Shown here: positions 1 to 64,000 of the stretch, piece by piece
How positions within the stretch are numbered: position 1 is the stretch's first letter
Layout of the letters: each line of letters begins with the position of its first letter
NCBI GenBank assembly: GCA_013815775.1
Contig: JACDFN010000001.1
Location: forward strand, 173,883 to 237,882
From: Candidatus Saccharimonadota bacterium
Lineage (GTDB): Bacteria > Patescibacteriota > Saccharimonadia > Saccharimonadales > UBA10212
Length of the DNA stretch: 64,000 nucleotides
Reading direction: 5' to 3'
Position numbers and translations under genes: made by a program
The notes under the pieces: model-generated
Seen by the model: the letters and a program-made list of their open reading frames with translations, nothing else
Told to the model about the DNA's origin: nothing
Databases searched by the model: none

Positions 1-1
1 G

Positions 2-256
2 CATAACCGAAAAGGAGTTTTTAATTCTTTACCAAAAATCTTACCTGGTGCCCAGGCTGTAGTTAAAACAGACAGCGGCCATAGTTTCGTCTATACGTTT
101 GAAAGTTCTACAATAACATCGCCGGAAGACACCAGCCTCTTTCAGTATAAGGGTAAGCCAATATTGGTTCTGCAGACCTGTACTGGTGCATGGTATCAAG
201 ACCGTCAACTTTTTGTATTCAACTTTACTGACGTTATACCGTTAACCGACAATTAG
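2..256 (+). CDS. Sortase, C-terminal fragment (5' end lies outside the window)
   Basis: Frame 2 is open from the window edge to TAG at 254-256. Translation reads ...RKGVFNSLPKILPGAQAVVKTDSGHSFVYTF...KGKPILVLQTCTGAWYQDRQLFVFNF... It has the sortase catalytic motif (LVLQTCT, TLxTC type) followed by the conserved Arg. It is absent from the ORF track because it has no start codon in the window. Confidence 0.7.
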   Translation, partial: HNRKGVFNSLPKILPGAQAVVKTDSGHSFVYTFESSTITSPEDTSLFQYKGKPILVLQTCTGAWYQDRQLFVFNFTDVIPLTDN

Positions 257-261
257 AGATA

Positions 262-1809
262 TTAAACTTCGTTGACTACGGTAATGTGGGCGCCAAGGCT
301 GTTAAGCCTGTTGGCCAGGTCTTCGTAGCCGCGGTTGATGGTATAAACGTTGCGAAGCATGGAAGAGCCGGGGGTCGCCAGCATACCAATTAGCAGCATA
401 ACTGCCGGTCGTAGGCCGCTGGGGGCCACGATATCAGCCGTCCTCCAAGTTGTCGGCCCTTCAATGAATATGCGGTGGGGGTCGGCTAACTCCATATTTA
501 CGCCTATTTTTTTCATCTCGGCGAACATAAGAGCCCGGTCCTCGTAAACCCAGTCATGAATCAGTGTCCTCCCCTTAGCTACTGCTGCGATTGGAACAAA
601 GTAGGGCAGATTGTCTATATTTATACCCACGCCGCCGGTTAAGGGGTGGAGTTTTTCTTCGGGAGCCCTAAGTGCCCCGTGATGCTCGTAGAGCTTTATA
701 TCAGTTAGATTGGTAGAGCCGTCATCGGCCTTATACATTGGACTGGTTGTAAATTTTAGACCCATTTTCTTTAACTTCAACAGTTCGAGTTCTATAAAAT
801 CGATTGGCGCGCGCTTGATGGTAATAGCCGAGTTAGTGGTTACAGCCGCGGCTATGAAGGTCATAGCCTCCACCGGGTCTTCGCTAGGGGCGAAAGTTAC
901 ATTTTTCTTTATATTTCTGACCCCTTTAATTTTCAGGGTATTAGTTCCCACGCCGTCAATTTTGACACCAAGTTTTTGAAGGAAAAAGCAGAGGTCCTGC
1001 ACCATATAGTTAGCGCTGGCTTGTTTGATGATAGTTTCACCTTCAAAGCGGGCAGCGGCCATGATGACATTCTCTGTAGCAACATCGCTCATCTCGTACA
1101 TAACCACCGGTTCTTTAGGCAAGTGGCGGCTGACCGTAACATCGTAGTGGCCACTGCGGGCCACTATTTTAGCTCCAAATTCTTCAAGACCATAAATATG
1201 GGGCAGTATTGTGCGGCGCCCCAGCTCGCAGCCCCCGGCATAGGGAATCTTGAAATGAGAATAGTCATGCATTAGGCTTCCGGCTAACATTATTACTATT
1301 CGGGTCTTACGAGCGGCAGCCTTATCGATTTTCTCTAAATTTAGTGCTTTAGGTACCCTAATTTCTAGGTCGCTGGAGGTTGTCCAGCGAACATTGACCC
1401 CAATACTAGTTAGCACCTCGATAATTCGGTTTACCTCCTCGATACGAGGTACTTTCGTAAGCCTTGTAACACCTTTGTTCAGCAAGCTGGCGCAAAGAAG
1501 TGCCACAGTTGCGTTCTTGGATGTCTTGAGTTCAATCTCGCCACTTAGTTTATGGCCACCTTCGACGCGTAGGCTAACTGCTCCCTCACTAATAAAAATT
1601 ATTTGTTTATGCAGTACGTCACTAATACGGCCCAGGGTATCGAGGCTGAGGTTTTGCTTGCCGTGCTCAATACGGTTGACTGCCGACTGGCTGGTACCAA
1701 GTTTTTTGGCGAAAGTTGCTTGTGTTAGGCCACGTTCTTGACGAATTTGGTAGATAAGGCGGCCAATTTTCTGGTTTGTTTCATTCATAAATCCAGCTGA
1801 TGATATCAC
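262..1809 (-). CDS. murA: UDP-N-acetylglucosamine 1-carboxyvinyltransferase (MurA) fused to an N-terminal XRE-type HTH domain
   Basis: 515-aa ORF. Residues ~12-65 carry an XRE/HTH_3 motif (RGLTQATFAKKLGTSQSAVNRIEHGKQNLSLDTL). The rest has MurA/EPSP-synthase-fold motifs (LSGEIELKTSKNATVALLCASLL; catalytic-loop Cys in YAGGCELGRRTILPH; C-terminal INRGYEDLANRLNSLGA). An alternative start at M8 (1788) is possible. Confidence 0.85.
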   Translation of the reverse strand: MISSAGFMNETNQKIGRLIYQIRQERGLTQATFAKKLGTSQSAVNRIEHGKQNLSLDTLGRISDVLHKQIIFISEGAVSLRVEGGHKLSGEIELKTSKNATVALLCASLLNKGVTRLTKVPRIEEVNRIIEVLTSIGVNVRWTTSSDLEIRVPKALNLEKIDKAAARKTRIVIMLAGSLMHDYSHFKIPYAGGCELGRRTILPHIYGLEEFGAKIVARSGHYDVTVSRHLPKEPVVMYEMSDVATENVIMAAARFEGETIIKQASANYMVQDLCFFLQKLGVKIDGVGTNTLKIKGVRNIKKNVTFAPSEDPVEAMTFIAAAVTTNSAITIKRAPIDFIELELLKLKKMGLKFTTSPMYKADDGSTNLTDIKLYEHHGALRAPEEKLHPLTGGVGINIDNLPYFVPIAAVAKGRTLIHDWVYEDRALMFAEMKKIGVNMELADPHRIFIEGPTTWRTADIVAPSGLRPAVMLLIGMLATPGSSMLRNVYTINRGYEDLANRLNSLGAHITVVNEV

Positions 1810-1930
1810 AGAGGGTATATACAGTCTACTTACATTTTTAACAACTTACATTTGCGGGCTTGGTTGTTACAATGGGGATATGTTGTAACACGAGTGCCAT
1901 CTTCTATCCCCAAATAAAAGGAGAAATATA

Positions 1931-3211
1931 ATGATCGACAAAGATGTAGATGCACTCATAAAAGCAGAACAAAAACGCCAACGCGAAGGAATGGAGCTCA
2001 TCCCTAGCGAAAATTACGTCAGCCAGGATGTATTAAACGCCTTGGGCAGCGAGTTTACTAATAAATACTCGGAAGGATATCCCGGTAAAAGGTACTACGG
2101 AGGCCAGGACTTTACTGACAAGGTTGAAACACTTGCCATTGACCGTGCAAAAAAATTATTTAATGCCGACCACGCCAATGTTCAGCCCCATTCGGGGGCG
2201 CCTGCCAATATTGCTGTCTACTTTGCCTGGTTAGAACCCGGGGATACGGTTATGGGCATGCGCCTGGACCATGGTGGACACCTTACTCACGGCCACCCGG
2301 TTACTACAATGGCCAAGCTCTATAACTTCGTTCGCTATGGCATGAAGGACGCCGAGACCGGAGAAATTGACTACGAGCAGATGCGTCAAGTGGCACTAAA
2401 GGAAAGACCAAAAATTATTCTGGCTGGCTTTTCCGGTTACCCCCGTAACCTTGACTACGCTAAGTTTGCCGAAATTGGAAATGAAGTTGGAGCGTTACTT
2501 ATGGCCGACATGGCCCATATAGCGGGGTTGATTGCAGGGAAGGCTTTGCCCAACCCCTTCGACTACGGCTTCCACGTCATTACTACAACCACCCATAAAA
2601 CTATGCGCGGCCCCCGTGGCGGGCTGATATTAACCAAAGGCAAAGTAGGCAATCCGCTAAAAAAAGTTGAAAAAACTTTTGAAAACCTCCCCACTCTAAT
2701 TGACCGGGAAGTATTCCCTGGTTTTCAGGGAGGGCCGCACATGAACAATACTGCAGCCAAGGCTGTTTGTTTTGGGGAAGCTCTTAAACCGGAATTTCAG
2801 ACCTATGCCCGCCAAACTCTAAAAAACGCCAAAGTTCTGGCCGACGAGCTAATGAAACGCGGCTTCAAGCTAATCACTAATGGCACCGATAACCATTTGA
2901 TAATGGCCGATGTCCAAACTAGCTTTGGGATTAACGGCCGGGAAGTACAAGATTTGTTGGACAGGGTTGGTTTATCTGCCAACTGCAATTCTATCCCCGA
3001 TGATCCGCTGCCTCCATTTCGCCCCAGTGGCCTACGCCTCGGAACACCCGCACTGACAACCAGAGGCCTTATAGAAAAAGATATGCCAACCGTGGCCGAG
3101 TGGCTGGCTAGTGCAATAAAAAATCGTAATGACGACAAATTACTTAACAAGTTAAGTAATGAAGTTAGGGAGTTCTGCTTACAATTTCCTCTCCCAAGTG
3201 ATAAGGCTTAA
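1931..3211 (+). CDS. glyA: Serine hydroxymethyltransferase
   Basis: 426 aa. SHMT motifs: ELIPSENYVS, YPGKRYYGG, and the PLP-lysine motif TTTTHKTMRGPRGG. An AAAGGAG RBS sits upstream of the ATG. Confidence 0.95.
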   Translation: MIDKDVDALIKAEQKRQREGMELIPSENYVSQDVLNALGSEFTNKYSEGYPGKRYYGGQDFTDKVETLAIDRAKKLFNADHANVQPHSGAPANIAVYFAWLEPGDTVMGMRLDHGGHLTHGHPVTTMAKLYNFVRYGMKDAETGEIDYEQMRQVALKERPKIILAGFSGYPRNLDYAKFAEIGNEVGALLMADMAHIAGLIAGKALPNPFDYGFHVITTTTHKTMRGPRGGLILTKGKVGNPLKKVEKTFENLPTLIDREVFPGFQGGPHMNNTAAKAVCFGEALKPEFQTYARQTLKNAKVLADELMKRGFKLITNGTDNHLIMADVQTSFGINGREVQDLLDRVGLSANCNSIPDDPLPPFRPSGLRLGTPALTTRGLIEKDMPTVAEWLASAIKNRNDDKLLNKLSNEVREFCLQFPLPSDKA

Positions 3212-3214
3212 ATA

Positions 3215-4243
3215 TTAAGGGAGTAGTTCGGGTTCTTGCTCAAGTACGACGCCGAAAAGTTCGTCTACCTTAAAGACAACCTTTTGCTTAAAAGCCAGCA
3301 AATCCGCGGTTTTACGACCGTGTTCGTTCACTAAAACAAGAGCTTGATCTTGCCAGGTGGCCATGCCGGTATCTTGATCATGGATGCCTTTAAAACCAGC
3401 TTGCTCCACTAGCCATCCAGCTGCCAGTTTAACTTTGCCCTCAGGTGTGGGCCAGCCTTTTATGTCGGGGTAGCTTTCTTTGAGTTTTTCGAAGTGCTCT
3501 TTGTTAACGAAGGGATTAGTAAAAAAAGAACCATTGTTGGCAACAACTGAAGGGTCTGGTAGTTTCACGGCCCGGATGGCAGTAACAGCTTCACGTACAG
3601 AGGTAGGGGTATAGTTGGTTACCCCGTGCTCCTCAAAGTATTTTGTTAACGACTCATAAAATGGCGGTTCCGGGAGTGATTTTTTTAATCGCAGTATAAT
3701 GCCCGTAATCATGAAGCGGTTTTTGTCTTTAGATTTAAAGCGGCTATTCCTGTAACTGAACTGACAAGCTTCGTTTAAGATACTTCCAAAAGAATCTGTT
3801 TGAGTATCGTATGCCTCAACTTCAACTAAGGTTTCGGAAAGCTCGGCGCCGTAAGCCCCAATATTTTGCACAGGAGCTGCACCGGCGGTACCAGGTATCT
3901 TTGATAAAAATTCAATACCGCTCCACCCGTTGTCTACGGCCCTTCCGACCACTTCATCCCAATTTTCTCCGGCACCAACACGTATAGTAACTCCGCTGCT
4001 GTCATCACTTAGAACTTCGCGGCCCAGTATTTTATTAACAATAATAAGACCTGCAAAACCTTCATCTCGCCAGACAATGTTACTTCCTTGCCCGATAATC
4101 AAGAAGGGAATATTTTTGTCAGTCGCAAACTTATACAACTCCTGAGCATCGTCTTTACTAGCAGCCTCGGCAAGCCAGCGAGCCGGGCCACCAAGTTTCA
4201 TTGTACTGTAACTGCTTAAACTAACGTTTTCTTGGATATGCAC
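3215..4243 (-). CDS. murB: UDP-N-acetylenolpyruvoylglucosamine reductase (MurB)
   Basis: FAD-binding MurB motifs: SYSTMKLGGPARW, IIGQGSNIV, and the C-terminal GWLVEQAGFKG. The ORF stays open to 4339, but those extra 32 codons overlap the divergent gene at 4313 and look non-native. I prefer the GTG at 4243 (VHIQENVSLSSYSTMKLGG...); a TATAAT lies 7 nt upstream of it. Confidence 0.85.
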   Translation of the reverse strand: MHIQENVSLSSYSTMKLGGPARWLAEAASKDDAQELYKFATDKNIPFLIIGQGSNIVWRDEGFAGLIIVNKILGREVLSDDSSGVTIRVGAGENWDEVVGRAVDNGWSGIEFLSKIPGTAGAAPVQNIGAYGAELSETLVEVEAYDTQTDSFGSILNEACQFSYRNSRFKSKDKNRFMITGIILRLKKSLPEPPFYESLTKYFEEHGVTNYTPTSVREAVTAIRAVKLPDPSVVANNGSFFTNPFVNKEHFEKLKESYPDIKGWPTPEGKVKLAAGWLVEQAGFKGIHDQDTGMATWQDQALVLVNEHGRKTADLLAFKQKVVFKVDELFGVVLEQEPELLP

Positions 4244-4312
4244 AGCTTCTATTATACGTATAACTCTTATAAGCTTGCAGTCCTTTCGCAAATCTAAGTA
4301 CAATAGAAGGAC

Positions 4313-4879
4313 ATGATAGATAAACCACTCTCTAGCCAATTCAGACCACTAGGAAAGAGGTTGAAGGCGCTCAGAGACCTGGCCAACGAAACTTTGGCGG
4401 AAGCATCGGGGGCTGTGGAGATAGACGTGAAACAGCTTGCTAGCTATGAGCTAGGACAGGCCAAGCCCAGCGAAGATGTTTTGCTACTGCTCATAAGCCA
4501 CTTTGGCGCAAAAGATGATGAAGCGGTTAGGATATGGGAACTGGCCGGTTATGGCACAAGCAGGGTGCCACTGGCTCACATGGCTAATGATGCGTCCGAT
4601 ATTCCCCCGTCAGTTATTGGGGAGTCGCATGTTCTTTTTACGGATGTAGTAGATGTGATAGTCAATAATTACGGCGTTGTAATGAATTTTATGCAAAGTT
4701 CAGCGCCACATAAGCCGCCGGCAACCGTTGCCCGGGTAGGGATGAGTAGGGAGCATGCGAAAAGTGTTTTACAGATATTGCAGGCAACTTTGGCTCAAAC
4801 GGAACGTAGCGGACTAAAATTGCCAAAGAAACTCATTGCTCCTGACAGTCAGACTCCTGACGAAGCGCCCCGTAACTGA
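4313..4879 (+). CDS. XRE-family HTH domain protein
   Basis: 188 aa with an N-terminal HTH_3-like motif (LGKRLKALRDLANETLAEASGAVEIDVKQLASYELGQAKPSEDVL). It is divergent from murB. Confidence 0.7.
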   Translation: MIDKPLSSQFRPLGKRLKALRDLANETLAEASGAVEIDVKQLASYELGQAKPSEDVLLLLISHFGAKDDEAVRIWELAGYGTSRVPLAHMANDASDIPPSVIGESHVLFTDVVDVIVNNYGVVMNFMQSSAPHKPPATVARVGMSREHAKSVLQILQATLAQTERSGLKLPKKLIAPDSQTPDEAPRN

Positions 4880-4898
4880 TATAATCACCCAAAGGCGC

Positions 4899-4975
4899 GC
4901 GCCCGTAGCTCAGCGGATTAGAGTACTTGGCTTCGAACCAAGGGGTCGCAGGTTCGAATCCTGCCGGGCGTACCA
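4899..4975 (+). tRNA. tRNA-Arg (anticodon TCG), CCA encoded
   Basis: Folds by hand as a 77-nt cloverleaf: acceptor GCGCCCG/CGGGCGT (one G-U), D arm GCTC-AGCGGATTA-GAGT, anticodon arm CTTGG-CTTCGAA-CCAAG, and T arm GCAGG-TTCGAAT-CCTGC, ending A-CCA. Confidence 0.9.
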
Positions 4976-4981
4976 AATATT

Positions 4982-5611
4982 ATGCAAGTTACTATTTTCG
5001 GGGCGAATGGGAAGGTGGGTAGCTTGGTTGTTGCCGAGCTGCTTAAACGAGGCTATAGGGTGAACGCTTTCATTCACAGCAGTTCAAGTTTCACACCCAG
5101 CTCCATGCTACATCTTATTAAGGGGACTATTTATAACGAAGCGGACATCTCAACTGCGTTAAAAGACACTGACGCTGTAATAAGTACCTTGGGTAGCTGG
5201 GGCACGCCGAATAAAGATATCTTAACATCTGGAATGAAGCATATTATTCCAGCCATGAAGTCCAAGGGCATCCAAAGAATCATTACTCTAACCGGGGCAG
5301 ATGCAAGAGTCGAAGAAGACCAAAGTAGCATTATTCATAATTTTACTCATTTTGGGATTAGCCTTGTTGCTGAAAAAGTAATACAGGACGCCGAGCAGCA
5401 TATTAGCCTGCTGCAAACAAGTAATCTTGAGTGGACAACGCTGCGTTCTCCCATCATGATCGAGGGTGGTTCTAGCTCATTCAAACTTACGAATAAACGG
5501 CCTGCCCCCTGGACTACTGTTAACCGACATGCTGTGGTATTGGCTATGGTTAATATGATTAATGACAAGAGCTATCTAAATCAAGCCCCTTTTATCGTCA
5601 GGACTGGTTAG
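4982..5611 (+). CDS. NAD(P)-binding Rossmann-fold protein (NmrA/atypical SDR-like)
   Basis: 209 aa with an N-terminal GxxGxxG motif (IFGANGKVGSLVVAELLKRGYRV). Confidence 0.7.
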   Translation: MQVTIFGANGKVGSLVVAELLKRGYRVNAFIHSSSSFTPSSMLHLIKGTIYNEADISTALKDTDAVISTLGSWGTPNKDILTSGMKHIIPAMKSKGIQRIITLTGADARVEEDQSSIIHNFTHFGISLVAEKVIQDAEQHISLLQTSNLEWTTLRSPIMIEGGSSSFKLTNKRPAPWTTVNRHAVVLAMVNMINDKSYLNQAPFIVRTG

Positions 5612-5658
5612 TGAAACCTTTAATAGGGCAACAAGTTGAAATATGCTAGTATCTCTGC

Positions 5659-6054
5659 ATGAGTGAGCCATCAACCGAGCGACGTTTGGTAGAAAACGAA
5701 GTAATATTTAGGCAGGCGAATGAGACGGTAGTTGAGGGATTAGAAGAACTTAGAGCGGACGCTAAAGCTCTTGGCCAAAACGATCTGGCCGAGGACACAG
5801 ATACACCTCTCCACTTTTTCTGTGAATGTTCTAATGAAGACTGTCGGAAAAGGATTGTATTAAAGCCCAGCGTTTATAGAGAAGTACACCAAAATAGCAG
5901 CCAATTTATATTAATTCCTGGACATAATGTTCTTGAGATAGAGCGAATATTAAAGAATAACGATGACTACCTAGTCGTTGAAAAATATATGACGCCCCCA
6001 GCACCAGAGAATGTAGATAAATTACATCAAACTGACTTAGATACGCACCTCTAG
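5659..6054 (+). CDS. Hypothetical protein
   Basis: 131-aa ORF with no recognisable motif apart from a Cys cluster (FFCECSNEDCRKR). Confidence 0.5.
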   Translation: MSEPSTERRLVENEVIFRQANETVVEGLEELRADAKALGQNDLAEDTDTPLHFFCECSNEDCRKRIVLKPSVYREVHQNSSQFILIPGHNVLEIERILKNNDDYLVVEKYMTPPAPENVDKLHQTDLDTHL

Positions 6055-6426
6055 CGCAATTTTTTTTGATTGGCTAAAGATTGCTCAACAGGGGGTACTT
6101 ATGCTAATACTTGTTAACGTTTTCTTATCTGCTATAGTCCAAAGTAATATTTAATCCCAGACTACAAAATCATAAGAAGATTTATGAAAAAAATTATACA
6201 GACAGATTGCCTCGAACAAAACGAGACAGCACAAATACTAAGAAATGCTAAAATCTAACTCATTTATTTATCCCTACATTTCTTGTCTGGTGAATCGTTA
6301 CAAGACCTATATACAACATTACGCAATAAGTTTTAGCAAGGGCGATTACAAGAGAATACTTGTAAAATATACGTATTATGGTACAATATGTCTAGATAAC
6401 GATACGTATATTACTAAGCAGCCAAT

Positions 6427-7509
6427 ATGACTACATCTATTGAGGCCAACTTTAGTCGCCCTACAACAAACCTCAAGGAGTTCGAACGGATGGATGAAGT
6501 TTATGGGCGCCATCCAGTTTCCGGAGAAGATAAAAAATTATACGGTACATTCGTCCTAGAAAACACCTGTATTATCCAAACGCCACCTGATGTATTAGAG
6601 CGGGGACTTATACTTACAAACCCTAGCCAAATAGAAACTATTTATAGAAATTTTGAAGGTACAGTAGTAAAACAGGATTTTGCCTATTTTCGCAGGGAAC
6701 CAACGTCGTTACATATTGGTAAAACTGAGTCAGTCCCATATATCATAGCTAATAATGCTAACGGTGTACCAAAACTTTTAGATTTTCCCGAGGCAAAAAC
6801 ATTGGAAGGCGAGGATCCACGAATTACCCGTAATGTTAGGTTTAGGGAAAAACTAGGCTGGTGCATTAGTACAGTGGTAGCGACCCCCCATCCAGATGAT
6901 CCTGCTGAGGTTTTAGATATCAAGCAGGTGTTTCACTGGGGTGAGTCGCTAGCCACATTAGAACCAGTGTGGGAAGTACCAAACCTAAAAAACACCTGTA
7001 TATATCCAGTTGGGCCAGCAAGTGAAGATGCCGGTCTTGATGTATTCGGTCGGCCACATCCCCACATAAGCTATACAAGAGTAAATGATTTTAGCGAAAT
7101 AACAGAGGACAGGATAAATTCTAGCTTGCTTATCACAGAGGGCAAATTACTACCGGGTATACACAGTGGCGTTAATTTTGTTAAGGGTGTAAAAGCGCAT
7201 ATAAATCACCGCGTATTAGATGTTCACGAGGCCTATGCACCAATAACTGAAGAGGGTAAAACGCTACACTATAGATTAGCTCGTTATGGTTTTGAACTGC
7301 CTACCCACAATAACCCCCAGGGCCGTCTTGTACTACTAGGTGTAATTGCAACTCGTAACCAGTTCCCAAACGCAGAGCCAAAACCACCCGAGAATGGAGT
7401 ATACAACTACAACGATGTTCTATACGGGTCTATGGGTACACGAGGAAAAATGGTTACAGGAATCGCTGATAGGCATATCGGCTATGCTAGTGTTATTAGA
7501 ACCGCCTAG
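6427..7509 (+). CDS. Hypothetical protein (360 aa)
   Basis: Long ORF with coding-like composition, preceded by a 370-nt AT-rich spacer. I could not assign a family by eye. Confidence 0.6.
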   Translation: MTTSIEANFSRPTTNLKEFERMDEVYGRHPVSGEDKKLYGTFVLENTCIIQTPPDVLERGLILTNPSQIETIYRNFEGTVVKQDFAYFRREPTSLHIGKTESVPYIIANNANGVPKLLDFPEAKTLEGEDPRITRNVRFREKLGWCISTVVATPHPDDPAEVLDIKQVFHWGESLATLEPVWEVPNLKNTCIYPVGPASEDAGLDVFGRPHPHISYTRVNDFSEITEDRINSSLLITEGKLLPGIHSGVNFVKGVKAHINHRVLDVHEAYAPITEEGKTLHYRLARYGFELPTHNNPQGRLVLLGVIATRNQFPNAEPKPPENGVYNYNDVLYGSMGTRGKMVTGIADRHIGYASVIRTA

Positions 7510-7594
7510 TTAGCCGATTAAAATTGCTTCAAGATCGTTTACAGAACAGGGGTGGCCGTGCTAGTATTTGGTAGTCTTTTGCCGAAGCAATCTC

Positions 7595-7671
7595 GGGCCT
7601 GTAGCTCAGTTGGTTAGAGCAGTGGCCTCTTAAGCCGCGTGTCGAGGGTTCGAATCCCTCCAGGCCCTCCA
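7595..7671 (+). tRNA. tRNA-Lys (anticodon CTT), CCA encoded
   Basis: 77-nt cloverleaf: acceptor GGGCCTG/CAGGCCC, D arm GCTC-AGTTGGTTA-GAGC, anticodon arm GTGGC-CTCTTAA-GCCGC, and T arm GAGGG-TTCGAAT-CCCTC, ending T-CCA. Confidence 0.9.
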
Positions 7672-7801
7672 GTTCCATTATAAAATATACTTTTCTATCT
7701 AGCGGCTTCGTTATAACGAGGTCGCTTTTGTTATAGCTAGGTAGGTTACATACACCCACGCCATACAAGCGTATAATACGGAATAGGAAAGTGAGGATAC
7801 T

Positions 7802-8059
7802 ATGGATCAAACATTCTTTGCTCAGTACTATGATCACCCCATGATGGGTAGCCAGGATTGGGGCTGGGGTTTTATGGTGATGCTTTTATTCTTGGCTTTA
7901 GTTGGTCTCATGGCCTGGCTTATCGCAAGATCTAATACCAACAACTCATCTTCATCGCATAACAAAACAGACCCTATGGAAATAGCGAAGACGCGTTATG
8001 CTAAAGGCGACATTACAAAAGCTCAATTTGACGAGCTCAAAAAAGACTTGAAGAACTGA
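7802..8059 (+). CDS. Small membrane protein with C-terminal SHOCT-like domain
   Basis: 85 aa with one TM helix (FMVMLLFLALVGLMAWLIA) and a C-terminal ...AKTRYAKGDITKAQFDELKKDL, typical of the SHOCT short C-terminal domain. Confidence 0.65.
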   Translation: MDQTFFAQYYDHPMMGSQDWGWGFMVMLLFLALVGLMAWLIARSNTNNSSSSHNKTDPMEIAKTRYAKGDITKAQFDELKKDLKN

Positions 8060-8097
8060 TACTATCCGGAATAACCGATTTAGCCTGACCTAAATTA

Positions 8098-8126
8098 GTT
8101 GCTACTAGGCTCACGATGGCCCTCCA
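8098..8126. repeat. 29-bp perfect direct repeat, copy 1 (GTTGCTACTAGGCTCACGATGGCCCTCCA)
   Basis: Identical to 8609-8637. The two copies bracket the single ORF 8179-8541. Confidence 0.9.
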
Positions 8127-8178
8127 CAACCATAAGCGTTTCAATTCTAGCCCTTTGGGTTCATAATGAACTTAAATC

Positions 8179-8541
8179 ATGGCTAAAACCTTAAAGAATA
8201 ATAAAGAACAACTGTTTCGGCTTGGGCTGGGCAGTATCTTTTTAGCCAATTCCGTTACAGCTTGGGCAGCCTCGGACGAGTTTAGGGATTTACTTACCAA
8301 TAATAGCCTCACGTCACATATTGGCCATACTGACCTTTTAATAAAATTGGTTGCTATCAATGACGCGGTACTATTCCTGCTGATTCTTTCGGGTAAACTC
8401 CGTAAATTAGCAGTGGTTTGGGGCGGCGTATGGTTAATAGCCGTTATCTATGTAACGGGATTTTGGACAACTGATTTTATTGAACATATCGGCGTTCTTG
8501 CACTGTTGGTCTACTACTCCTTAATGAATAAACCTAAATAA
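8179..8541 (+). CDS. Small integral membrane protein (hypothetical)
   Basis: 120 aa with three to four hydrophobic helices. It is flanked by the 29-bp direct repeats. Confidence 0.6.
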   Translation: MAKTLKNNKEQLFRLGLGSIFLANSVTAWAASDEFRDLLTNNSLTSHIGHTDLLIKLVAINDAVLFLLILSGKLRKLAVVWGGVWLIAVIYVTGFWTTDFIEHIGVLALLVYYSLMNKPK

Positions 8542-8608
8542 GTTCCAGTTCCTCTGCTATGGAGAGTAAAACGTAGTAATATGAAGGCGTTGGCTACCTT
8601 GAACTGTG

Positions 8609-8637
8609 GTTGCTACTAGGCTCACGATGGCCCTCCA
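8609..8637. repeat. 29-bp perfect direct repeat, copy 2
   Basis: Identical to 8098-8126. Confidence 0.9.
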
Positions 8638-8666
8638 ATATATTTTTAAGAATAAAAACGTGCTCG

Positions 8667-9833
8667 TTAACTCGTGTTAATCGGTAGTCTTAACCAGAAA
8701 GTGGTTCCTTTATTGAGTTGGCTTTTGAAGCTTACATCTCCGTTCATGCGGTCTACAAGCTGTTTTACTAGATATAAACCTAGCCCTGTGCCAGTCGGGT
8801 CAACTTCTATGGCATTATCTGCTCTAGAAAACTGATAATATATTTTTCTTTGATAATTTAGCGGTATTCCTATACCACTATCCTCAATACTTATTACTAC
8901 CGAATCACCAACCACTCTTCCACCGACCGAAATTTTTCCTTTAAGCGGCGTATATTTTATAGCGTTAGTTATCAAATTGGAAAGTACTTCATGAACAGCA
9001 TTTCTATCTACCATAAGCTTTGGTACATCTTTTGGAAGAATAACGTTATAAGATAATTTTTTAGTCTTAACTTCTGAACTCACTTCAGTAAATATTTCAT
9101 TGAACACATCGGTTATTACAACGGACTGTTCGGGGGACTTATATTTATTGTGGCCAGTGTTTGAGAGGTCTAAGAGCAGATTCAGGAGTTTATTTGTATG
9201 GTCTGCAGAGGTCTTGATAGTTTCCGCAAGCTTCTTCTGGGATGATGCGAGCTCCCCCGCATAGCCATCAATTAAGAGGTGAGAATAGGTTTTTATTGCG
9301 GAAATCGGAGTACGTAGCTGATGAGATGCAAGAGTGTTAAAATTACGGCTTATCTTTTCTTGTTCATATTCTTCTGTGACATTCTGTATCATTATTACGG
9401 ACTGTTTTGTAGTAATTATGTAGCGAATTATTAACTTTAAAATAATAGTCTCGTTGGTCGATGGTTGCCACTCGTACATGGCTTTATAGGTATCGTTTGT
9501 TTGCGCTATTTTCTCTCTGGGAATATAAGGTTCCGAACGAGCATCACCAATAGGGCTAAGCTTTAGCAGATTATTTATATTTTTTCCTAGCAGCAGGATT
9601 CGCGGCTCATTCATTAAGTCGGCAAAAGCATCATTAACAAACAGAAGTTCACCGTCAAAATTAATGACCGCCACAGAGTCAACAATGTTTGACATAACTA
9701 TATCCATCCAGGCTAGTGTCTGGCGAAGTTCTGTTATTTTACTCTTATATTCGGGTACGGGGCTATTCATATCAGACGTTACTCGCTGGCTTAATAATTG
9801 CCGCAAAGCGCCAAGTCGAGTCTTTTTTTTCAC
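8667..9833 (-). CDS. PAS-domain sensor histidine kinase
   Basis: 388 aa with an H-box (LASHQLRTPISAIKTY), N-box (LSNLITNAIKYT) and G-boxes (DSGIGIP, GTGLGLYLVK). A PAS-like segment lies upstream of the H-box. The GTG start sits directly on an A8 run. Confidence 0.85.
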   Translation of the reverse strand: MKKKTRLGALRQLLSQRVTSDMNSPVPEYKSKITELRQTLAWMDIVMSNIVDSVAVINFDGELLFVNDAFADLMNEPRILLLGKNINNLLKLSPIGDARSEPYIPREKIAQTNDTYKAMYEWQPSTNETIILKLIIRYIITTKQSVIMIQNVTEEYEQEKISRNFNTLASHQLRTPISAIKTYSHLLIDGYAGELASSQKKLAETIKTSADHTNKLLNLLLDLSNTGHNKYKSPEQSVVITDVFNEIFTEVSSEVKTKKLSYNVILPKDVPKLMVDRNAVHEVLSNLITNAIKYTPLKGKISVGGRVVGDSVVISIEDSGIGIPLNYQRKIYYQFSRADNAIEVDPTGTGLGLYLVKQLVDRMNGDVSFKSQLNKGTTFWLRLPINTS

Positions 9834-10149
9834 CTCTAATGAATAACTTCATATCCTGAACTTCGCCATCACTTTTGCAAATTTTTAAAGGCAGCGGCTT
9901 GCCCAATACCCGGGATTGCTCGGTTACCACAAAGCGAGAAAAGCCTACCATGTGAGCATTCTTCATGTGTTTTGGCATGATGGTTGTTACGGATTTACCA
10001 ATCAGCTCTTTACTTTTCCAGCCATAAGCATCTTCGAACGCTTTGTTAACATATGTAAAAAATGATGCATTATCTATACAGACAACGGGCATGTCCGTAA
10101 CTGACAATATTCCTCTGACTGTAGATGGGTATTTAAACTCCGCCGTCAT
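9772..10149 (-). CDS. Stand-alone PAS domain protein (possibly the detached N-terminus of the downstream kinase)
   Basis: 125 aa with PAS-like sequence (VVCIDNASFFTYVNKAFEDAYGWKSKELIGKSV...). Its 3' end overlaps the kinase ORF by 62 nt, in a different frame, across an A8 tract. Confidence 0.65.
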   Translation of the reverse strand: MTAEFKYPSTVRGILSVTDMPVVCIDNASFFTYVNKAFEDAYGWKSKELIGKSVTTIMPKHMKNAHMVGFSRFVVTEQSRVLGKPLPLKICKSDGEVQDMKLFIRGEKKDSTWRFAAIIKPASNV

Positions 10150-10225
10150 GCGGCGACATTATATAGCATTATTACCCAATTAGGCTGTCAGGTTTTCTTG
10201 ATATTAATTTTTGTTCCATTGCAGT

Positions 10226-11416
10226 TTATTTTGACGGTAAAACCGGGAAGCTAATCGTAAAAGTAGAACCATAGTTAATCCTAGATTTGACTTGCATGCT
10301 ACCCCCATGTAGGTCCAATATTTTCTTTACCCAAAACAAGCCCAGCCCGGTACCTTCTACCGATACGGACAGCGGGTTATCTATCCGCGAAAACCTGAGA
10401 AATAATTTTTCTAAATCTTTTTTGCGTACTCCCACACCCTTATCCATAACCGAAACAGTATTTAATTTATTGGACTGCTTGAGGCCGATTGTTATTTTGC
10501 CACCTTCGTAAGAGTACTTACCGGCGTTCTCTAATAGATTTTCTAGCACCATGCGCATTAATTTTTTGTCAGCATAAGCGATTACCTTCTTGCTTGGTTT
10601 ATTAAAAATAATGCTTTGCCTGCGGACTTCGAATGTATCGAATTGATCCCGGACAACCTCCCCTATTTGCTTCGTTAAGTCATACTGCGACTTTACTAAA
10701 TGAACTTTTCCTTCATCAATTCGGGCTACTTTAAGCAAATCTTCTATTATATGTAGCTGCCGCTCGTTGCTTTCATATGCTGTGCTGAGCATACCCTTCT
10801 GCATTTTTGTTAGCTTGCCCCCAAAACCCTGTGCTAGCATCCCAATGTATTGTTTTACGGCCGTAGCGGGGGTACGAAGTTGATGAGAAGCCATTAGAAT
10901 AAACTCATCTTTAGCATCACTGAGGCTTTTAATTTTGTCATGCTGTCTAATCAAACCCTTAGTCATTTCAGATGAATCGCGTTGAAGTTGACTCTGCTGC
11001 GTAATATCTTGTATAGCGAGAAGTATAAGCTGCTTGTGATCGACTTGTCTGGCATTTAAAAGCATTGTTTTATGTCCCAAGGTGGGAAAATTGTGTGTGA
11101 TTTCATAATCAGAGAGGATCCTTTTTTTGGGAAGGATGTTTTCGAGCAGTCTTCGAAGTTCTGGAGTATCCCACTGGTTATTGCCCAGCTGGTAGATTGA
11201 TTTCTTCTCGGTGTCTTTTTTTAAAGCTTTGAATGTCTGGTAAAAGGAGTTATTTGCTGTAACTACACGTAAGTTTTTATCGAGAATAATAAATGGTTCT
11301 CTTATGGTCTCAGTAATCTCTTGATAATAGACAAGCAACTCTTGCAGGGTCGAAATACGATCCTTCTGTTTGAGTATTTTTTTCTTATCAGTATTTTGTC
11401 GAGTTAAATTTTTCAT
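10226..11416 (-). CDS. PAS-domain sensor histidine kinase
   Basis: 396 aa with an H-box (MASHQLRTPATAVKQY), N-box (LENLLENAGKYS) and G2 (GTGLGLFWVKK), plus an N-terminal PAS-like region. Confidence 0.85.
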   Translation of the reverse strand: MKNLTRQNTDKKKILKQKDRISTLQELLVYYQEITETIREPFIILDKNLRVVTANNSFYQTFKALKKDTEKKSIYQLGNNQWDTPELRRLLENILPKKRILSDYEITHNFPTLGHKTMLLNARQVDHKQLILLAIQDITQQSQLQRDSSEMTKGLIRQHDKIKSLSDAKDEFILMASHQLRTPATAVKQYIGMLAQGFGGKLTKMQKGMLSTAYESNERQLHIIEDLLKVARIDEGKVHLVKSQYDLTKQIGEVVRDQFDTFEVRRQSIIFNKPSKKVIAYADKKLMRMVLENLLENAGKYSYEGGKITIGLKQSNKLNTVSVMDKGVGVRKKDLEKLFLRFSRIDNPLSVSVEGTGLGLFWVKKILDLHGGSMQVKSRINYGSTFTISFPVLPSK

Positions 11417-11597
11417 ACTAGTGCCCGCTATTCTAAATCCCGCCCTCTCCCTAACTAACTGGCTATATTATATAACATTTATCATTTAATTGTACCATTG
11501 TTGTTACGCAGTGTCTGTGATAAATATAGCTAAAGACCTTGTTGCTCATAATTGTTAAAGCGATTGAAATCCTACCTCGGACCCAAGATATAGCGGG

Positions 11598-11606
11598 TGG
11601 TATAAT
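11598..11606 (+). promoter_or_regulatory. Extended -10 promoter element (TGGTATAAT), 7 nt upstream of the ATG at 11613
   Basis: TGnTATAAT match. The spacing places the predicted transcription start on or next to the start codon, so the mRNA may be leaderless. No SD is present. Confidence 0.4.
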
Positions 11607-11612
11607 CTGAAG

Positions 11613-12461
11613 ATGAGAAAATCTTTATCTTTTTTTACTGTGGCAGCACTGCTAACTGCTATTTTAGGTATTTCAGCCCAAACGGTGAAGGCAGCAAGGG
11701 GGCAAACTAACCCCGTAGGTAACGACATATCTTGGCCGCAGTGCGGCAAAACATTGCCCACCACACATGCCTTTGGAATCGCTGGAGTTAATGGTGGCAC
11801 GGCCGCTAAAACCAACCCTTGCTTGTCTGAACAATTGAAGTGGGCATACAGGGCGGTTGGTGGCACATCTCAGCCTCTGGCTCAGCTGTATGTAAATACT
11901 GCTAATCCAGGCGAAATTATAGGTGATATTACAACTTGGCCTACTAGTAATACCGACAAGACAGGCTTTACCACAAACAATCCATACGGCACATGCAGGG
12001 GTGATAATGACAGGGCTTGTTCCTGGCAATACGGCTGGAACCGTTCGGTAGAAGCGGTGATAGACCGCTTTGAACCGGCAGCTATTGCTGCGGGCGTTGA
12101 CTCTTCGGCTTCTTCTTATGTGTGGTGGTTGGATGTTGAAACAATGAATACTTGGCAATCTGGCTCTACGGAGTCATTAATTCGAAATAAAGCTACTCTA
12201 GAGGGGATGACAAGTTATTATCAATTGAAAGGTGTTACGGTTGGCCTGTATTCCACCGGCTATCAGTGGAATCAAATTGTAGGCAGTACCGTGAGCTCAT
12301 CTAGCAATCTAAACGGCCTGGACAGTTGGCTGGCCGGAGCGCGGAGTTTAAAGGGCGCACAGTCTAACTGCAAAAATCCGGCACTAACTACTAGTGGCAA
12401 AGTCACTTTGACGCAGTATGTTTCAGGTTCCCTCGATTACGACTATTCTTGCCCACAATAG
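11613..12461 (+). CDS. Secreted protein, possibly glycoside-hydrolase-like (GH25/DUF1906-like TIM barrel)
   Basis: 282 aa. Signal peptide MRKSLSFFTVAALLTAILGISAQTVKA. Motifs GNDISWPQCG, FGIAGVNGG...NPCL and WWLDVETMNTW resemble muramidase-like families. The family call is tentative. Confidence 0.45.
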   Translation: MRKSLSFFTVAALLTAILGISAQTVKAARGQTNPVGNDISWPQCGKTLPTTHAFGIAGVNGGTAAKTNPCLSEQLKWAYRAVGGTSQPLAQLYVNTANPGEIIGDITTWPTSNTDKTGFTTNNPYGTCRGDNDRACSWQYGWNRSVEAVIDRFEPAAIAAGVDSSASSYVWWLDVETMNTWQSGSTESLIRNKATLEGMTSYYQLKGVTVGLYSTGYQWNQIVGSTVSSSSNLNGLDSWLAGARSLKGAQSNCKNPALTTSGKVTLTQYVSGSLDYDYSCPQ

Positions 12462-12547
12462 CTTAGAACTGAAGCTTTGGTAAATTTTGTAGAAGCTCTA
12501 GCCAGTGCCCTAGAAAAATAGAAGACTCTTTTTGCTATGATTAGTTT

Positions 12548-13273
12548 ATGTTCTTTTTTCCGTTTGGCACAAGGGAGGCAAACCGCAAGCAACGCTTCGC
12601 CTACGTAACCCTTCTTCTGGCCGCGGTAAACGTGAGCGTATTTTTATATATGCTCTATCTTGGAGTCAGTTTCGGTGAAGAAAGGCTAGCAGGTTTTTTT
12701 GGCGACTACGCGGCTGTTCCGGCAGATGTCACGGACGGTACACCACTTGAAGCCGGAATTTTTACCTCCATGTTTCTTCATGCCGGTTTACTGCATCTGT
12801 TGGGTAATATGCTTTATTTCTTACCGTTCGGCGACAACGTTGAAGACCGGCTAGGGCACTTACGCTACCTTTTGTTTTACATAGCCTGCGGGCTCATCGC
12901 AACTTTGGTGTTCATTGGATTTAACGCAAATTCGACCACACCACTAGTTGGGGCCAGCGGCGCAATCGCCGGGATTTTGGGAGGTTACCTGGCGCTGCAC
13001 CCTAGGGGCACTGTTAAAGGCTTATTAATAATTGTGATTTATATCACAAAAGTTCAATTACCGGCCTTTTTGTTTATTGGCTATTGGTTTCTAACACAGC
13101 TATTCAGTACTTACGCTTCTCTAGGTGCAAACGTTGACGCCGGGGGAGTAGCATTTTTGGCACACGTAGCCGGTTTTATTGCCGGGCTTGTGCTGGCTCC
13201 ACTAATGCTGGCAACTGTTAAAAAATCTCACCCGGCCCACGAACAATCTAGCGCAGCTGCTGTTGAAGATTAA
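12548..13273 (+). CDS. Rhomboid-family intramembrane serine protease
   Basis: 241 aa, polytopic. Rhomboid motifs: HAGLLHLLGNMLYF (HxxxN), the catalytic GASGAIAGILGGY, and a downstream His (FLAHVAGF). Confidence 0.85.
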   Translation: MFFFPFGTREANRKQRFAYVTLLLAAVNVSVFLYMLYLGVSFGEERLAGFFGDYAAVPADVTDGTPLEAGIFTSMFLHAGLLHLLGNMLYFLPFGDNVEDRLGHLRYLLFYIACGLIATLVFIGFNANSTTPLVGASGAIAGILGGYLALHPRGTVKGLLIIVIYITKVQLPAFLFIGYWFLTQLFSTYASLGANVDAGGVAFLAHVAGFIAGLVLAPLMLATVKKSHPAHEQSSAAAVED

Positions 13274-13275
13274 AT

Positions 13276-13304
13276 AAAAAAAACACCCTAAACTTGAGGG
13301 TGTT
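13276..13304 (-). terminator. Intrinsic terminator for the minus-strand gene 13360-13728
   Basis: On the minus strand: AACACCC-TCAAGTTTA-GGGTGTT followed by a T run (A8 at 13276-13283 on the plus strand). A second GC-rich 11-bp hairpin, GCCCAGCCGTA...TACGGCTGGGC (13311-13346), lies inside the high-GC segment. Confidence 0.7.
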
Positions 13305-13359
13305 GCGATTGCCCAGCCGTAATTCCGTTAGGAACTACGGCTGGGCACGAAGCTGGGTG

Positions 13360-13728
13360 TTACCTGATCTTGACGAGAACGAACTTCGAGGCGACAAGGG
13401 TGTTGTCACAAATGAGGTTGAAGGTCAACCTCCCGTTCTTCTGAAGTCCCGGGGTGCTCAGCTGGCCGCCGGCAGTTGTGCCTGAGGCGATGGTGCCGAG
13501 CGCGGCGTTGAAGTTGATCTCGACGACGTTGAAGTAGCAGTACGGAGACGAACCTGTGTTGTTGGTGACCGCGTAAGACACGGTGACGTTCTGTCCAGGT
13601 GCGACGAACGAGTTCTGCGGTTCGACGGTGAGGTCGAACCCTCCACGTGCTGCCGAAGCAGATGCCGTCGAAACGGCTGCCAGGGTGATGAAAACGACGA
13701 ACAGAGCGGTGCGCTTGCGAAGGGACAT
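13360..13728 (-). CDS. Small secreted protein encoded in a high-GC insert (hypothetical)
   Basis: 122 aa. Signal peptide MSLRKRTALFVVFITLAAVSTASASAARG. GC3-rich codons; local GC is ~70% (42/60 at 13441-13500) against 38% in the flank (23/60 at 13861-13920). A GAGGGG RBS sits just upstream of the ATG. The other-frame ORFs here are typical high-GC artefacts. Confidence 0.7.
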   Translation of the reverse strand: MSLRKRTALFVVFITLAAVSTASASAARGGFDLTVEPQNSFVAPGQNVTVSYAVTNNTGSSPYCYFNVVEINFNAALGTIASGTTAGGQLSTPGLQKNGRLTFNLICDNTLVASKFVLVKIR

Positions 13729-13907
13729 TTCCCCTCACTTTCTCCCCTTACGGGGACCGTAGGACCAGGTCTTCAAACTTCTTCCCTAAGAGGTTAAACA
13801 ATAGCTAACTCCTTAGCATGGTATATATTACCATAAACACTTTAAAAAAGCAATAGTATTTGCAAGTCCAGCCAGGTCTTATAGCAAGCCATGTTAAAAT
13901 TAACTCA

Positions 13908-14372
13908 ATGGATAAACGAATAAAGCTAATCGTTACCGGGGCAATCATTTTAATAGCCGCGGGCTTTGCCTACATGCTGACCAGCAGCGACACCAAAACA
14001 GAAACTAACAGTAGTACTTCAACCAGGCCACCTAGTAGTAGCAACAAGCCGGCTCAACAAACAGGATCTGGAAGCTACGTAACTTATAAAGAGGGTATTA
14101 TCGAGCAGACCTCCGGGACGAAGGTTCTATTTTTCCATGCTCCGTGGTGTCCACAGTGTCGAGACCTGGAAGACAGCATCAACTCCGGCACTATCCCGAC
14201 AGGTGTAACAATTATAAAAGTGGACTACGACAGTATGCGTGATTTGCGAAAAAAATACGGAGTTACAATTCAGACAACCCTAGTGAGGGTTTCAGATAAT
14301 GGGGAACTGGAAAAGAAATACGTAGCCTACGACGAACCCAGTCTGGAATCACTAAAACGCAACCTTCTTTAG
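13908..14372 (+). CDS. Membrane-anchored thioredoxin-like protein (CxxC)
   Basis: TM anchor (LIVTGAIILIAAGFAYML), a Ser/Thr-rich linker, then a thioredoxin fold with WCPQC. The ORF is open from a TTG at 13860; I prefer the ATG at 13908. Confidence 0.8.
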   Translation: MDKRIKLIVTGAIILIAAGFAYMLTSSDTKTETNSSTSTRPPSSSNKPAQQTGSGSYVTYKEGIIEQTSGTKVLFFHAPWCPQCRDLEDSINSGTIPTGVTIIKVDYDSMRDLRKKYGVTIQTTLVRVSDNGELEKKYVAYDEPSLESLKRNLL

Positions 14373-15101
14373 ATGACCCTGCTAATCCTGTCTTTTATGG
14401 CCGGCGTGCTAACGGTAGCGGCGCCGTGTATTCTGCCGCTGCTGCCGGTAATTATTGGGGGGTCACTGACACCCGGAGGCAAACCGGAAAGGCAATGGCA
14501 GCGGCCGCTCATCATTACGGCCAGCCTAGCTGTTTCGGTCATTATTTTTACGTTGCTACTCAAGGCCACGACCGCACTGCTGGGACTGCCCATAGTTTTC
14601 TGGCAGGTGGTATCGGGCGTGATAGTTACTTTGCTTGGTATACATCTATTATTTCCATGGGTATGGGAGAAATTCGTAGCATCGGTGGGCATTTATTCCG
14701 GCTCTAATAAACTGCTGAGCACTTCTTACCAAAAAAGCGGTAGCGGCAGGGATATTTTGGTTGGCGCTTCGCTAGGTCCAGTATTCTCAAGCTGTAGCCC
14801 AACATATGCCTTGATTGTGGCTGCGGTTTTGCCGGTATCTTTCGCCAAGGGCCTAACCTATCTGGTTGCTTACGCCCTTGGTCTTGGGCTGATGATGCTA
14901 CTGGTGGCTTATGCAGGACAGGCTTTTGTTCGCAAACTTGGCTGGTTGAGTAACCCCGGGGGCTGGTTTAGGAAAATTATAGGCGTTTTGTTTATTGTTG
15001 TAGGTCTATCGGTTGGGTTCGGGCTGGATAAGAAAATCCAAGCATTCGTTCTAGAAAAAGGCTGGTATGACCCAATATCTAACTTAGAACGCCGCTTTTA
15101 A
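14373..15101 (+). CDS. ccdA: CcdA/DsbD-family thiol-disulfide electron transporter
   Basis: 242 aa with ~6 TM helices and Cys-containing helices (VAAPCILPLLP; FSSCSPTYAL). It starts 1 nt after the thioredoxin-like gene, the usual pairing. Confidence 0.8.
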   Translation: MTLLILSFMAGVLTVAAPCILPLLPVIIGGSLTPGGKPERQWQRPLIITASLAVSVIIFTLLLKATTALLGLPIVFWQVVSGVIVTLLGIHLLFPWVWEKFVASVGIYSGSNKLLSTSYQKSGSGRDILVGASLGPVFSSCSPTYALIVAAVLPVSFAKGLTYLVAYALGLGLMMLLVAYAGQAFVRKLGWLSNPGGWFRKIIGVLFIVVGLSVGFGLDKKIQAFVLEKGWYDPISNLERRF

Positions 15102-15145
15102 AAACTAACGGCTTAACCTCATATTTTTGTGATATAAAGTTCAGT

Positions 15146-16147
15146 ATGCTTAGAGGTGTTAACTTGGGCGGATGGCTGGTACTGGAGCGGTGGATTACAC
15201 AGTCGCTTTTTAATGGTCTCCTAGCGACTGACGAAACTGGTTTTTGCATAGAGTGCGGTGATTCCAAAAATGAAAAACTACGTAAACATCGAAAGAGCTT
15301 TATTACTGAGGCTGACTTTGAATGGCTAGCCGGTAGGGGGATTAATGCCGTCCGCATTCCCGTGTCACACTGGCTTTTTGGTAATCTGGAACCTTACGTG
15401 GGGGCGGATGATACGCTAGACCAAGCGTTTGAATGGGCTGCCAAAAATAACCTCAAAGTAATACTCGACATACATACCGCCCCAGGTTCACAAAACGGCT
15501 GGGACCACAGTGGCAAGGCCGGAAAAATCACCTGGCATAAGAGCAATCAAAACATAGAAACAAGCATAAATTTTGTCACAAGATTAGCCGAGAGGTATAA
15601 AGATGCTATTAGTCTTTGGGGCATCGAACTGCTTAATGAACCGGACGGTAGAATTCCGGAGAAAATACTAAAGGAATATTATCTAAAGTCGTATGTCGAA
15701 ATCAGGAAAATTTGTGGCGACGGGGTGCGGGTAATTATAAGCGATAGCTTTAAACCTTTTGTATGGCATGATTTTATGGCTGGGGACGAGTACAAAAATA
15801 CCGTGCTGGACTCTCATATGTACCAGTGTTTTAGGCGCCGTGACAAAAGGCTGAATTTGCAGGGCCACCTAAGCAAAGCGAAAGCGGAGTGGCGCCAACA
15901 GATAGACAAGGTGAGCCGACAAACGCCCGTTATAGTCGGCGAGTGGAGCTTGGGTCTTGACCCTTCAACTCTGAAGAACATGGAACAAAAAGATAGAAAT
16001 GCAGCCCTGAGGGAATATGCCAACGCCCAACTGATGGCATTTGCTAATGCTGAGGGTTGGTTCTTCTGGACGTATAAAACTGAAAACGAGGGCGGGTGGA
16101 ACTTTCGCCACTGCGTCGAAACGGGCCTTTTACCCCAGAAGTTTTGA
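15146..16147 (+). CDS. Glycoside hydrolase family 5 (exo-beta-1,3-glucanase-like)
   Basis: 333 aa. RGVNLGGWLVLERWITQSLF, catalytic acid in IELLNEP, and nucleophile in IVGEWSLG. I see no signal peptide. Confidence 0.8.
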   Translation: MLRGVNLGGWLVLERWITQSLFNGLLATDETGFCIECGDSKNEKLRKHRKSFITEADFEWLAGRGINAVRIPVSHWLFGNLEPYVGADDTLDQAFEWAAKNNLKVILDIHTAPGSQNGWDHSGKAGKITWHKSNQNIETSINFVTRLAERYKDAISLWGIELLNEPDGRIPEKILKEYYLKSYVEIRKICGDGVRVIISDSFKPFVWHDFMAGDEYKNTVLDSHMYQCFRRRDKRLNLQGHLSKAKAEWRQQIDKVSRQTPVIVGEWSLGLDPSTLKNMEQKDRNAALREYANAQLMAFANAEGWFFWTYKTENEGGWNFRHCVETGLLPQKF

Positions 16148-16159
16148 TAGTATAAGAAG

Positions 16160-16966
16160 ATGGTCAAATCACTAAACGGTTCAGAGTTAGCCGGATTTAT
16201 AAAGCAGCGGCACGCCGGGCAGGTTAGAGCGCTACGATCCAGGAAGGTTTATCCTAAGTTGGCAATCGTGCAGTTAAAAGATGACCCTGTAATAAATACA
16301 TATGTGCGACTCAAGAAAGGCTACGGTGCAGACATCGGGGTGGAGGTAGATGTATACACGCCCAAGGAGGTTGATGCGCCTAAACTACTTGATAAGTTAA
16401 GCAGTTCGGATGACGTTCACGGCATAATTGTGCAGCTTCCACTTCCTAATCCGGAACGAACCGATGAAATTGTAAACCTGGTAGCTCCCGACAAGGATGT
16501 CGATGCATTGGGTAAAAATGCCCTCTTTGAGCCGGCCACACCTATGGCTATATTGTGGCTTCTGGCTGGCTATAATATCAACCTAGTGGGCCAAAAGGTG
16601 CTGATAATTGGCCGGGGTAAATTAGTTGGAGGACCGCTAGAGAAGATTCTTAAAGATTCAGGCCTTAATGTTTCAGTGGCCGTAAAAGAAAGTGCCGATC
16701 TAGGTAAGCTAGTTAAGGAAGCCAACATTGTTATATCTGCAGCCAATGAGGCAGAAATTTTAACTTCGGACATGCTTGAACCCGGTCAAGTTATTGTCGA
16801 TGCCGGCGTAGCAGGTGAGGACGGTAAAACGACAGGCAACGTAAGCTCAGATGTTTATAAACGAACCGATCTTACAATTACACCCCAAAAAGGCGGTGTG
16901 GGGCCGTTGACTGTTTGTGCTCTTTTTGAAAATGTTATTCGGGCAGCCAGCGATGCGAAAGGTTAA
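16160..16966 (+). CDS. folD: Bifunctional methylenetetrahydrofolate dehydrogenase/cyclohydrolase
   Basis: 268 aa with FolD-like layout and motifs (YVRLKKGYGADIG, HGIIVQLPLP, IIGRGKLVGGPL, GGVGPLTVCALFENV). Confidence 0.85.
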   Translation: MVKSLNGSELAGFIKQRHAGQVRALRSRKVYPKLAIVQLKDDPVINTYVRLKKGYGADIGVEVDVYTPKEVDAPKLLDKLSSSDDVHGIIVQLPLPNPERTDEIVNLVAPDKDVDALGKNALFEPATPMAILWLLAGYNINLVGQKVLIIGRGKLVGGPLEKILKDSGLNVSVAVKESADLGKLVKEANIVISAANEAEILTSDMLEPGQVIVDAGVAGEDGKTTGNVSSDVYKRTDLTITPQKGGVGPLTVCALFENVIRAASDAKG

Positions 16967-17609
16967 AATTGGGGTTTTTGATTCAGGAGTTGGTGGCCTA
17001 TCGGTTGTTAGGGCAATAAAAGCTGCTCTACCTGAAGCCGAAATTATTCTAAGGAGCGACAAAGAGCATTTTCCTTATGGATCTCGCTCTACTGAAGATA
17101 TTTACGAATTCACTAAACCTATCCTGCAAGACTTAGTCACTGAAGGATGCAGCGTCATAGTAATTGCCTGTAATACAGTAACCACTAATTTCATTTCTCA
17201 ACTAAGGAAAGAATTACCGGTGCCTTTGGTCGGTATTGAACCAATGGTGAAACCGGCCGCAGAAGCCTCGAGATCTGGAGTAATTGCCGTTTGTGCTACG
17301 CTCCGTACTCTTGAGAGTAAGCGTTACTTTTGGCTTAAGGATCAATACGCCAAAGGAGTTAAGGTTCTGGAGCCAGATTGTAGCCAATGGGCAAGTATGG
17401 TTGAAAGCAACAGAGTAGACCGCGAAAAAGTCGCAAATATTATTAACGATGTTTTAGATCAGAAAGCTGATCAAATAGTACTGGGCTGTACGCATTTCCA
17501 CTGGATCCAGGAACTAATACAAGACATAGCCAAAGACCGCGCCCAAATTATCCAGCCGGAGCAAGCTGTTGTTGTCCAGCTTATTAAGGTTATCTCAAAA
17601 CAAACTTAG
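16953..17609 (+). CDS. murI: Glutamate racemase
   Basis: IGVFDSGVGGLSVV, the catalytic Cys motifs VIACNT and LGCTHF. The ORF is open from 16917; I prefer the ATG at 16953 (MRKVKIGVFDSG), which overlaps the folD end by 14 nt. Confidence 0.85.
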   Translation: MRKVKIGVFDSGVGGLSVVRAIKAALPEAEIILRSDKEHFPYGSRSTEDIYEFTKPILQDLVTEGCSVIVIACNTVTTNFISQLRKELPVPLVGIEPMVKPAAEASRSGVIAVCATLRTLESKRYFWLKDQYAKGVKVLEPDCSQWASMVESNRVDREKVANIINDVLDQKADQIVLGCTHFHWIQELIQDIAKDRAQIIQPEQAVVVQLIKVISKQT

Positions 17610-17632
17610 TAAAGGCGCTTGTTTTTAATGGT

Positions 17633-18943
17633 TTACTCCAGATTGTTTACAGCTTCTTTAAATTGGTTGCCGCGGTCTTTGTAGTTTTCAAATAATCCAA
17701 AACTGGCACAACCGGTCGAAAGAAGAACTATATCTCCTTGCTGGGCGTTCTGGCGGGCGCCATTAACAATTTCGGCCATTGTAGTTAGTCCTTCGGTAAC
17801 ATGGTTGAAGCCCCTTTGCTTTAGCAAGCTAGTTATCTTGGGCCCCGTCTTACCAATAATTACGGCGTGGCGGACATTTGACTTAATTACTGCGTCGGCC
17901 ATTTCATCAAAGGGAATACCCTTATCCGATCCACCTAAAATCATCACCTTGGGATCTGCAAAGGCTTGCATAGCTACTATTGCCGTAGATGGAGTTGTGC
18001 CGAATGAATCATCGTAGTATTTTACCCCCTGCAGGCTCCGTACTAGCTCCAGGCGGTGTTCCAAGCCACTAAAGCTATACAATACTTCTTTAGCTCCGTC
18101 AAGGCTTCCTATAGCCTCAAAAACGGCCGTCAGGGCCGCACAGACGTTTTGAAGGTTATGCTCCCCGAGCAGCTTTACCTCGCTCTCATGGATGACCTTG
18201 GTTTCATCATCACCCATAACGATTACTCCATCATCTCTAACGCGGGCGCCTGGCTTTTGGTAATACGGTACTTTTTTTCCGGGGGAAAAATTAGCAATTT
18301 TAACCGAATAGTCGTTATGAGCAAAGTAAACTGTGGTGTCTTCGGCTAATTGTTTTTTAAATAGGTGTGTCTTGGCCTGTATGTAATCTTCTATATTCAA
18401 GTGCCAATCCAGGTGTTCGGGTTCAACCATAAGGCAAACTGCTATGTGAGGCGAATACTTTAAATCAATAATCTGGAAGTTTGCTAACTCTAAAACTACA
18501 TAGTCTTCTGCTGCGATGTTATCTTTTAGTAAATCAAGCGGAGGGGTACCAATATTCCCCCCTAAATGGACCCGCTTACCGGCAGCTTGTAACATCTTGG
18601 TTACTAAGGTCGAAGTTGTACCTTTTCCCTTAGTGCCTGTAACGCCAATAATATTTTTTGTCGGCGAAACCCGCATGAATTCATTAGTAACGCTGGTAAT
18701 CTTTTTAACAATATCGGCCGAGTTAGCTTTCACAATGTCGCTGGGGTGAACAACGGGCGACCGGACTATTAGATCAAACTCATCAAGGTTGCTCAGGTGG
18801 TTTGGTCCCAGCACCGTGCCGACGCCATCAGGCACTTTAATGTCAGTGTTTTGATCGCAAACTGTTATTTGATTGTCATTTTTATTCCAGTATTCTAAAG
18901 CGGCGCGGCCCTGTTCGCCGTAGCCGATTATTGCGATCTTCAC
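17633..18943 (-). CDS. murD: UDP-N-acetylmuramoylalanine--D-glutamate ligase
   Basis: 436 aa. Mur ligase P-loop GVTGTKGKGTTS and MurD-like N- and C-terminal domains. Confidence 0.9.
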   Translation of the reverse strand: MKIAIIGYGEQGRAALEYWNKNDNQITVCDQNTDIKVPDGVGTVLGPNHLSNLDEFDLIVRSPVVHPSDIVKANSADIVKKITSVTNEFMRVSPTKNIIGVTGTKGKGTTSTLVTKMLQAAGKRVHLGGNIGTPPLDLLKDNIAAEDYVVLELANFQIIDLKYSPHIAVCLMVEPEHLDWHLNIEDYIQAKTHLFKKQLAEDTTVYFAHNDYSVKIANFSPGKKVPYYQKPGARVRDDGVIVMGDDETKVIHESEVKLLGEHNLQNVCAALTAVFEAIGSLDGAKEVLYSFSGLEHRLELVRSLQGVKYYDDSFGTTPSTAIVAMQAFADPKVMILGGSDKGIPFDEMADAVIKSNVRHAVIIGKTGPKITSLLKQRGFNHVTEGLTTMAEIVNGARQNAQQGDIVLLSTGCASFGLFENYKDRGNQFKEAVNNLE

Positions 18944-18947
18944 CTTT

Positions 18948-19316
18948 TTAACTACCTAATTTTTGCTTAACTAGTTCTGCAACTTCCTTAGGGGTCATTT
19001 CGGCTTTTACAATAAAGCCGTCAATATTTAGCTCTTTTAGTCTCTCTGGAGCTTCTTGCTCGCTAACATTAGTTAGGATGATTACTTTAACTTCTTTACC
19101 CCAATCTGTCTTGCGCATCTTCTCTAACATTTCATCGCCGTTCATCTCCGGCATCATTAAGTCCAGCAAGACCATGTGCGGCCTCATGTCTTCGCAAAGC
19201 ATTAGCCCCAGCTTGCCGTTCTCAGCGATGTCTACTTTGTATCCTTCGCTTTCAAATTTAAGGCGGTACATCTGGGCTATAGCCAGGTCGTCTTCGACAA
19301 TCGCAATTTTCATCAT
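18948..19316 (-). CDS. Response regulator, receiver domain only
   Basis: 122 aa. CheY-like: IAIVEDD, the phospho-acceptor in VLLDLMMPEMNG, and the ILTN...K signature. It has no output domain. Confidence 0.85.
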   Translation of the reverse strand: MMKIAIVEDDLAIAQMYRLKFESEGYKVDIAENGKLGLMLCEDMRPHMVLLDLMMPEMNGDEMLEKMRKTDWGKEVKVIILTNVSEQEAPERLKELNIDGFIVKAEMTPKEVAELVKQKLGS

Positions 19317-19350
19317 TTAATAAATTCTACACCTTTCATCACTAACCTGT

Positions 19351-19743
19351 CTACTTAGGATTGAGTAGTTTGTTATAGCGTTCAAGAATTTCGATGACCA
19401 TCTCCGAGACTTGCTTTGGGGTGCTATAGGCTTTAACGATATACTTCTCAACTCTCAGAAGTCTTAAATCCATTGACGCTTCGTTCTGGCTAAGGTTAGT
19501 CAGCACTATCACAAGGGTGCTTCTCCCCCAATCTTGCTCACGCAACTTGCGCAGCATTTGTTGACCGCTCATTACAGGCATCATTAGGTCAAGTAACACC
19601 AAATCGGGTTTAAACTCTCTTATTAGCTGTAGGCCATCTTTGCCATCGTTTGCTTCGGCAACTTCCAATCCAGCAGCCCTTAACTTCATGCTGTACATGT
19701 CGCGGATTGGTTTGTCGTCTTCAATTATTGCTACCTTTGGCAT
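19351..19743 (-). CDS. Response regulator, receiver domain only
   Basis: 130 aa. VAIIEDD, LVLLDLMMPVMSG, VLTN...VKAY. It has no output domain. Confidence 0.85.
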   Translation of the reverse strand: MPKVAIIEDDKPIRDMYSMKLRAAGLEVAEANDGKDGLQLIREFKPDLVLLDLMMPVMSGQQMLRKLREQDWGRSTLVIVLTNLSQNEASMDLRLLRVEKYIVKAYSTPKQVSEMVIEILERYNKLLNPK

Positions 19744-19897
19744 ACATATCCCGCTTTTGATTAGTTGACTAATTGAATGTAATACGCTATAATTGTTTTT
19801 AGTAAACGTACTTTATCAGATTAGCACACCTTAAACTGGAAAATATTTTTCCGCGGTTTTGGTGTGCTTTTCATTTTAATAATCGTTAAGTAATAAC

Positions 19898-20452
19898 ATG
19901 GAATCTAAAAATAACTTCACACAACCAAAGACTGCCGCCGAGGAGACTTTGCCAGATAGCAATGAAAACTGGCTAACTCGGAATAAAAACAAGCTCGGTG
20001 TAGCTACTTTTATAGGGCTTGCTGCTCTCACTTTGGCAGAATTAGGAGAAGTAAAAAATGATATAGCCGAAAGTGCTCACTGGACAGTACCAGCAATTGC
20101 TGGGGCCGAAACTGTAGCAACCGCTGGCCTTGCAGCTATGATTGCTTCAACCGGGAATAAAATTGGAAACCCTTTAAGTATCCGAAAAAGGCTAACGGAA
20201 CTTCATTTAAAGAACAAACTAAGCAATAGTCGTACATTTAGAATTGGAGCATACCTTAATCTAGCAGGAGCCACGGGTACTGGCGGAGTTATAGCCACAG
20301 AAACGGTAGCTAGTTTCCCGGTATCTGCTTGGCCTGCTTCACTAGGTGTTGCAGGTTTATCGGTGGCTCTTTCGGCACCCTTCTATAGAATTGCTCGAAG
20401 TAAGGACAGAAGCATCGCTTTGAATGAGAAAGTCGACGAAGGTCAATTATGA
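19898..20452 (+). CDS. Ala/Gly-rich membrane protein (hypothetical), first gene of a 4-gene cassette
   Basis: 184 aa with 3-4 weakly hydrophobic helices. Its stop overlaps the next gene's start (ATGA at 20449-20452). Confidence 0.55.
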   Translation: MESKNNFTQPKTAAEETLPDSNENWLTRNKNKLGVATFIGLAALTLAELGEVKNDIAESAHWTVPAIAGAETVATAGLAAMIASTGNKIGNPLSIRKRLTELHLKNKLSNSRTFRIGAYLNLAGATGTGGVIATETVASFPVSAWPASLGVAGLSVALSAPFYRIARSKDRSIALNEKVDEGQL

Positions 20453-21216
20453 GTACGTTAGCTCCTAACGATAAAATTCATAATCCAGAGATAAATCTTG
20501 GTGTTTTCAATGGTCAATTAGAGAATTATTGGGTCGGGCGCATTGCCACTGCTAACATGAAAGACAGGGGTCGAATATTTGAGGCGGCCGCTATTTTCAG
20601 AGGCGATGTGTATTTGAATCTTGGCTACGTATCACCAGAGCAGGTAGATGAGCTGGGTCGGGAGATAGATTCAGATGACTCTAGGTCCATTCATTTCTCA
20701 GTCATGGAGAGGATTCCGGGATCAGATCCCAACAACTCTAGGATTATAGGTACGAGTCGTCTCATACTTAAAGACTCTCCTCACAATCAACTCCCAATCG
20801 AGTATTATTTTCCGGAGGTGTTTCAGCGGTCACCTGCACCAGTCGGAACGGTAGAAGTTTCGCGATTGATTGCTCACCACGAGGATGGTCGCATTCAGTA
20901 TCGCACAGCGCTGTCATTAATTAGAGCCATGACTCACTTCTCAATCAATAGAGGTATTAAAGCCGATTACTGCATGGTTGAAGAACCTCTGCTTCGATTT
21001 CTCAACTCTCAGGCTATACCTACAGAAATTATGGGAGAATCCAAAGAAATTACAGAGCAGGGAGGTGTGCTGTTCCCCGTAAAAATAGAACCCAGTAAAA
21101 TAATTAAAAATGTTTCTTCTTCTAGTTTGGGTAAGACCGCACTGAAAAATTTTTTTCTGAATGGTAGGAAAAATGGCGGCGAAGGCTACTACGATGGAAA
21201 CTTTATCAAGGAATAA
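20449..21216 (+). CDS. GNAT-fold N-acyltransferase of the LuxI/FeeM (autoinducer-synthase / N-acyl amino acid synthase) type, putative
   Basis: 255 aa. The pattern ...FRGDVYLNLGYV...DSDDSRSIHF...IGTSRLIL...VEVSRLIA...LIRAMTHFSINRGIKADYCMVEEPLLRFL... matches my recollection of FeeM/acyl-HSL-synthase-like acyltransferases. The family call was made by eye only. Confidence 0.5.
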   Translation: MSTLAPNDKIHNPEINLGVFNGQLENYWVGRIATANMKDRGRIFEAAAIFRGDVYLNLGYVSPEQVDELGREIDSDDSRSIHFSVMERIPGSDPNNSRIIGTSRLILKDSPHNQLPIEYYFPEVFQRSPAPVGTVEVSRLIAHHEDGRIQYRTALSLIRAMTHFSINRGIKADYCMVEEPLLRFLNSQAIPTEIMGESKEITEQGGVLFPVKIEPSKIIKNVSSSSLGKTALKNFFLNGRKNGGEGYYDGNFIKE

Positions 21217-21219
21217 TCC

Positions 21220-22101
21220 ATGAGCTATTCTCAACAATTTGAACGAAACCTCGGCTTCTTTTCATCTGATGAGCAGGACAAATTACAATCATCCTCCATT
21301 GCTATAGCTGGTGCTGGCGGCGATGGTGGAATGCTAGCCGTGCAACTTGCACGGTTGGGTATAGGTGAGATTCGGCTAGCTGATCCCGATCCTTTCGAAA
21401 TTGAGAACATTAATCGTCAAGCGGTTTGTAATACAGAAACGATTGGAGTGAATAAAGCAAGAGCAGTAGGGCAATATCTGCAAAAAATTAATCCTGAAGC
21501 AAACATTAGTATTTTTGAAGAGGGTATTACTCCTCAAAACACAGCTGAATTTCTAAAAGGCGCTGACTTATTGATTGATGAGACAGAATTTACGATTCCC
21601 GCAATTGGAGTAGGACTAGCTCGTGAAGCCCGGAACATTTCTATCCCCAACCTCACAGCTTTTAATATAGGATTCGGTGCTGTCGTAACTACCTACAAAC
21701 CAGAGGGTCACAAACTAGAAGAAACTCTTGGAATTGATGAAAACATGACACTCGAAGAAGTGGCAAAAGTAGAAGTGCCTTTAGCTAGATGGCTACCATA
21801 TCTTCCTGGCTATGGGGATATACAGGTTCTTGAAAAAGTTGCTAGACAAGAGAAACCGGCTCCTTCAGTAGCTCCGGGCGTGGCGATTGCTGCTGGGGCT
21901 GCAGCCACCCAAGCGGTCTTAAACTTACTTCATGGTGAAAATAAGCGCAAAGCCCCCGTATATGCATCTAATGCCCTAGTAATTGATGTTATGGAAGTAA
22001 AAGCCAGGATTATTAAGTATAATCGAACCTCGCATTATAGGTATTTAGGACAACTTCTTGTACGAAATATGCTGAAGTTAAATCCAAAGACTAGCTATTA
22101 A
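21220..22101 (+). CDS. ThiF/MoeB/HesA-family E1-like adenylyltransferase
   Basis: 293 aa. Rossmann motif IAIAGAGGDGGMLAVQLARLGIGEIRLADPDPFEIENINRQ (GxGxxG ... D.D ... N..RQ). It starts 3 nt after the preceding gene. Confidence 0.75.
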   Translation: MSYSQQFERNLGFFSSDEQDKLQSSSIAIAGAGGDGGMLAVQLARLGIGEIRLADPDPFEIENINRQAVCNTETIGVNKARAVGQYLQKINPEANISIFEEGITPQNTAEFLKGADLLIDETEFTIPAIGVGLAREARNISIPNLTAFNIGFGAVVTTYKPEGHKLEETLGIDENMTLEEVAKVEVPLARWLPYLPGYGDIQVLEKVARQEKPAPSVAPGVAIAAGAAATQAVLNLLHGENKRKAPVYASNALVIDVMEVKARIIKYNRTSHYRYLGQLLVRNMLKLNPKTSY

Positions 22102-22128
22102 AGATTACAATCTGCAATAATTGTACTA

Positions 22129-24255
22129 ATGTTTAATATTTATATTTGGGTTAGTGCGGCACTAGCATTGGTATTTATTATTCTGGGTATAGTTGTTGTT
22201 ACTCGGAATGCACACTCAAGGATAAATCGAATTTTTCTAGCCTTTAGTATCCTTATTGCTGGTTGGCTTGTAACCAATTACATCGGAGGGGATAAGAATA
22301 TTTCTCCTACATTGGCCCTCATTGATAACCGGTTGGTGTTTGTTTTTGGCATTCTAACTGCGTTCTCTCTCATGCTATTTATGAAGAATCTAGTTTCTTT
22401 AAAAGGCAATAATTTGTGGAATGGGTTAATAGTAGCCAATATTCTTACGGCTGCTACTTGTTTTACACCTCTTATCGTAAAAGAGGTAGAGCGAAATGTA
22501 GACACTTATACTATTATTTTTGGTCCATTATCTTCTATTTACTTCTTACTTCTTATAGTGAATTTACTCGCATCAGTAAGTATAGCAATTCTTGCTCGTC
22601 GGAAGGCAAGAGGACCAGTGAAGCCCCAAGTTGATACAATACTTGCAAGCTTGGCGATAACTCTTGGAGCTGTGATTATCACCAATGGGTTACTCCCTTT
22701 TCTTTTTAATTTTTACGCACTCGTTAATGCAGGCTCGTTTTTTACGACCATTCTTGTTACCGGCATTGCCTATAGCATGATAAGGCACAAGTTGTTTGAT
22801 ATCAGAACTTTTGCGGTTCGGGCTTTCGCTTATTCACTCACTTTTGCCGCCGCCTCTCTGATCTACATGGTGCCTACGTTCTTACTTACAGCTTATATAG
22901 CTGGTCGCACTATAGACTTTTCCACTTTAATATTGCTGGTCCCGGTTACGCTGATAACGGCTTTCTACTTTCAGCCTCTGAAAACTTACTTTAACCGGGC
23001 AACTGGAAAACTTTTCTTTCGAGATTACTATGAAGCCCAAGATGTCCTCGATAAATTAAGCAGTCTGCTGGTGGGAAGTGTTGAGGTAAAGCAGATTGAA
23101 AAAGAAAGTTCATTAATTCTAAAGAATGCTCTTAAGCCAGACTTTCTTAGATATTTATTAATAGCTGAGAACCAGGACGATGATTCGAATGAAATTTTAG
23201 CGATTTTAAGAAAAATCAACGATGATATGGTTGTTTTCGATGAACTAGACCCAGTCAAAGGTATTAAAATACGTGAGCTTTTCAGCAAGAATGATGTTTC
23301 TCTTGCAGTACGCCTACGCACCCAGCATGAAGAACTTGGCTATATGTTGCTTGGTTTTAAGCAATCAGGCTCGGCATATTCGGGAAACGATAAGAAGCTG
23401 TTAAGGATAGTAGCTGACGAAGTCGCCGTAGGACTGCAAAGTGCACTTCGGTTTGAAGAGATTTCGCAGTTTAACCTTACGCTACAGGCTAAAATTGAAG
23501 ATGCTACGCAGGAGATTCGAAAAGCTAACATCAAGCTCAGGGAGTTGGATAAGACTAAAGACGAGTTTATTAGCATGGCCAGCCACCAGCTTAGAACCCC
23601 ATTAACTGCCGTAAAGGGCTACTTAAGTATGGTGCTGGAAGAGGATACCGGTAAAATTAAGAAAGAGCAGAGGGACCTGCTACAACGGTCTTTTGATGGC
23701 GCCGACAGAATGGTTTACCTGATAGCCGACCTGCTAAACGTTTCGCGTTTGCAAAGCGGCAAGTTTGTTATAGAGAATAAGCCAACCGATTTGGTGAAGA
23801 TTGTATCAGCGGAAGTGGATCAGCTACAGGAGTCGGCAGCTAACCACCAGATTAAACTTTCGTTCCATAAGCCAGATAAATTTCCCGAGAGAGTACTTCT
23901 TGACGAGACCAAAATCCACCAGGTGGTGATGAACTTTATGGACAACGCCATTTATTACACTCCCGCAGGAGGAAGTGTGGAGGTGGCCCTTTCGTCTACC
24001 GATAAGGAGATAATCTATACAGTAACCGACACAGGTTTAGGAGTACCAAAAGCTGAGCAGCATCATTTGTTTGCAAAATTCTACCGGGCCGGCAATGCTC
24101 GTAAAATGCGGCCTGACGGGACCGGGTTAGGGCTTTATATGGCCAAAAAAGTAATAATTGCCCAGGGCGGAGCAGTTATCTTTAAAAGTACAGAAGGCAA
24201 GGGGAGTGTTTTTGGGTTCAGCTTTCCGCTGCACAAGATTGAAGTAAAAAGTTAG
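22129..24255 (+). CDS. Polytopic membrane sensor histidine kinase
   Basis: 708 aa. The N-terminal ~290 aa hold ~8 hydrophobic helices, followed by a cytoplasmic linker or GAF-like region and a coiled coil. H-box SMASHQLRTPLTAVKGY, N-box MNFMDNAIYYT, G2 GTGLGLYMAKK. It starts 27 nt after the ThiF-like gene. Confidence 0.85.
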   Translation: MFNIYIWVSAALALVFIILGIVVVTRNAHSRINRIFLAFSILIAGWLVTNYIGGDKNISPTLALIDNRLVFVFGILTAFSLMLFMKNLVSLKGNNLWNGLIVANILTAATCFTPLIVKEVERNVDTYTIIFGPLSSIYFLLLIVNLLASVSIAILARRKARGPVKPQVDTILASLAITLGAVIITNGLLPFLFNFYALVNAGSFFTTILVTGIAYSMIRHKLFDIRTFAVRAFAYSLTFAAASLIYMVPTFLLTAYIAGRTIDFSTLILLVPVTLITAFYFQPLKTYFNRATGKLFFRDYYEAQDVLDKLSSLLVGSVEVKQIEKESSLILKNALKPDFLRYLLIAENQDDDSNEILAILRKINDDMVVFDELDPVKGIKIRELFSKNDVSLAVRLRTQHEELGYMLLGFKQSGSAYSGNDKKLLRIVADEVAVGLQSALRFEEISQFNLTLQAKIEDATQEIRKANIKLRELDKTKDEFISMASHQLRTPLTAVKGYLSMVLEEDTGKIKKEQRDLLQRSFDGADRMVYLIADLLNVSRLQSGKFVIENKPTDLVKIVSAEVDQLQESAANHQIKLSFHKPDKFPERVLLDETKIHQVVMNFMDNAIYYTPAGGSVEVALSSTDKEIIYTVTDTGLGVPKAEQHHLFAKFYRAGNARKMRPDGTGLGLYMAKKVIIAQGGAVIFKSTEGKGSVFGFSFPLHKIEVKS

Positions 24256-24262
24256 AGCTTTC

Positions 24263-24291
24263 TTGTCTGCAAAATTAACGAAGAGTATAAT
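24263..24291 (+). promoter_or_regulatory. Sigma70-type promoter TTGTCT-17 nt-TATAAT driving the large ncRNA
   Basis: -35 at 24263-24268 and -10 at 24286-24291, with exactly 17 nt between them. It lies 8 nt after the kinase stop. Confidence 0.6.
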
Positions 24292-24297
24292 TTTAGA

Positions 24298-25077
24298 CAT
24301 CAAGGTTGTGCGCTTGCAGGTTTAACCCCCCTTGCCCTTTAAAAACGAGAGATTTGCAAAGAACGGCAGGGTGCAGAGCAGAAGCTCGGCTTAATACCCC
24401 CGCCAGAATGTGCCAGCCAAAGCAGTTCATCAAACCGCCAGCCGGCGCATCGTCCATGGGAGTCACCAATCACACCAACAATCATCCTTGGTGAAGAGGT
24501 GACAGCGGTGACTCCCAAACGTTTAAAGCAACTTGCTTCTTTAAGCGAGTGCTTAAGTCCCGCCCTGGGCCAGGTCTTTGATGGGACCTGAGAGGAATAG
24601 AGGCCAACGCCGCAGTGTTGTCTCGAACTCCCAGATCCCGGGGCGGTATAACCGACGTCCATAACTATTATGGCGTCACCACTAGGCTGCTGCTGCAAGG
24701 CGAGCGCGCGGCAGCCGAACCCCTTCGGGCAGCGCTTAGAGGGCTACCCCTCTGCGCTCCCGGCGGGTGAAAGTATATGGAACCTAGTTCCACAACTTTT
24801 TCTACAAGATCCGCTACCTGGCCACCCCCCCAGGTAACGGAAGGGGAAGCGGGTCCAAAACCCCCGCTTACTTCGGCTACAACCGGACATCGGCTGGAGT
24901 AAGGCTTGAAGGACTTGTTATCGTTGCTCGAGCAGTGTAACCCCCCCTCGCGCCGCTCGCGACTTAAGTCCTTCAGGCCTTCCCTGACTAACGATGCCTG
25001 CCAAATGGACGAGGATGAAAAAGCAAATCTCTCGCTTTCCCTTAAATTTTAACCACTCCACCAACACGGTGGTTTTT
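24298..25077 (+). ncRNA. Large (~780 nt) GC-rich structured non-coding RNA, class unassigned
   Basis: It has no credible ORF and lies between a promoter (24263-24291) and an intrinsic terminator (CCACC-AACAC-GGTGG-T5, 25058-25077). Local GC is ~60% (36/60 in each of two lines counted). A 12-bp closing helix pairs 24346-24357 with 25023-25034. A nested helix pairs 24451-24457 with 25005-25011. A 16-bp helix pairs 24901-24916 with 24966-24981, and a 9-bp helix pairs 24458-24466 with 24508-24516. Confidence 0.7.
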
Positions 25078-25582
25078 AATTTCATTTAAAACGCTTGTGC
25101 TATAGAATTATAATGGTATAGCTTATTGACAATATTGACTGCATATGGTAAAGTTATGGCATCCTCGCTTCTAGGCGAAGGGGTGCAAAAACCCTCTAAC
25201 AGGGGTGAACAATTACATCTGTTGACATCTGTTAGACCTAAGCGGGTGAGGCGTAGTCTTAACAAATTGATTTTGGAAGAAAATATAGTTTGTTTTAAAG
25301 CACATTGTCCTTGTTGGACAGTAGTGTAAAAGCAGGCTAGATAGTCATGGGTCTTTAAAGTAGAGCTGCAAATATAGCCTAGAAGCCTAGCAGTTCCTTT
25401 TAGCCCATACAACCGACAACGAAATTATTAGCCGCGCAGGGTTTTCGATGTCGTTCGGTGCATTAAGACGATAAGACTTTGTCGTTTTTATGCATCGTGC
25501 GACTAGCACGAAAAGCCCCTGCGACGGCCGCACGGCGCCAAGCCGTCGCAGGGAACTACTAGACCACCAGGAGGTGGAAGAA

Positions 25583-26755
25583 ATGACTCGGATTACCCGG
25601 GTGCTCATCATGGCCGCCGTCCTGGCGGCTATGAGTTCCGTTCTTCCCGGTATCGCTCACGCGGCGGCACCGGCAACCCAAGCGAGTCCGACCGCAACAA
25701 CCGCGTCGGACTGCGGATCTCCGGCCTACAACAAGCAGCAGTGGCTGCAAGGCTGGAAGGATCGTCCCGCACTCGCTCGTAGCGCAGAGGCTTGGGCACG
25801 CGCCCACTCGCGCTACACGCACATCAAGGCCGACCAGGGCTTCATGTCCTGGGCAAATCAGCCGCAGATTCAGGTCGTTTCGACGCCCAGGAACTACGTG
25901 CTGAGTACGAACACCTACTGCCCTGGCGGGCAGGGATTCTTCGACTACAAGTCGAAGCTCTCGCACGGCGGACAGAAGGTGATCGCTTGGTGCACGGTTT
26001 CCAAGTCGCTCAAGAAGGGTTACGGCTTCAGCCGGACGACCTACACGAAGACCTGCGTTCCGCTCGTCAAGAGCTACTGCAGGAATCTCGTGACGGGCAA
26101 GCCCTTCAAGATCGTCTGGACCGTCTCCAAGAAGACACCGGCCAAGCCGGCACCCCCCAAGCCGAACCCGCCAGTGGCGGTTCCGCCCGGGAGCTGCAAT
26201 GCGATCAACTCCCCCGGAGCGGTCGTCTGCAGTTCGTTCTACGTGATCGTCACGTGCGGCGGCGCGCAGATCAGCATCAACGGAAGCACCAAGGAGGAAG
26301 CGGAACAGAAGGCGAGCCAGTACGTGGCGAATAACTGCAATACGAGCTCGCCGGCTCCACCGCCTGTCGTGGTGAATCCACCTGCTCCGCCGCCTGTCTG
26401 CCCCCCGGGCACGACAGGTACTCCGCCGAACTGTCAGTACCCGCCCCCCCCGCCTCCGGCCAACCGGCCGCCGATGGTGACGATCGAGAATCCTCCGGCG
26501 CACGTGTGCGTCAATGGACGGTTCGAGTTCCGAGCCAATTTCTCGGACCCGGACGGGGACAACCTGCAGGTCAGCTGGTCGGCGACCTACGGCACGATTT
26601 CCAGTGGCCGCGAACGCGCAACGTTCACAGCACCCGGATCGGCTGGTACAGCCAGTGTCACGGTCACGGTGTCGGACGGCAAGGAAAGCCGTTCGGCTAC
26701 AGTCTCCTTCCCAATTCGGGCGGAGGCTTGGCCTCCGACCCCGGAGACCTGCTGA
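25583..26755 (+). CDS. Secreted Pro-rich protein with C-terminal PKD/Ig-like domain, encoded in a high-GC insert
   Basis: GGAGG RBS at 25570-25574. Signal peptide MTRITRVLIMAAVLAAMSSVLPGIAHAAAP. Pro-rich linkers (PAKPAPPKPNPPVAVPP; PPAPPPVCPP...PPPPPPANRPP). C-terminal FRANFSDPDGDNLQVSWSATYG...TVTVSDG is PKD-like. GC is 62-77% in counted lines against 22-28% in the flanks. The ORF is open from 25490 but the upstream part has no support. Confidence 0.75.
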   Translation: MTRITRVLIMAAVLAAMSSVLPGIAHAAAPATQASPTATTASDCGSPAYNKQQWLQGWKDRPALARSAEAWARAHSRYTHIKADQGFMSWANQPQIQVVSTPRNYVLSTNTYCPGGQGFFDYKSKLSHGGQKVIAWCTVSKSLKKGYGFSRTTYTKTCVPLVKSYCRNLVTGKPFKIVWTVSKKTPAKPAPPKPNPPVAVPPGSCNAINSPGAVVCSSFYVIVTCGGAQISINGSTKEEAEQKASQYVANNCNTSSPAPPPVVVNPPAPPPVCPPGTTGTPPNCQYPPPPPPANRPPMVTIENPPAHVCVNGRFEFRANFSDPDGDNLQVSWSATYGTISSGRERATFTAPGSAGTASVTVTVSDGKESRSATVSFPIRAEAWPPTPETC

Positions 26756-26929
26756 GCAGATCGTTAGTCGGTTGGGGCACTCGCATCGCGGGTGCCCCAC
26801 ACCGGCTGCCGGAAATTCCTCTCATCTGAGAGTAGAGTTTCCGGCAGCCGTTAAACAATGTTTAAAGCCCAATGACTATCTAGTTTGCAACTTAATAAAG
26901 TAATAAATTTAAAGAAAGGAGACTTTAAT

Positions 26930-27913
26930 ATGACAAGATTGTCTAAAGTCTTTGCAGCCCTTTTAATGGTGCCTGCGCTTGCCTTTGCTGGTACTGCCTA
27001 TGCAGCTGCCGAGGGGCAAATTGAAGGCGGTAATATTTACCGTATAAAAAATATAACTAAAAATAGCGAACTTACAGACCCAGCCAGTGCTGCTGCTTGT
27101 GATACCCTTTTGTACTGGGTTCGTATTCACAACCCAGGACCTGGTTTCCTGAGTGACGTAAAAGTTAAGGCTACTTTGCCTAACGTTACAGCCAATACTC
27201 ATAGCTCAACAATGACTGTAAGTGCAGTTAATGCAGACCCTACCAGTACTACTGATACAGCTACTGTTAATCTCTCAAGCTCACAGAGCTTAAACTACGA
27301 GAGTGGTAGTACTCAGCTGCTTGACGCAAACGGTAATGTTATGCGAACTCTTTCTGATGGTATTACCCAAGGCGGAGTTAGCATCGGTAACGTAGGCGTT
27401 TCTCTTGGTGAGAAGCGATTCGTACAGTTCAAAGTAAAAGTTAACTGCCCTCAACCTGTAGTTCCTAAGTCTAACTTTGAATGTAAGACTCTGGATGTAA
27501 ACCAAATTGACCGCACCCGGTTCGACTTTACAGCTCGAGCCTTTGCGGAAAACGCAGTAATCCAAAGCTACACATTTACAGTAAAGAACTCTGGTGGCTC
27601 TATGGTTGACACCAAAACCGTCAACACCAGCGCTACAAGTGCTGTTTACAATTTCGACCGCTCAGCAGCCGGCTCATACACCGTAAGTGTTATTGTCAAT
27701 ACTAACAAAGGCAGCACTTACGCTTCTAGCCTCTGCACAAAACACATAACAGTAAAAGAACAACCTACTACTCCTACTACTCCTCCGGTAGTTCAAGGCA
27801 AAACCACAGAAGAATTGCCTAACACCGGTGCAGGAAGCTTGTTAGGACTGTTTGCTGGAGCCAGCGCTGCTGGTTCAGCTGTCCATTACGCTGTCCGACG
27901 TTACATCGGATAA
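26930..27913 (+). CDS. LPXTG-anchored cell-surface protein
   Basis: AAAGGAG RBS. Signal peptide MTRLSKVFAALLMVPALAFAGTAYAAA. The C-terminal sorting signal is LPNTG, a hydrophobic stretch, then RRYIG. The middle consists of Ig/CARDB-like beta-rich domains. The ORF track starts at a TTG at 26885; I prefer the ATG at 26930. Confidence 0.85.
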   Translation: MTRLSKVFAALLMVPALAFAGTAYAAAEGQIEGGNIYRIKNITKNSELTDPASAAACDTLLYWVRIHNPGPGFLSDVKVKATLPNVTANTHSSTMTVSAVNADPTSTTDTATVNLSSSQSLNYESGSTQLLDANGNVMRTLSDGITQGGVSIGNVGVSLGEKRFVQFKVKVNCPQPVVPKSNFECKTLDVNQIDRTRFDFTARAFAENAVIQSYTFTVKNSGGSMVDTKTVNTSATSAVYNFDRSAAGSYTVSVIVNTNKGSTYASSLCTKHITVKEQPTTPTTPPVVQGKTTEELPNTGAGSLLGLFAGASAAGSAVHYAVRRYIG

Positions 27914-28070
27914 CTAAAACCAAAACGTCAACCAGTTTTGGCAAACTAACCAAAGTGCTAGCACATTGCTTGTGGATATCTCCTTGAGAAAATCGCAAAA
28001 TTGTGCTAGCCTATGGCTTAGGAAAAGCGAACTGACTGACCGCTCTATTCCAAAATTAATTTGGTATTGA

Positions 28071-28112
28071 AAAACCCCCGGCTTTAGTAAGAGGAAGCTT
28101 GAGGGGTTTTTT
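28071..28112 (+). terminator. Intrinsic terminator after the LPXTG protein gene
   Basis: AAAACCCC...GGGGTTTTTT, with an internal GCTT/AAGC extension. Confidence 0.6.
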
Positions 28113-28202
28113 GATATCTAAGAGGTCTTTGTTAGAATACCTCTGTTGCTGTAGTTCTATATTTATAACGACAACTTTCTAAGTCGACCGTCAATTTGAC
28201 AA

Positions 28203-28277
28203 GGTCCCATCGTCTAGCGGCTAGGACACCAGGTTTTCATCCTGGCAACAGGGGTTCGATTCCCCTTGGGATCACCA
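28203..28277 (+). tRNA. tRNA-Glu (anticodon TTC), CCA encoded
   Basis: 75-nt cloverleaf: acceptor GGTCCCA/TGGGATC, D arm GTCT-AGCGGCTA-GGAC, anticodon arm CCAGG-TTTTCAT-CCTGG, and T arm AGGGG-TTCGATT-CCCCT, ending A-CCA. Confidence 0.9.
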
Positions 28278-28381
28278 TATCAACCGTTGGTTGTTAACTA
28301 ACTAACAGATTTCCCAACTAGCTTTCTCTAAGCTGGATTTATCCAAGATAATTTACTCAAGCGTATTAAGGAGACTGTTTT

Positions 28382-29161
28382 ATGACCAAAGTTTTAGAGG
28401 GTAAAACGGCTTTAATTACTGGTTCGGATTCTGGAATCGGGCAGGCCACGGCCATTGAGTTCGCTAAGGAGGGTGCCAACGTAGTAATAACTTGGCATAC
28501 CGATAAAATTGGAGCTAATAAAACTAAAAAACAAATTGAGACTGCGGGACAAAAAGCTCTGGTGGTTGAGGTTGACTTACGTGATGAAAAAAGCGTTGAG
28601 AAGATGTTCGACCAAGCACTAAAAGAGTTTAAGACGCTAGACATTCTTATGAATAATGCCGGTGTTGACGCTTCGGGGATTGAAGTAGCTGATTTAGACA
28701 CCAAGACTTGGGATAATTCGATGAGAACCAATATATATGGCTATTTTTTCTGCTGCCGTCGTTTCATTAATATTCGTAAGGAAAGAGGTGGTGGCGGAAA
28801 AATCATCCAGACTACTTCGGTACACGCCGAACAGCCGCGGGCTGGCGCTGCCGATTACGACTGCAGCAAGGGTGCAGAGCGTAATCTAACGACCACTTTG
28901 GCATTAGAGCTGGCCAAAGATAAAATTAACATTAACAGTATTGCCCCTGGAATGGTGCTCACCCCTTTTAACCAAGACGCCATAGATGACCCTAAAGTCC
29001 TTAAGGCGGCCGAGAAGACGATTCCCTGGAAGCGAGCCGCCCAACCAAATGAGATTGCCCGGGTAGCCGTATTTTTAGCCTCCGAAGCAAGCGATTATAT
29101 GACTGGCTCTACTGTAACGATGGACGGTGGACTTATGCAGAATTCTGGCCAAGGGGCATAA
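28382..29161 (+). CDS. Short-chain dehydrogenase/reductase (glucose 1-dehydrogenase-like)
   Basis: 259 aa. TGSDSGIGQATA (TGxxxGxG), NNAG, and the catalytic YDCSK (YxxxK). Confidence 0.85.
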   Translation: MTKVLEGKTALITGSDSGIGQATAIEFAKEGANVVITWHTDKIGANKTKKQIETAGQKALVVEVDLRDEKSVEKMFDQALKEFKTLDILMNNAGVDASGIEVADLDTKTWDNSMRTNIYGYFFCCRRFINIRKERGGGGKIIQTTSVHAEQPRAGAADYDCSKGAERNLTTTLALELAKDKININSIAPGMVLTPFNQDAIDDPKVLKAAEKTIPWKRAAQPNEIARVAVFLASEASDYMTGSTVTMDGGLMQNSGQGA

Positions 29162-29163
29162 AA

Positions 29164-29538
29164 ATGAAAGCTTACGGCAAAAAGACTTGGATAGTGCCGG
29201 AAGGCTATATACCCAAAGGCAGCAATGGCCAAGCGCCGGAAATGACCAGCCACGAGAGTATTAGCATTTTAAATACGTCAGATAAAAAAGCTAATATTCA
29301 AATATATATATACTATACCGACCGTGACCCCATAGGACCATACAAACTATCAGTTGGCCCGCGCCGCAGCAAACATATCCGGTTCAACGACCTAACCGAC
29401 CCTCAGCCAATACCCCTGGTAACTGAATATTCCAGCCTTATTGAGTCCGATATCCCAGTAGTAGTGCAACACACTAGGTTGGATTCTAGGCAGGCAGAAA
29501 ACGCTCTGCTTTCGACCATCGCATTCGGAACTAATTAG
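29164..29538 (+). CDS. Sensory-rhodopsin-transducer-like (ASRT family) small beta-sandwich protein
   Basis: 124 aa. PEGYIP...SHESISILN...IYYTDRDPIGPYKL...RRSKHIRFNDL...PVVVQHTRLDSRQAENALLSTIAF closely matches my recollection of Anabaena ASRT and Thermotoga TM1070. No alignment was run. Confidence 0.6.
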   Translation: MKAYGKKTWIVPEGYIPKGSNGQAPEMTSHESISILNTSDKKANIQIYIYYTDRDPIGPYKLSVGPRRSKHIRFNDLTDPQPIPLVTEYSSLIESDIPVVVQHTRLDSRQAENALLSTIAFGTN

Positions 29539-29542
29539 TTTT

Positions 29543-30811
29543 ATGTCCAAACAACTCACTGACCAAGATATCAGAGACGAGGTGAAGAAGCAGCTTTTAA
29601 GTAATGTCGTTACGGGCTATTCCAAGCATTTTAAAACTGAATATTGTACGCTGCAGCCCTCACCCGATACCTATCCTTTTCAATATTTCTGGGATTCTTG
29701 CTTTCATATTTTTATCCTTACAGCCGTTGGCGAACACTTGCTGGCTACCAGAATCATCAGAAGTCTTTTTAGTATGCAAAAAGATAACGGTTTTGTAGGC
29801 CATATTCTTTTCTGGGGTAGGCTTAGGCCGGCCAAACTAACCGATATATTCCAAAACCATCTTAGTGAATCGTTTAGACCACATATGAGCGCGCTTATCC
29901 AACCACCCCTAGCCGCCCAAGCCCTAGAGCGCATTTATTATCACACTAAAGATAAGAAATTATTAGAAGAAATGGTGCCCAAACTAAAAAAATACTATGA
30001 CTGGTTAGGTCACAACAGAGATTTAGATGGTGACGGCTTACTGAGCATTGTAACTATGTTCGAGACCGGAATGGATTGGAAACCAACTATGGATTCACTG
30101 GTAGGTCATAGTGGTAAATCCAGCAGAAGTTTATTTTGGAGGGGGGTGTTCGTTGACTTTCGTAATTTTAGCCGTGGGTACGACATTAAAAAAATACATA
30201 AGGCTAATAAATTCTTACTCAAAGAGGTGGCCTTTAATACAATCTATGCTCAAAACTTAGCAGCACTTTCTGAACTGTGCACGCAAATTGGCGATAAACA
30301 AGCGTCTAAGTACAAGCGATTATCCGATAAAGTCTCAGCCTCAATTATGAGTAAAATGTACGATTCTGGGGCGGTCGCCTTTTGGGACATAAAGGCCGGC
30401 TCTAATGAGCCAATTAAGGTGCTTACACCGACCATATTCTTTCCCATGGTCCTGCCTATTGTGACTAAGCAAATGGCTCAGGAGCTAATTAAAAGGCATC
30501 TTAATAATAAGCAGGAATTTGATACAAACTATCCAATTCCATCGGTGGCCATTAACGAGGCCTCTTTTAATCAGTTTGAATCAGAATTTTTGTGGCGTGG
30601 GCCAACTTGGGTGCTATATAACTGGTTTGTTTACCAGTGTCTGTTTTGTAAGGGATTTAAAAAAGAGGCCAAAGTCCTTAGCGATTCTATCCGGGCCTTA
30701 ATTAACAAAAGCGGGCTTAGGGAATACTACAATCCGCTTACTGGCGAAGGTTATGGCGCGAAGCATTTCACTTGGTCGGGGGTAGTGGTTGATATGCTCA
30801 ACTTAAAATAA
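29543..30811 (+). CDS. (alpha/alpha)6-barrel glycoside hydrolase (GH63 / MGH1 / trehalase-like)
   Basis: 422 aa. FQYFWDSCFHIF, DGDGLL, and WRGPTWVLYNWF are typical of GH37/GH63-type barrels. Specificity is unknown. Confidence 0.6.
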   Translation: MSKQLTDQDIRDEVKKQLLSNVVTGYSKHFKTEYCTLQPSPDTYPFQYFWDSCFHIFILTAVGEHLLATRIIRSLFSMQKDNGFVGHILFWGRLRPAKLTDIFQNHLSESFRPHMSALIQPPLAAQALERIYYHTKDKKLLEEMVPKLKKYYDWLGHNRDLDGDGLLSIVTMFETGMDWKPTMDSLVGHSGKSSRSLFWRGVFVDFRNFSRGYDIKKIHKANKFLLKEVAFNTIYAQNLAALSELCTQIGDKQASKYKRLSDKVSASIMSKMYDSGAVAFWDIKAGSNEPIKVLTPTIFFPMVLPIVTKQMAQELIKRHLNNKQEFDTNYPIPSVAINEASFNQFESEFLWRGPTWVLYNWFVYQCLFCKGFKKEAKVLSDSIRALINKSGLREYYNPLTGEGYGAKHFTWSGVVVDMLNLK

Positions 30812-30875
30812 AAATACATTTTATAAATGCTATAAAGTACTAGGCGCCTAACTTTTGCTAGATAAGGAGGTGAAA

Positions 30876-30956
30876 ATGCTTGACTGGCTGTTGCTAAGCT
30901 TAATATCGTTCAATAACTCGTTCCACCTGATAATCTCTACCACAATCCTCTTATAA
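30876..30956 (+). CDS. Candidate 26-aa hydrophobic micropeptide
   Basis: A near-perfect SD (TAAGGAGGTG) sits 5 nt before the ATG. Peptide: MLDWLLLSLISFNNSFHLIISTTILL. A hairpin CCCCAC-CTAGT-GTGGGG plus a T-rich tail lies ~30 nt downstream. It is below the ORF-track size cutoff. Confidence 0.3.
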   Translation: MLDWLLLSLISFNNSFHLIISTTILL

Positions 30957-31164
30957 ACCGACAGGTGCAGGGTCACCATCTAAAGCGCCCCACCTAGTGT
31001 GGGGTATTTTACTCCTAGGATTAGCGGCGGTGCTGTTAATTTATTTACAAACAGTGTGATCCCCCCTTTAAGTTGTACGCCAGCACAGAGGAAGCTATGG
31101 CTAGTATTTGTCAAATCAGTCTGGCATACTGAAGTTATAGAATATAGATAACAAATGTATAGAG

Positions 31165-32478
31165 GTGGGTGTGTTTAACAAAAAAACTGTTCGTGAAGTC
31201 GAGCTCACAGGCAAACGCGTTCTTCTTAGAGCCGACTTTAATGTACCGGTAAAAAAAGGCATCATCAGCGATGATTATCGGGTTAAGCAATCTTTACCCA
31301 CGATTGATTATATTCTTCGTCAGAAAGGCACCAGTTTAGTTATAATTTCTCATCTTGGTAGGCCCATAAACTCAGACGACAAGAGCAGCAGCCTTGCCCC
31401 AGTGGCGAAACACCTAAGCAGTCTACTTGGTAAGCCCGTAAAATTCGCCGAAGACTGCATTGGAGAAGACGCTAAAAAGACGGCAGATGAGCTTCGGGCA
31501 GGTGACATACTGCTACTGGAAAATCTTCGCTATCACAAAGAGGAAGAAAAAAATGACGAGCAGTTTGCTAAAAATATCGTGGAAGCATCCGGCGGAGAAA
31601 TTTTTGTCCAAGATGGGTTTGGGGTGGTTCATCGAGCACATGCTTCTACCGACGCTATCACGAAACTTTTACCAGCAGTGGCTGGTTTGTTGCTTGAGAA
31701 AGAAATCAAGGCTGTTATAAAAGTCATGAAAGATCCAGCCAGGCCGCTATTGGCGGTTGTTGGCGGCGCCAAGATTAGTGACAAAATAGAGGTTCTAAAC
31801 CGCTTTATAGAAATAGCCGATTGTGTCGCCATTGGCGGTGCTATGACTAACAATTTTCTTGTTGCCCAGGGAATAAGTGTTGGTAAAAGTTTGATAGATA
31901 AAGAGTCTATAAACACTGCCCACGAGATTTTAGAAAAAATTAAGGTACAGGAACAACAACGGTCGTTTAGTTTTCTGGTTCCTGTAGATGTGGTGGTATC
32001 GACCGATAAGGACGGCAGGGCAACCACAAGGGTGGTGGACATTGCTAGCCATTCTCTTGCCGATATACAGTCATACCCTAAGTCTCCGCCTGCCGAAGCC
32101 TACAGTATTGCTGCCGATGAAATGGTTTTAGATATTGGGCCCATCAGCTCGGCGTATATAAGCGGCGCAGTTAAACTGGCTAAAACCGTAATATGGAACG
32201 GTACACTGGGTGTAACCGAGACCAAAGGCATATCTGGTGCCCACGACCCGTTTGCTCACGGTAGCCGTATGGTTATTGACGCTATGATAGGGCCGACAAA
32301 CTGGCACCACAGCAAACCATTTACGTTTGTTGGCGGTGGCGACACAGCCGCATACGTTGAGGGTGAAGGCCTTGTAGATGACTTTAATCATGTATCAACA
32401 GGGGGTGGAGCAGCTCTGGAGTTAATGAGCGGCAAGAGCCTGCCAGGGGTTGAGGTACTTTTGAATAAAGAAGGATAG
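31165..32478 (+). CDS. pgk: Phosphoglycerate kinase
   Basis: 437 aa with a GTG start. RADFNVP, ISHLGRP, GGAKISDKI, and the C-terminal STGGGAALE. It has a ~25-aa insertion relative to typical Pgk. Confidence 0.9.
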   Translation: MGVFNKKTVREVELTGKRVLLRADFNVPVKKGIISDDYRVKQSLPTIDYILRQKGTSLVIISHLGRPINSDDKSSSLAPVAKHLSSLLGKPVKFAEDCIGEDAKKTADELRAGDILLLENLRYHKEEEKNDEQFAKNIVEASGGEIFVQDGFGVVHRAHASTDAITKLLPAVAGLLLEKEIKAVIKVMKDPARPLLAVVGGAKISDKIEVLNRFIEIADCVAIGGAMTNNFLVAQGISVGKSLIDKESINTAHEILEKIKVQEQQRSFSFLVPVDVVVSTDKDGRATTRVVDIASHSLADIQSYPKSPPAEAYSIAADEMVLDIGPISSAYISGAVKLAKTVIWNGTLGVTETKGISGAHDPFAHGSRMVIDAMIGPTNWHHSKPFTFVGGGDTAAYVEGEGLVDDFNHVSTGGGAALELMSGKSLPGVEVLLNKEG

Positions 32479-32513
32479 TTAAGGTACAATAAGCTTAAGG
32501 ATAATAAGATAGA

Positions 32514-33311
32514 GTGAGAAAAATACTAATAATCGGCAACTGGAAGATGCACTTAAATGCGTCTCAGGCTAGCTTACTCGTACACCGTCTGCACGAGCGG
32601 ATTAGAATTTACCGCGATATAGAGGTTGTGCTGGCGCCGCCTATGCTGACTCTGCAACCCCTAAGCGTTCAGCTTGATCGCCGAAAGTTCCGCCTTGCGG
32701 CTCAGAACGCCTACCAAAAGGACGAAGGAGCGTTTACTGGAGAAGTAAGTTTTACGATGTTGCGCGACCTAGTGCATTACGTGATTATCGGTCATTCTGA
32801 ACGGCGCCGGCTCTTTCACGAAGATTTAGATACGGTTCGCGATAAGGTTGCCGCAGCTGTTCGGAATAACATCACTCCAATCCTTTGTGTAGGAGAAACT
32901 AAACACGAACGGGATGAAGGTGAAGCAAAGCAAGTATTGCACGACCAACTAATGACCGCGCTCAGTAATTTAACGGCTGCTGAAGTTAAGGATGCAGCTA
33001 TTGCCTACGAGCCGGCTTGGGCCATTAGTAATGGTAGTGACTATATAGGCCACGAAATAGCCAAGCCTGATGATGTCGAGAGTGCCGTGACTTATATAAG
33101 AGCTTACATAACAGATGTTTTCGGCAACACTGCCGGTAAGCAAGTCCGAGTATTATATGGCGGGAGTGTGGTCCCGGATGTTGTGGGAGGGTTCTTGGAT
33201 ATTCCAGGAGTGGACGGTTTTTTAGTCGGCGGAGCGAGCTTAAATTACCATACTTTTTCCGATATAATAGGTGCATCACAGCGTTGGCAAAGAGATAAGG
33301 GGGAGGTGTAG
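32514..33311 (+). CDS. tpiA: Triosephosphate isomerase
   Basis: 265 aa with a GTG start. GNWKMH, IIGHSERR, AYEPAWAI, YGGSV. Confidence 0.9.
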   Translation: MRKILIIGNWKMHLNASQASLLVHRLHERIRIYRDIEVVLAPPMLTLQPLSVQLDRRKFRLAAQNAYQKDEGAFTGEVSFTMLRDLVHYVIIGHSERRRLFHEDLDTVRDKVAAAVRNNITPILCVGETKHERDEGEAKQVLHDQLMTALSNLTAAEVKDAAIAYEPAWAISNGSDYIGHEIAKPDDVESAVTYIRAYITDVFGNTAGKQVRVLYGGSVVPDVVGGFLDIPGVDGFLVGGASLNYHTFSDIIGASQRWQRDKGEV

Positions 33312-33313
33312 GA

Positions 33314-34594
33314 ATGGTACGGATCGATGATAAGGAGAGAATATTTGACGTTAGCAGACCTCATAGAACAGGTCCTACCCCTACTAGCAAACCGATAATT
33401 GTCGGACATCACCCTATTGTGAACGACCCTATGATGAAAGAAAAAGAAGACGAGGACGATCTGTTCTCTAGTCATATCGAAAAAAAGGTTACTCCCGTAC
33501 ACGTGACAATGCACGATAACGAAACAGAAGTTAATGAAGCCAGCGAAGGTCACGAGACACACAACATTTCGAGTAGCGAAGAACCCGAGACAGAACACAC
33601 TTCTGACGAGTCGACCCACGAACCACACTACAAGGCTCTAACTCCCATTGAAGAAGATTCCACTCATAAAGAGTTTGATGACACTCCGTCGGAGCCTAGG
33701 TATACATCGGTAGAGTCGCTTATGGAGGAGAAGCATGAGCCCCTACCGAGCACTGGCCATCATTCATATGGCTCTGAACCCCCAATAACCGCGCTACCGC
33801 TACCCCATCCCAAGGGTGCGGGACCTCATAGTCCGTTTAAGAAAATTGTCGCTTGGTTCTTTGCGCTCTTATTTTTGGGCGCTGTGGGTGGATACCTGGC
33901 TGTTGATGCCGGACTTGTAGTGGCTAACATAAAACTTCCATTTGATTTCATCAAGGACGAAGCCCGGAAACCGGCGACAGTTATACCTCCACCAAGCACG
34001 GCACCGCCTCCCCCAGTTGCAACGACTTTACCAGCTGGATTTACCGTCTATAAATTAACTGGTACCAACATTAGCTTTGCATCTCCAGTCGAGTGGGGAG
34101 CTCCTATTGTTACTGCTGATCCTGGTTTTAGCAAAAGGGGCGGGGCGCTAAAGTCGGATGGTACCTATGCCACCGTTGTTGATTTTGAAAAAAATAAAGA
34201 TGTACAAATGGCCGTCTCGTCCAGCAAGTTTTTACCGCCCCAGCGAAGCGCTCTACACTATGACTTTTTGCAGTGGTGCGTAGGTACTAACGACGCCAAG
34301 ATTTACAAACAGCTTCTTAGAAGTACGACAACAAACGGAGTAGACTCTCCGACTACTATAACTTGCGACCAAGGGCCGCTTACGGATGCCTCCAAACTAG
34401 ACGAAAATACAATCGTTCAGCTAAAGACTAAAGGGTTAGACGGTAAAGATATTGGTGATCTTTACACCAAAAACCTGGCCGATAAAGCACTGGTTGTACT
34501 GAGGATAAAAGACGCAGCCACAATTCATGCTGAAAACATCAAAAAAATACTAGCCACTGTTCAGGTTGATTTAAAGCAACTAGTATTACCCTAG
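33314..34594 (+). CDS. Membrane-anchored hypothetical protein with acidic/His-rich N-terminus
   Basis: 426 aa. The N-terminal region is low-complexity and rich in E, H and T. There is a single TM (IVAWFFALLFLGAVGGYLAV), a Pro-rich linker and an extracytoplasmic domain. Confidence 0.6.
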   Translation: MVRIDDKERIFDVSRPHRTGPTPTSKPIIVGHHPIVNDPMMKEKEDEDDLFSSHIEKKVTPVHVTMHDNETEVNEASEGHETHNISSSEEPETEHTSDESTHEPHYKALTPIEEDSTHKEFDDTPSEPRYTSVESLMEEKHEPLPSTGHHSYGSEPPITALPLPHPKGAGPHSPFKKIVAWFFALLFLGAVGGYLAVDAGLVVANIKLPFDFIKDEARKPATVIPPPSTAPPPPVATTLPAGFTVYKLTGTNISFASPVEWGAPIVTADPGFSKRGGALKSDGTYATVVDFEKNKDVQMAVSSSKFLPPQRSALHYDFLQWCVGTNDAKIYKQLLRSTTTNGVDSPTTITCDQGPLTDASKLDENTIVQLKTKGLDGKDIGDLYTKNLADKALVVLRIKDAATIHAENIKKILATVQVDLKQLVLP

Positions 34595-34637
34595 AGCCAG
34601 CCAACCGTCTAATCCCTCCTCTGTTAAAATGGTGTAG

Positions 34638-36761
34638 ATGAAAGAGGAGTTATTCAAAGGATTAAATCCGGAGCAGTGCCGCGCCGTGGAGACCACCGAA
34701 GGCCCTCTATTAATTTTGGCTGGCGCTGGTAGCGGTAAGACTAAGACTCTGACCCATCGCATTGCCTTCTTACTTGCTGCTAAGAAAGCTACACCGTTCA
34801 ACATATTGGCGGTAACTTTTACCAACAAGGCAGCCGGAGAAATGCGCGACCGAGTTGCTAAGCTTATGGGAAGTGACTCTACAAGCCGCGGCTTCATGCC
34901 TTTTATGGGGACGTTTCACAGTATCTGCGTTAGGATTTTACGTCAGGACGGGGAAGCGGTTGGTATAGCACCAAATTTTGTTATCTGGGATGAAGGTGAT
35001 AGGCAGGCGGCGGTGAAGCAAATTAGCAAACAATTGGGGATTAACGAAAAGGCCTTTCCCCCGCGTCTGCTAGTTAGCTTAATTAGCGGAGCAAAAAACG
35101 AAATGATAACACCGGCCGATTTAACCGCTACTGCAAATAGTCCCGCCACGCACGCTGCATCTAAAGTTTACGGAGCCTATGAAAAGGTACTTCGGGATGC
35201 TTCGGCGCTTGATTTTGACGATCTAATTGGGCGCACTGTAGAAATGCTGGTCACCCAAAACGACGTACGCGCTAAGTGGCAACAGCAATTTAATTATGTG
35301 ATGATCGATGAATACCAAGATACTAACTCAGCCCAATACAGACTAGTAAAACTATTGACAGGCCAACATCATAACATTGCCGTAGTTGGAGATGATTGGC
35401 AGAGTATCTATAGCTGGCGAGGTGCTGATTTTCGAAACATTCTAAACTTTGAAAAAGACTATCCGAGTGGTGTGGTTATAAAATTGGAGCAAAACTATCG
35501 TAGCACTAAAAATATCCTGGATGCTGCCCATGGGGTAATTTCTCATAACCAGCACAGAAGTAAAAAAAATCTATGGACTGCCGAAGGAGCTGGCTTGCCG
35601 GTCCAAGCTTTGCAGGTCAACAGCGAGAGAGCAGAGGCAGAAGCAATTGTTCGCAGCGTACGTAACGGCGTAGATGCAGGGAAACGAAGGTACAAAGACT
35701 TTGCCGCTTTGTATAGGACTAACGCCCAAAGTCGAGCACTAGAGGAAGTCTTTGTTCACTACGGCATACCATATCGAATCATTGGCGGGGTGCGGTTTTA
35801 CGAACGAAAGGAAATAAAAGATATCATTGCCTACCTGCGGTTGATCTACCAGCCCGAGGACTTTGTAAGTTTTGCCCGGGTAGTCAATATACCAACACGG
35901 GGCGTGGGATCCCGCTCACTTCAAGTTTTTAACGATTGGCGGGCTAGCCATGGGTATGGCTTGTTTGTTGGCTTGAAAAACATAAATCAAACATCCGGTT
36001 TAACGCCCAAGGCTAAGGCCGGGCTCACTGAATTAGCCGATGTGATCTTATCCTTTCACTCTCAGGCCCAAGAGTTGCCACCAGCCAGTTTGATAGACAG
36101 CTTAATTAGGCGGCTAGACTATCTGCATTTCTTACAAGACGGTTCGCCACAGGGTGAAGCGCGTATAGAAAACGTCAAAGAACTTTTGAGCGTGGCGGGT
36201 GAATATCATGACGTGGGGCTGTCTGGGTTTTTAGAAGAAGTATCCCTAATAGCTGATATAGATAGTGCTGATTTTAATGGCGATGCCGTGACCTTAATGA
36301 CCTTGCACGCAGCTAAGGGGCTAGAATTTCCAGTAGTGTTTATAACCGGGCTTGAAGAGACAATCCTACCACATAGCAGAGCACTCTATGACGCGGCTGA
36401 GATGGAGGAAGAGAGGCGGCTGATGTACGTGGGGATGACAAGGGCAAAGGAAGAACTACATTTAATTCACGCTACCGGCAGAACTCTATATGGCGGGAGA
36501 CTACACAACCCGCCAAGCCGTTTTTTAGCTGATATCGACTTTGTTCCAGCAGAAGCGGTACCCTTCGAGACGCTCTCATCAAACGTTCTTCCAGAGGAGC
36601 CACGTTACGTACTAGAACTTAATGAGGGAGATGGTGTGAAGCATCAGCTTTTTGGACTCGGGACTGTAATGGAATTAGAAGGAGACAATGCGGTTATTTA
36701 TTTTAAGGGAAAAGGTTCTAAAAAGCTGAATATAGCATTTGCTCCTCTCGAGAAACTATGA
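34638..36761 (+). CDS. pcrA: ATP-dependent DNA helicase PcrA/UvrD family
   Basis: 707 aa. Walker A AGAGSGKT, motif II DEYQDTN, motif III GDDWQSIYSWRGA, QNYRST, and motif VI VGMTRAKEEL. Confidence 0.9.
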   Translation: MKEELFKGLNPEQCRAVETTEGPLLILAGAGSGKTKTLTHRIAFLLAAKKATPFNILAVTFTNKAAGEMRDRVAKLMGSDSTSRGFMPFMGTFHSICVRILRQDGEAVGIAPNFVIWDEGDRQAAVKQISKQLGINEKAFPPRLLVSLISGAKNEMITPADLTATANSPATHAASKVYGAYEKVLRDASALDFDDLIGRTVEMLVTQNDVRAKWQQQFNYVMIDEYQDTNSAQYRLVKLLTGQHHNIAVVGDDWQSIYSWRGADFRNILNFEKDYPSGVVIKLEQNYRSTKNILDAAHGVISHNQHRSKKNLWTAEGAGLPVQALQVNSERAEAEAIVRSVRNGVDAGKRRYKDFAALYRTNAQSRALEEVFVHYGIPYRIIGGVRFYERKEIKDIIAYLRLIYQPEDFVSFARVVNIPTRGVGSRSLQVFNDWRASHGYGLFVGLKNINQTSGLTPKAKAGLTELADVILSFHSQAQELPPASLIDSLIRRLDYLHFLQDGSPQGEARIENVKELLSVAGEYHDVGLSGFLEEVSLIADIDSADFNGDAVTLMTLHAAKGLEFPVVFITGLEETILPHSRALYDAAEMEEERRLMYVGMTRAKEELHLIHATGRTLYGGRLHNPPSRFLADIDFVPAEAVPFETLSSNVLPEEPRYVLELNEGDGVKHQLFGLGTVMELEGDNAVIYFKGKGSKKLNIAFAPLEKL

Positions 36762-36834
36762 GTCGCACGCACCGCAGAAATATGCTATATATGCTAAAAT
36801 GTGGGTTGCTTTCAAGCTCTTCAGGGCATTTTTT

Positions 36835-38067
36835 ATGAAACACGGCTATCTTTCTAAATTAATCAGCAGAACTTGGAAAAGGCTTCATCATCACGGACAC
36901 AGACACGTGCGCCGTCGACCTTATATTTTGCCTATTTTCGGTCTACTTCTAGGTGCTGCTATAGTCGGTTCAATTGTAGTCGCAAAAGGCGGTAACACCT
37001 ATGGTCCCAGTAATTCCCACGTGGTTTTCCTATTTGACAAAGGTAAAAAAACTACATTAAACACCAAAGCAGCTACCGTTGGTGATTTAATAAATAAGAT
37101 ACCCTTGAAACTTATCCCTGAAGATGTAGTTGAGCCGTCCAGGGACACTCCCATAGAAGAAGATAACTTTAGAGTTAATGTATACAGGGCCAGACCGGTG
37201 ACGGTTGTTGACACGGCCAGCAGAACAGTCACCCTTACTGCTCAAAAAAGCCCAAGGGTAGTAGCCCAAGCCGCCGGCTTGCCAGTCTATGCTGAGGATA
37301 ATGTAAGTTTTGCAGCGGGGGACATAAACAAAAATATTTTAGGGGAGCAAGTAGTTATTAATAGAGCTACTGCCGTACAGTTAAACCTATACGGCGACCC
37401 TCTGACTATCCGTACTCGCACTAAAACTGTCGGCGAGCTGCTTAAAGAAAAAGAAATTAAACTCGAGCAAGGTGACAGCATCCAGCCGGTAGCTGAAACA
37501 CCACTATCACCTAACATCCAAATTTTTGTCAGCCGCATGGGGGTACAGATATCCACAGTTGAACAAGCTATACCCGTAGTTACCCAAACCATTACAGACG
37601 CCTCGCTTAGTTTGGGAGCCAGTGTAGTTCGCCAAGCAGGTACACCTGGAAAAAGAGTATTAACTTACCAAATAGAAACCAAAAACGGTCAAGAAGTAAG
37701 CAGAAAAATTATCCAGCAGGTGGTAATACAAGAACCAGTACCCAGAATAGTTGCCCGCGGCAATGCTGTTAGTGTGACGGGCGGCAGGACAGAATGGATG
37801 GTAGCGGCCGGGATTGCCAGTTCTAACCACGGCTATGTCAACTACATAGTCAGTCGTGAATCAAACTGGAACTACCTGGCTAAGAATAGTTCTTCTGGTG
37901 CTTACGGATTATGTCAGGCATTACCAGGCAGCAAGATGGTTTCAGCTGGGGCCGACTGGGCTACCAACCCGGTTACTCAGCTTAGATGGTGTAATGGTTA
38001 TGCCACGGCACGCTATGGTAGTTGGGCTGCAGCCTATAATTTTTGGATAGCCAATCGATACTGGTAA
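36835..38067 (+). CDS. DUF348/G5-domain cell-wall hydrolase (RpfB/YabE-like architecture)
   Basis: TM anchor, DUF348-like repeats (TVGDLINKIPL..., TVGELLKEKEI...), a G5 domain (GTPGKRVLTYQIETKNGQEVSRKI), and a C-terminal transglycosylase- or APF-like domain (SGAYGLCQALPGSKM...W...RYGSW). The ORF is open from 36739; I prefer the ATG at 36835. Confidence 0.7.
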   Translation: MKHGYLSKLISRTWKRLHHHGHRHVRRRPYILPIFGLLLGAAIVGSIVVAKGGNTYGPSNSHVVFLFDKGKKTTLNTKAATVGDLINKIPLKLIPEDVVEPSRDTPIEEDNFRVNVYRARPVTVVDTASRTVTLTAQKSPRVVAQAAGLPVYAEDNVSFAAGDINKNILGEQVVINRATAVQLNLYGDPLTIRTRTKTVGELLKEKEIKLEQGDSIQPVAETPLSPNIQIFVSRMGVQISTVEQAIPVVTQTITDASLSLGASVVRQAGTPGKRVLTYQIETKNGQEVSRKIIQQVVIQEPVPRIVARGNAVSVTGGRTEWMVAAGIASSNHGYVNYIVSRESNWNYLAKNSSSGAYGLCQALPGSKMVSAGADWATNPVTQLRWCNGYATARYGSWAAAYNFWIANRYW

Positions 38068-38118
38068 TACTTAATTAAAATCTACAATTTTTAATAAAAC
38101 TATACTGATGTTCACAGC

Positions 38119-38742
38119 TCAGTTAGCTTTAGTAAGCGTTTTTCCTTGGGTCAATAAATTGTCCTGTGCTTCATACATTAGTTGTACGCTCCTATCTTCT
38201 TCGTTCAAGTCTTCTACATCAAAGCAAGGTGCCTGAGAGTTTGGTTCAAACCAGTAATATGTATCGTCAATCTTATTGCCACCTAAACTTACCATTCCTT
38301 CAAGTTCTGCTTCAGTATAAGGGCTTCCTGAGTTATCGTCGCCGGGCTTAGCATAAGTTAGCGCAGCTAGTCCATTTCCATCGTCCTGGGGGCCACCCTT
38401 TGCCGTACAACCTTCAAATCCCTTCATACTGTCATATCTTCTTAGAGATAAATAGATAAAACCATCTTTGCTTACGTGATAATAAGCATCTTTGATTTTG
38501 TCAGTAAGCTCGAACTGAACAGTTTTTTCCTTAATTACTAAGTAACTTTTGTCTATCGCTGGGGTGACTGAGGTTGGATTATTGGTTCCCTGAGCGCCAC
38601 TGCGGGTTTGCTCTTTGGCCTTGTTACCTATAGTCTCTTTGTTCTGACTCCAGACATACCAGCCCGTAATGCCCACTAGTATTATCAGTATAAATACCAG
38701 CACTATTTCTATTACACTAAAGCCTTTTTGGTTTTTATTCAT
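38119..38742 (-). CDS. Type IV pilin-like protein (prepilin N-terminal cleavage/methylation motif)
   Basis: 207 aa. The N-terminus MNKNQKG|FSVIEIVLVFILIILVG matches the class III signal (G/F-x-x-x-E plus a hydrophobic helix). Confidence 0.75.
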   Translation of the reverse strand: MNKNQKGFSVIEIVLVFILIILVGITGWYVWSQNKETIGNKAKEQTRSGAQGTNNPTSVTPAIDKSYLVIKEKTVQFELTDKIKDAYYHVSKDGFIYLSLRRYDSMKGFEGCTAKGGPQDDGNGLAALTYAKPGDDNSGSPYTEAELEGMVSLGGNKIDDTYYWFEPNSQAPCFDVEDLNEEDRSVQLMYEAQDNLLTQGKTLTKAN

Positions 38743-38794
38743 GTTGTACTGTTTTTCTCATGCTTAAATATATCACTTGAGGTAAACTTTTGAT

Positions 38795-39607
38795 ATGGAT
38801 CTGCCGAGGAAGAGTTTGGGTCAGCACTGGCTCAAGGACGAACCGACACTTGCCGCTATTTGCCGAGCGGCTCAATTAGGGGAAAGTGACGTTGTATTAG
38901 AAATTGGTCCAGGATTGGGTGCGCTAACTAAGCACTTAGTCAAAAAATCCAGAAAAGTAGTTGCTGTTGAGCTAGACAAAACGTTGGCGGATCAATTACC
39001 CAAAAGCATCCCAAGTAGAAACTTAGAGGTTGTTAATGGGGATATTTTGAAGTTTGACTTTAGTAAACTGCCATCTCGATTCAAAGTTGTAGCCAATATT
39101 CCATATTACCTGACCAGCAATTTACTACGAGTTTTATCGGAATCTAAAAACCCTCCAAAGGTAATTGTAATGCTCGTCCAAAAAGAAGTTGCTGAGCGTA
39201 TAGCAGCGCGGCCGGGGAAGATGAGTGTACTGGCGGTTAGTGTCCAGCTTTACTACGAAGCAGAGCTGGGGCAGGTTGTGCCGGCCATTTTTTTTGAACC
39301 TCCTCCTAAAGTTGACTCTCAAGTTATAATTTTACGTCGCCACTTTAGTCCGCTATTTGACAATGTAGATGAGAAAAAGTTTTTTAGACTTGTTAAGGCG
39401 GGCTTTTCATCTCGTCGCAAGATGCTGCGAAGCAGTTTAGCCGGAGGGTTAGATATGAGCAAACACGATATAGAGGAGATGCTCATGGCTGCTGAAGTAA
39501 ACGGTGATTTACGCGCCGAAGCGCTTAGTTTAACGCAGTGGCATAGTATCTACACAGAATATGTCCTTAAAAAAGACTTACGCTCCCTACTCCACTTAAA
39601 TACTTGA
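38795..39607 (+). CDS. rsmA: 16S rRNA (adenine1518/1519-N6)-dimethyltransferase
   Basis: 270 aa. LGQHWL, the SAM motif VLEIGPGLGALT, and NIPYYLTS. Confidence 0.9.
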   Translation: MDLPRKSLGQHWLKDEPTLAAICRAAQLGESDVVLEIGPGLGALTKHLVKKSRKVVAVELDKTLADQLPKSIPSRNLEVVNGDILKFDFSKLPSRFKVVANIPYYLTSNLLRVLSESKNPPKVIVMLVQKEVAERIAARPGKMSVLAVSVQLYYEAELGQVVPAIFFEPPPKVDSQVIILRRHFSPLFDNVDEKKFFRLVKAGFSSRRKMLRSSLAGGLDMSKHDIEEMLMAAEVNGDLRAEALSLTQWHSIYTEYVLKKDLRSLLHLNT

Positions 39608-39608
39608 C

Positions 39609-40061
39609 TTGTTAAGTATTTTTATTTATGCTTATGGTATCGCAGATAAACTTCAGTCTCCAAATGAATTCCCTACCCCATTACTGCATTTGACGTATGT
39701 TTTACAGCAATCGGCTGATGCTCTTTTAGAGTCCAGTATCGGAGTAGGGCTGTCGTCTGTTCGAGTTATGAGTGCACTTTCAGATCGTACCCCCCGCTCG
39801 CAGCAAATGGTCGCCTCTCAGCTCAGGCAGACTGAATCTTATGTAAGTCGTCAGCTGAGGGTAATGAAAAAGCAAAATTTAGTTAAAGTTGCTAGGAACA
39901 AAAAAGACGGAAGGCAAAGAGATGTTGTTTTGACAAATAACGGCAAGCACAAGTTGCAAAAAGCTGTAAAGCTTTTGGAAGCTCAGCAAAGACGGCTGCT
40001 GCCTAGAAAAGATGCTAAGTTATTTGACCAGTCTGTAGATAAATTTCTAAGCCATATCTAA
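39609..40061 (+). CDS. MarR-family transcriptional regulator (putative)
   Basis: 150 aa (TTG start in the track). Winged-helix-like segment RSQQMVASQLRQTESYVSRQLRVMKKQNLVKVARNKKDGRQRDVVLTNNG. Confidence 0.6.
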   Translation: MLSIFIYAYGIADKLQSPNEFPTPLLHLTYVLQQSADALLESSIGVGLSSVRVMSALSDRTPRSQQMVASQLRQTESYVSRQLRVMKKQNLVKVARNKKDGRQRDVVLTNNGKHKLQKAVKLLEAQQRRLLPRKDAKLFDQSVDKFLSHI

Positions 40062-40168
40062 ATTTTATTGACATTAGCATAATAAAAACCAATACTAAGG
40101 GCTAGTTTAACTAAGTTTAATTACCTCAATGCCATCAGATCAACGGAAACAATCTGTGGTTATGCAAA

Positions 40169-41509
40169 ATGAATCCGGCAAATAATGTGAACATGATAAA
40201 GCACGCCAAATCTTTTAACAGGCAGCAATTTGTGGTGTTTGCTTTGCTTTTTGCGGTTATTGGAAGCTATTTTATTTACCGAACCTACGCCTATCGATCT
40301 ATTGAAGGGTTGCTTCATGCAAATGGAACCTTGGTGCAAACTGCAGACAGAAAAGTTTACCTCATAGAGGAAGGTAAACTTAGACCGGTTACCGCCGAGG
40401 TTTATCAGACCTATGGGTATACCACCGAAGAGGTGAGGAACGCAACGGAGGCAGATTCTGAACTTGCTGTAGGGATTCCCTTGCCGCTGGCTGAAGGCTC
40501 TGTTGTTACACAGGGCGGTAAATCTTATCAAATAGAAAGTTCAAACGGAGAACTTAAGAAAAGATTGCTTGAGGACAGCCAGAGACTTAGTCAGCTCAAT
40601 ACTGGCAACACAGACTTAGCTGAAGTTAGCAAAAGCAACCTTCCTCGCGCAACCCTTGCCCCACTAAAAGAATTTACAGGCAACGAAGCACATCCCAACG
40701 GAACGGCTATATTGACTAGTGAAGGAAAAAACTACGTTATAGAAAATAATAAGCGACGAGTTGTTCCAAGTACAGCGGTAGGTCTTTCTCACCGGCTAAA
40801 TCTGCGAACCGTTGTTGCCGAGAACGATGGTGATAGAGCTCTCCCTTTAGGCCTCCCGCTCGAGTTTAAGAGCGGTTCTGTTGTTAAGGGGTCCGGTAAA
40901 ACAATTTACGTTATAGAAAAAACTAGAATTCTGCGTTACGGAGGACTTCGAAGTAAGATCGATTTAGTTAAACGTCCTATAAGAAGTACCGAAGCATTTT
41001 TATCATATGGTTACAAAGAGAGCGACATTATTAAAGCTTCTGACAGCGAGCTTCGCAGCATAAGAGGTGGAGCCTATTTGCCGCAATCCTCGTCTGCACC
41101 GGTGCAAGTAATAATTACACCTCGCAAAGGCGAAGACTCTAAATCTCTAAGCGAAGAATATATAAAGCAAGGCGCAAAAATTCGCCATTTATATCCCGAA
41201 TGGTTTTCTTTAGAGATGCCTTATAAGTTGTCACAAAAATTAAAATCAGACTCAAGTATACAAAAAGTTGAAGGTAACATTCAAGCTATTGCTTATTGTA
41301 ATACGACAGCCATAATAGCCTGTGGCGGTCCTGCGCCTACACCTCTACCGCCTGATGAATCCGACCTGCCACCACCACCTCCACCACCACCGTCCGGACA
41401 GCCACCAGTAGCCCAAACTGGGCCAACGCTTGAGGGGTTGCCAATAGTTGGCCAAACACTTGTCAGTACGCCTGGCTCATGGGCTAACGGAGTAGGTGGG
41501 TATATATAA
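40169..41509 (+). CDS. N-terminal part of a frameshift-split giant surface protease (signal anchor plus repeats)
   Basis: 446 aa. Signal anchor FVVFALLFAVIGSYFIY and a poly-Pro linker. It ends inside a GSW...Y.W.RC repeat domain, at a TAA created within a (TA)4 run (41501-41508). See the findings. Confidence 0.7.
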   Translation: MNPANNVNMIKHAKSFNRQQFVVFALLFAVIGSYFIYRTYAYRSIEGLLHANGTLVQTADRKVYLIEEGKLRPVTAEVYQTYGYTTEEVRNATEADSELAVGIPLPLAEGSVVTQGGKSYQIESSNGELKKRLLEDSQRLSQLNTGNTDLAEVSKSNLPRATLAPLKEFTGNEAHPNGTAILTSEGKNYVIENNKRRVVPSTAVGLSHRLNLRTVVAENDGDRALPLGLPLEFKSGSVVKGSGKTIYVIEKTRILRYGGLRSKIDLVKRPIRSTEAFLSYGYKESDIIKASDSELRSIRGGAYLPQSSSAPVQVIITPRKGEDSKSLSEEYIKQGAKIRHLYPEWFSLEMPYKLSQKLKSDSSIQKVEGNIQAIAYCNTTAIIACGGPAPTPLPPDESDLPPPPPPPPSGQPPVAQTGPTLEGLPIVGQTLVSTPGSWANGVGGYI

Positions 41510-44036
41510 ATGGCAACGCTGCACAAGCGACCAACCAGATGGCTATGGCTCCGACTGCGTGGATATAGTTGACGTAAATTCTGCTAACTACCAGATTCGG
41601 GAGGCTGATCTCAATTATCGACTCAGGGTAGTAGTAACCGCCACTAATGACTATGGCCCCGGCACTGCGGCGCCATCCAAAGTAAAACTACCGGTGACTC
41701 CAGCGCCGCCTTCAGCGGATCCAACACCTCCACCACCACCCCCTCCGGGCATTCCTGCGCCTGAAATTAAAGTTTGGCAATTCTTAAGCGGTAGTACATG
41801 GACCTACGGCGTTGAGCTTGCCAGCAGGTGTGAGGTTCAGCTACAGGGTGGCGGAATCCAAGCATTTACCCCTAGCCTGGGCGGCCAATATAGTGTCACT
41901 GCGGGTAATGGCAATCAGGCTGGCCAACTGAAATGCTGGAACGGCAATGTTGGGCCTGTAACAAGCTCGTGGGCAGGACCCTCGGCACCCAACCCTCCTC
42001 CACCGGACCCCGGCATTTCGGCACCGACAATTATTTTGTGGAAATTTAACACCGGCAACAGTTGGTCATACAATGTTAGCAACGCCAATTACTGTGAAGT
42101 CGTTCTAGCTGGAGGCGGTGTCCAACCATTTAGTCCATCTAACGGAGGACAGTTTAGTGTCACAGCGGGCAACGGTGGCCAAGCTGGACAACTGAAGTGC
42201 TGGAATAGTTCTGTTGGACCTGCCATAAGTGCTTTTGATGGGCCCGCTGCGCCTACTACAGTCGACCCCCCTCCTCCACCGCTACCAGGCCCTAAGCCTC
42301 TACCAGACCAGTATCCGGTAATTACCGGTAAATCTATAATAGGCGAATCATTGTTCGCCAGTTCGGGTTCTTGGAGATTTAGTGTTAATAGTTTTACTTA
42401 TCAATGGTATCGTTGCGGCGGAACCGACTCCCTGGGTTACGGCATTAACTGTGTTGCCATACTTTTTGCAAAAAATACCTCTTATAAAATTGATGCTAGC
42501 GATAAAGGCCAGCGCATTGTCGTTAAAGTTACAGCCACAAATGCAAACGGATCTGTCTCAGTCGGTTCACTTGCCACGGCTGTAGTAACTGACGGGAGAG
42601 CCCAAATTTCTGCCGTACCCGCGGGGGTAGTCGCCGCTGGCACAACCGTCTCCCTAAACTGGGACATGTCGCCTGCAACAAGGTGCAATCTTTCCAGCAA
42701 TCCTGCTGTAGCTAACTGGAATGGTAAAACCAATCAACCGGCCATTGGCAGCGCTACGGTAAAGGTGACAGAGACTACAGTATTTGGCTGGGGGTGCAGC
42801 AATGCTCAAAATTTCTACATTGGTGACTACACCGTAGTTGTGGACAACCAACAACCGCCAACAAATCCTCCTCCACCACCTCCACCGCCAGGCAACCCGC
42901 CGGCACCACAGCCCAATCTAACGGTTAATATATCTGCTCAACCGGGAACAACCGTAGTAGCAGGCACACCGGTAAGCATTGTTTGGAACAGCACTAATGC
43001 TACAAGCTGCACTGCCACAAGTAGCCCAAACAACCCGCAGTGGTCTGGCAGCAAACCAGCGTCTGGCAATCAAGCAGTGGGTGCCTTAACAGCTACTACT
43101 AGCTTTAATATCAGCTGTAACGGTCCAGCTGGCTTCGTACTTGGCTCTGTGAATGTAACAATTGGAGCCGCTCCAGCCGATGCATTTAGCTTAAACTCTC
43201 CGCACCTGCGTCGGGTAGGCGCTAGCCCAGGCGGCGGTGGTGGTGGGACTGTGGCCGTGCTAGACACTGGCGTAGAAGCGCATCCCTTACTGAACGTGAC
43301 AGGCGGCTTTAACTGTGTAGCTGGCGATGGAACCCCGGCAGGACAGGACGATAATGGGCACGGTACTTCAGTGGCAGGCGTTATAGGAGCTAGTGGTGAC
43401 GGTATTAGTACACCAAGAGGAATTGCCCCCGGAGCAGCCATAATATCTATTAAAATGGCTGGTGCATCAGGTGTTTCTAACTTCGACGATATTTTGTGCG
43501 CTATTCGGGAAGGTGCTGCCAGAGCAGGAACTTTAAACATAAGTAGCTCAATAGGTCGACTTATTATCAATGGAGAACCAGAAACTAATTTGAGCAGTTG
43601 CGATAGCAGCATCCTTCATCAGACTATTTGTAACGCGCGGGTAAGAATAGTGGCCGCCGCCGGGAATAGTCCAAACCTAGGAACATTAGAAAACTCATTC
43701 GGCCGGTATCCTGAAGTAACGGCAGTAACCGCTATGCACGACAACGACGGACGCCCGGGCGCACTTGGTAGTGCAACAGGAGGTCCCAGCAACTGCACAG
43801 GAGACGATCAAATAGCTAGTTATTCCAGCTTTTATAACGGCATGGGCGGCGTAATTGCGGCACCAGGCTGCGTATTCACAACTGCTAGGGGCGGTGGTAT
43901 GTCCCGCGGCAGTGGAGGAACAAGCCATGCAACGCCTATGGTCGCTGGCAGCTCTGGAAACGCCAGCAGCGATCCAGCTTATATGTATCAGCCACCACCC
44001 ACTAACCGTGATTACGGTCCACTCTTGCGGTTGTAG
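41496..44036 (+). CDS. C-terminal part of the same protein: Ig-like repeats, poly-Pro linkers and a subtilisin-like (S8) serine protease domain
   Basis: 846 aa. S8 catalytic triad motifs: VAVLDTGV (Asp), DDNGHGTSVAGVIGA (His), GGTSHATPMVAGS (Ser). The first residues (..IYKWQRC) complete the domain interrupted at the end of ORF 40169-41509. Confidence 0.75.
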   Translation: MGIYKWQRCTSDQPDGYGSDCVDIVDVNSANYQIREADLNYRLRVVVTATNDYGPGTAAPSKVKLPVTPAPPSADPTPPPPPPPGIPAPEIKVWQFLSGSTWTYGVELASRCEVQLQGGGIQAFTPSLGGQYSVTAGNGNQAGQLKCWNGNVGPVTSSWAGPSAPNPPPPDPGISAPTIILWKFNTGNSWSYNVSNANYCEVVLAGGGVQPFSPSNGGQFSVTAGNGGQAGQLKCWNSSVGPAISAFDGPAAPTTVDPPPPPLPGPKPLPDQYPVITGKSIIGESLFASSGSWRFSVNSFTYQWYRCGGTDSLGYGINCVAILFAKNTSYKIDASDKGQRIVVKVTATNANGSVSVGSLATAVVTDGRAQISAVPAGVVAAGTTVSLNWDMSPATRCNLSSNPAVANWNGKTNQPAIGSATVKVTETTVFGWGCSNAQNFYIGDYTVVVDNQQPPTNPPPPPPPPGNPPAPQPNLTVNISAQPGTTVVAGTPVSIVWNSTNATSCTATSSPNNPQWSGSKPASGNQAVGALTATTSFNISCNGPAGFVLGSVNVTIGAAPADAFSLNSPHLRRVGASPGGGGGGTVAVLDTGVEAHPLLNVTGGFNCVAGDGTPAGQDDNGHGTSVAGVIGASGDGISTPRGIAPGAAIISIKMAGASGVSNFDDILCAIREGAARAGTLNISSSIGRLIINGEPETNLSSCDSSILHQTICNARVRIVAAAGNSPNLGTLENSFGRYPEVTAVTAMHDNDGRPGALGSATGGPSNCTGDDQIASYSSFYNGMGGVIAAPGCVFTTARGGGMSRGSGGTSHATPMVAGSSGNASSDPAYMYQPPPTNRDYGPLLRL

Positions 44037-44052
44037 TTTAGCCTTAAGCGAA

Positions 44053-44081
44053 TTGAAAATAAGGTACAAATCTGCTATAAT
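44053..44081 (+). promoter_or_regulatory. Sigma70-type promoter TTGAAA-17 nt-TATAAT upstream of the tmRNA
   Basis: -35 at 44053-44058 and -10 at 44076-44081. The mature 5' G of the tmRNA lies at 44091. Confidence 0.6.
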
Positions 44082-44090
44082 AGGTGCTAT

Positions 44091-44482
44091 GGGGCTGAAT
44101 TTTAAGCTCGACGAAGGTACTTTACCAACTAGTTCGCAGGCCGCTTGTCAGCGTTATAGACAAACTACATTAGATGCAAAAACATCTTTTAGCGAAAAGT
44201 TAGCTGCTTTGAATCCGTTCAAACAGTTGGCCTACGCACCAGTTAGAGTTTAATTACTTCTAGCCGCGCCAAATGCGACACCAGATAGTGTTCACGGCGT
44301 GTCATATCATCTGGTTGCAGTAAGTTTATTGCCCATAAACTTACCTAAGAATTCGGGCTAAGAGATGTTGCTTTTTGGCCGTTTACCGGTAGCATTTACG
44401 AAAATTTTTAAGCGGCCTACGCCTGTAGAAGACTAGCTAGGTAAACCATCGGACGCGGGGGCGGTACCCGCCAGCTCCACCA
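44091..44482 (+). ncRNA. ssrA: tmRNA (SsrA)
   Basis: The 5' end reads GGGGCTGAATTTTAAGCTCGACG and the 3' end reads GGACGCGGGGGCGGTACCCGCCAGCTCCACCA. The acceptor stem GGGGCUG/CAGCUCC includes the G3-U pair and ends in ACCA. The 3' end is in register with the E. coli SsrA 3' end as I recall it (GGACGCGGGTTCAACTCCCGCCAGCTCCACCA). Candidate tag ORF: GCA at 44176 to TAA at 44251-44253 (AKTSFSEKLAALNPFKQLAYAPVRV). Confidence 0.8.
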
Positions 44483-44518
44483 CAAAAACATCATCTGTAA
44501 AGCTGGTGTTTTTTTGAT
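44473..44518. repeat. 46-nt imperfect direct repeat, copy A (last 10 nt of the tmRNA plus downstream T-run element)
   Basis: AGCTCCACCACAAAAACATCATCTGTAAAGCTGGTGTTTTTTTG. About 38 of 46 positions are identical to 45219-45264. Confidence 0.8.
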
Positions 44519-44530
44519 ATCATAAGCTGA

Positions 44531-45115
44531 ATGGATGAAATACACAAAGCAGAAGAACGCTTACATACTCGCTGGAGTAACTGGCATCTAAAAAATACTT
44601 TCCTCTTTGCGACAGGACTAATTCTTTTTTTCTTTTTGCTCACCATACCCCAAGTTGATTCGTTTATAAAAAGCATTGGAACGCTTGGACTGATTGGAGC
44701 ATTTATTGTCGGCTTTTTCTTCGTTCTGACTTACACTGCTGTTCCTGCAGGTTACGTACTTTTTGAATTGGCAAAACACAACAATCCTTTAGAGGTAGCC
44801 GTAATTGCTGCTATAGGTGCGATGCTAGGAGATTACATTATTTTCCGCTTTATTCGTGACAAAGTTATTGAGGAACTGAGACCTTACTTGTTAAAGTTAA
44901 ATACACCCAAGGTCAAACATTTATTTAAAACTCCCTATTTTGCTTGGATGCTACCCATTTCGGGCGCATTAATTATAGCTTCTCCTTTGCCCGACGAAGT
45001 TGGAGTGGGAATGTTAGGAGCTTCAAAAATGAGCAACCATCGGTTCTTACTGCTTGCTTACTTGCTGAATGCTGTAGGGATACTGTTCATTGTATTACTT
45101 GCACGTAGTGTATAG
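44531..45115 (+). CDS. Membrane protein, DedA/TVP38-like (tentative)
   Basis: 194 aa with ~5 TM helices. The motif IIASPLPDEVGVGMLG resembles the DedA/SNARE-associated family. It lies between the two tmRNA-3'-end repeats. Confidence 0.6.
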   Translation: MDEIHKAEERLHTRWSNWHLKNTFLFATGLILFFFLLTIPQVDSFIKSIGTLGLIGAFIVGFFFVLTYTAVPAGYVLFELAKHNNPLEVAVIAAIGAMLGDYIIFRFIRDKVIEELRPYLLKLNTPKVKHLFKTPYFAWMLPISGALIIASPLPDEVGVGMLGASKMSNHRFLLLAYLLNAVGILFIVLLARSV

Positions 45116-45218
45116 CCCTCAAGACAGATAGTTATTCTTAGCTCTCATCCATGGTACTGCTAAAATATCTCTCCACCGCCCCAGTTCTAGCTCAATTAGG
45201 TGCCAATTATTCTGGATA

Positions 45219-45264
45219 AGCTCTACCACAAAAACATCAATTGTTGTGTTGGTGTTTTTTTGTT
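45219..45264. repeat. 46-nt imperfect direct repeat, copy B
   Basis: AGCTCTACCACAAAAACATCAATTGTTGTGTTGGTGTTTTTTTG. Confidence 0.8.
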
Positions 45265-45325
45265 GCTTATGCTATAATATACTTCGAAAGTTAGTGTGAT
45301 TGACGCTATCGAGGCGTCTTTTTTT

Positions 45326-47149
45326 ATGAAACAAGATCCAAATAAAATTCGTAACATCGCCATTATTGCGCATGTTGACCACGGTAAAACCACACTGGTT
45401 GATGGTCTGCTAAAACAGTCCCACACGTTTCGCGACAACCAGGCTGAAATGAGCCAAGACTTAATTATGGACAGTGGTGAGCAGGAACGCGAGCGCGGCA
45501 TAACCATAACCGCTAAAGTAACTGCTGTCCAACACGGCGATTACCGGATTAATATTATTGACACCCCAGGCCACGCTGATTTTAGCGGTGAAGTAGAGCG
45601 CACCATAAACATGGCCGATGGCTGCCTTCTGATTGTTGATGCCCAGGAAGGGCCGATGCCCCAGACTAAGTTTGTGCTTGGCATTGCGCTGGCCAATGAA
45701 CTAAAGCCGCTAGTCATTATCAATAAAATCGATAAACAGGGAGCCCGAATAAAAGAGGTTGAAGACGAATTGGCGAATCTATTTCTAGAACTGGCTGTCC
45801 ACGAAGACCAGCTGCATTACCCAGTTTATTATGCGGTAGGGCGCGAAGGTAAAGCTTGGGACGCTCCTCCGGGTGACATTGAACAACACTCTGACTTATC
45901 AGTAATTTTTGAAGCCATAACCAATAAAATTCCCGCGCCCAAGGTAGAGCCAGATAAACCTTTCCAAATGTTAATCTCGGCCTTGGCGTGGGACAGTTTC
46001 AAGGGTAAGTATGTAATTGGCCGAATTAGCAGAGGGAGTATTAAAGCAGGGTCGCGGGTTACGTTGTGCTCTAAGGATGGTACCCAAACCAACGCTAAAG
46101 TTGACGCTGTTCTCATGAGCCACGGCACCAGTAAAGCGGAGGTGGAACAAGGGGTTGCCGGAGACATAGTTCAGGTAACTGGGATAGCTAACGCCCAAAT
46201 AGGCGAAACGCTGGCTGATGAGTTTGAGCCAGAAGCACTGCCTGTCATGGAAGTCGAAGCCCCAACTTTAAAGATTTATCTAGGTCCTAATACCAGCCCA
46301 TTAAAGGGTACCGAGGGTGAGTTTAGCACTAGCAGACAGATTGGTAACCGGCTTCAAAAAGAATTAGAAACCAACGTAGGGCTTAGGCTAGAAGAGGAAA
46401 GCATCGGTTTTTTGGTTAGTGGTCGGGGCGAGCTGCACCTTAGTGTTTTAATAGAAGAACTACGCCGGGAAGGTTACGAATTTGAAGTTGGCCGTCCTCA
46501 AGTTGTGACCAAAGAAGAAGACGGTAAGACATTAGAACCACTCGAGGAGCTGATAATCGAAATCCCCGCTGAACATGTAGGTACAGTACAAATGGAGCTA
46601 GGAGCTAGGCGGGCGGTTCTCAAAGAACAGTTTGCTAGTCCCAAAGGTGTTACCAAACTTATTTACGAACTCCCTACCCGTGTGCTTCTTGGGCTGCGCA
46701 ACATACTGGTTACTAAGTCTAAGGGCACCGTAATTATGAATAGCCTGATGATTGGCTATCAGCCACAAGGGACTCCCATGCAAAAGCTACGAAACGGGGC
46801 CTTAGTTGCCTGGGAGACTGGCACAACTACCCCTTATGCGCTGCAGACAGCCGAATCCAGAGGGATTTGCTTTGTGGGCCCTGCTCAAAAAGTTTATGCG
46901 GGACAAATAGTAGGTCTAAATTCTCGCTCCGAGGATATGGAAATCAATGTTTGCAAGGCCAAACAACTCACTAACATGCGAAGTACAAGCAGTGATGGAA
47001 CAGTGCAGCTTACTCCACCGACTCCTATGAGTTTAGAGCAGTGCATAGATTTTATAGAAAACGACGAGCTTTTAGAAGTTACTCCAAAGAGCTTAAGGCT
47101 CCGTAAAAAAGAACTCGATCACCAAAAACGAAAAAGATTAAATAAATAA
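45326..47149 (+). CDS. typA: Translational GTPase TypA/BipA
   Basis: IRNIAIIAHVDHGKTTLVD, DTPGHADF, NKIDK, and the BipA-like C-terminal domains. The ORF is open from 45296; I prefer the ATG at 45326 (MKQDPNKIRN). Confidence 0.9.
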   Translation: MKQDPNKIRNIAIIAHVDHGKTTLVDGLLKQSHTFRDNQAEMSQDLIMDSGEQERERGITITAKVTAVQHGDYRINIIDTPGHADFSGEVERTINMADGCLLIVDAQEGPMPQTKFVLGIALANELKPLVIINKIDKQGARIKEVEDELANLFLELAVHEDQLHYPVYYAVGREGKAWDAPPGDIEQHSDLSVIFEAITNKIPAPKVEPDKPFQMLISALAWDSFKGKYVIGRISRGSIKAGSRVTLCSKDGTQTNAKVDAVLMSHGTSKAEVEQGVAGDIVQVTGIANAQIGETLADEFEPEALPVMEVEAPTLKIYLGPNTSPLKGTEGEFSTSRQIGNRLQKELETNVGLRLEEESIGFLVSGRGELHLSVLIEELRREGYEFEVGRPQVVTKEEDGKTLEPLEELIIEIPAEHVGTVQMELGARRAVLKEQFASPKGVTKLIYELPTRVLLGLRNILVTKSKGTVIMNSLMIGYQPQGTPMQKLRNGALVAWETGTTTPYALQTAESRGICFVGPAQKVYAGQIVGLNSRSEDMEINVCKAKQLTNMRSTSSDGTVQLTPPTPMSLEQCIDFIENDELLEVTPKSLRLRKKELDHQKRKRLNK

Positions 47150-47375
47150 TTCGCTAAGAAAAAACTTTTAGATTATCCAGAACTAGGTAAATTTTTTTTT
47201 ACGGAGTATAATAAGGGGTAATAAGCTGAATATGGTAACAGGTGAAGAGATCTAGGTAGCTGTAAAGAAGTGTAGAGCTACAACAGCTCAAGCAATATCA
47301 TAACGAAGGGGAAGCTATGTCAAAGGATAAGGGCAGAAAAGAAACTAAAAAAGCTAAAAAGGTTAAGGTCAAAGA

Positions 47376-47627
47376 ATGAATATTAAACATATCCAGCGGC
47401 CAGATAAGCCCAAGCACATGGATGAAGATGAAATTCGCCAAGCACTTACACTTATGGAATCGGACAGCACCCTTAAAACTAACCCTAGTTATATAAAAGA
47501 CACACAGGACTCCATAAATCTTCTACCTTTCCAAGAAAAACACATGACCTATTTAAAAGGTCACCCTAAGGTTAACCCTCAGCACTACCTCTCGAACTTG
47601 CGTACAATGATAAAAAAACGCATTTAA
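47376..47627 (+). CDS. Hypothetical protein (83 aa)
   Basis: ORF with no recognisable motif. Its ATG overlaps, as ATGA, the stop of a possible 20-aa Lys-rich upstream ORF (47317-47379). Confidence 0.45.
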   Translation: MNIKHIQRPDKPKHMDEDEIRQALTLMESDSTLKTNPSYIKDTQDSINLLPFQEKHMTYLKGHPKVNPQHYLSNLRTMIKKRI

Positions 47628-47679
47628 CGGCACGGTGTGATATATTGACTAATTACCTTGTTTATGTCATTGTATTATA

Positions 47680-48267
47680 ATGCGTGAAACACTCCGTAAA
47701 AGGCTTCCAACCTTCCATCTTGGCATAGAAGCGCACCTTAGGATGGACGATCCGGAAGTTTTGGAGAATCTGAAGTCAACCCTAGAAGCCGCCGGCTATG
47801 ACTTTTCTAAATTATTGTTCAGCGGATATGATGGATCCCTGATAAAAGGTAAGTCGGTTAAAGAATTTCCTACAGAGGAAGCAATATACGCAATGAATGA
47901 GGCTGGCTGGCGCGAAGCTATAACGGTCGGTGAGTGGAACCCAGCCCAATATGCTGAAGACCACGTATCTGACAGCATGGGAGTAGCCTGTCTGGGGGTT
48001 TATGATAAAGATCAGCTATCGGAAGTTTATGAGCAAGTAAATTTTGATTTGACAGAGGATAGCTACCAAGATGGGTTGGACGTCAGTCAGAGAAGTAATA
48101 TAAAAGTTAAAAAATTAGGTGATGAGTTGGCAGCAAAGCCAGACGACTATCTTGTACGCGAAGCTGTTGCTCACAAGGATTGGCCCGCCCTAACACCATC
48201 CGACGCACTAGTGGCGGTTGTGTTCTTAAATCACCAAGAAAAATATAAACAATCCAGGGGACTATAA
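47680..48267 (+). CDS. Hypothetical protein (195 aa)
   Basis: Acidic ORF that I cannot assign to a family. Confidence 0.5.
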   Translation: MRETLRKRLPTFHLGIEAHLRMDDPEVLENLKSTLEAAGYDFSKLLFSGYDGSLIKGKSVKEFPTEEAIYAMNEAGWREAITVGEWNPAQYAEDHVSDSMGVACLGVYDKDQLSEVYEQVNFDLTEDSYQDGLDVSQRSNIKVKKLGDELAAKPDDYLVREAVAHKDWPALTPSDALVAVVFLNHQEKYKQSRGL

Positions 48268-48287
48268 CAGATAACTGAGGCCAGCTA

Positions 48288-48316
48288 TTGACTTAATATA
48301 TAAATTATGGTATTAT
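48288..48316 (+). promoter_or_regulatory. Sigma70-type promoter TTGACT-17 nt-TATTAT
   Basis: -35 at 48288-48293 and -10 at 48311-48316, followed by TAGGAG and the ATG at 48327. Confidence 0.5.
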
Positions 48317-48326
48317 TAGGAGATAT

Positions 48327-49127
48327 ATGGAAAGCCTTGATGGACACTTCACCCCTGAACAGGAACCTGATGAAAGCTCCGAAGAAACCCAGGTAGTCGG
48401 GGACGAGTACACACTTAAAGAAATTGAAGCTTCCGTTACTGAGTACTTGGGTCCAGAAACAAAGGAACCGGCCGGAATACCTCTAGAACACTTAGAGGAG
48501 ATTCATTATTTTTTTAATAAATTTAATGTCGTCGGCTTAGAGGCAGTAAGAGAAGAAGACATTGAAAAGTTATGGGAAAAATTTTCAAAAGACCCGTTTT
48601 TAGTAGAAGACTTTACGCTAATTGTTGCCGAACGATTACGAACAGTTCGACAGTCACACTCAGAGAAAGTCAGCTTCGACGACATAAAACAGTATGCCGA
48701 CGCAGTCCCGAGGCCCTATGAGACCAGACGTCATCTAGTAGAAGATGTCGCGCCAAATATAGTAAACCTTGGTCTGAACGAATTTGACCGAAGGAAGTAC
48801 TACGAGATTGCCATGTCCGACAAAAAACCGGTCAATGCAAGAGCAGCAAGATTTCTGGGTTGGTTGGTTGGTCAGCCCCCTATGAATGAGTTTAAATATG
48901 CAGTAGAACAAGCTAATCTTGAAAGAGAGGTGACGCTCCGTGGCCTGGCCGCACTGGCTACCCACGAAGTAATCATGCGCCAGAAACAGCATCAGCTTAG
49001 AGAACATAAAAGCTACAGCACCCACATACCCATTGAGCGACAGGCATTTGAGGATAAGAGGGACATACTTGATGCTTACCGAGCTTTATGTGAATCATTT
49101 CTTCTTGGCCGTCCATCTCAGAATTAA
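48327..49127 (+). CDS. Hypothetical protein (266 aa)
   Basis: It has its own promoter and RBS. The N-terminus is acidic and I recognise no family. Confidence 0.55.
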   Translation: MESLDGHFTPEQEPDESSEETQVVGDEYTLKEIEASVTEYLGPETKEPAGIPLEHLEEIHYFFNKFNVVGLEAVREEDIEKLWEKFSKDPFLVEDFTLIVAERLRTVRQSHSEKVSFDDIKQYADAVPRPYETRRHLVEDVAPNIVNLGLNEFDRRKYYEIAMSDKKPVNARAARFLGWLVGQPPMNEFKYAVEQANLEREVTLRGLAALATHEVIMRQKQHQLREHKSYSTHIPIERQAFEDKRDILDAYRALCESFLLGRPSQN

Positions 49128-49271
49128 AAAGCTTGCCAAATTCTGAACCAAAGAGTATAAAAGAAACCATGGTGCAGAAACGCATTTTCAACACATATTT
49201 TATTCTCGTTCCTAACGAGAATAGCTTGTTGTTGTCCAAATACGTTTAAACACCCACAAAACTAAAAACCA

Positions 49272-49308
49272 AAAGCCGGACCGCAACAAAGCAGTCCGGC
49301 TTTTTTTT
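49272..49308 (+). terminator. Intrinsic terminator
   Basis: AGCCGGAC-CGCAACAAAGCA-GTCCGGCT followed by T8. Confidence 0.7.
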
Positions 49309-49460
49309 GTTTCTCGACCGCTAGGCCTAGTACTTGCAAGCACTGAGTCTAGCGGTGGGGTAACAAGCACTCGCGATAAGAATCGTTAGAGGCTACCCCA
49401 AGAACCTAGCTTTGCCACAATCCTGTGGTGAGGTAAACAACAAAGAAGAGGGAGGAAGAG

Positions 49461-49928
49461 ATGCCCGAAACGGTCGGTAGCATTGCTGATCGTGTAGCTC
49501 GAGCCTACGCTGAAGGAAAGCCGTCCGAGGCCCGACATCACAGATCCGTCCTTGAGAAGTTTTCCTCGAAGCTGACGCCCAAGAACGTGCAGACGGTAAT
49601 CGTAAAGGCGCTTTTTCGCCTGATCGAGAAGCGTGTGCATTCGTGCGACAAGCCTCAGCTGGAACGCCTGGTGAACGTACTGCGCAACAATCTGCACGGC
49701 AACCGGGCTGACAAGAAAACAGCCCGCATCATCGCACGGCAAATTATCCGCTGCTACCGCAGCGGCCAGCACTCCAAGGCAGACAAACTGAAAGCTCTGG
49801 CATTCGGCATCATCGACAAGGATGTGATTGACGAGGTCTTCAAGTTGGCCAACGTCAATCACGCCGAATTTGTCGGCACAAGTTACTCCATCAAGTACTC
49901 GTCTATGTACCTGGTCTACGCCAGCTAG
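49461..49928 (+). CDS. Hypothetical basic helical protein encoded in a GC-elevated insert
   Basis: 155 aa. A strong SD (GAGGGAGGAAGAG) sits directly upstream of the ATG. GC is ~58-60% (35/60 and 36/60 in two lines). The longer antisense ORF (49386-50045) is rich in Cys and Trp and looks like a high-GC artefact. Confidence 0.55.
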   Translation: MPETVGSIADRVARAYAEGKPSEARHHRSVLEKFSSKLTPKNVQTVIVKALFRLIEKRVHSCDKPQLERLVNVLRNNLHGNRADKKTARIIARQIIRCYRSGQHSKADKLKALAFGIIDKDVIDEVFKLANVNHAEFVGTSYSIKYSSMYLVYAS

Positions 49929-50075
49929 CCTCCAACAACCAATTTTCGGGTGGCCGCCAACTACACACGGCGGCCACCCTACGCCATTTATAGCGTCTCC
50001 CTCTTTTTCATCCTTCACTATCATTTCGCTTATTCTTATTGACATCTATACTCTCCCAGCCTAGGCTAGAAACAC

Positions 50076-51344
50076 ATGGTCTTTGCAACAGCAAAAAGCC
50101 TAACAGAAAAAATTCTCCTCTTGCGCCGCCACAGTGATTTAAGCTCACAGGACGTCGGGCCGGCTTTGGAATATATTGATAATTACTGGCCCAAACTCAC
50201 TCGGTATTTGCCAAAGGATGACGACTCTTTAGTGGGGCTACCTAACCCATACCTGGTTCCGTCGTTCGAGAAAGGACATGAATTCGACTTTAACGAGCTA
50301 TATTATTGGGATAGCTACTTCATGGTCCAAGGCATGTTGGATAAAAAGCACCAGAAACTAGTTGTAGGTGTCTTGGAAGACTTGTTGTTCATGCTTGACC
50401 GGTTTAAAATTATTCCCAACGCCTCTCGCACCTATTTGATGGGTCGCTCCCAGCCTCCTTTTTTAACCAGCTTTATCTTAGACGTATATAAGACCTATGG
50501 CCTGGATAAAAAATGGCTAGCAAGCGCAATGGAAAAAGCCGAGGGTGAATACAACCGAGTGTGGATGGGAACTAGTAAACCAAACGCCCGTCAGGTACAT
50601 AGGGGTTTAAGCCGTTACTACGACGTAAACTATCTAAACGATTTAGCCGAAGCCGAGAGCGGCTGGGATATGACTACACGGTTCGGACACAAATGCCTAA
50701 ATTACCTGCCGGTTGATCTAAATGCTCTTTTATACAAATATGAAGTGGATCTTGCATACGCGGCAACCGAACTAGGTAAAGAACAAGACGCCAAAAAGTG
50801 GAAGAAAGCAGCTAACTCCCGTAAACAAACAATGGACGCGTTGATGTGGAGCGAACTAAAAGGCCAGTACTATGATTATAATTTTGCCCGTGAACAGAGG
50901 GGAAGTATTAATTCTTTAGCCGCCTATTATACGATGTGGGCCGGAATGGCTGATGAACGTCAGGCGAAGAAATTAGTGTCATCACTGCGTAAGTTTGAAA
51001 ACCAGGGCGGTTTAGCCACCACCGATAGTGCGCTGGTAGGCCAGCTAATACCCGGCTCTTTACCGGCTCAGTGGGCCTATCCCAACGGTTGGGCTCCTCT
51101 ACACTTTATAGTAGTCAAAGGCTTGCAACGCTACGGGTATCATGAAGACGCTCGGCGCATTGCTATTAAATGGCTAAAGACTAATTTAGATTGGTACAAT
51201 AATCACGGTGTTTTTTTGGAAAAGTACAATGTAGTGCAACCCGGCAAACCACCGGCTAAAGGTTTGTATCCTTCTCAGACAGGCTTTGGTTGGACCAATG
51301 CTGTCTTTACCAGGTTTTGCCAAGAATTTATAAAAGAAGACTAA
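50076..51344 (+). CDS. treA: Alpha,alpha-trehalase (GH37)
   Basis: 422 aa. GH37 signatures: ELYYWDSYFMVQGM, GRSQPPFL, and QWAYPNGWAPLHF. Confidence 0.8.
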   Translation: MVFATAKSLTEKILLLRRHSDLSSQDVGPALEYIDNYWPKLTRYLPKDDDSLVGLPNPYLVPSFEKGHEFDFNELYYWDSYFMVQGMLDKKHQKLVVGVLEDLLFMLDRFKIIPNASRTYLMGRSQPPFLTSFILDVYKTYGLDKKWLASAMEKAEGEYNRVWMGTSKPNARQVHRGLSRYYDVNYLNDLAEAESGWDMTTRFGHKCLNYLPVDLNALLYKYEVDLAYAATELGKEQDAKKWKKAANSRKQTMDALMWSELKGQYYDYNFAREQRGSINSLAAYYTMWAGMADERQAKKLVSSLRKFENQGGLATTDSALVGQLIPGSLPAQWAYPNGWAPLHFIVVKGLQRYGYHEDARRIAIKWLKTNLDWYNNHGVFLEKYNVVQPGKPPAKGLYPSQTGFGWTNAVFTRFCQEFIKED

Positions 51345-51421
51345 TTCTATTAACGTGCTAGCTGAAGAATTCACGATTTGGGGTTCTAGCTATACCCAAG
51401 AAGTAAGCTACAATTAAGGCA

Positions 51422-52876
51422 ATGAGTAATTTTTATATAACTACTTCTATTCCTTATGTGAATAGTGAACCGCACGTTGGTTTTGGGATGGAAATAGTGA
51501 TGGCGGACGTGCTTGCTCGTTACATGAGACAACGAAAAACTCCAGTCCTCTTTGTTACTGGCACGGACGAGCATGGAGGGAAGATTGCCGAAAAGGCTAA
51601 AGAGTTAAACATAAGTCCAAAACAATTTGCAGACCAAGTTAGCCAAAGTTTTAGAGATCTTACCCAACTTCTCAATATTAGTAACGACAGGTTTGTGCGT
51701 ACCACAGACCAAGGCCACGAACAGCGCGCCCAAGTTATTTGGAATAACCTTGCAGGCTACATATACAAAGGATCGTACAGCGGTTGGTACTGCACGGGAT
51801 GTGAAACCTTTTATTCCCAGCAGGTAGTTGATGAGAATAAAGGAGTCTGCCCTCACCATAACCGTCCTTTCGAGCAGATAAAGGAGGATAATTACTTTTT
51901 CAAACTTAGTGCTTTTACCTCTAAGGTCAAAGAAGCTATTGACAGCGGGAATCTTAGAATAGTTCCCGATAGCCGCCGCAACGAAATACTTGCCGTGCTA
52001 AATGAGGGATTGGAAGACATAAGTATAAGTCGCCCTAAAGATAAAATTGAATGGGGGATCGGGGTACCGGGGGATGAAAGCCAGGTTATGTACGTGTGGT
52101 TCGAAGCTCTCATGAACTACATAACGGTTCTAGGATATCCAGAGCATGATGATTTTAAACAGTTTTGGCCGGCAAGTATGCAGGTTATCGGTAAGGATAT
52201 CCTTCGCTTTCACGGCGCTATATGGCCTGCCATGTTAATGGGTTTGGGGCTGCCGCTGCAGCAGACCTTATACGTACATGGGTTTATTGATGTCGACGGG
52301 AAGAAAATGAGCAAATCTTTGGGCAATGTAATAGCTCCTAAAGACATTGTGGCCAAATACGGAGTTGATGCCTTTCGTTATTTTTTCCTTCGCCATATTC
52401 CGAGCTATGAAGATGGAGATTTCAGTTGGCAGAGGCTGGAGGCGGCCTATAACAACGAGCTTGCTGACCAGTTAGGAAATGCTGTTTCCAGAGTTGCCGC
52501 TATGATCAGTAAGTATCAAAAAGGAATAATTGGCGATATTCCGGGCCCCGGACACGACATTGATGGCTATGAACAAGCTATTCAGGCTTGCCATTTTGAC
52601 AAAGCCCTGGACAAAGCTTGGGATCAAGTAAAAGGTCTTAATCAATACATAGAGGAAGCCAAACCTTGGGAGATAATTAAGACGGGCGACCCGGATCATA
52701 TGCGAGAAATATTAGCCTATATGGTATCGAACTTACTAGGAATTTCTGACTTGCTATCGCCGTTTATGCCAGATACGGCTGACAAAATCCGGTCTGTGTT
52801 TGGAAGCGGTTTACTCAGACCTCTAGCCGGGCCCTTGTTCCCTAAAGAACAAAAGCTGATAGATAAGATTTCTTAA
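51422..52876 (+). CDS. metG: Methionine--tRNA ligase (short form, no C-terminal tRNA-binding domain)
   Basis: 484 aa. HIGH-type motif (PHVGFG), a Zn knuckle (CTGCETF...CPHHNR), and KMSKS. Confidence 0.9.
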   Translation: MSNFYITTSIPYVNSEPHVGFGMEIVMADVLARYMRQRKTPVLFVTGTDEHGGKIAEKAKELNISPKQFADQVSQSFRDLTQLLNISNDRFVRTTDQGHEQRAQVIWNNLAGYIYKGSYSGWYCTGCETFYSQQVVDENKGVCPHHNRPFEQIKEDNYFFKLSAFTSKVKEAIDSGNLRIVPDSRRNEILAVLNEGLEDISISRPKDKIEWGIGVPGDESQVMYVWFEALMNYITVLGYPEHDDFKQFWPASMQVIGKDILRFHGAIWPAMLMGLGLPLQQTLYVHGFIDVDGKKMSKSLGNVIAPKDIVAKYGVDAFRYFFLRHIPSYEDGDFSWQRLEAAYNNELADQLGNAVSRVAAMISKYQKGIIGDIPGPGHDIDGYEQAIQACHFDKALDKAWDQVKGLNQYIEEAKPWEIIKTGDPDHMREILAYMVSNLLGISDLLSPFMPDTADKIRSVFGSGLLRPLAGPLFPKEQKLIDKIS

Positions 52877-52880
52877 AATT

Positions 52881-53651
52881 ATGGAGCTGACGGATACTCA
52901 CTGTCATATTCACCTCGACAATTATCCAATTGAGCTAGAGAAGGTGATATCTAGCGCCCGGTCAGCAGGGGTATCCAGACTGATATGCGTGGGCACTACC
53001 TTAGCTGACAGTGAAAGGGCATTGGAAGTGGCGGCAAAACATGAAGGTGTCTGGGCTTCGGCTGGCGTACATCCTCATGGAGTAAGTGGATTTGCAGCTA
53101 GTCCAAAAGAACAAGCTACACTTGCAGAAATGCTTAACAAGTCAAGCATTTCTGCAATCGGAGAAATAGGACTCGACTACTACAAAAACTACGCCCCTAA
53201 AATAGAGCAGCAGAAAGCCTTTAAATTACAAATAGAGATGGGTCTAAATAGGGGACTGCCATTTATATTTCACATACGAGAAGCGTGGGATGATTTCTTC
53301 GCCATTTTTGATGCATACCCTGGACTCACGGGAGTAGTCCATAGCTTTAGTGCTCACCAACAGCAACTAGATGAAGCTCTGCGGAGGGGACTTTATATTG
53401 GCTTAAACGGGATTATGACTTTCACGAACGATAATCGCCAACTAGCTGCCGCAAAAACCGTCCCCATTGATCGGCTTGTGCTTGAAACTGATGCACCATT
53501 TCTGGCGCCTAAGCCGTATCGGGGACAGACTTGCGAGCCCAAGCACGTATTAAACGTTGTTGAGTTTTTAGCTTGGCTACGAAATGAACCAGTTGAAGCG
53601 CTAGCCAAAGCTACAACCAGTAACGCTATACGTCTTTTTAAGCTTAGTTAA
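52881..53651 (+). CDS. tatD: TatD-family metal-dependent hydrolase/DNase
   Basis: 256 aa. DTHCHI (HxH), GEIGLDY, VVHSF, ETDAPFL. Confidence 0.85.
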   Translation: MELTDTHCHIHLDNYPIELEKVISSARSAGVSRLICVGTTLADSERALEVAAKHEGVWASAGVHPHGVSGFAASPKEQATLAEMLNKSSISAIGEIGLDYYKNYAPKIEQQKAFKLQIEMGLNRGLPFIFHIREAWDDFFAIFDAYPGLTGVVHSFSAHQQQLDEALRRGLYIGLNGIMTFTNDNRQLAAAKTVPIDRLVLETDAPFLAPKPYRGQTCEPKHVLNVVEFLAWLRNEPVEALAKATTSNAIRLFKLS

Positions 53652-53709
53652 CCACCCCTGTTAATTAGACTGCAGCCATGTTAGGCTATTATCAAAGTTC
53701 GAGGAAAGA

Positions 53710-54864
53710 ATGACCAAAAAAGCAATATATTTAGACTATGCCGCAGCGACGCCAATGGAGCCGCTGGTTCTTGAGGCTATGGAGCAATATTTCGTTAATA
53801 ATTTCTATAACCCCTCAGCTAGTTACTTAGCTGCCAAAGCCGTAAAAAAGGACATTAACCATGCTCGGGCAGAAGTAGCACAACAATTAGGCACGAGACC
53901 GGCGGAAATCATCTTTACCGCTGGAGCAACCGAGGCGAATAACCAGGCTATTTCGGGAGTGATGCGCAACTTTCCTGAAGGTGAAGTGTTGGTTGGCGCG
54001 ATTGAGCACGATTCAGTACGCGGGCCAGCAAACCTGTTTAATTGCAGAGAAATTCCAGTGACCTCCCAGGGCCTGGTAGAACCCTCAGCTGTTAAAAAGT
54101 TAATTAGCGACAGAACGGTTTTGGTTAGTGTAGGGCTTATTAATAACGAAATTGGTACGCTGCAGCCAATGAAAGAAATAGCTTCCTTAATTTTACTGGT
54201 ACGGGATGACAGGAGAGAAAAGGGCAACAAGCTGCCTATTTACCTTCATTCAGATGCCGCTCAAGCTGGGTGTTACTTACCGCTTAATGTTTCAAAATTA
54301 GGCGTAGATATGATGAGTATTAACGGCGGTAAGATATACGGCCCTAAACAAAGCGGTGCATTGTTCATTAAATCAGGAGTTAAATTACTGCCATTAATTG
54401 TAGGCGGAGGACAGGAATGGGGGGTAAGAGCCGGCACCGAGAATGTTGCAAACATAATAGGATTGTCCAAGGCCTTAGTTTTGGCTCAAACCCGCAGAAC
54501 TCAGGAGAGTAAAAGGGTAGCCGAACTTAGAAGTATTTTTATTGACGCACTACTGGCGAGGTTTCCTTACCTGCAGATTAACGGATCACCAAAACATCAT
54601 GGACCGCATATTGCCAGCGTTACCCTTCCCGGATTAGACAATGAGAGATTGATGATGGAACTCGATGAGCTGGGTGTTCAGTGTGCTGTAGGCAGCGCGT
54701 GCAGCGCCAGCAACAGGGAGCCTTCTCATGTACTCACTGCAATAGGGCTTAACTCTGATCTAGCTAGGTTTACTTTGAGGTTTAGCTTCGGGCTTCATAC
54801 TACTAATGATGAGGTTCTGTCTGCTGCCCGTAAACTCTGCCAAGTAGCCAGTCCTAACAGATAG
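53710..54864 (+). CDS. Cysteine desulfurase (class V aminotransferase, NifS/IscS-like)
   Basis: 384 aa. IYLDYAATTP, FTAGATEANN, the PLP Lys in INGGKIYGPK, RAGTENV, and the catalytic Cys in VGSACSAS. Confidence 0.8.
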   Translation: MTKKAIYLDYAAATPMEPLVLEAMEQYFVNNFYNPSASYLAAKAVKKDINHARAEVAQQLGTRPAEIIFTAGATEANNQAISGVMRNFPEGEVLVGAIEHDSVRGPANLFNCREIPVTSQGLVEPSAVKKLISDRTVLVSVGLINNEIGTLQPMKEIASLILLVRDDRREKGNKLPIYLHSDAAQAGCYLPLNVSKLGVDMMSINGGKIYGPKQSGALFIKSGVKLLPLIVGGGQEWGVRAGTENVANIIGLSKALVLAQTRRTQESKRVAELRSIFIDALLARFPYLQINGSPKHHGPHIASVTLPGLDNERLMMELDELGVQCAVGSACSASNREPSHVLTAIGLNSDLARFTLRFSFGLHTTNDEVLSAARKLCQVASPNR

Positions 54865-54901
54865 CGTTTTAAAGTCTAAACGGTTATACTTAAGCTAAGT
54901 T

Positions 54902-55732
54902 ATGATACGGCGAAATGCTGAGGCCATCAAGACGTTCCTTCTGGGCTCTAGCGGCCTAATCGCTGCGGGCTTGCTTTTTATGGGCGGTATACCTAACCCT
55001 GTTGTCTATGCCGACACTATCGTCCGGGCTTTTAACTCGAAAGACAGCCTTCAGCCTGGATGGGTAGTGGCCGTAGACAAAGATCAAGCCAATACTGTCG
55101 AGGCAGCCCCGGCAAACGACCCAAGCCGAATATATGGAGTGGTTATAGATCCAAGCCGAGCACCGGTAACTTTGCAACCCGAGCAAGGTTTAAAAGTTTA
55201 TGTTGCTACAAGCGGTAGCTATCAAGTGTTAGTTACTACCCAGAATGGCTCAATAAATCCCGGGGATTACATATCAATATCATCGACTAATGGAATTGCA
55301 GCTAAAGCTACCTCTGAGCAATCTTATGTTCTAGGTCAAGCGCTCGAGAAGTTTGACGGAGACAATAACGTTATAAGTGCCGGAGAAGAAGGAGATGCGA
55401 TTGGCAGAGTTACAGTATCAATTGTTCCGGGTAAAAACCCCCTGGTAAAGAGCGCCGTAGCAGTTCCCGCACCGTTGCGCCGAGCCGGTGAAGCAATAGC
55501 TGGTAAAAACGTAACTCCACTGCGAATATATGCTGCACTGGCTGTCTTTACCGTTACAGCATTAATTGCGGTGAGTATTCTTTGGATTGGAGTAAGAAGC
55601 GGGATGATTTCCATCGGTCGCAATCCCCTTAGCCGGCACTCTATTATCCAAGGCTTGATGCAAGTGGTTATAGTAGCTGTGTTGGTTTTTGCTGTCGGCA
55701 TTTTTGGAGTATATTTACTACTAAGGTTATAA
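54902..55732 (+). CDS. Exported beta-rich domain fused to a C-terminal two-TM hairpin with an R-N-P loop (hypothetical); first gene of the ATPase cluster
   Basis: 276 aa with a signal peptide or anchor (LLGSSGLIAAGLLFMGG) and a ~170-aa extracytoplasmic domain. The C-terminus reads LRIYAALAVFTVTALIAVSILWIGVRSGMISIGRNPLSRHSIIQGLMQVVIVAVLVFAVGIFGVYLLL, which is a helix, an RNP loop and a second helix. Confidence 0.6.
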   Translation: MIRRNAEAIKTFLLGSSGLIAAGLLFMGGIPNPVVYADTIVRAFNSKDSLQPGWVVAVDKDQANTVEAAPANDPSRIYGVVIDPSRAPVTLQPEQGLKVYVATSGSYQVLVTTQNGSINPGDYISISSTNGIAAKATSEQSYVLGQALEKFDGDNNVISAGEEGDAIGRVTVSIVPGKNPLVKSAVAVPAPLRRAGEAIAGKNVTPLRIYAALAVFTVTALIAVSILWIGVRSGMISIGRNPLSRHSIIQGLMQVVIVAVLVFAVGIFGVYLLLRL

Positions 55733-55747
55733 GGATAAATAATATTT

Positions 55748-56380
55748 ATGAATACGGGTGGGCTTATTCTGGTTATCGGGTCTCTGCTGGCAGCGACTGC
55801 TGCCTTTACGTGGCTATCTTTTAGAATTGGCACTAGCTCAAACCCTAAAAATAAAGGTAAAAAAAATGCCGAGGTAGTTTTTGAGCAAGCGGCTAAAGAA
55901 GATGTAGAGCACATTTTTAATAATGAGTTTCGTGAAGAACTTCGAAACCGGGGTCGTTTGCACTTTGAAAAAATAATCGGTGAAAACGCCATGTTTCTAC
56001 AACAGGATTTGCGGCAGACGACCAGCCAACTCAACGACTATATGCGTGCTGAAATAACACGAACGCTTCAAGAAGAGTTTAAAAAATACCAACAATCTAT
56101 CGTTGACGCTAAGCAACTGGCACTTGATTCTATAGATAAAACCATTACAACTATCGAACAACAGAGGGAGTTTTTAGAACAGCAGCTGCAAACGCAATCT
56201 CAAGCCCAAAAGGATCAAATAATATCCCATTTTGAAACCCAAATGGCCAGTATAATTAACCATTACGTACTTCGGGCCATTGGTAACCAAGTCGACCTAT
56301 CCGACCAGCTTGATTACATATTGGCAGAGCTAGAATCCAATAAACAGTCAATACTGGAGGATATAAAGCGTGGAACTTAA
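55748..56380 (+). CDS. atpF: ATP synthase subunit b-like peripheral stalk protein
   Basis: 210 aa. One N-terminal TM (LILVIGSLLAATAAFTWLSF) followed by a long Gln/Glu-rich coiled coil. Position and architecture fit subunit b; sequence similarity was not verified. Confidence 0.55.
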   Translation: MNTGGLILVIGSLLAATAAFTWLSFRIGTSSNPKNKGKKNAEVVFEQAAKEDVEHIFNNEFREELRNRGRLHFEKIIGENAMFLQQDLRQTTSQLNDYMRAEITRTLQEEFKKYQQSIVDAKQLALDSIDKTITTIEQQREFLEQQLQTQSQAQKDQIISHFETQMASIINHYVLRAIGNQVDLSDQLDYILAELESNKQSILEDIKRGT

Positions 56381-56858
56381 ACTGCCACTCTCAGTTATTA
56401 GCCAGGTGGACGTGGCTCGACTCCTACGGGAGTTGAATGGTTTAGAAGATTTCTTCATAGGTTTGGCTGCCCGTAAACCAGGCACCCCTATGCAGCCGCC
56501 CCGACTGAGTCGGCTGCTAGAACAAATTGCCGTAGATAATCAACACAATCTCCTAGAGGAAAGCTCACGTGGAGATCTTTCAGCTAAGCTTGGGGAGATT
56601 CTCAATAAGGCCCCACTGTTACATATTAGCTTTGCAGCCGAACCATCTGGCAGGGCGCTTGAAAGCATATTAATATGGCTTCGCCAAAACATTCATCCTC
56701 AAGTTTTATTAGCCGTCGGTCTACAGCCGACAATTGCTGCTGGGTGCGTGTTGCGTACTCCTAATAGGCTGTTCGATATGAGTATGCGCAATCACTTAAA
56801 AGCCCAAGAGCCTTACATGGTCCAGTTAATACAGGGGGCAGCCGATGGAAGTAAATAG
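56370..56858 (+). CDS. atpH: ATP synthase delta (OSCP)-like subunit
   Basis: 162 aa with a GTG start. The C-terminal [25 protein letters not shown] resembles the OSCP signature (IGG.....G....D.S....L). It overlaps the previous gene by 11 nt. Confidence 0.55.
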
Positions 56859-58277
56859 CCACCATAATTTCCAGAGGTTAGTTGAGATGGGGCAGCCCGT
56901 CGGTGAGGTCATAGCTGTTAATAGTTTCTTAGTACAACTAAGAGGCATGCAGCCTATTAATATTCACTCACTTGTTATTTTTGAAGATGGCAGTAAAGGC
57001 TTTGTTCAGCACATACTAGAGGATCGACTGGTAGTGTTACATCTCGGGGTTTCGAAACTTAAGGCCGGTATGATGGCAGTGATACATAGCGATGAGCTAA
57101 AAGTAAAAGTGGGGAAAGATTTTATCGGAAGAGTCATATCGATAACCGGCGAACCACTAGATGGTAAAGGAGCTATAGCGGCTGATGGGGAGTGGTTAGT
57201 GTTTAACGGAGCACCGCCTATTTATGAGCGCGAGCTTTTGTCTGACCAATTGGAAACAGGCGTAATACTGATAGACGGCGTATTTCCGATTGTACGTGGC
57301 CAAAGGATGGCTTTGCTTGGAGATAGTAAGTCCGGCAAAACTACCTTAACCACGCAAATTGCTATTAATCAACGCGATACAGACCAGGTGGTTGTCTATG
57401 TGCTAATTGCCAAGCGGAGGTCCGATATAGACACTCTAATCACCAGGTTGAGTGATAACAAAGCGCTCGATAAGGCGATAGTTATAGTGTCGACAATCTT
57501 TGACTCATTAGTGATGAGCTATCTTGCTCCTTATGTTGGTTGTGCCATGGCGGAGTATATTTGGCAGGTTCTCGGCAGAGACACGGTTGTGATATACGAT
57601 GACTTGACGACCCATGCCCATGCTTACCGAGAGATTGCCTTATTATCTGGGGTAAGTCCTGGACGTGATTCTTATCCTGGCGATATGTTCCATGCTCATT
57701 CTAGTTTGCTAGAGCGAGCCGGTCGGCTAAAGAAGAATAAAAAAAGTATGACGGCAATTCCATTGGTGATGGCAGATAGCGGTGATATTACTGCATATCT
57801 TCCGACTAACATTATGTCAATTACTGACGGGCAGTGGATATTGGATATGGATATTTTTAGAAACGGTCTTAGGCCTGCAATTAATGTCGGCTTAAGTGTT
57901 ACCCGTGTAGGCGGGCGGGGTCATAATAAAAGACAAAAAGAACAGGCTGGTAAAATATTTCAGGCTCTTTCGGCGTTTTCACAAGCGCAGGAGTTTGCAC
58001 ATTTTGGCTCTGAGCTGGGGAGTGGAGCCCAATCTGACATTGTTCGCGGAATAAGACTTCACCAGTTATTGACTCAGATTCCCGGTGAAACATATAAAAC
58101 ACTGGCCCAACAGCTAATGCTTGAGCTGGTTTTAGATCTGGACATCGAAGCGTCTTTTGACATTACGAAACTTAAGGAATCGGCCAGTAAAGTAGCCGGC
58201 GAAGCTACATCCGATAGTAACTATGAAGACTTACTGACCGATCTAAAAAATCAACTTTTAGTCACAGAGGTAAGCAC

Positions 58278-58281
<4 letters not shown>
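56845..58281 (+). CDS. atpA: F1 ATPase alpha-type subunit (divergent)
   Basis: 478 aa. [15 protein letters not shown], Walker [10 protein letters not shown] (canonical GDRQTGKT), [42 protein letters not shown]. Confidence 0.8.
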
Positions 58282-60699
<2,418 letters not shown>

Positions 60700-60725
60700 T
60701 TAATACAAAAATTAAGTTTTGTACT

Positions 60726-61730
60726 TTAGTCGATGACAATGTAATCGAAAGAATAGCTGGTAGAGGCGGTGGGTACGTTGGTGACGCATACACTAAAGTT
60801 GGTTGTTGAACGGTTTACGTGGTAATTTAGGCCAGCGGAATTGCTATTTGACGGGCTGATTATGACATGAGGAGTGGTATTAAACTTATTTGTAAAATTA
60901 ACCGTCACAAAACAGCCAGCTGGGGGGCTAGAGCCAGTGTTTATCGTAACAGTACCAGCAGTATCGGTGCCGCCAACCGAAGCTGTTCCGCCGCCGCCTA
61001 GCGCTGATCCATTTGTGCGACCAGGGGCGGGACCTCCTAGCGCAATATGGCGGTTGATTACTAAATCACCGGTTAACTGCAGATTAGAAACATTAAGTTG
61101 ACTTGTTGAAACTGTTCCGCTGAAACTAGCCGAGCCAACTACTGCCAAACTTCTTTGAAGTGTAACAGGACCCTGAAGAGTAGTATTACCGGCTACGGAT
61201 AAGGTTCCATTAACTTGAACATTACCAAAGTTACTACTGCCACCAACGGTAACTGCTGATAGTGATAGAGGCCCGCCTACCTTAACAGTGCCTGCTACAT
61301 CTAAGTTATTACGCATTAAGACTTGTCCTTCAAAAACAGCATCGCTTTGAATGTCCAAGATCTGGTCTGAATCACCTATAACCGTTGTGCTACCCTTTAG
61401 CTCAGATAACTGTTTATCGGTCAGGGACTGTGGCTTGGTATCGTCGCTGTCGGCAGTTTTATCTAACCTGGTACTCACAAAGACACCAGCTGCTACCAAA
61501 CCTACGAGTAGCAGAAAAATTACTAGATAAAGGTTGCTGAAACTTAAAAATCTTCTAACTCGGGACGGACGATGGGGGGCTGTATCAGCACCAACGGCGG
61601 CATCAGATAGTTCTGATTCTTTTTGAGCCGGGAAATTTCCTGAAGTCGAAGTAGGCTCAATTACACTCGAAGTTTCTTCGAGTGTTTCTGGCTCAATTAT
61701 ATTATTAGTTTTCTTATTACTCTTAGCCAT
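60726..61730 (-). CDS. Membrane-anchored surface protein with beta-helical repeats (hypothetical)
   Basis: 334 aa with a cytoplasmic N-terminus, one TM (LYLVIFLLLVGLVAAGVFV), degenerate repeats of the V.G.L.V.G type, and a Gly-rich segment. Confidence 0.6.
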   Translation of the reverse strand: MAKSNKKTNNIIEPETLEETSSVIEPTSTSGNFPAQKESELSDAAVGADTAPHRPSRVRRFLSFSNLYLVIFLLLVGLVAAGVFVSTRLDKTADSDDTKPQSLTDKQLSELKGSTTVIGDSDQILDIQSDAVFEGQVLMRNNLDVAGTVKVGGPLSLSAVTVGGSSNFGNVQVNGTLSVAGNTTLQGPVTLQRSLAVVGSASFSGTVSTSQLNVSNLQLTGDLVINRHIALGGPAPGRTNGSALGGGGTASVGGTDTAGTVTINTGSSPPAGCFVTVNFTNKFNTTPHVIISPSNSNSAGLNYHVNRSTTNFSVCVTNVPTASTSYSFDYIVID

Positions 61731-61840
61731 TTATGCTTTAGTTCCTATCCTTTCATAATAAGGCCTACCTCCATAAGCGTAAACAGTTTGTTGCATTTTC
61801 GTTGGTAGACTGCCACAATTAAAATTAATAAGGAGAGCCT

Positions 61841-62524
61841 ATGAGTCAGGTATATGGCCACCGCCAGCCGGTTCGGCGCCGCTCCTCCTACTACAGCCAT
61901 TTTATGGGTATACTACTGGCTCTGGTTATTGTAATTGGTTTGGGAGTCGGTTTCTTTTTTTACGATAAATACCGTAACGACAACCAAAAGCGACCCGTAT
62001 CACAAGCTCGTGTCACCGAAGTATCTTCAGTGTTGAAAACCTTTAGGAGCGGCTACTTTCAATTCAAGGACACTGGTAATTGGGTATTAACCCAGAAAGA
62101 AAGCACCGAAAGTAAGTTCATCTACTATAAATATAGAGGGCTGCTGGTCGAACATCAGCTAATTGTCTACGTAAACCAAATTCCCATTCCCCTGTATCTG
62201 GCTGCGGGGCGAGCCCTTCCTGTCCGAATAGTAAATAGCGATAGCTTCGACGTAACCAGTGTCTCAGAGCCATGTGGAAAGTCGTATGAACAAGGCGAGC
62301 TTCCGAAAGTGAGGAGTATCTCCATTAATCAAGCCACTATACTCTGTAGCCCAGATACACCGCTTTACAGCGTAGTGCTTGCTGAGATTGGCGGCGATTA
62401 CAAGTTAAATTTGAGGCGCAGCGATGGTTCCCCGGCACAATTGATAATAACTTATCGAGATCTTACACTTGATCCTAAACAAGACACTATTAAAAATATA
62501 GCCCGTAGTTTTCAGACTCTATAA
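61841..62524 (+). CDS. Membrane-anchored hypothetical protein
   Basis: 227 aa. GGAG RBS and an N-terminal TM (FMGILLALVIVIGLGVGFFF). Confidence 0.6.
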   Translation: MSQVYGHRQPVRRRSSYYSHFMGILLALVIVIGLGVGFFFYDKYRNDNQKRPVSQARVTEVSSVLKTFRSGYFQFKDTGNWVLTQKESTESKFIYYKYRGLLVEHQLIVYVNQIPIPLYLAAGRALPVRIVNSDSFDVTSVSEPCGKSYEQGELPKVRSISINQATILCSPDTPLYSVVLAEIGGDYKLNLRRSDGSPAQLIITYRDLTLDPKQDTIKNIARSFQTL

Positions 62525-62536
62525 AGCAAGCGAACT

Positions 62537-63307
62537 TTGGATAAAAGCCCATGTTATACTGCCAAAGATGTGAAAAGATTAAGCTTATTTACAGCCGTTA
62601 CAGCCTTAGTCTTCAGCCTAGGGACGGCTACGGCATACGCCCAGTACACCTCGCCTAACTATAAAACCGAGGAGGCTTTTTTTGGCACTGGCGGAGAGGT
62701 GGAAACAACCTCCCCCAGCTACAGGGCCCAGAGTGCCATAGGAGCTCTTGGTATAGACCCTGTTACTGGCACTGCCTACAAGGCTTACTCGGGTTTTTTA
62801 ACGCCAAATGAACCTTTCTTAGAGTTCGGCGTTGATACGTCGGTGGTAGATTTGGGAACTCTAGATACAACAGTTGCTAAAACCGGCACTGCTAATTTTC
62901 ATGTAAGAGCATATATAAATGGGACCTATACTGTAAAGACCATAAGTCCACCCCCCAGTATTACCAGCGGAGGCACCTATACTTTAGCGGGCATGGGTAC
63001 TCAAGGCGCTTCAGTTGCTGGAACCGAGCAATTCGGAATAAATTTAAAAGCCAACACTTCACCGGCAGCCTTCGGAGCCGAAGTGGCTCCACAGCCAGAT
63101 GCAACATTTGCGTTTGGCCAAGCCGGGACGGGGTATAGCGTTGCAAACCAATTTAAATACGTAGCTGGAGATACTATAGCTCAAACGACCACCAGCGGGT
63201 GGGGTCTAACAAACTATACAATTTCCTACATAGCCAACATTGGTTTACTAACACCTGCAGGAAGCTATTCAGTGCTTCACGATCTCGTGGTAGTGGCTAC
63301 ATTTTAA
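62537..63307 (+). CDS. Secreted hypothetical protein
   Basis: 256 aa (TTG in the track; the in-frame GTG at 62570 gives a cleaner signal peptide, KRLSLFTAVTALVFSLGTATAYAQ). It is rich in Thr, Gly and Ala and beta-rich. Confidence 0.55.
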   Translation: MDKSPCYTAKDVKRLSLFTAVTALVFSLGTATAYAQYTSPNYKTEEAFFGTGGEVETTSPSYRAQSAIGALGIDPVTGTAYKAYSGFLTPNEPFLEFGVDTSVVDLGTLDTTVAKTGTANFHVRAYINGTYTVKTISPPPSITSGGTYTLAGMGTQGASVAGTEQFGINLKANTSPAAFGAEVAPQPDATFAFGQAGTGYSVANQFKYVAGDTIAQTTTSGWGLTNYTISYIANIGLLTPAGSYSVLHDLVVVATF

Positions 63308-63433
63308 AACTGAATAAAGAACCTGTACGTAACCTACTAAGATGACTCTGTGGATAAGTCTATTTTAATGCTATTGCTTATAACAAATGTGTGCTATATT
63401 CAGCTAGTAGATTAAACATAAAAATAAAAAAAA

Positions 63434-64000
63434 ATGACTCACACACTAGATTATTTTAGACGTAGCATGCAACGCAGCCTCTTGCTTAGCGCAGCTTTAG
63501 CCGTAGTACTTAGCACCATACTTCCTTTGCTGCTAGCCCAGGGGGTAAGTGCTGCCCAGATTACATCCCGCTCACTTAATATCTCGACGGCGGTTCCCAG
63601 CATCGCCACTGCGCAGTACACTTTTACTTTTACAGTGGCTAGTACCAGTGATGTTGAGGGACTGAAATTTCAGGCATGTACAACAGCAGTTGGTACGTGC
63701 TCTGCGCCAACCACCCTAAGCTTCACGGCTTCTACGTTTGGTACTCAGAGCGGATGGCAGGGAGCAACTAACTTTGCCAAGGACGGTACAGGGGCTAATG
63801 ACTGTACTGCCAGCGCTAGCGTACTTTGCGCCAACAGAACAGATGCAACAGCCCAAACCGTTACATCTCGGTCCATCAGGTTTGATGCAGTTACCAACCC
63901 TTCTACTGCTAACACCGCGTTCTTTATACGAATGACAACCTATAGCACTAGCACTTACACTGGTGGCAGTATAGTAGATACCGGAACAGTGGCTAGCGCT
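63434..64000 (+). CDS. Secreted hypothetical protein (3' end outside the window)
   Basis: ATG at 63434; the frame is open for 189 codons to the window edge. Signal peptide ...LLLSAALAVVLSTILPLLLAQGVSAAQ. It is Thr/Ala/Ser-rich with paired Cys. It is absent from the ORF track because no stop falls in the window. Confidence 0.6.
   Translation, partial: MTHTLDYFRRSMQRSLLLSAALAVVLSTILPLLLAQGVSAAQITSRSLNISTAVPSIATAQYTFTFTVASTSDVEGLKFQACTTAVGTCSAPTTLSFTASTFGTQSGWQGATNFAKDGTGANDCTASASVLCANRTDATAQTVTSRSIRFDAVTNPSTANTAFFIRMTTYSTSTYTGGSIVDTGTVASA

Follow-up and report, generated by a model that had tools for sequence, protein, structure and literature searches.

A conserved acyltransferase–ThiF–histidine kinase operon in Candidatus Saccharimonadota, a candidate N-acyl amino acid pathway of the oxazolone type that lacks the oxidase

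Organization of the locus

The window is a stretch of 64,000 nucleotides from a Candidatus Saccharimonadota contig, and in its positions 18948-24255 six open reading frames were re-derived with the same coordinates and sizes as in an earlier note made from the sequence alone. These genes and the features of the divergent spacer are as follows.

18948-19316, minus strand: receiver RR1, 122 aa, Response_reg
19351-19743, minus strand: receiver RR2, 130 aa, Response_reg
19765-19793, plus strand: promoter-like site TTGACT-17-TATAAT between the divergent genes, matching 11/12 consensus positions and the top match in 18800-24700, but a lead only, since the count of such sites in the region is not above that of shuffles
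19823-19868, plus strand: leader hairpin, with a U-tract after it (19869-19878), both downstream of the promoter-like site and ahead of the first start codon
19898-20452, plus strand: Ala/Gly-rich membrane protein, 184 aa, no Pfam match
20449-21216, plus strand: GNAT, an N-acyl amino acid synthase-type acyltransferase (NAS), 255 aa, LuxI/FeeM fold
21220-22101, plus strand: ThiF-family adenylating enzyme, 293 aa, PF00899
22129-24255, plus strand: polytopic sensor histidine kinase, 708 aa, HisKA and HATPase_c

The four plus-strand genes are joined by an ATGA overlap (20449-20452) and by gaps of 3 nt (21217-21219) and 27 nt (22102-22128), and as these junctions and the Pfam domain calls were likewise all reproduced, the operon observation in this window is confirmed. 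Neighbouring genes of the cassette include murI and murD.

The leader hairpin has a fold energy of -30 kcal/mol (z = -5.7 against 200 shuffles), and comparable long hairpins with a U-run are found in the leaders of the related loci L010 (z -5.8), L012 (-5.5), L021 (-4.2) and L011 (-3.2); L008 has a weaker one and L018 none, and no sequence conservation of the hairpin was found across the compared loci. Attenuation, stabilisation of the 5' end and production of a short RNA are conceivable roles. The leaders of L010, L021, L011 and L018 show sites similar to the promoter-like one, of the form TTGAC[AT]-17-TATxxT.

Conservation of the cassette

Eighteen other distinct loci have the same gene order, with GNAT identities down to 24-28%, and we can conclude that the arrangement is not due to chance. 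In all 19 distinct loci the NAS and ThiF genes are either neighbours or fused, and the fusions into a single protein were verified with Pfam in L016, L023/P0130, P0132 and P0203, with about 10 further representatives being of fusion size (537-587 aa). A kinase with the same HisKA_7TM-like sensor lies directly downstream of ThiF in 18/19 loci, the exception being L015, which has a membrane PAS-GGDEF-EAL protein instead and is labelled Acidimicrobiia, although taxonomic labels beyond Patescibacteria are those of MAG bins and may be wrong. Receiver-only regulators are found wherever a locus has sufficient flank, and the synteny of the module is thus strongly conserved across the neighbourhoods of the 19 loci, with the 184-aa gene present in just six of them.

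That gene had been counted in the earlier note among the four of the operon, and its distribution does not bear it out as a core part. Homologues in the same position were found only in L010, L008/9, L012, L020 and L024, an unrelated membrane protein takes the slot in L011 and L019, and the slot is empty in L001, L013, L014, L016, L018 and L021. The protein, 184 aa here vs 167 aa in the deposited annotation, has about 3-4 hydrophobic helices, matched nothing in Pfam and gave a poor AF2 model (pLDDT 53); judging from its occurrence it is a lineage-specific accessory and not a core component.

The acyltransferase and the ThiF-family enzyme

Single-sequence searches with the GNAT gave weak matches, to Pfam FeeM (2.5e-5, 24.5 bits, gathering cut-off 27) and to the NCBIfam model TIGR03694 for exosortase-associated acyltransferases, its best there (3e-12, 46.5 bits, cut-off 111.95). 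Pfam matches to Autoind_synth and ThiF had been anticipated for the two enzymes, and the latter is indeed strong (4e-34), whereas the former is only weak and under the gathering threshold (0.003). The proposed LuxI/FeeM-like fold is nonetheless upheld by a profile built from 15 GNAT orthologues, which matches the acyl-homoserine lactone (AHL) synthases TofI (4.7e-7), LasI (1e-5) and BjaI (3e-4), and by the AF2 model (pLDDT 82.9), for which a Foldseek search of the PDB placed AHL synthases at ranks 1-12 (BjaI, 7.7e-10) and FeeM chains at ranks 13-15 (6.6e-6). The LuxI-type invariant residues R51, Y55, E72, D74, D77, R104, E136, S138 and R139 are kept, and the position of LuxI Trp34 is Tyr or Phe in these GNATs.

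The ThiF-family enzyme carries the motifs GAGGDGG (residue 31), NINRQ (63) and DETE (120), has a single cysteine and no CxxC, and so keeps the adenylation motifs but has neither a catalytic Cys nor a Zn motif. Its best NCBIfam models are PRK08223 (2e-52, 178 bits vs a curated cut-off of 266) and PRK14851 (3.6e-35 over the full length), and the Rv1355c family model matches in part (65 bits, residues 8-145). Scores far under the cut-offs for TcdA, MoeB and ThiF indicate that it is not a housekeeping orthologue of any of these, and the lack of a GG-terminated partner likewise stood, since no GG-ended or otherwise conserved small ORF was found when spacer and cassette were compared across loci; the spacer upstream of the cassette is just 35-36 nt in L016 and L020. 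Among representatives of 50%-identity clusters the nearest is P0128, whose ThiF domain is 53% identical to that of the window. It is a fusion of ThiF with an Acg-family FMN oxidoreductase (NF047509, 1.2e-36), which is the OxzB/TrzS architecture, and it lies on another Saccharibacteria-type contig in the order MurD, receivers, NAS, ThiF and kinase. The existence of such a fusion within the same cassette of a Saccharibacteria relative ties the family to oxazolone chemistry, the link of the window enzyme to OxzB, TyzB and TrzS being drawn through P0128 and through NCBIfam models that all score under their curated cut-offs. Neither a nitroreductase-family flavin oxidase (FDO) domain in the window ThiF nor an FDO gene in the window was found, and 18/19 loci are without one, FDO being present in 1/19.

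The kinase and the receivers

The kinase (HisKA 5e-17, HATPase_c 5e-24) consists of a sensor in residues 1-290 with roughly 8-9 TM helices (a crude hydropathy scan of residues 1-280 gave about 9 hydrophobic segments), a cytoplasmic linker domain, HisKA and HATPase_c. The sensor is HisKA_7TM-like, in that an N-terminal profile of 15 cassette kinases matches the bona fide Pfam domain at 1e-41 and the L025 orthologue itself carries the annotation. Pairwise divergence of NAS and of the TM sensor is correlated (Spearman 0.56-0.69), also with ThiF controlled for in a partial Mantel test (r about 0.58, p <= 0.0007), as measured by crude identity distances over 10-12 loci, and no correlation of NAS divergence with the kinase core or with the equally fast-evolving linker domain was found in the same loci.

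Response_reg is the sole Pfam match in RR1 (1.4e-21) and RR2 (2.6e-20), with no output domain in either. RR1 has by reading of its sequence the phospho-acceptor set E8-D9-D10, D52, T82 and K104, and is the best-conserved component of the module, its orthologues being 61-78% identical and flanking the cassette in 8 compared loci, with murD packed against it in many loci. The number of receivers of this type differs among loci, from 1 to 3.

Proposed function and alternatives

An N-acyl amino acid synthase acting together with a ThiF-type ATP-dependent cyclase constitutes the oxazolone pathway, in which OxzA, TyzA or TrzA N-acylates amino acids before the ThiF partner cyclises the product, and the published systems always include an FDO (bioRxiv 10.1101/2020.06.11.147165; PMC10404671; PMC12856293). 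OxzAB, TyzACB and TrzAS therefore supersede the earlier note on this point, which knew of no described pathway combining an E1-like adenylase and a LuxI/FeeM-like acyltransferase. When TrzS lacks a working oxidase or O2, the saturated cyclised intermediate builds up (PMC12856293).

We consider the operon, with a probability of about 0.55, to be a form of this pathway that does without the oxidase and is linked to a two-component system of its own, and N-acyl amino acid formation and cyclisation by ThiF are jointly quite likely. On close homology to OxzB, TyzB and TrzS and their published biochemistry, the 293-aa ThiF enzyme would adenylate the free carboxylate of an N-acyl amino acid, and an intramolecular nucleophile, the amide oxygen or some other, would then displace the AMP and close a ring. 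Since there is no flavin oxidase, this ring would be saturated, a 2-alkyl-5(4H)-oxazolone (azlactone) or a related one, and not of the conjugated tyrazolone type. On this reading the pair makes an N-acyl amino acid in cyclised or activated form, which is probably a saturated oxazolone and would be coupled in function to the kinase. Hydrolysis of a saturated oxazolone gives the N-acyl amino acid again, so that the real end product may differ. Within the membrane, the HisKA_7TM-like sensor might then recognise this hydrophobic and labile product, or its precursor, upon which the kinase would phosphorylate the adjacent CheY-like single-domain regulators, which, having no DNA-binding domain, must act by way of protein contacts or a phosphorelay. 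This sensing and phosphorylation step, suggested by synteny and co-divergence, is put forward tentatively as at best an even chance, although the notion of a producer-and-sensor module does gain support from both.

The co-location of the kinase is equally compatible with it controlling the pathway, and a somewhat unlikely alternative is that it senses an external or envelope cue and that the CheY-like regulators or co-expression govern the NAS-ThiF pair, whose product would then not be the ligand of the kinase but an effector, for instance an antimicrobial, a stress metabolite or a lipid of the envelope. Antibiotics induce oxazolone production in proteobacteria, the tyz genes of Mycobacterium tuberculosis are tied to oxidative-stress resistance, Stieleria has antimicrobial N-acyl tyrosine derivatives, control at the protein level is plausible for receivers having no DNA-binding output, and murD is packed against RR1 in many loci. 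However, NAS divergence follows the membrane sensor of the kinase alone, which is expected of a ligand-receptor pair and not of a generic regulator, and the kinase gene shares its transcript with the enzyme genes and not with those of the regulators.

It is rather improbable that the ThiF adenylate or azlactone serves as an activated N-acyl-aminoacyl donor to an amine or hydroxyl group on a lipid, cell-wall precursor, second amino acid or protein, or that the cycle racemises the amino acid, to give a stable conjugate or an N-acyl-D-amino acid. ThiF-like enzymes do activate carboxylates for many different nucleophiles (PMC12596934), ring hydrolysis without FDO would amount to a futile ATP cycle, the neighbours murI and murD handle D-Glu, and membrane partners recur beside ThiF in the form of two unrelated small membrane-protein families and a TM extension on the ThiF of L025. 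Over half of the loci are, however, without membrane partners, the core cassette has no conserved acceptor-specific or transferase gene, and all characterised relatives cyclise.

A true SAM-dependent AHL synthase next to an accidentally adjacent housekeeping ThiF is very improbable in spite of the fold, the profile matches and the majority of LuxI invariant residues, given the pairing in 19/19 loci, partly as one protein, the low ThiF, MoeB and TcdA equivalog scores, the residue at LuxI Trp34 and sub-threshold Autoind_synth match, and the fact that an AHL has no free carboxylate for the ThiF enzyme. Peptide or protein modification, the alternative raised earlier, is equally improbable, whether of the MccB/PaaA RiPP type or as E1/ubiquitin-like conjugation or defence, and none of the tested features favours it, since the matches to MccB, PaaA, Cap2 and E1 adenylation domains (1e-8 to 1e-17) are limited to the common Rossmann core (about residues 16-160), the ThiF domain begins at residue 8 and leaves no N-terminal peptide-clamp domain, a catalytic Cys, partners of the E2 or JAB kind and any small ORF that is conserved or ends in GG are all missing, and the upstream spacers of L016 and L020 are so short.

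Comparison with known systems

Among the known systems nearest to the cassette is OxzAB, described from proteobacteria including Pseudoalteromonas rubra (de Rond et al.), where one operon likewise has the N-acyltransferase gene directly before the gene for a ThiF-family protein, which uses ATP on a small-molecule N-acyl amino acid. Its ThiF-FDO di-domain is also present in L021, a relative of the window cassette. The window ThiF differs in having no nitroreductase/FDO domain, a dedicated kinase and receivers have not been reported beside oxzAB, and the hosts are proteobacteria as opposed to Patescibacteria. TyzACB and TrzAS of M. tuberculosis likewise combine a NAS of FeeM/BjaI-like fold with a ThiF-type ATP-dependent cyclase, and the ThiF domain of TrzS can yield a saturated oxazolone once oxidation is blocked, but both systems have an FDO, as the separate TyzC or fused in TrzS, and neither has a co-transcribed histidine kinase. 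The trzAS genes adjoin signalling (c-di-GMP) genes, as does L015, whose PAS-GGDEF-EAL neighbour parallels them.

FeeM and the PEP-CTERM-associated N-acyl amino acid synthases (PF21926, TIGR03694) have their fold and motif set in common with the window GNAT, which however falls under the curated cut-offs and is partnered by a ThiF, and no exosortase setting was seen around it. The tRNA ct6A synthase TcdA, also of the ThiF family, acts on an N-carbamoylated amino acid moiety, whose carboxylate it adenylates before closing the ring, but its substrate is tRNA, its neighbours are others, and its equivalog model gives the window ThiF 57 bits vs a cut-off of 304. In LuxM/LuxN, CqsA/CqsS and Legionella LqsA/LqsS/LqsR a synthase is encoded beside a polytopic kinase that senses its lipophilic product, and Lqs also has a receiver protein without classical DNA-binding output. 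The synthase chemistry and kinase sensor domains of these systems are unrelated to those of the window cassette, and the resemblance, with sensing here being putative, is one of system logic. The enzyme pair is thus of the known oxazolone-lipid type and is set apart by missing the usual oxidase and by having its own kinase and receivers, and the conservation of such a synthase pair beside its own membrane kinase and CheY-like regulators suggests that the poorly understood oxazolone lipids may serve as signals.

Gene organization and flanking DNA

The cassette at 18948-24255 of the window appears to encode an oxazolone-type N-acyl amino acid pathway in a variant that lacks the oxidase and is linked to a kinase. 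ORF calls confirm the exact positions that the earlier note had given for its six genes, as well as the junctions described there, an ATGA overlap followed by a 3-nt and then a 27-nt gap. The features are:

18948-19316 (-): receiver-only regulator RR1, matching Pfam Response_reg alone
19351-19743 (-): receiver-only regulator RR2, likewise matching Response_reg alone
Divergent spacer: promoter-like TTGACT-17-TATAAT, the best such site in the region
19823-19878 (+): leader hairpin with U-tract, between the promoter-like site and the first start codon (z = -5.7)
19898 to 24255 (+): the four co-directional cassette genes, namely
19898-20452 (+): 184-aa membrane protein
20449-21216 (+): 255-aa GNAT-fold acyltransferase, a putative N-acyl amino acid synthase (NAS)
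21220-22101 (+): 293-aa ThiF-type enzyme
22129-24255 (+): 708-aa kinase with Pfam HisKA and HATPase_c domains

Since the genes diverge from the spacer on both sides, the leader hairpin is not the terminator of an upstream gene, and it may be an attenuator, a 5' stabilizer or a short RNA. A long leader hairpin with a U-run recurs in at least four other cassettes (L010, L012, L021 and L011) without conservation of its sequence, and Rfam and tRNA scans of 18000-27000 gave no match.

On the minus strand RR2, RR1 and murD are packed together (17633-19743(-)), RR1 ending with its stop codon at 18948 and murD starting at 18943. RR1 and MurD, with folD and murI further along, remain neighbours in L010-L014, L018, L020 and L021 but not in L001, L006, L008 and L019; this adjacency may tie the regulators to cell-wall synthesis through a shared operon or be lineage synteny only. 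The 1.2 kb after the kinase (24256-25489) hold few ORFs, have a GC content of about 52% versus about 43%, contain no Rfam or tRNA match and share only a weak 77-nt similarity with the post-kinase gap of L010. Then follows a GC-rich segment encoding a 421-aa proline-rich putative secreted protein (25490-26755(+)), which is overlapped almost wholly by a 413-aa antisense ORF (25559-26800(-)) and has no homologue in any compared locus; proline-rich proteins of like size come after the kinase in L001 and L021. Further on, 26885-27913(+) encodes a surface protein of 342 aa whose C-terminus carries an LPNTG sortase motif; its homologues are found downstream of the cassette at the matching place in L021/L022 (1e-46) and L001 (8e-14).

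The acyltransferase

The acyltransferase, which is identical in sequence to the NCBI protein H0X09_01075, is predicted by structural modelling to have the LuxI/FeeM fold. This fold had been called by eye, and profile matches, Foldseek and conserved residues all bear the call out; the Pfam matches to FeeM (PF21926, 24.5 bits against a cut-off of 27) and Autoind_synth (PF00765, 17.6 bits against 24) are both sub-threshold. Searching with a profile built from 15 orthologues gave matches to the AHL synthases TofI, LasI and BjaI (4.7e-7 to 3e-4), the single sequence finding no match in the PDB, and a Foldseek search with the AlphaFold2 model (pLDDT 82.9, pTM 0.86) returns AHL synthases at PDB ranks 1-12 (BjaI 7.7e-10) and FeeM chains at ranks 13-15 (6.6e-6). 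The structural neighbours of TyzA reported by Grigg et al. are likewise FeeM 2G0B and BjaI 5W8C. Furthermore, the invariant residues of the LuxI type are present, that is R51, Y55, E72-x-D74-x-x-D77, R104 and E136-x-S138-R139. The SAM-contacting Trp34 of the R..F...W motif in LuxI is replaced by Tyr or Phe, with Leu in a single one of the 15 orthologues, and together with the sub-threshold Autoind_synth score this replacement led us to reject membership of the LuxI-type AHL synthases. Confident FeeM matches are found in the orthologues from L018, L019 and L006 and in the fusion protein P0203 (76.7 bits), and the window enzyme also gives a sub-threshold match to TIGR03694, the exosortase-associated acyltransferase.

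The ThiF-type enzyme

A ThiF domain is present, as anticipated (Pfam, 4e-34), and begins at residue 8, an N-terminal peptide-clamp extension being absent. The adenylation motifs GAGGDGG, NINRQ and DETE are all kept, there is a single cysteine (C70), and the CxxC zinc site is missing. The best NCBIfam models, PRK08223 (2e-52), PRK14851 and PRK14852, all describe 'hypothetical' families; PRK14851 covers the full length of the protein (3.6e-35), and the Rv1355c-family model gives a partial match only (3e-18). Among the cassette's enzymes this protein shows the strongest conservation, 51-69% identity compared with 50-58% for MurD and 30-54% for the acyltransferase, and two C-terminal motifs, RWLPYLPxYGD and KxAPS[IV]APGV, do not vary within the window clade and are recognisable in the ThiF proteins that have a fused FDO (a flavin-dependent oxidase from the nitroreductase superfamily). 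The closest solved relative, PDB 9egb/9egc/9egd (5e-18, residues 5-237 aligned, nearly full length), is an uncharacterised 265-aa protein entitled 'THIF-type NAD/FAD binding fold', for which no paper was found.

Other functions known for E1-like enzymes were considered for the cassette and all rejected. An enzyme modifying a ribosomally made peptide, of the MccB or PaaA type, would be in keeping with the PDB matches to these proteins, but the matches span residues 18-108 only, and the reading is contradicted by the missing peptide clamp, the lack of any conserved micro-ORF and the upstream spacers of L016 and L020, which measure just 35-36 nt. Activation of ubiquitin-like proteins, as by ThiF, MoeB or E1, is opposed by the single cysteine, the missing CxxC and the lack of a plausible GG-ended ORF in the window; the earlier observation that no GG-terminated partner or precursor is present extends to the small genes that follow the kinase and to the spacers lying upstream in 12 loci, where neither GG-terminated nor conserved small ORFs were found. 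An anti-phage E1-E2 (Cap2-like) system is suggested by PADLOC models, which however match the generic adenylation core only (1e-17, residues 16-161), and the other three cassette proteins match no defence-system partner model. Finally, an ordinary housekeeping orthologue, which the earlier note had held open, is excluded by equivalog scores far under the cut-offs, both for ThiF, MoeB and UbaA (55-91 bits) and for the ct6A synthase TcdA (NF011696, 57 bits versus 304).

Fusion proteins and the missing oxidase

An exhaustive HMMER search for ThiF homologues over 1.84 billion cluster representatives placed P0128 at the top, a 636-aa protein with 53% identity to the window enzyme in its ThiF domain. 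In P0128 this domain is fused with a full-length Acg-family FMN oxidoreductase (NF047509, 1.2e-36), and PRK14851 matches across both domains. The gene order around it in L021 is syntenic with the window: FolD-MurI-MurD, three receivers, NAS, ThiF-FDO and a 735-aa kinase. By way of P0128 and the NCBIfam models, the window ThiF is a putative member of the clade of OxzB (A0A5S3UR53), TyzB (P95234) and TrzS. Many representatives of 537-587 aa carry the ThiF domain in their C-terminal half, and the three that were checked against Pfam are NAS-ThiF fusions; FDO-ThiF and ThiF-glycosyltransferase fusions also occur. Single-protein NAS-ThiF fusions of 551 aa are encoded in L016 (7206-8861, Saccharibacteria UBA6175) and L023 (135-1790), and in L025 (581-1930) ThiF is lengthened at its C-terminus by about 150 aa of membrane sequence.

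Among the loci examined, an FDO is found in L021/L022 only. A phmmer search with FDO domains taken from three fusions, covering every ORF of 50 aa or more in the 64-kb window and in 17 loci, gave no match, and all 120 of the closest ThiF clusters listed are 281-317 aa long, from which it follows that the common form of the cassette is oxidase-less and L021/L022 exceptional. On the Rhodococcus qingshengii plasmid pN9T4-3 (L027, 1846-4729), a GNAT N-acyltransferase gene and a ThiF gene are split by IS256; this ThiF is 35% identical to that of the window and apparently truncated by the insertion, and no nitroreductase is annotated nearby.

Conservation of the cassette

The arrangement was compared in the window and 18 other distinct loci (L001, L004, L006, L008, L010-L016, L018-L021 and L023-L025), and the synteny that the earlier note had asked for in relatives is indeed there. 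The NAS lies immediately upstream of ThiF or is fused with it in 19/19 loci, a kinase sharing the N-terminal polytopic sensor lies directly downstream of ThiF in 18/19, and one to three receiver-only regulators occur in every locus with enough flank. The exception is L015 (7276-11938, an Acidimicrobiia MAG), in which a 990-aa membrane PAS-GGDEF-EAL protein, whose N-terminal TM region does not match the kinase-sensor profile, follows the NAS-ThiF pair. The pair thus appears wired to c-di-GMP signalling here, as noted for trzAS of Mtb, which similarly adjoins c-di-GMP genes (Kleetz et al.). Saccharibacteria and further Patescibacteria account for most loci, and one assignment each to Prolixibacteraceae and Acidimicrobiia comes from MAG binning. 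The genome-contig search yielded at least 7 loci, a thin sample of the phyletic distribution, and at 90% identity there are at least 120 distinct ThiF clusters, mostly from Patescibacteria.

The 184-aa membrane protein is accessory. Only five homologues were found, and its family is present in 6 loci; an unrelated membrane protein takes its position in 2, and a TM extension of ThiF is seen in 1. No similarity was detected between membrane-protein families A and B and the TM extension of the representative P0140, and the AF2 model of the 184-aa protein has a pLDDT of 53.

The kinase sensor

The sensor of the kinase is probably a member of Pfam HisKA_7TM (PF16927) or a near relative of that family. 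The window kinase has no direct match to it, and the orthologue from L021 reaches 19.5 bits, the cut-off being 28.6; the orthologue that follows ThiF in L025 is annotated as HisKA_7TM by Pfam, and a profile built from the cassette sensors matches a true member of the family (1e-41). When pairwise divergence was compared across 12 cassettes, a small sample treated by a crude method, NAS distances followed those of the TM sensor (Spearman 0.56-0.69). With ThiF controlled for in a partial Mantel test, r is about 0.58 (p <= 0.0007), a result that is stable after removal of outlier loci. NAS distances are in contrast uncorrelated with those of the equally divergent cytoplasmic linker (r about 0.1) and of the kinase core (r about 0). 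Such co-divergence is suggestive, being the pattern expected if the sensor recognises the product of the synthase. Two more histidine-kinase genes of the window, 8667-9833(-) and 10226-11416(-), match the cassette kinase in the core only.

Proposed pathway and comparison with known oxazolone systems

The pairing of acyltransferase and E1-like enzyme, which the earlier note took to be undescribed, has been published for OxzAB, TyzACB and TrzAS. OxzA/OxzB (10.1101/2020.06.11.147165), TyzA/TyzB/TyzC (PMC10404671) and TrzA/TrzS (PMC12856293) share a common logic, in which an NAS forms an N-acylated aromatic amino acid, ATP-dependent cyclisation by a ThiF-type enzyme turns this into an oxazolone, and an FDO, fused or adjacent, desaturates the ring, so that the product is an unsaturated 4-arylidene oxazolone. 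NAS-ThiF-nitroreductase clusters are also known in Stieleria, Thalassotalea and Massilia, and a 2025 review (PMC12596934) names OxzB as the sole ThiF-like enzyme for which activity on a small molecule is known. Acids and alcohols destroy oxazolones (PMC12856293). With limiting O2 or a crippled oxidase TrzS accumulates the saturated cyclised intermediate (PMC12856293), and a ThiF of that type can therefore make a saturated azlactone alone.

By analogy, the window NAS would N-acylate an amino acid, and ThiF would activate the carboxylate with ATP and cyclise the N-acyl amino acid. This enzyme logic, N-acylation and then ATP-dependent activation and cyclisation, appears well supported by homology and gene fusions; the identity of the product is inferred, and so is a sensing step in which the cassette kinase would respond to the product of the pathway. 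The cassettes offer a natural set of oxidase-less cyclases, with a saturated azlactone, a conjugate or a racemate as candidate products, and a candidate receptor for the oxazolone lipid class, the physiological role of which was called a major unresolved question by its discoverers. The conserved kinase linkage makes a signalling role of oxazolones directly testable and raises the possibility of small-molecule signalling in ultra-small episymbionts that rely on their hosts for lipids. A bolder proposal, which we consider rather unlikely at roughly one chance in four, is that saturated oxazolones or related cyclised N-acyl amino acids serve Saccharibacteria and further Patescibacteria as labile, lipophilic autoinducers, with HisKA_7TM-type kinases as their cognate receptors. 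If so, synthase and sensor would diversify jointly into specificity groups, the oxazolone class would gain its first receptor, and CPR bacteria would have their first described system of self-contained small-molecule signalling; in a more extreme sub-case of the autoinducer proposal, ThiF would lactonise N-acyl-homoserine and so provide a SAM-independent route to AHLs.

No paper on a kinase-linked or oxidase-less form of such a cassette was found. Here the enzyme pair is widespread and fixed beside a dedicated membrane kinase and CheY-like receivers, mostly without an oxidase. Like the published oxazolone systems, the window cassette has an NAS of the LuxI/FeeM fold next to ThiF, but whereas those systems have an FDO fused or adjacent to ThiF, the window cassette has none.

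Follow-up and report, generated by a model that had tools for sequence, protein, structure and literature searches.

The window (by which we mean the whole 64-kb stretch of DNA analysed here) is tightly packed with genes, and the locus of interest raises a simple question: what is encoded in its largest gap without an ORF, positions 24256–25582 (1.33 kb), where the annotation of the record calls no gene? Directly 5' of the gap, on the plus strand, is the gene for a 708-aa histidine kinase with a multi-pass membrane domain (7TM; stop at 24255). A ThiF-like gene accompanies the kinase on the same strand, and two single-domain response regulators lie farther 5', on the strand opposite to the kinase. 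The gene on the 3' side (25583–26755) encodes a proline-rich, secreted Big_9/PKD protein, and its GC content is ~60% as compared with 45% for the genome (60–75% in orthologues from syntenic loci); a 413-aa antisense ORF over this gene is probably a by-product of composition. One other ORF-free gap was seen in the window, of ~530 nt at 47150–47679, with no ORF of at least 120 aa.

An earlier note on this DNA had proposed that the gap holds a GC-rich, heavily base-paired non-coding RNA of ~780 nt, running from its own promoter to its own terminator and belonging to no known class. The comparisons and structure models below lead us to a probability of roughly 0.7 that the stretch is indeed the gene for a large structured non-coding RNA, from a family not yet described. 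To our knowledge, RNA genes of 600–1000 nt outside rRNA are rare in bacteria; the few large-RNA classes that have been described are structurally or mechanistically surprising. Genomes of the candidate phyla radiation (CPR) are small, and we know of almost nothing that has been established about CPR RNA biology.

The element begins 8 nt 3' of the kinase stop codon with a sigma-70-type promoter on the plus strand (24263–24291; 10/12 matches in a scan): a -35 box TTGTCT (24263–68), a 17-nt spacer and a -10 box TATAAT (24286–91). The same scan returned five promoter-like sites, as against 1.1 expected. Transcription is predicted to start near 24298, opening a 5' domain (24298–24345) delimited by family alignment and an nhmmer profile. 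This is followed by the 5' arm of a closing helix, P1 (CGAGAGAUUUGC, 24346–24357), which is the perfect 12-bp complement of the 3' arm (GCAAAUCUCUCG, 25023–25034); P1 is present in both the MFE and the centroid structures. Between the two arms lies a GC-rich, multi-hairpin body with 14 predicted hairpins (24358–25022). Single-sequence prediction places in this region two local helices, one of 11 bp (24457–67 with 24507–17) and one of 16 bp including a U·G pair (24901–16 with 24966–81), and a long-range helix of 8 bp (24450–57 with 25005–12). An intrinsic terminator, CCACC-AACAC-GGTGG-TTTTT, was found by scan at 25058–25077, on the same strand; its GC-rich stem of 5 bp encloses a 5-nt loop and is followed by a U-run.

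The earlier note had the coordinates and sequences of the promoter, terminator, helices and C-runs exactly right, including the perfect 12-bp helix and the single U·G pair in the 16-bp helix; the helices that it gave as 9 and 7 bp exist, but are 11 and 8 bp long. Its figure of ~60% GC was too high: the stretch is GC-rich, at 55% over 24298–25057 versus 45% for the whole window, and single 60-nt lines reach 62–70%. Its view that no ORF is credible agrees with our own. The longest ORF has 119 aa and is on the minus strand, a 62-aa ORF is on the plus strand, neither has a ribosome-binding site, and no coding signal is common to the related elements described below.

The stretch was compared with known RNA families, among them RNase P, tmRNA, group I and II introns, GOLLD, ROOL, OLE, raiA, HEARO and riboswitches. 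At gathering thresholds, Rfam 15 returned only a tmRNA (44091–44482, 72 bits) and three tRNA genes (4899–4972, 7595–7668 and 28203–28274) from the entire window, and only tRNAs from 14 homologous loci. When 24200–25600 was scanned at E<=10, the sole output was six matches at chance level (e.g., snoR12 at E = 0.38), and relaxing the cut-off to E<=5 for eight loci brought up no recurring family. Literature searches turned up no paper on an RNA of this kind from Saccharibacteria or the CPR. The claim that the RNA fits no known class is thus upheld, in the window and in homologous loci alike. Several specific identities were considered and rejected: (i) 6S RNA and a group II intron or HYER-type ribozyme, (ii) RNase P, no model of which matches even at E<=10, (iii) a retron, given that no reverse transcriptase is found among the Pfam families of genes within ±10 kb of the element, (iv) a MITE, since the sequence is single copy, with a self match only in the window and in one related locus (L001), and (v) a pseudogene, because no reading frame is conserved between homologous loci.

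Next to its lack of ORFs, the stretch stands out by the predicted strength of its fold. The plus strand has an MFE of -324 kcal/mol, compared with -255 ± 10 kcal/mol in shuffled sequences (z = -7.1; z = -8.6 for a slightly longer stretch). Similarly, 13 syntenic elements have z-scores of -6 to -16, while those of five control spacers are about 0. The core of the earlier description, an ORF-free, heavily base-paired RNA of ~780 nt with its own predicted promoter and terminator, is supported. The whole fold carries more weight than any single helix: 4 of 200 dinucleotide shuffles (2%) contain a perfect helix of at least 12 bp, and the element has three helices of at least 9 bp where 1.1 are expected.

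Related loci were fetched by synteny through homologues of the kinase (the nearest of which is 57% identical to that of the window), with a conserved promoter and leader downstream serving as landmark. In many Saccharibacteria the leader follows 5–130 nt past the kinase stop. In a subset of loci this distance is 550–1100 nt, and the intervening DNA is ORF-poor with 52–60% GC. About 17 further distinct Saccharimonadales loci show the same architecture at the same syntenic site (members, besides the window: L002/3, L004–6, L008, L013/L093, L015, L016, L020, L041, L046, L048, L064, L072, L085, L097, L100, L156 and L167–173). Some of these are nearly the same sequence—a single nt separates L004 from L005, and L167–L173 are identical—and hence carry no population-level information.

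In 16/17 of the related elements, the corresponding position a short way past the kinase stop holds a TATAAT-like -10 box. It is followed by a 5' domain of ~50 nt that forms, in single folds of most members, one extended 5'-terminal hairpin. Then come a UUGAGA/UUAACA-type anchor and an AU-rich P1 of 8–16 bp, whose partner is 355–820 nt downstream; body length accordingly varies ~2.3-fold among the securely assigned members. All of the related elements have a terminator hairpin with T-run 3' of the second P1 arm. Five members share a GAGAUUU core in P1: the window (CGAGAGAUUUGC), L004 (AUGAGAUUUA), L013 (AAGAUUUGC), and L168 and L008 (GAGAUUUAAG, GAGAUUAUAG).

The window copy shows the full set of proposed family features: synteny, -10 box, 5' domain, P1, GC-rich body and terminator. 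Its 5' domain corresponds in position to the family hairpin (consensus yGGUCAAAGUGAGG..CCGCCCUYAUYUUU), and the 5'-domain profile matches it at 24285–24360 with E = 0.0035, a value obtained with the window sequence in the nhmmer training set. The hairpin itself is weak in this copy (-6.2 kcal/mol, z = +0.9 in single folds). The parts that would define the family are the 5'-terminal hairpin domain, the UUGAGA/UUAACA-type anchor, P1 and the terminator hairpin, and the family appears, as far as sampled, to be restricted to one group of Saccharimonadales. Synteny and the end module together provide a precise handle for collecting more members.

The element is not present at this site in all close relatives. 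It is missing from L088, L151, L174 and L030; the kinase C-terminal domains of L088 and L151 are 69–71% identical to that of the window, and that of L174 is 78% identical to those of L168 and L020. Such absences indicate that the element is not universally required at this site, and the earlier note's expectation that the RNA is unlikely to be dispensable is not backed. In L088 and L151, the 104–134 nt after the kinase stop hold GUGAGC..CCGCCCCUCC followed by a terminator-like hairpin, recalling the 5' domain; this short spacer could be a minimal or deleted version of the element.

The relatives allow the closing helix to be examined comparatively. P1 was tested with a contiguous-helix score, comparing own with cross pairings of 5' and 3' windows from 16 elements, where the windows were set by landmarks only (TSS+25 to +125 for the 5' window, and from 200 to 30 nt ahead of the leader for the 3' window). 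The mean best-helix score was 25.9 for own pairs versus 20.3 ± 2.9 for cross pairs, and 0 of 200,000 permutations reached the observed mean; for seven of the 16 elements, the own pair came first in both row and column. Two other statistics were tried and set aside: duplex energy on 100–170-nt windows, which produced long gapped duplexes, was uninformative and was replaced by the contiguous-helix score, and a longest-helix test with G·U pairs allowed, which was swamped by A/U-rich runs and the shared P1 consensus. RNAalifold returned no consensus from MAFFT alignments of the end modules and the 5' domain, because the arms misalign, and the sampling turned up too few sequences at intermediate distance for a denser alignment. 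Comparison of the members indicates that P1 is co-evolving within each lineage. The proposed RNA has, then, syntenic homologues with a closing helix that appears to co-evolve, and of the helices listed in the earlier note it is this 12-bp helix that gains support from comparison, while the nested 8-bp helix (given as 7 bp), the 16-bp helix and the 11-bp helix (given as 9 bp) fall within an interior that cannot be aligned.

This interior behaves very differently from the ends. Kinase C-terminal domains of members are 58–79% identical, while the element interiors fail to align: blastn and nhmmer searches of the element against the syntenic loci matched only the downstream leader, with no alignable interior homologue, and comparing the elements with one another by blastn yielded nothing beyond short or identical matches. 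The sole alignable pair is L008 and L168 (kinases 78% identical). These two elements are 63% identical overall, with 90–95% identity over the first ~60 nt and the last ~70 nt, and the interior between is mosaic, with conserved blocks among hairpins that have been replaced. One core helix of 13 bp carries a G-C to A-U double substitution, and both sides have changed in 20 of 126 predicted pairs. The predicted core helices include GUUCUGGCGAAG / CUUCGCCAGAAC. The conserved core block of this pair, used as a profile, found nothing in the other members. The L008/L168 identities suggest that the ends of the element are under purifying selection, and the folds predicted for these divergent sequences suggest a body that stays strongly structured as its hairpins turn over fast, in the manner of expansion segments. 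The evolutionary signature is unusual: conservation of the promoter, 5' hairpin, end-to-end helix and terminator goes together with a body that is hypervariable and yet always strongly folded.

The best-supported reading is that of a stable, trans-acting structured RNA, with its partner and role proposed from the model. P1 would clamp the two RNA ends together, so that the 5' hairpin, P1 and terminator module bury both termini; such burial would make the transcript nuclease-resistant and long-lived. The conserved end module could serve as a recognition platform for a protein partner or processing enzyme, and the variable body could be a scaffold or decoy for which the precise sequence would matter little. 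The RNA would act in trans rather than on the neighbouring genes. A more daring extension, which we consider a long shot, is that the RNA represents a new large class in episymbiotic Saccharibacteria, with a body selected to stay folded while its sequence changes, as a decoy or effector in an arms race. Conserved ends combined with a fast-evolving, folded body would fit an arms race (with phage or with a high-GC actinobacterial host) better than a housekeeping scaffold. A blastn search against a phage collection gave no match, and a degenerate 5'-domain pattern gave 22 matches in viral contigs, equal to the chance expectation, none of which fits the profiles.

The large ornate bacterial RNAs GOLLD, ROOL and OLE were offered by the earlier note as a comparison. 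They resemble the element in being several hundred nucleotides long, running from promoter to terminator without an ORF, dense in structure, confined to particular lineages and, at discovery, of unknown function. The comparison holds for size and breaks down in the interior: in the ornate RNAs, conserved cores of sequence and tertiary structure extend along the whole length, whereas the element conserves its end module only and is hypervariable in between. GOLLD and ROOL are usually found beside tRNAs or prophage genes; the element occupies a fixed chromosomal site away from both.

Two further likenesses concern paired ends. In the msr-msd of retrons, terminal inverted repeats close a hypervariable, strongly hairpinned interior, much as the 8–16-bp P1 does in all members of the family; the element, unlike a retron, has no reverse-transcriptase gene within ±10 kb and is closed off from the next gene by a terminator of its own, and a typical msr-msd RNA is several times shorter than its body. 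We treat this likeness as an analogy only. RNase P RNA is, like the element, GC-rich and stable, with 5' and 3' ends paired in a P1, a multi-helix core and a variable periphery. The element differs from it in having no CR-I- or CR-V-type blocks (by eye), in its variable body length and in being absent at the site in close relatives.

A possible, if unlikely, refinement is that the element regulates as a sponge or as a multi-seed antisense RNA, in the manner of RNAIII of S. aureus or CsrB/RsmZ: its pyrimidine- or C-rich loops would capture an RNA-binding protein or Shine-Dalgarno regions, and the adjacent two-component system would control it. Such a role would refine the function within the preferred reading of a structured trans-acting RNA, and does not contradict it. 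A multi-hairpin, fast-evolving RNA does adjoin a histidine kinase and two response regulators here, and C-rich loops occur in many members (e.g., CCACCCCC and AACCCCCCCUC in the window). Across members, loops containing CCC number 23 versus 16.5 ± 3.1 in shuffles, and C-runs of at least 5 nt number 32 versus 21.6 ± 4.6; inside the closing helix of the window there are four such runs versus 1.2 expected. The recurrent C-runs pointed out earlier are exactly where they were placed, but the enrichment is weak (z about 2), and six members (L020, L046, L048, L156, L168 and L008) have no C-rich loops. Counting by eye, GGA appears in only a handful of ~200 predicted hairpin loops, and no conserved loop motif pointing to a function was found in the family. 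Furthermore, complementarity to the downstream leader and mRNA is not lineage-specific (own 26.7, cross 27.0). RNAIII and CsrB/RsmZ share with the element a fast-changing primary sequence and a persistent hairpin array, and RNAIII additionally has C-rich loops and lies beside a two-component (agr) locus. Unlike these RNAs, the element has no repeated conserved loop motif and no embedded peptide gene, and they lack the long closing helix that joins its two ends. The resemblance is a lead only.

We think it quite improbable that the element has no function as an RNA of its own and instead acts in cis as a structured 3' part of the kinase operon, be it a long 3' UTR or a terminator-insulator block. 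There is no terminator between the kinase stop and the element, making the element's terminator the first after the kinase operon, and the element always lies directly 5' of a strong, conserved promoter. However, a -35/-10 pair is kept at the 5' edge of the element in nearly all members, and in L008 and L168, where an extra 88-aa ORF separates the element from the kinase, the element retains its own TTGACA/TATAAT. Spacers of 5–130 nt evidently suffice in relatives, and so 700 nt of structure would be unnecessary for insulation; conservation of the 5' domain and P1 also exceeds that expected of a spacer.

A small ORF of 81–88 aa with its own TATAAT box is found either between kinase and element (L168, 4679–4945; L008, just past the kinase stop) or between kinase and leader (L174, 4750–4995; L059, just past the kinase stop), and is absent from the window.

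Could the conserved object be the DNA itself—a decayed, MITE-like mobile element with P1 as terminal inverted repeats, or a palindrome-rich site? Most of the helices consist of Watson-Crick pairs without a mismatch, and the minus strand of the window copy also folds well (-350 versus -324 kcal/mol on the plus strand), with strongly negative z-scores on both strands; energy alone hence leaves the strand undecided. Presence at the locus is patchy among relatives, and the element is GC-rich relative to the genome. Other features are strand-specific. GNRA and UNCG tetraloops number 14 of 63 on the plus strand compared with 3 of 67 on the minus strand, promoter and terminator lie on the plus strand in all members, unpaired positions are A-rich and G-poor, and the P1 wobble pairs of L016, L020, L048 and L085 read as G·U on the plus strand (strand-symmetric counts of G·U versus A·C wobbles comprised few events, picked up chance helices and were too noisy). 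Searching the window and ~1.3 Mb of related DNA with the 5'-domain profile gave matches at the syntenic site alone, and neither the window nor 22 kb of L001 yielded a second copy. This makes the element single-copy and strictly syntenic rather than a member of a repeat family; divergence among members tracks the host species, unlike what recent transposition would give, and no transposase was found among the neighbouring genes. A DNA-level element is, on balance, very unlikely.

That the stretch is a remnant or fast-evolving protein gene, or hosts a small protein, is scarcely credible: the 62-aa (plus) and 119-aa (minus) ORFs exist, and a gene caller placed a 153-aa minus-strand ORF inside the L004 element, but the 62-aa and 119-aa ORFs are neither preceded by ribosome-binding sites nor annotated in the record, the structure z-scores and end-to-end helix are unexpected for coding sequence, and protein similarity is not shared across elements in any frame (two marginal blastp matches among 230 stop-free frames from different elements, one of which reflects the L008/L168 nucleotide identity).

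Two observations concern the surroundings of the element. Firstly, the spacer of L128, ~55–95 nt past the kinase stop (near locus position 5190), contains a hammerhead-like core, CUGAUGAGUCCGAAAGGACGAAAGC, a candidate by sequence only. Secondly, the landmark downstream of the element, a conserved promoter and structured leader 5' of the GC-rich secreted-protein gene (25085–25580 in the window), is conspicuous in its own right. It matched in >25 loci, with E down to 1e-54 (nhmmer), and has no Rfam match in the window or in homologous loci. Its promoter motifs, GCTTGTG..TTGACA-17-TGGTAnAGT, start near 25085 in the window; the conserved blocks that follow are CAUCCUCGC..GCGAUGAGGUGGAAAUCUC, a variable hairpin and then GGCGGGUGAGGUG. 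This leader may be an undescribed cis-regulatory RNA: RNAalifold recovers 19 pairs, including a long-range CAUCC/GGGUG helix, and three of the pairs show compensatory changes.
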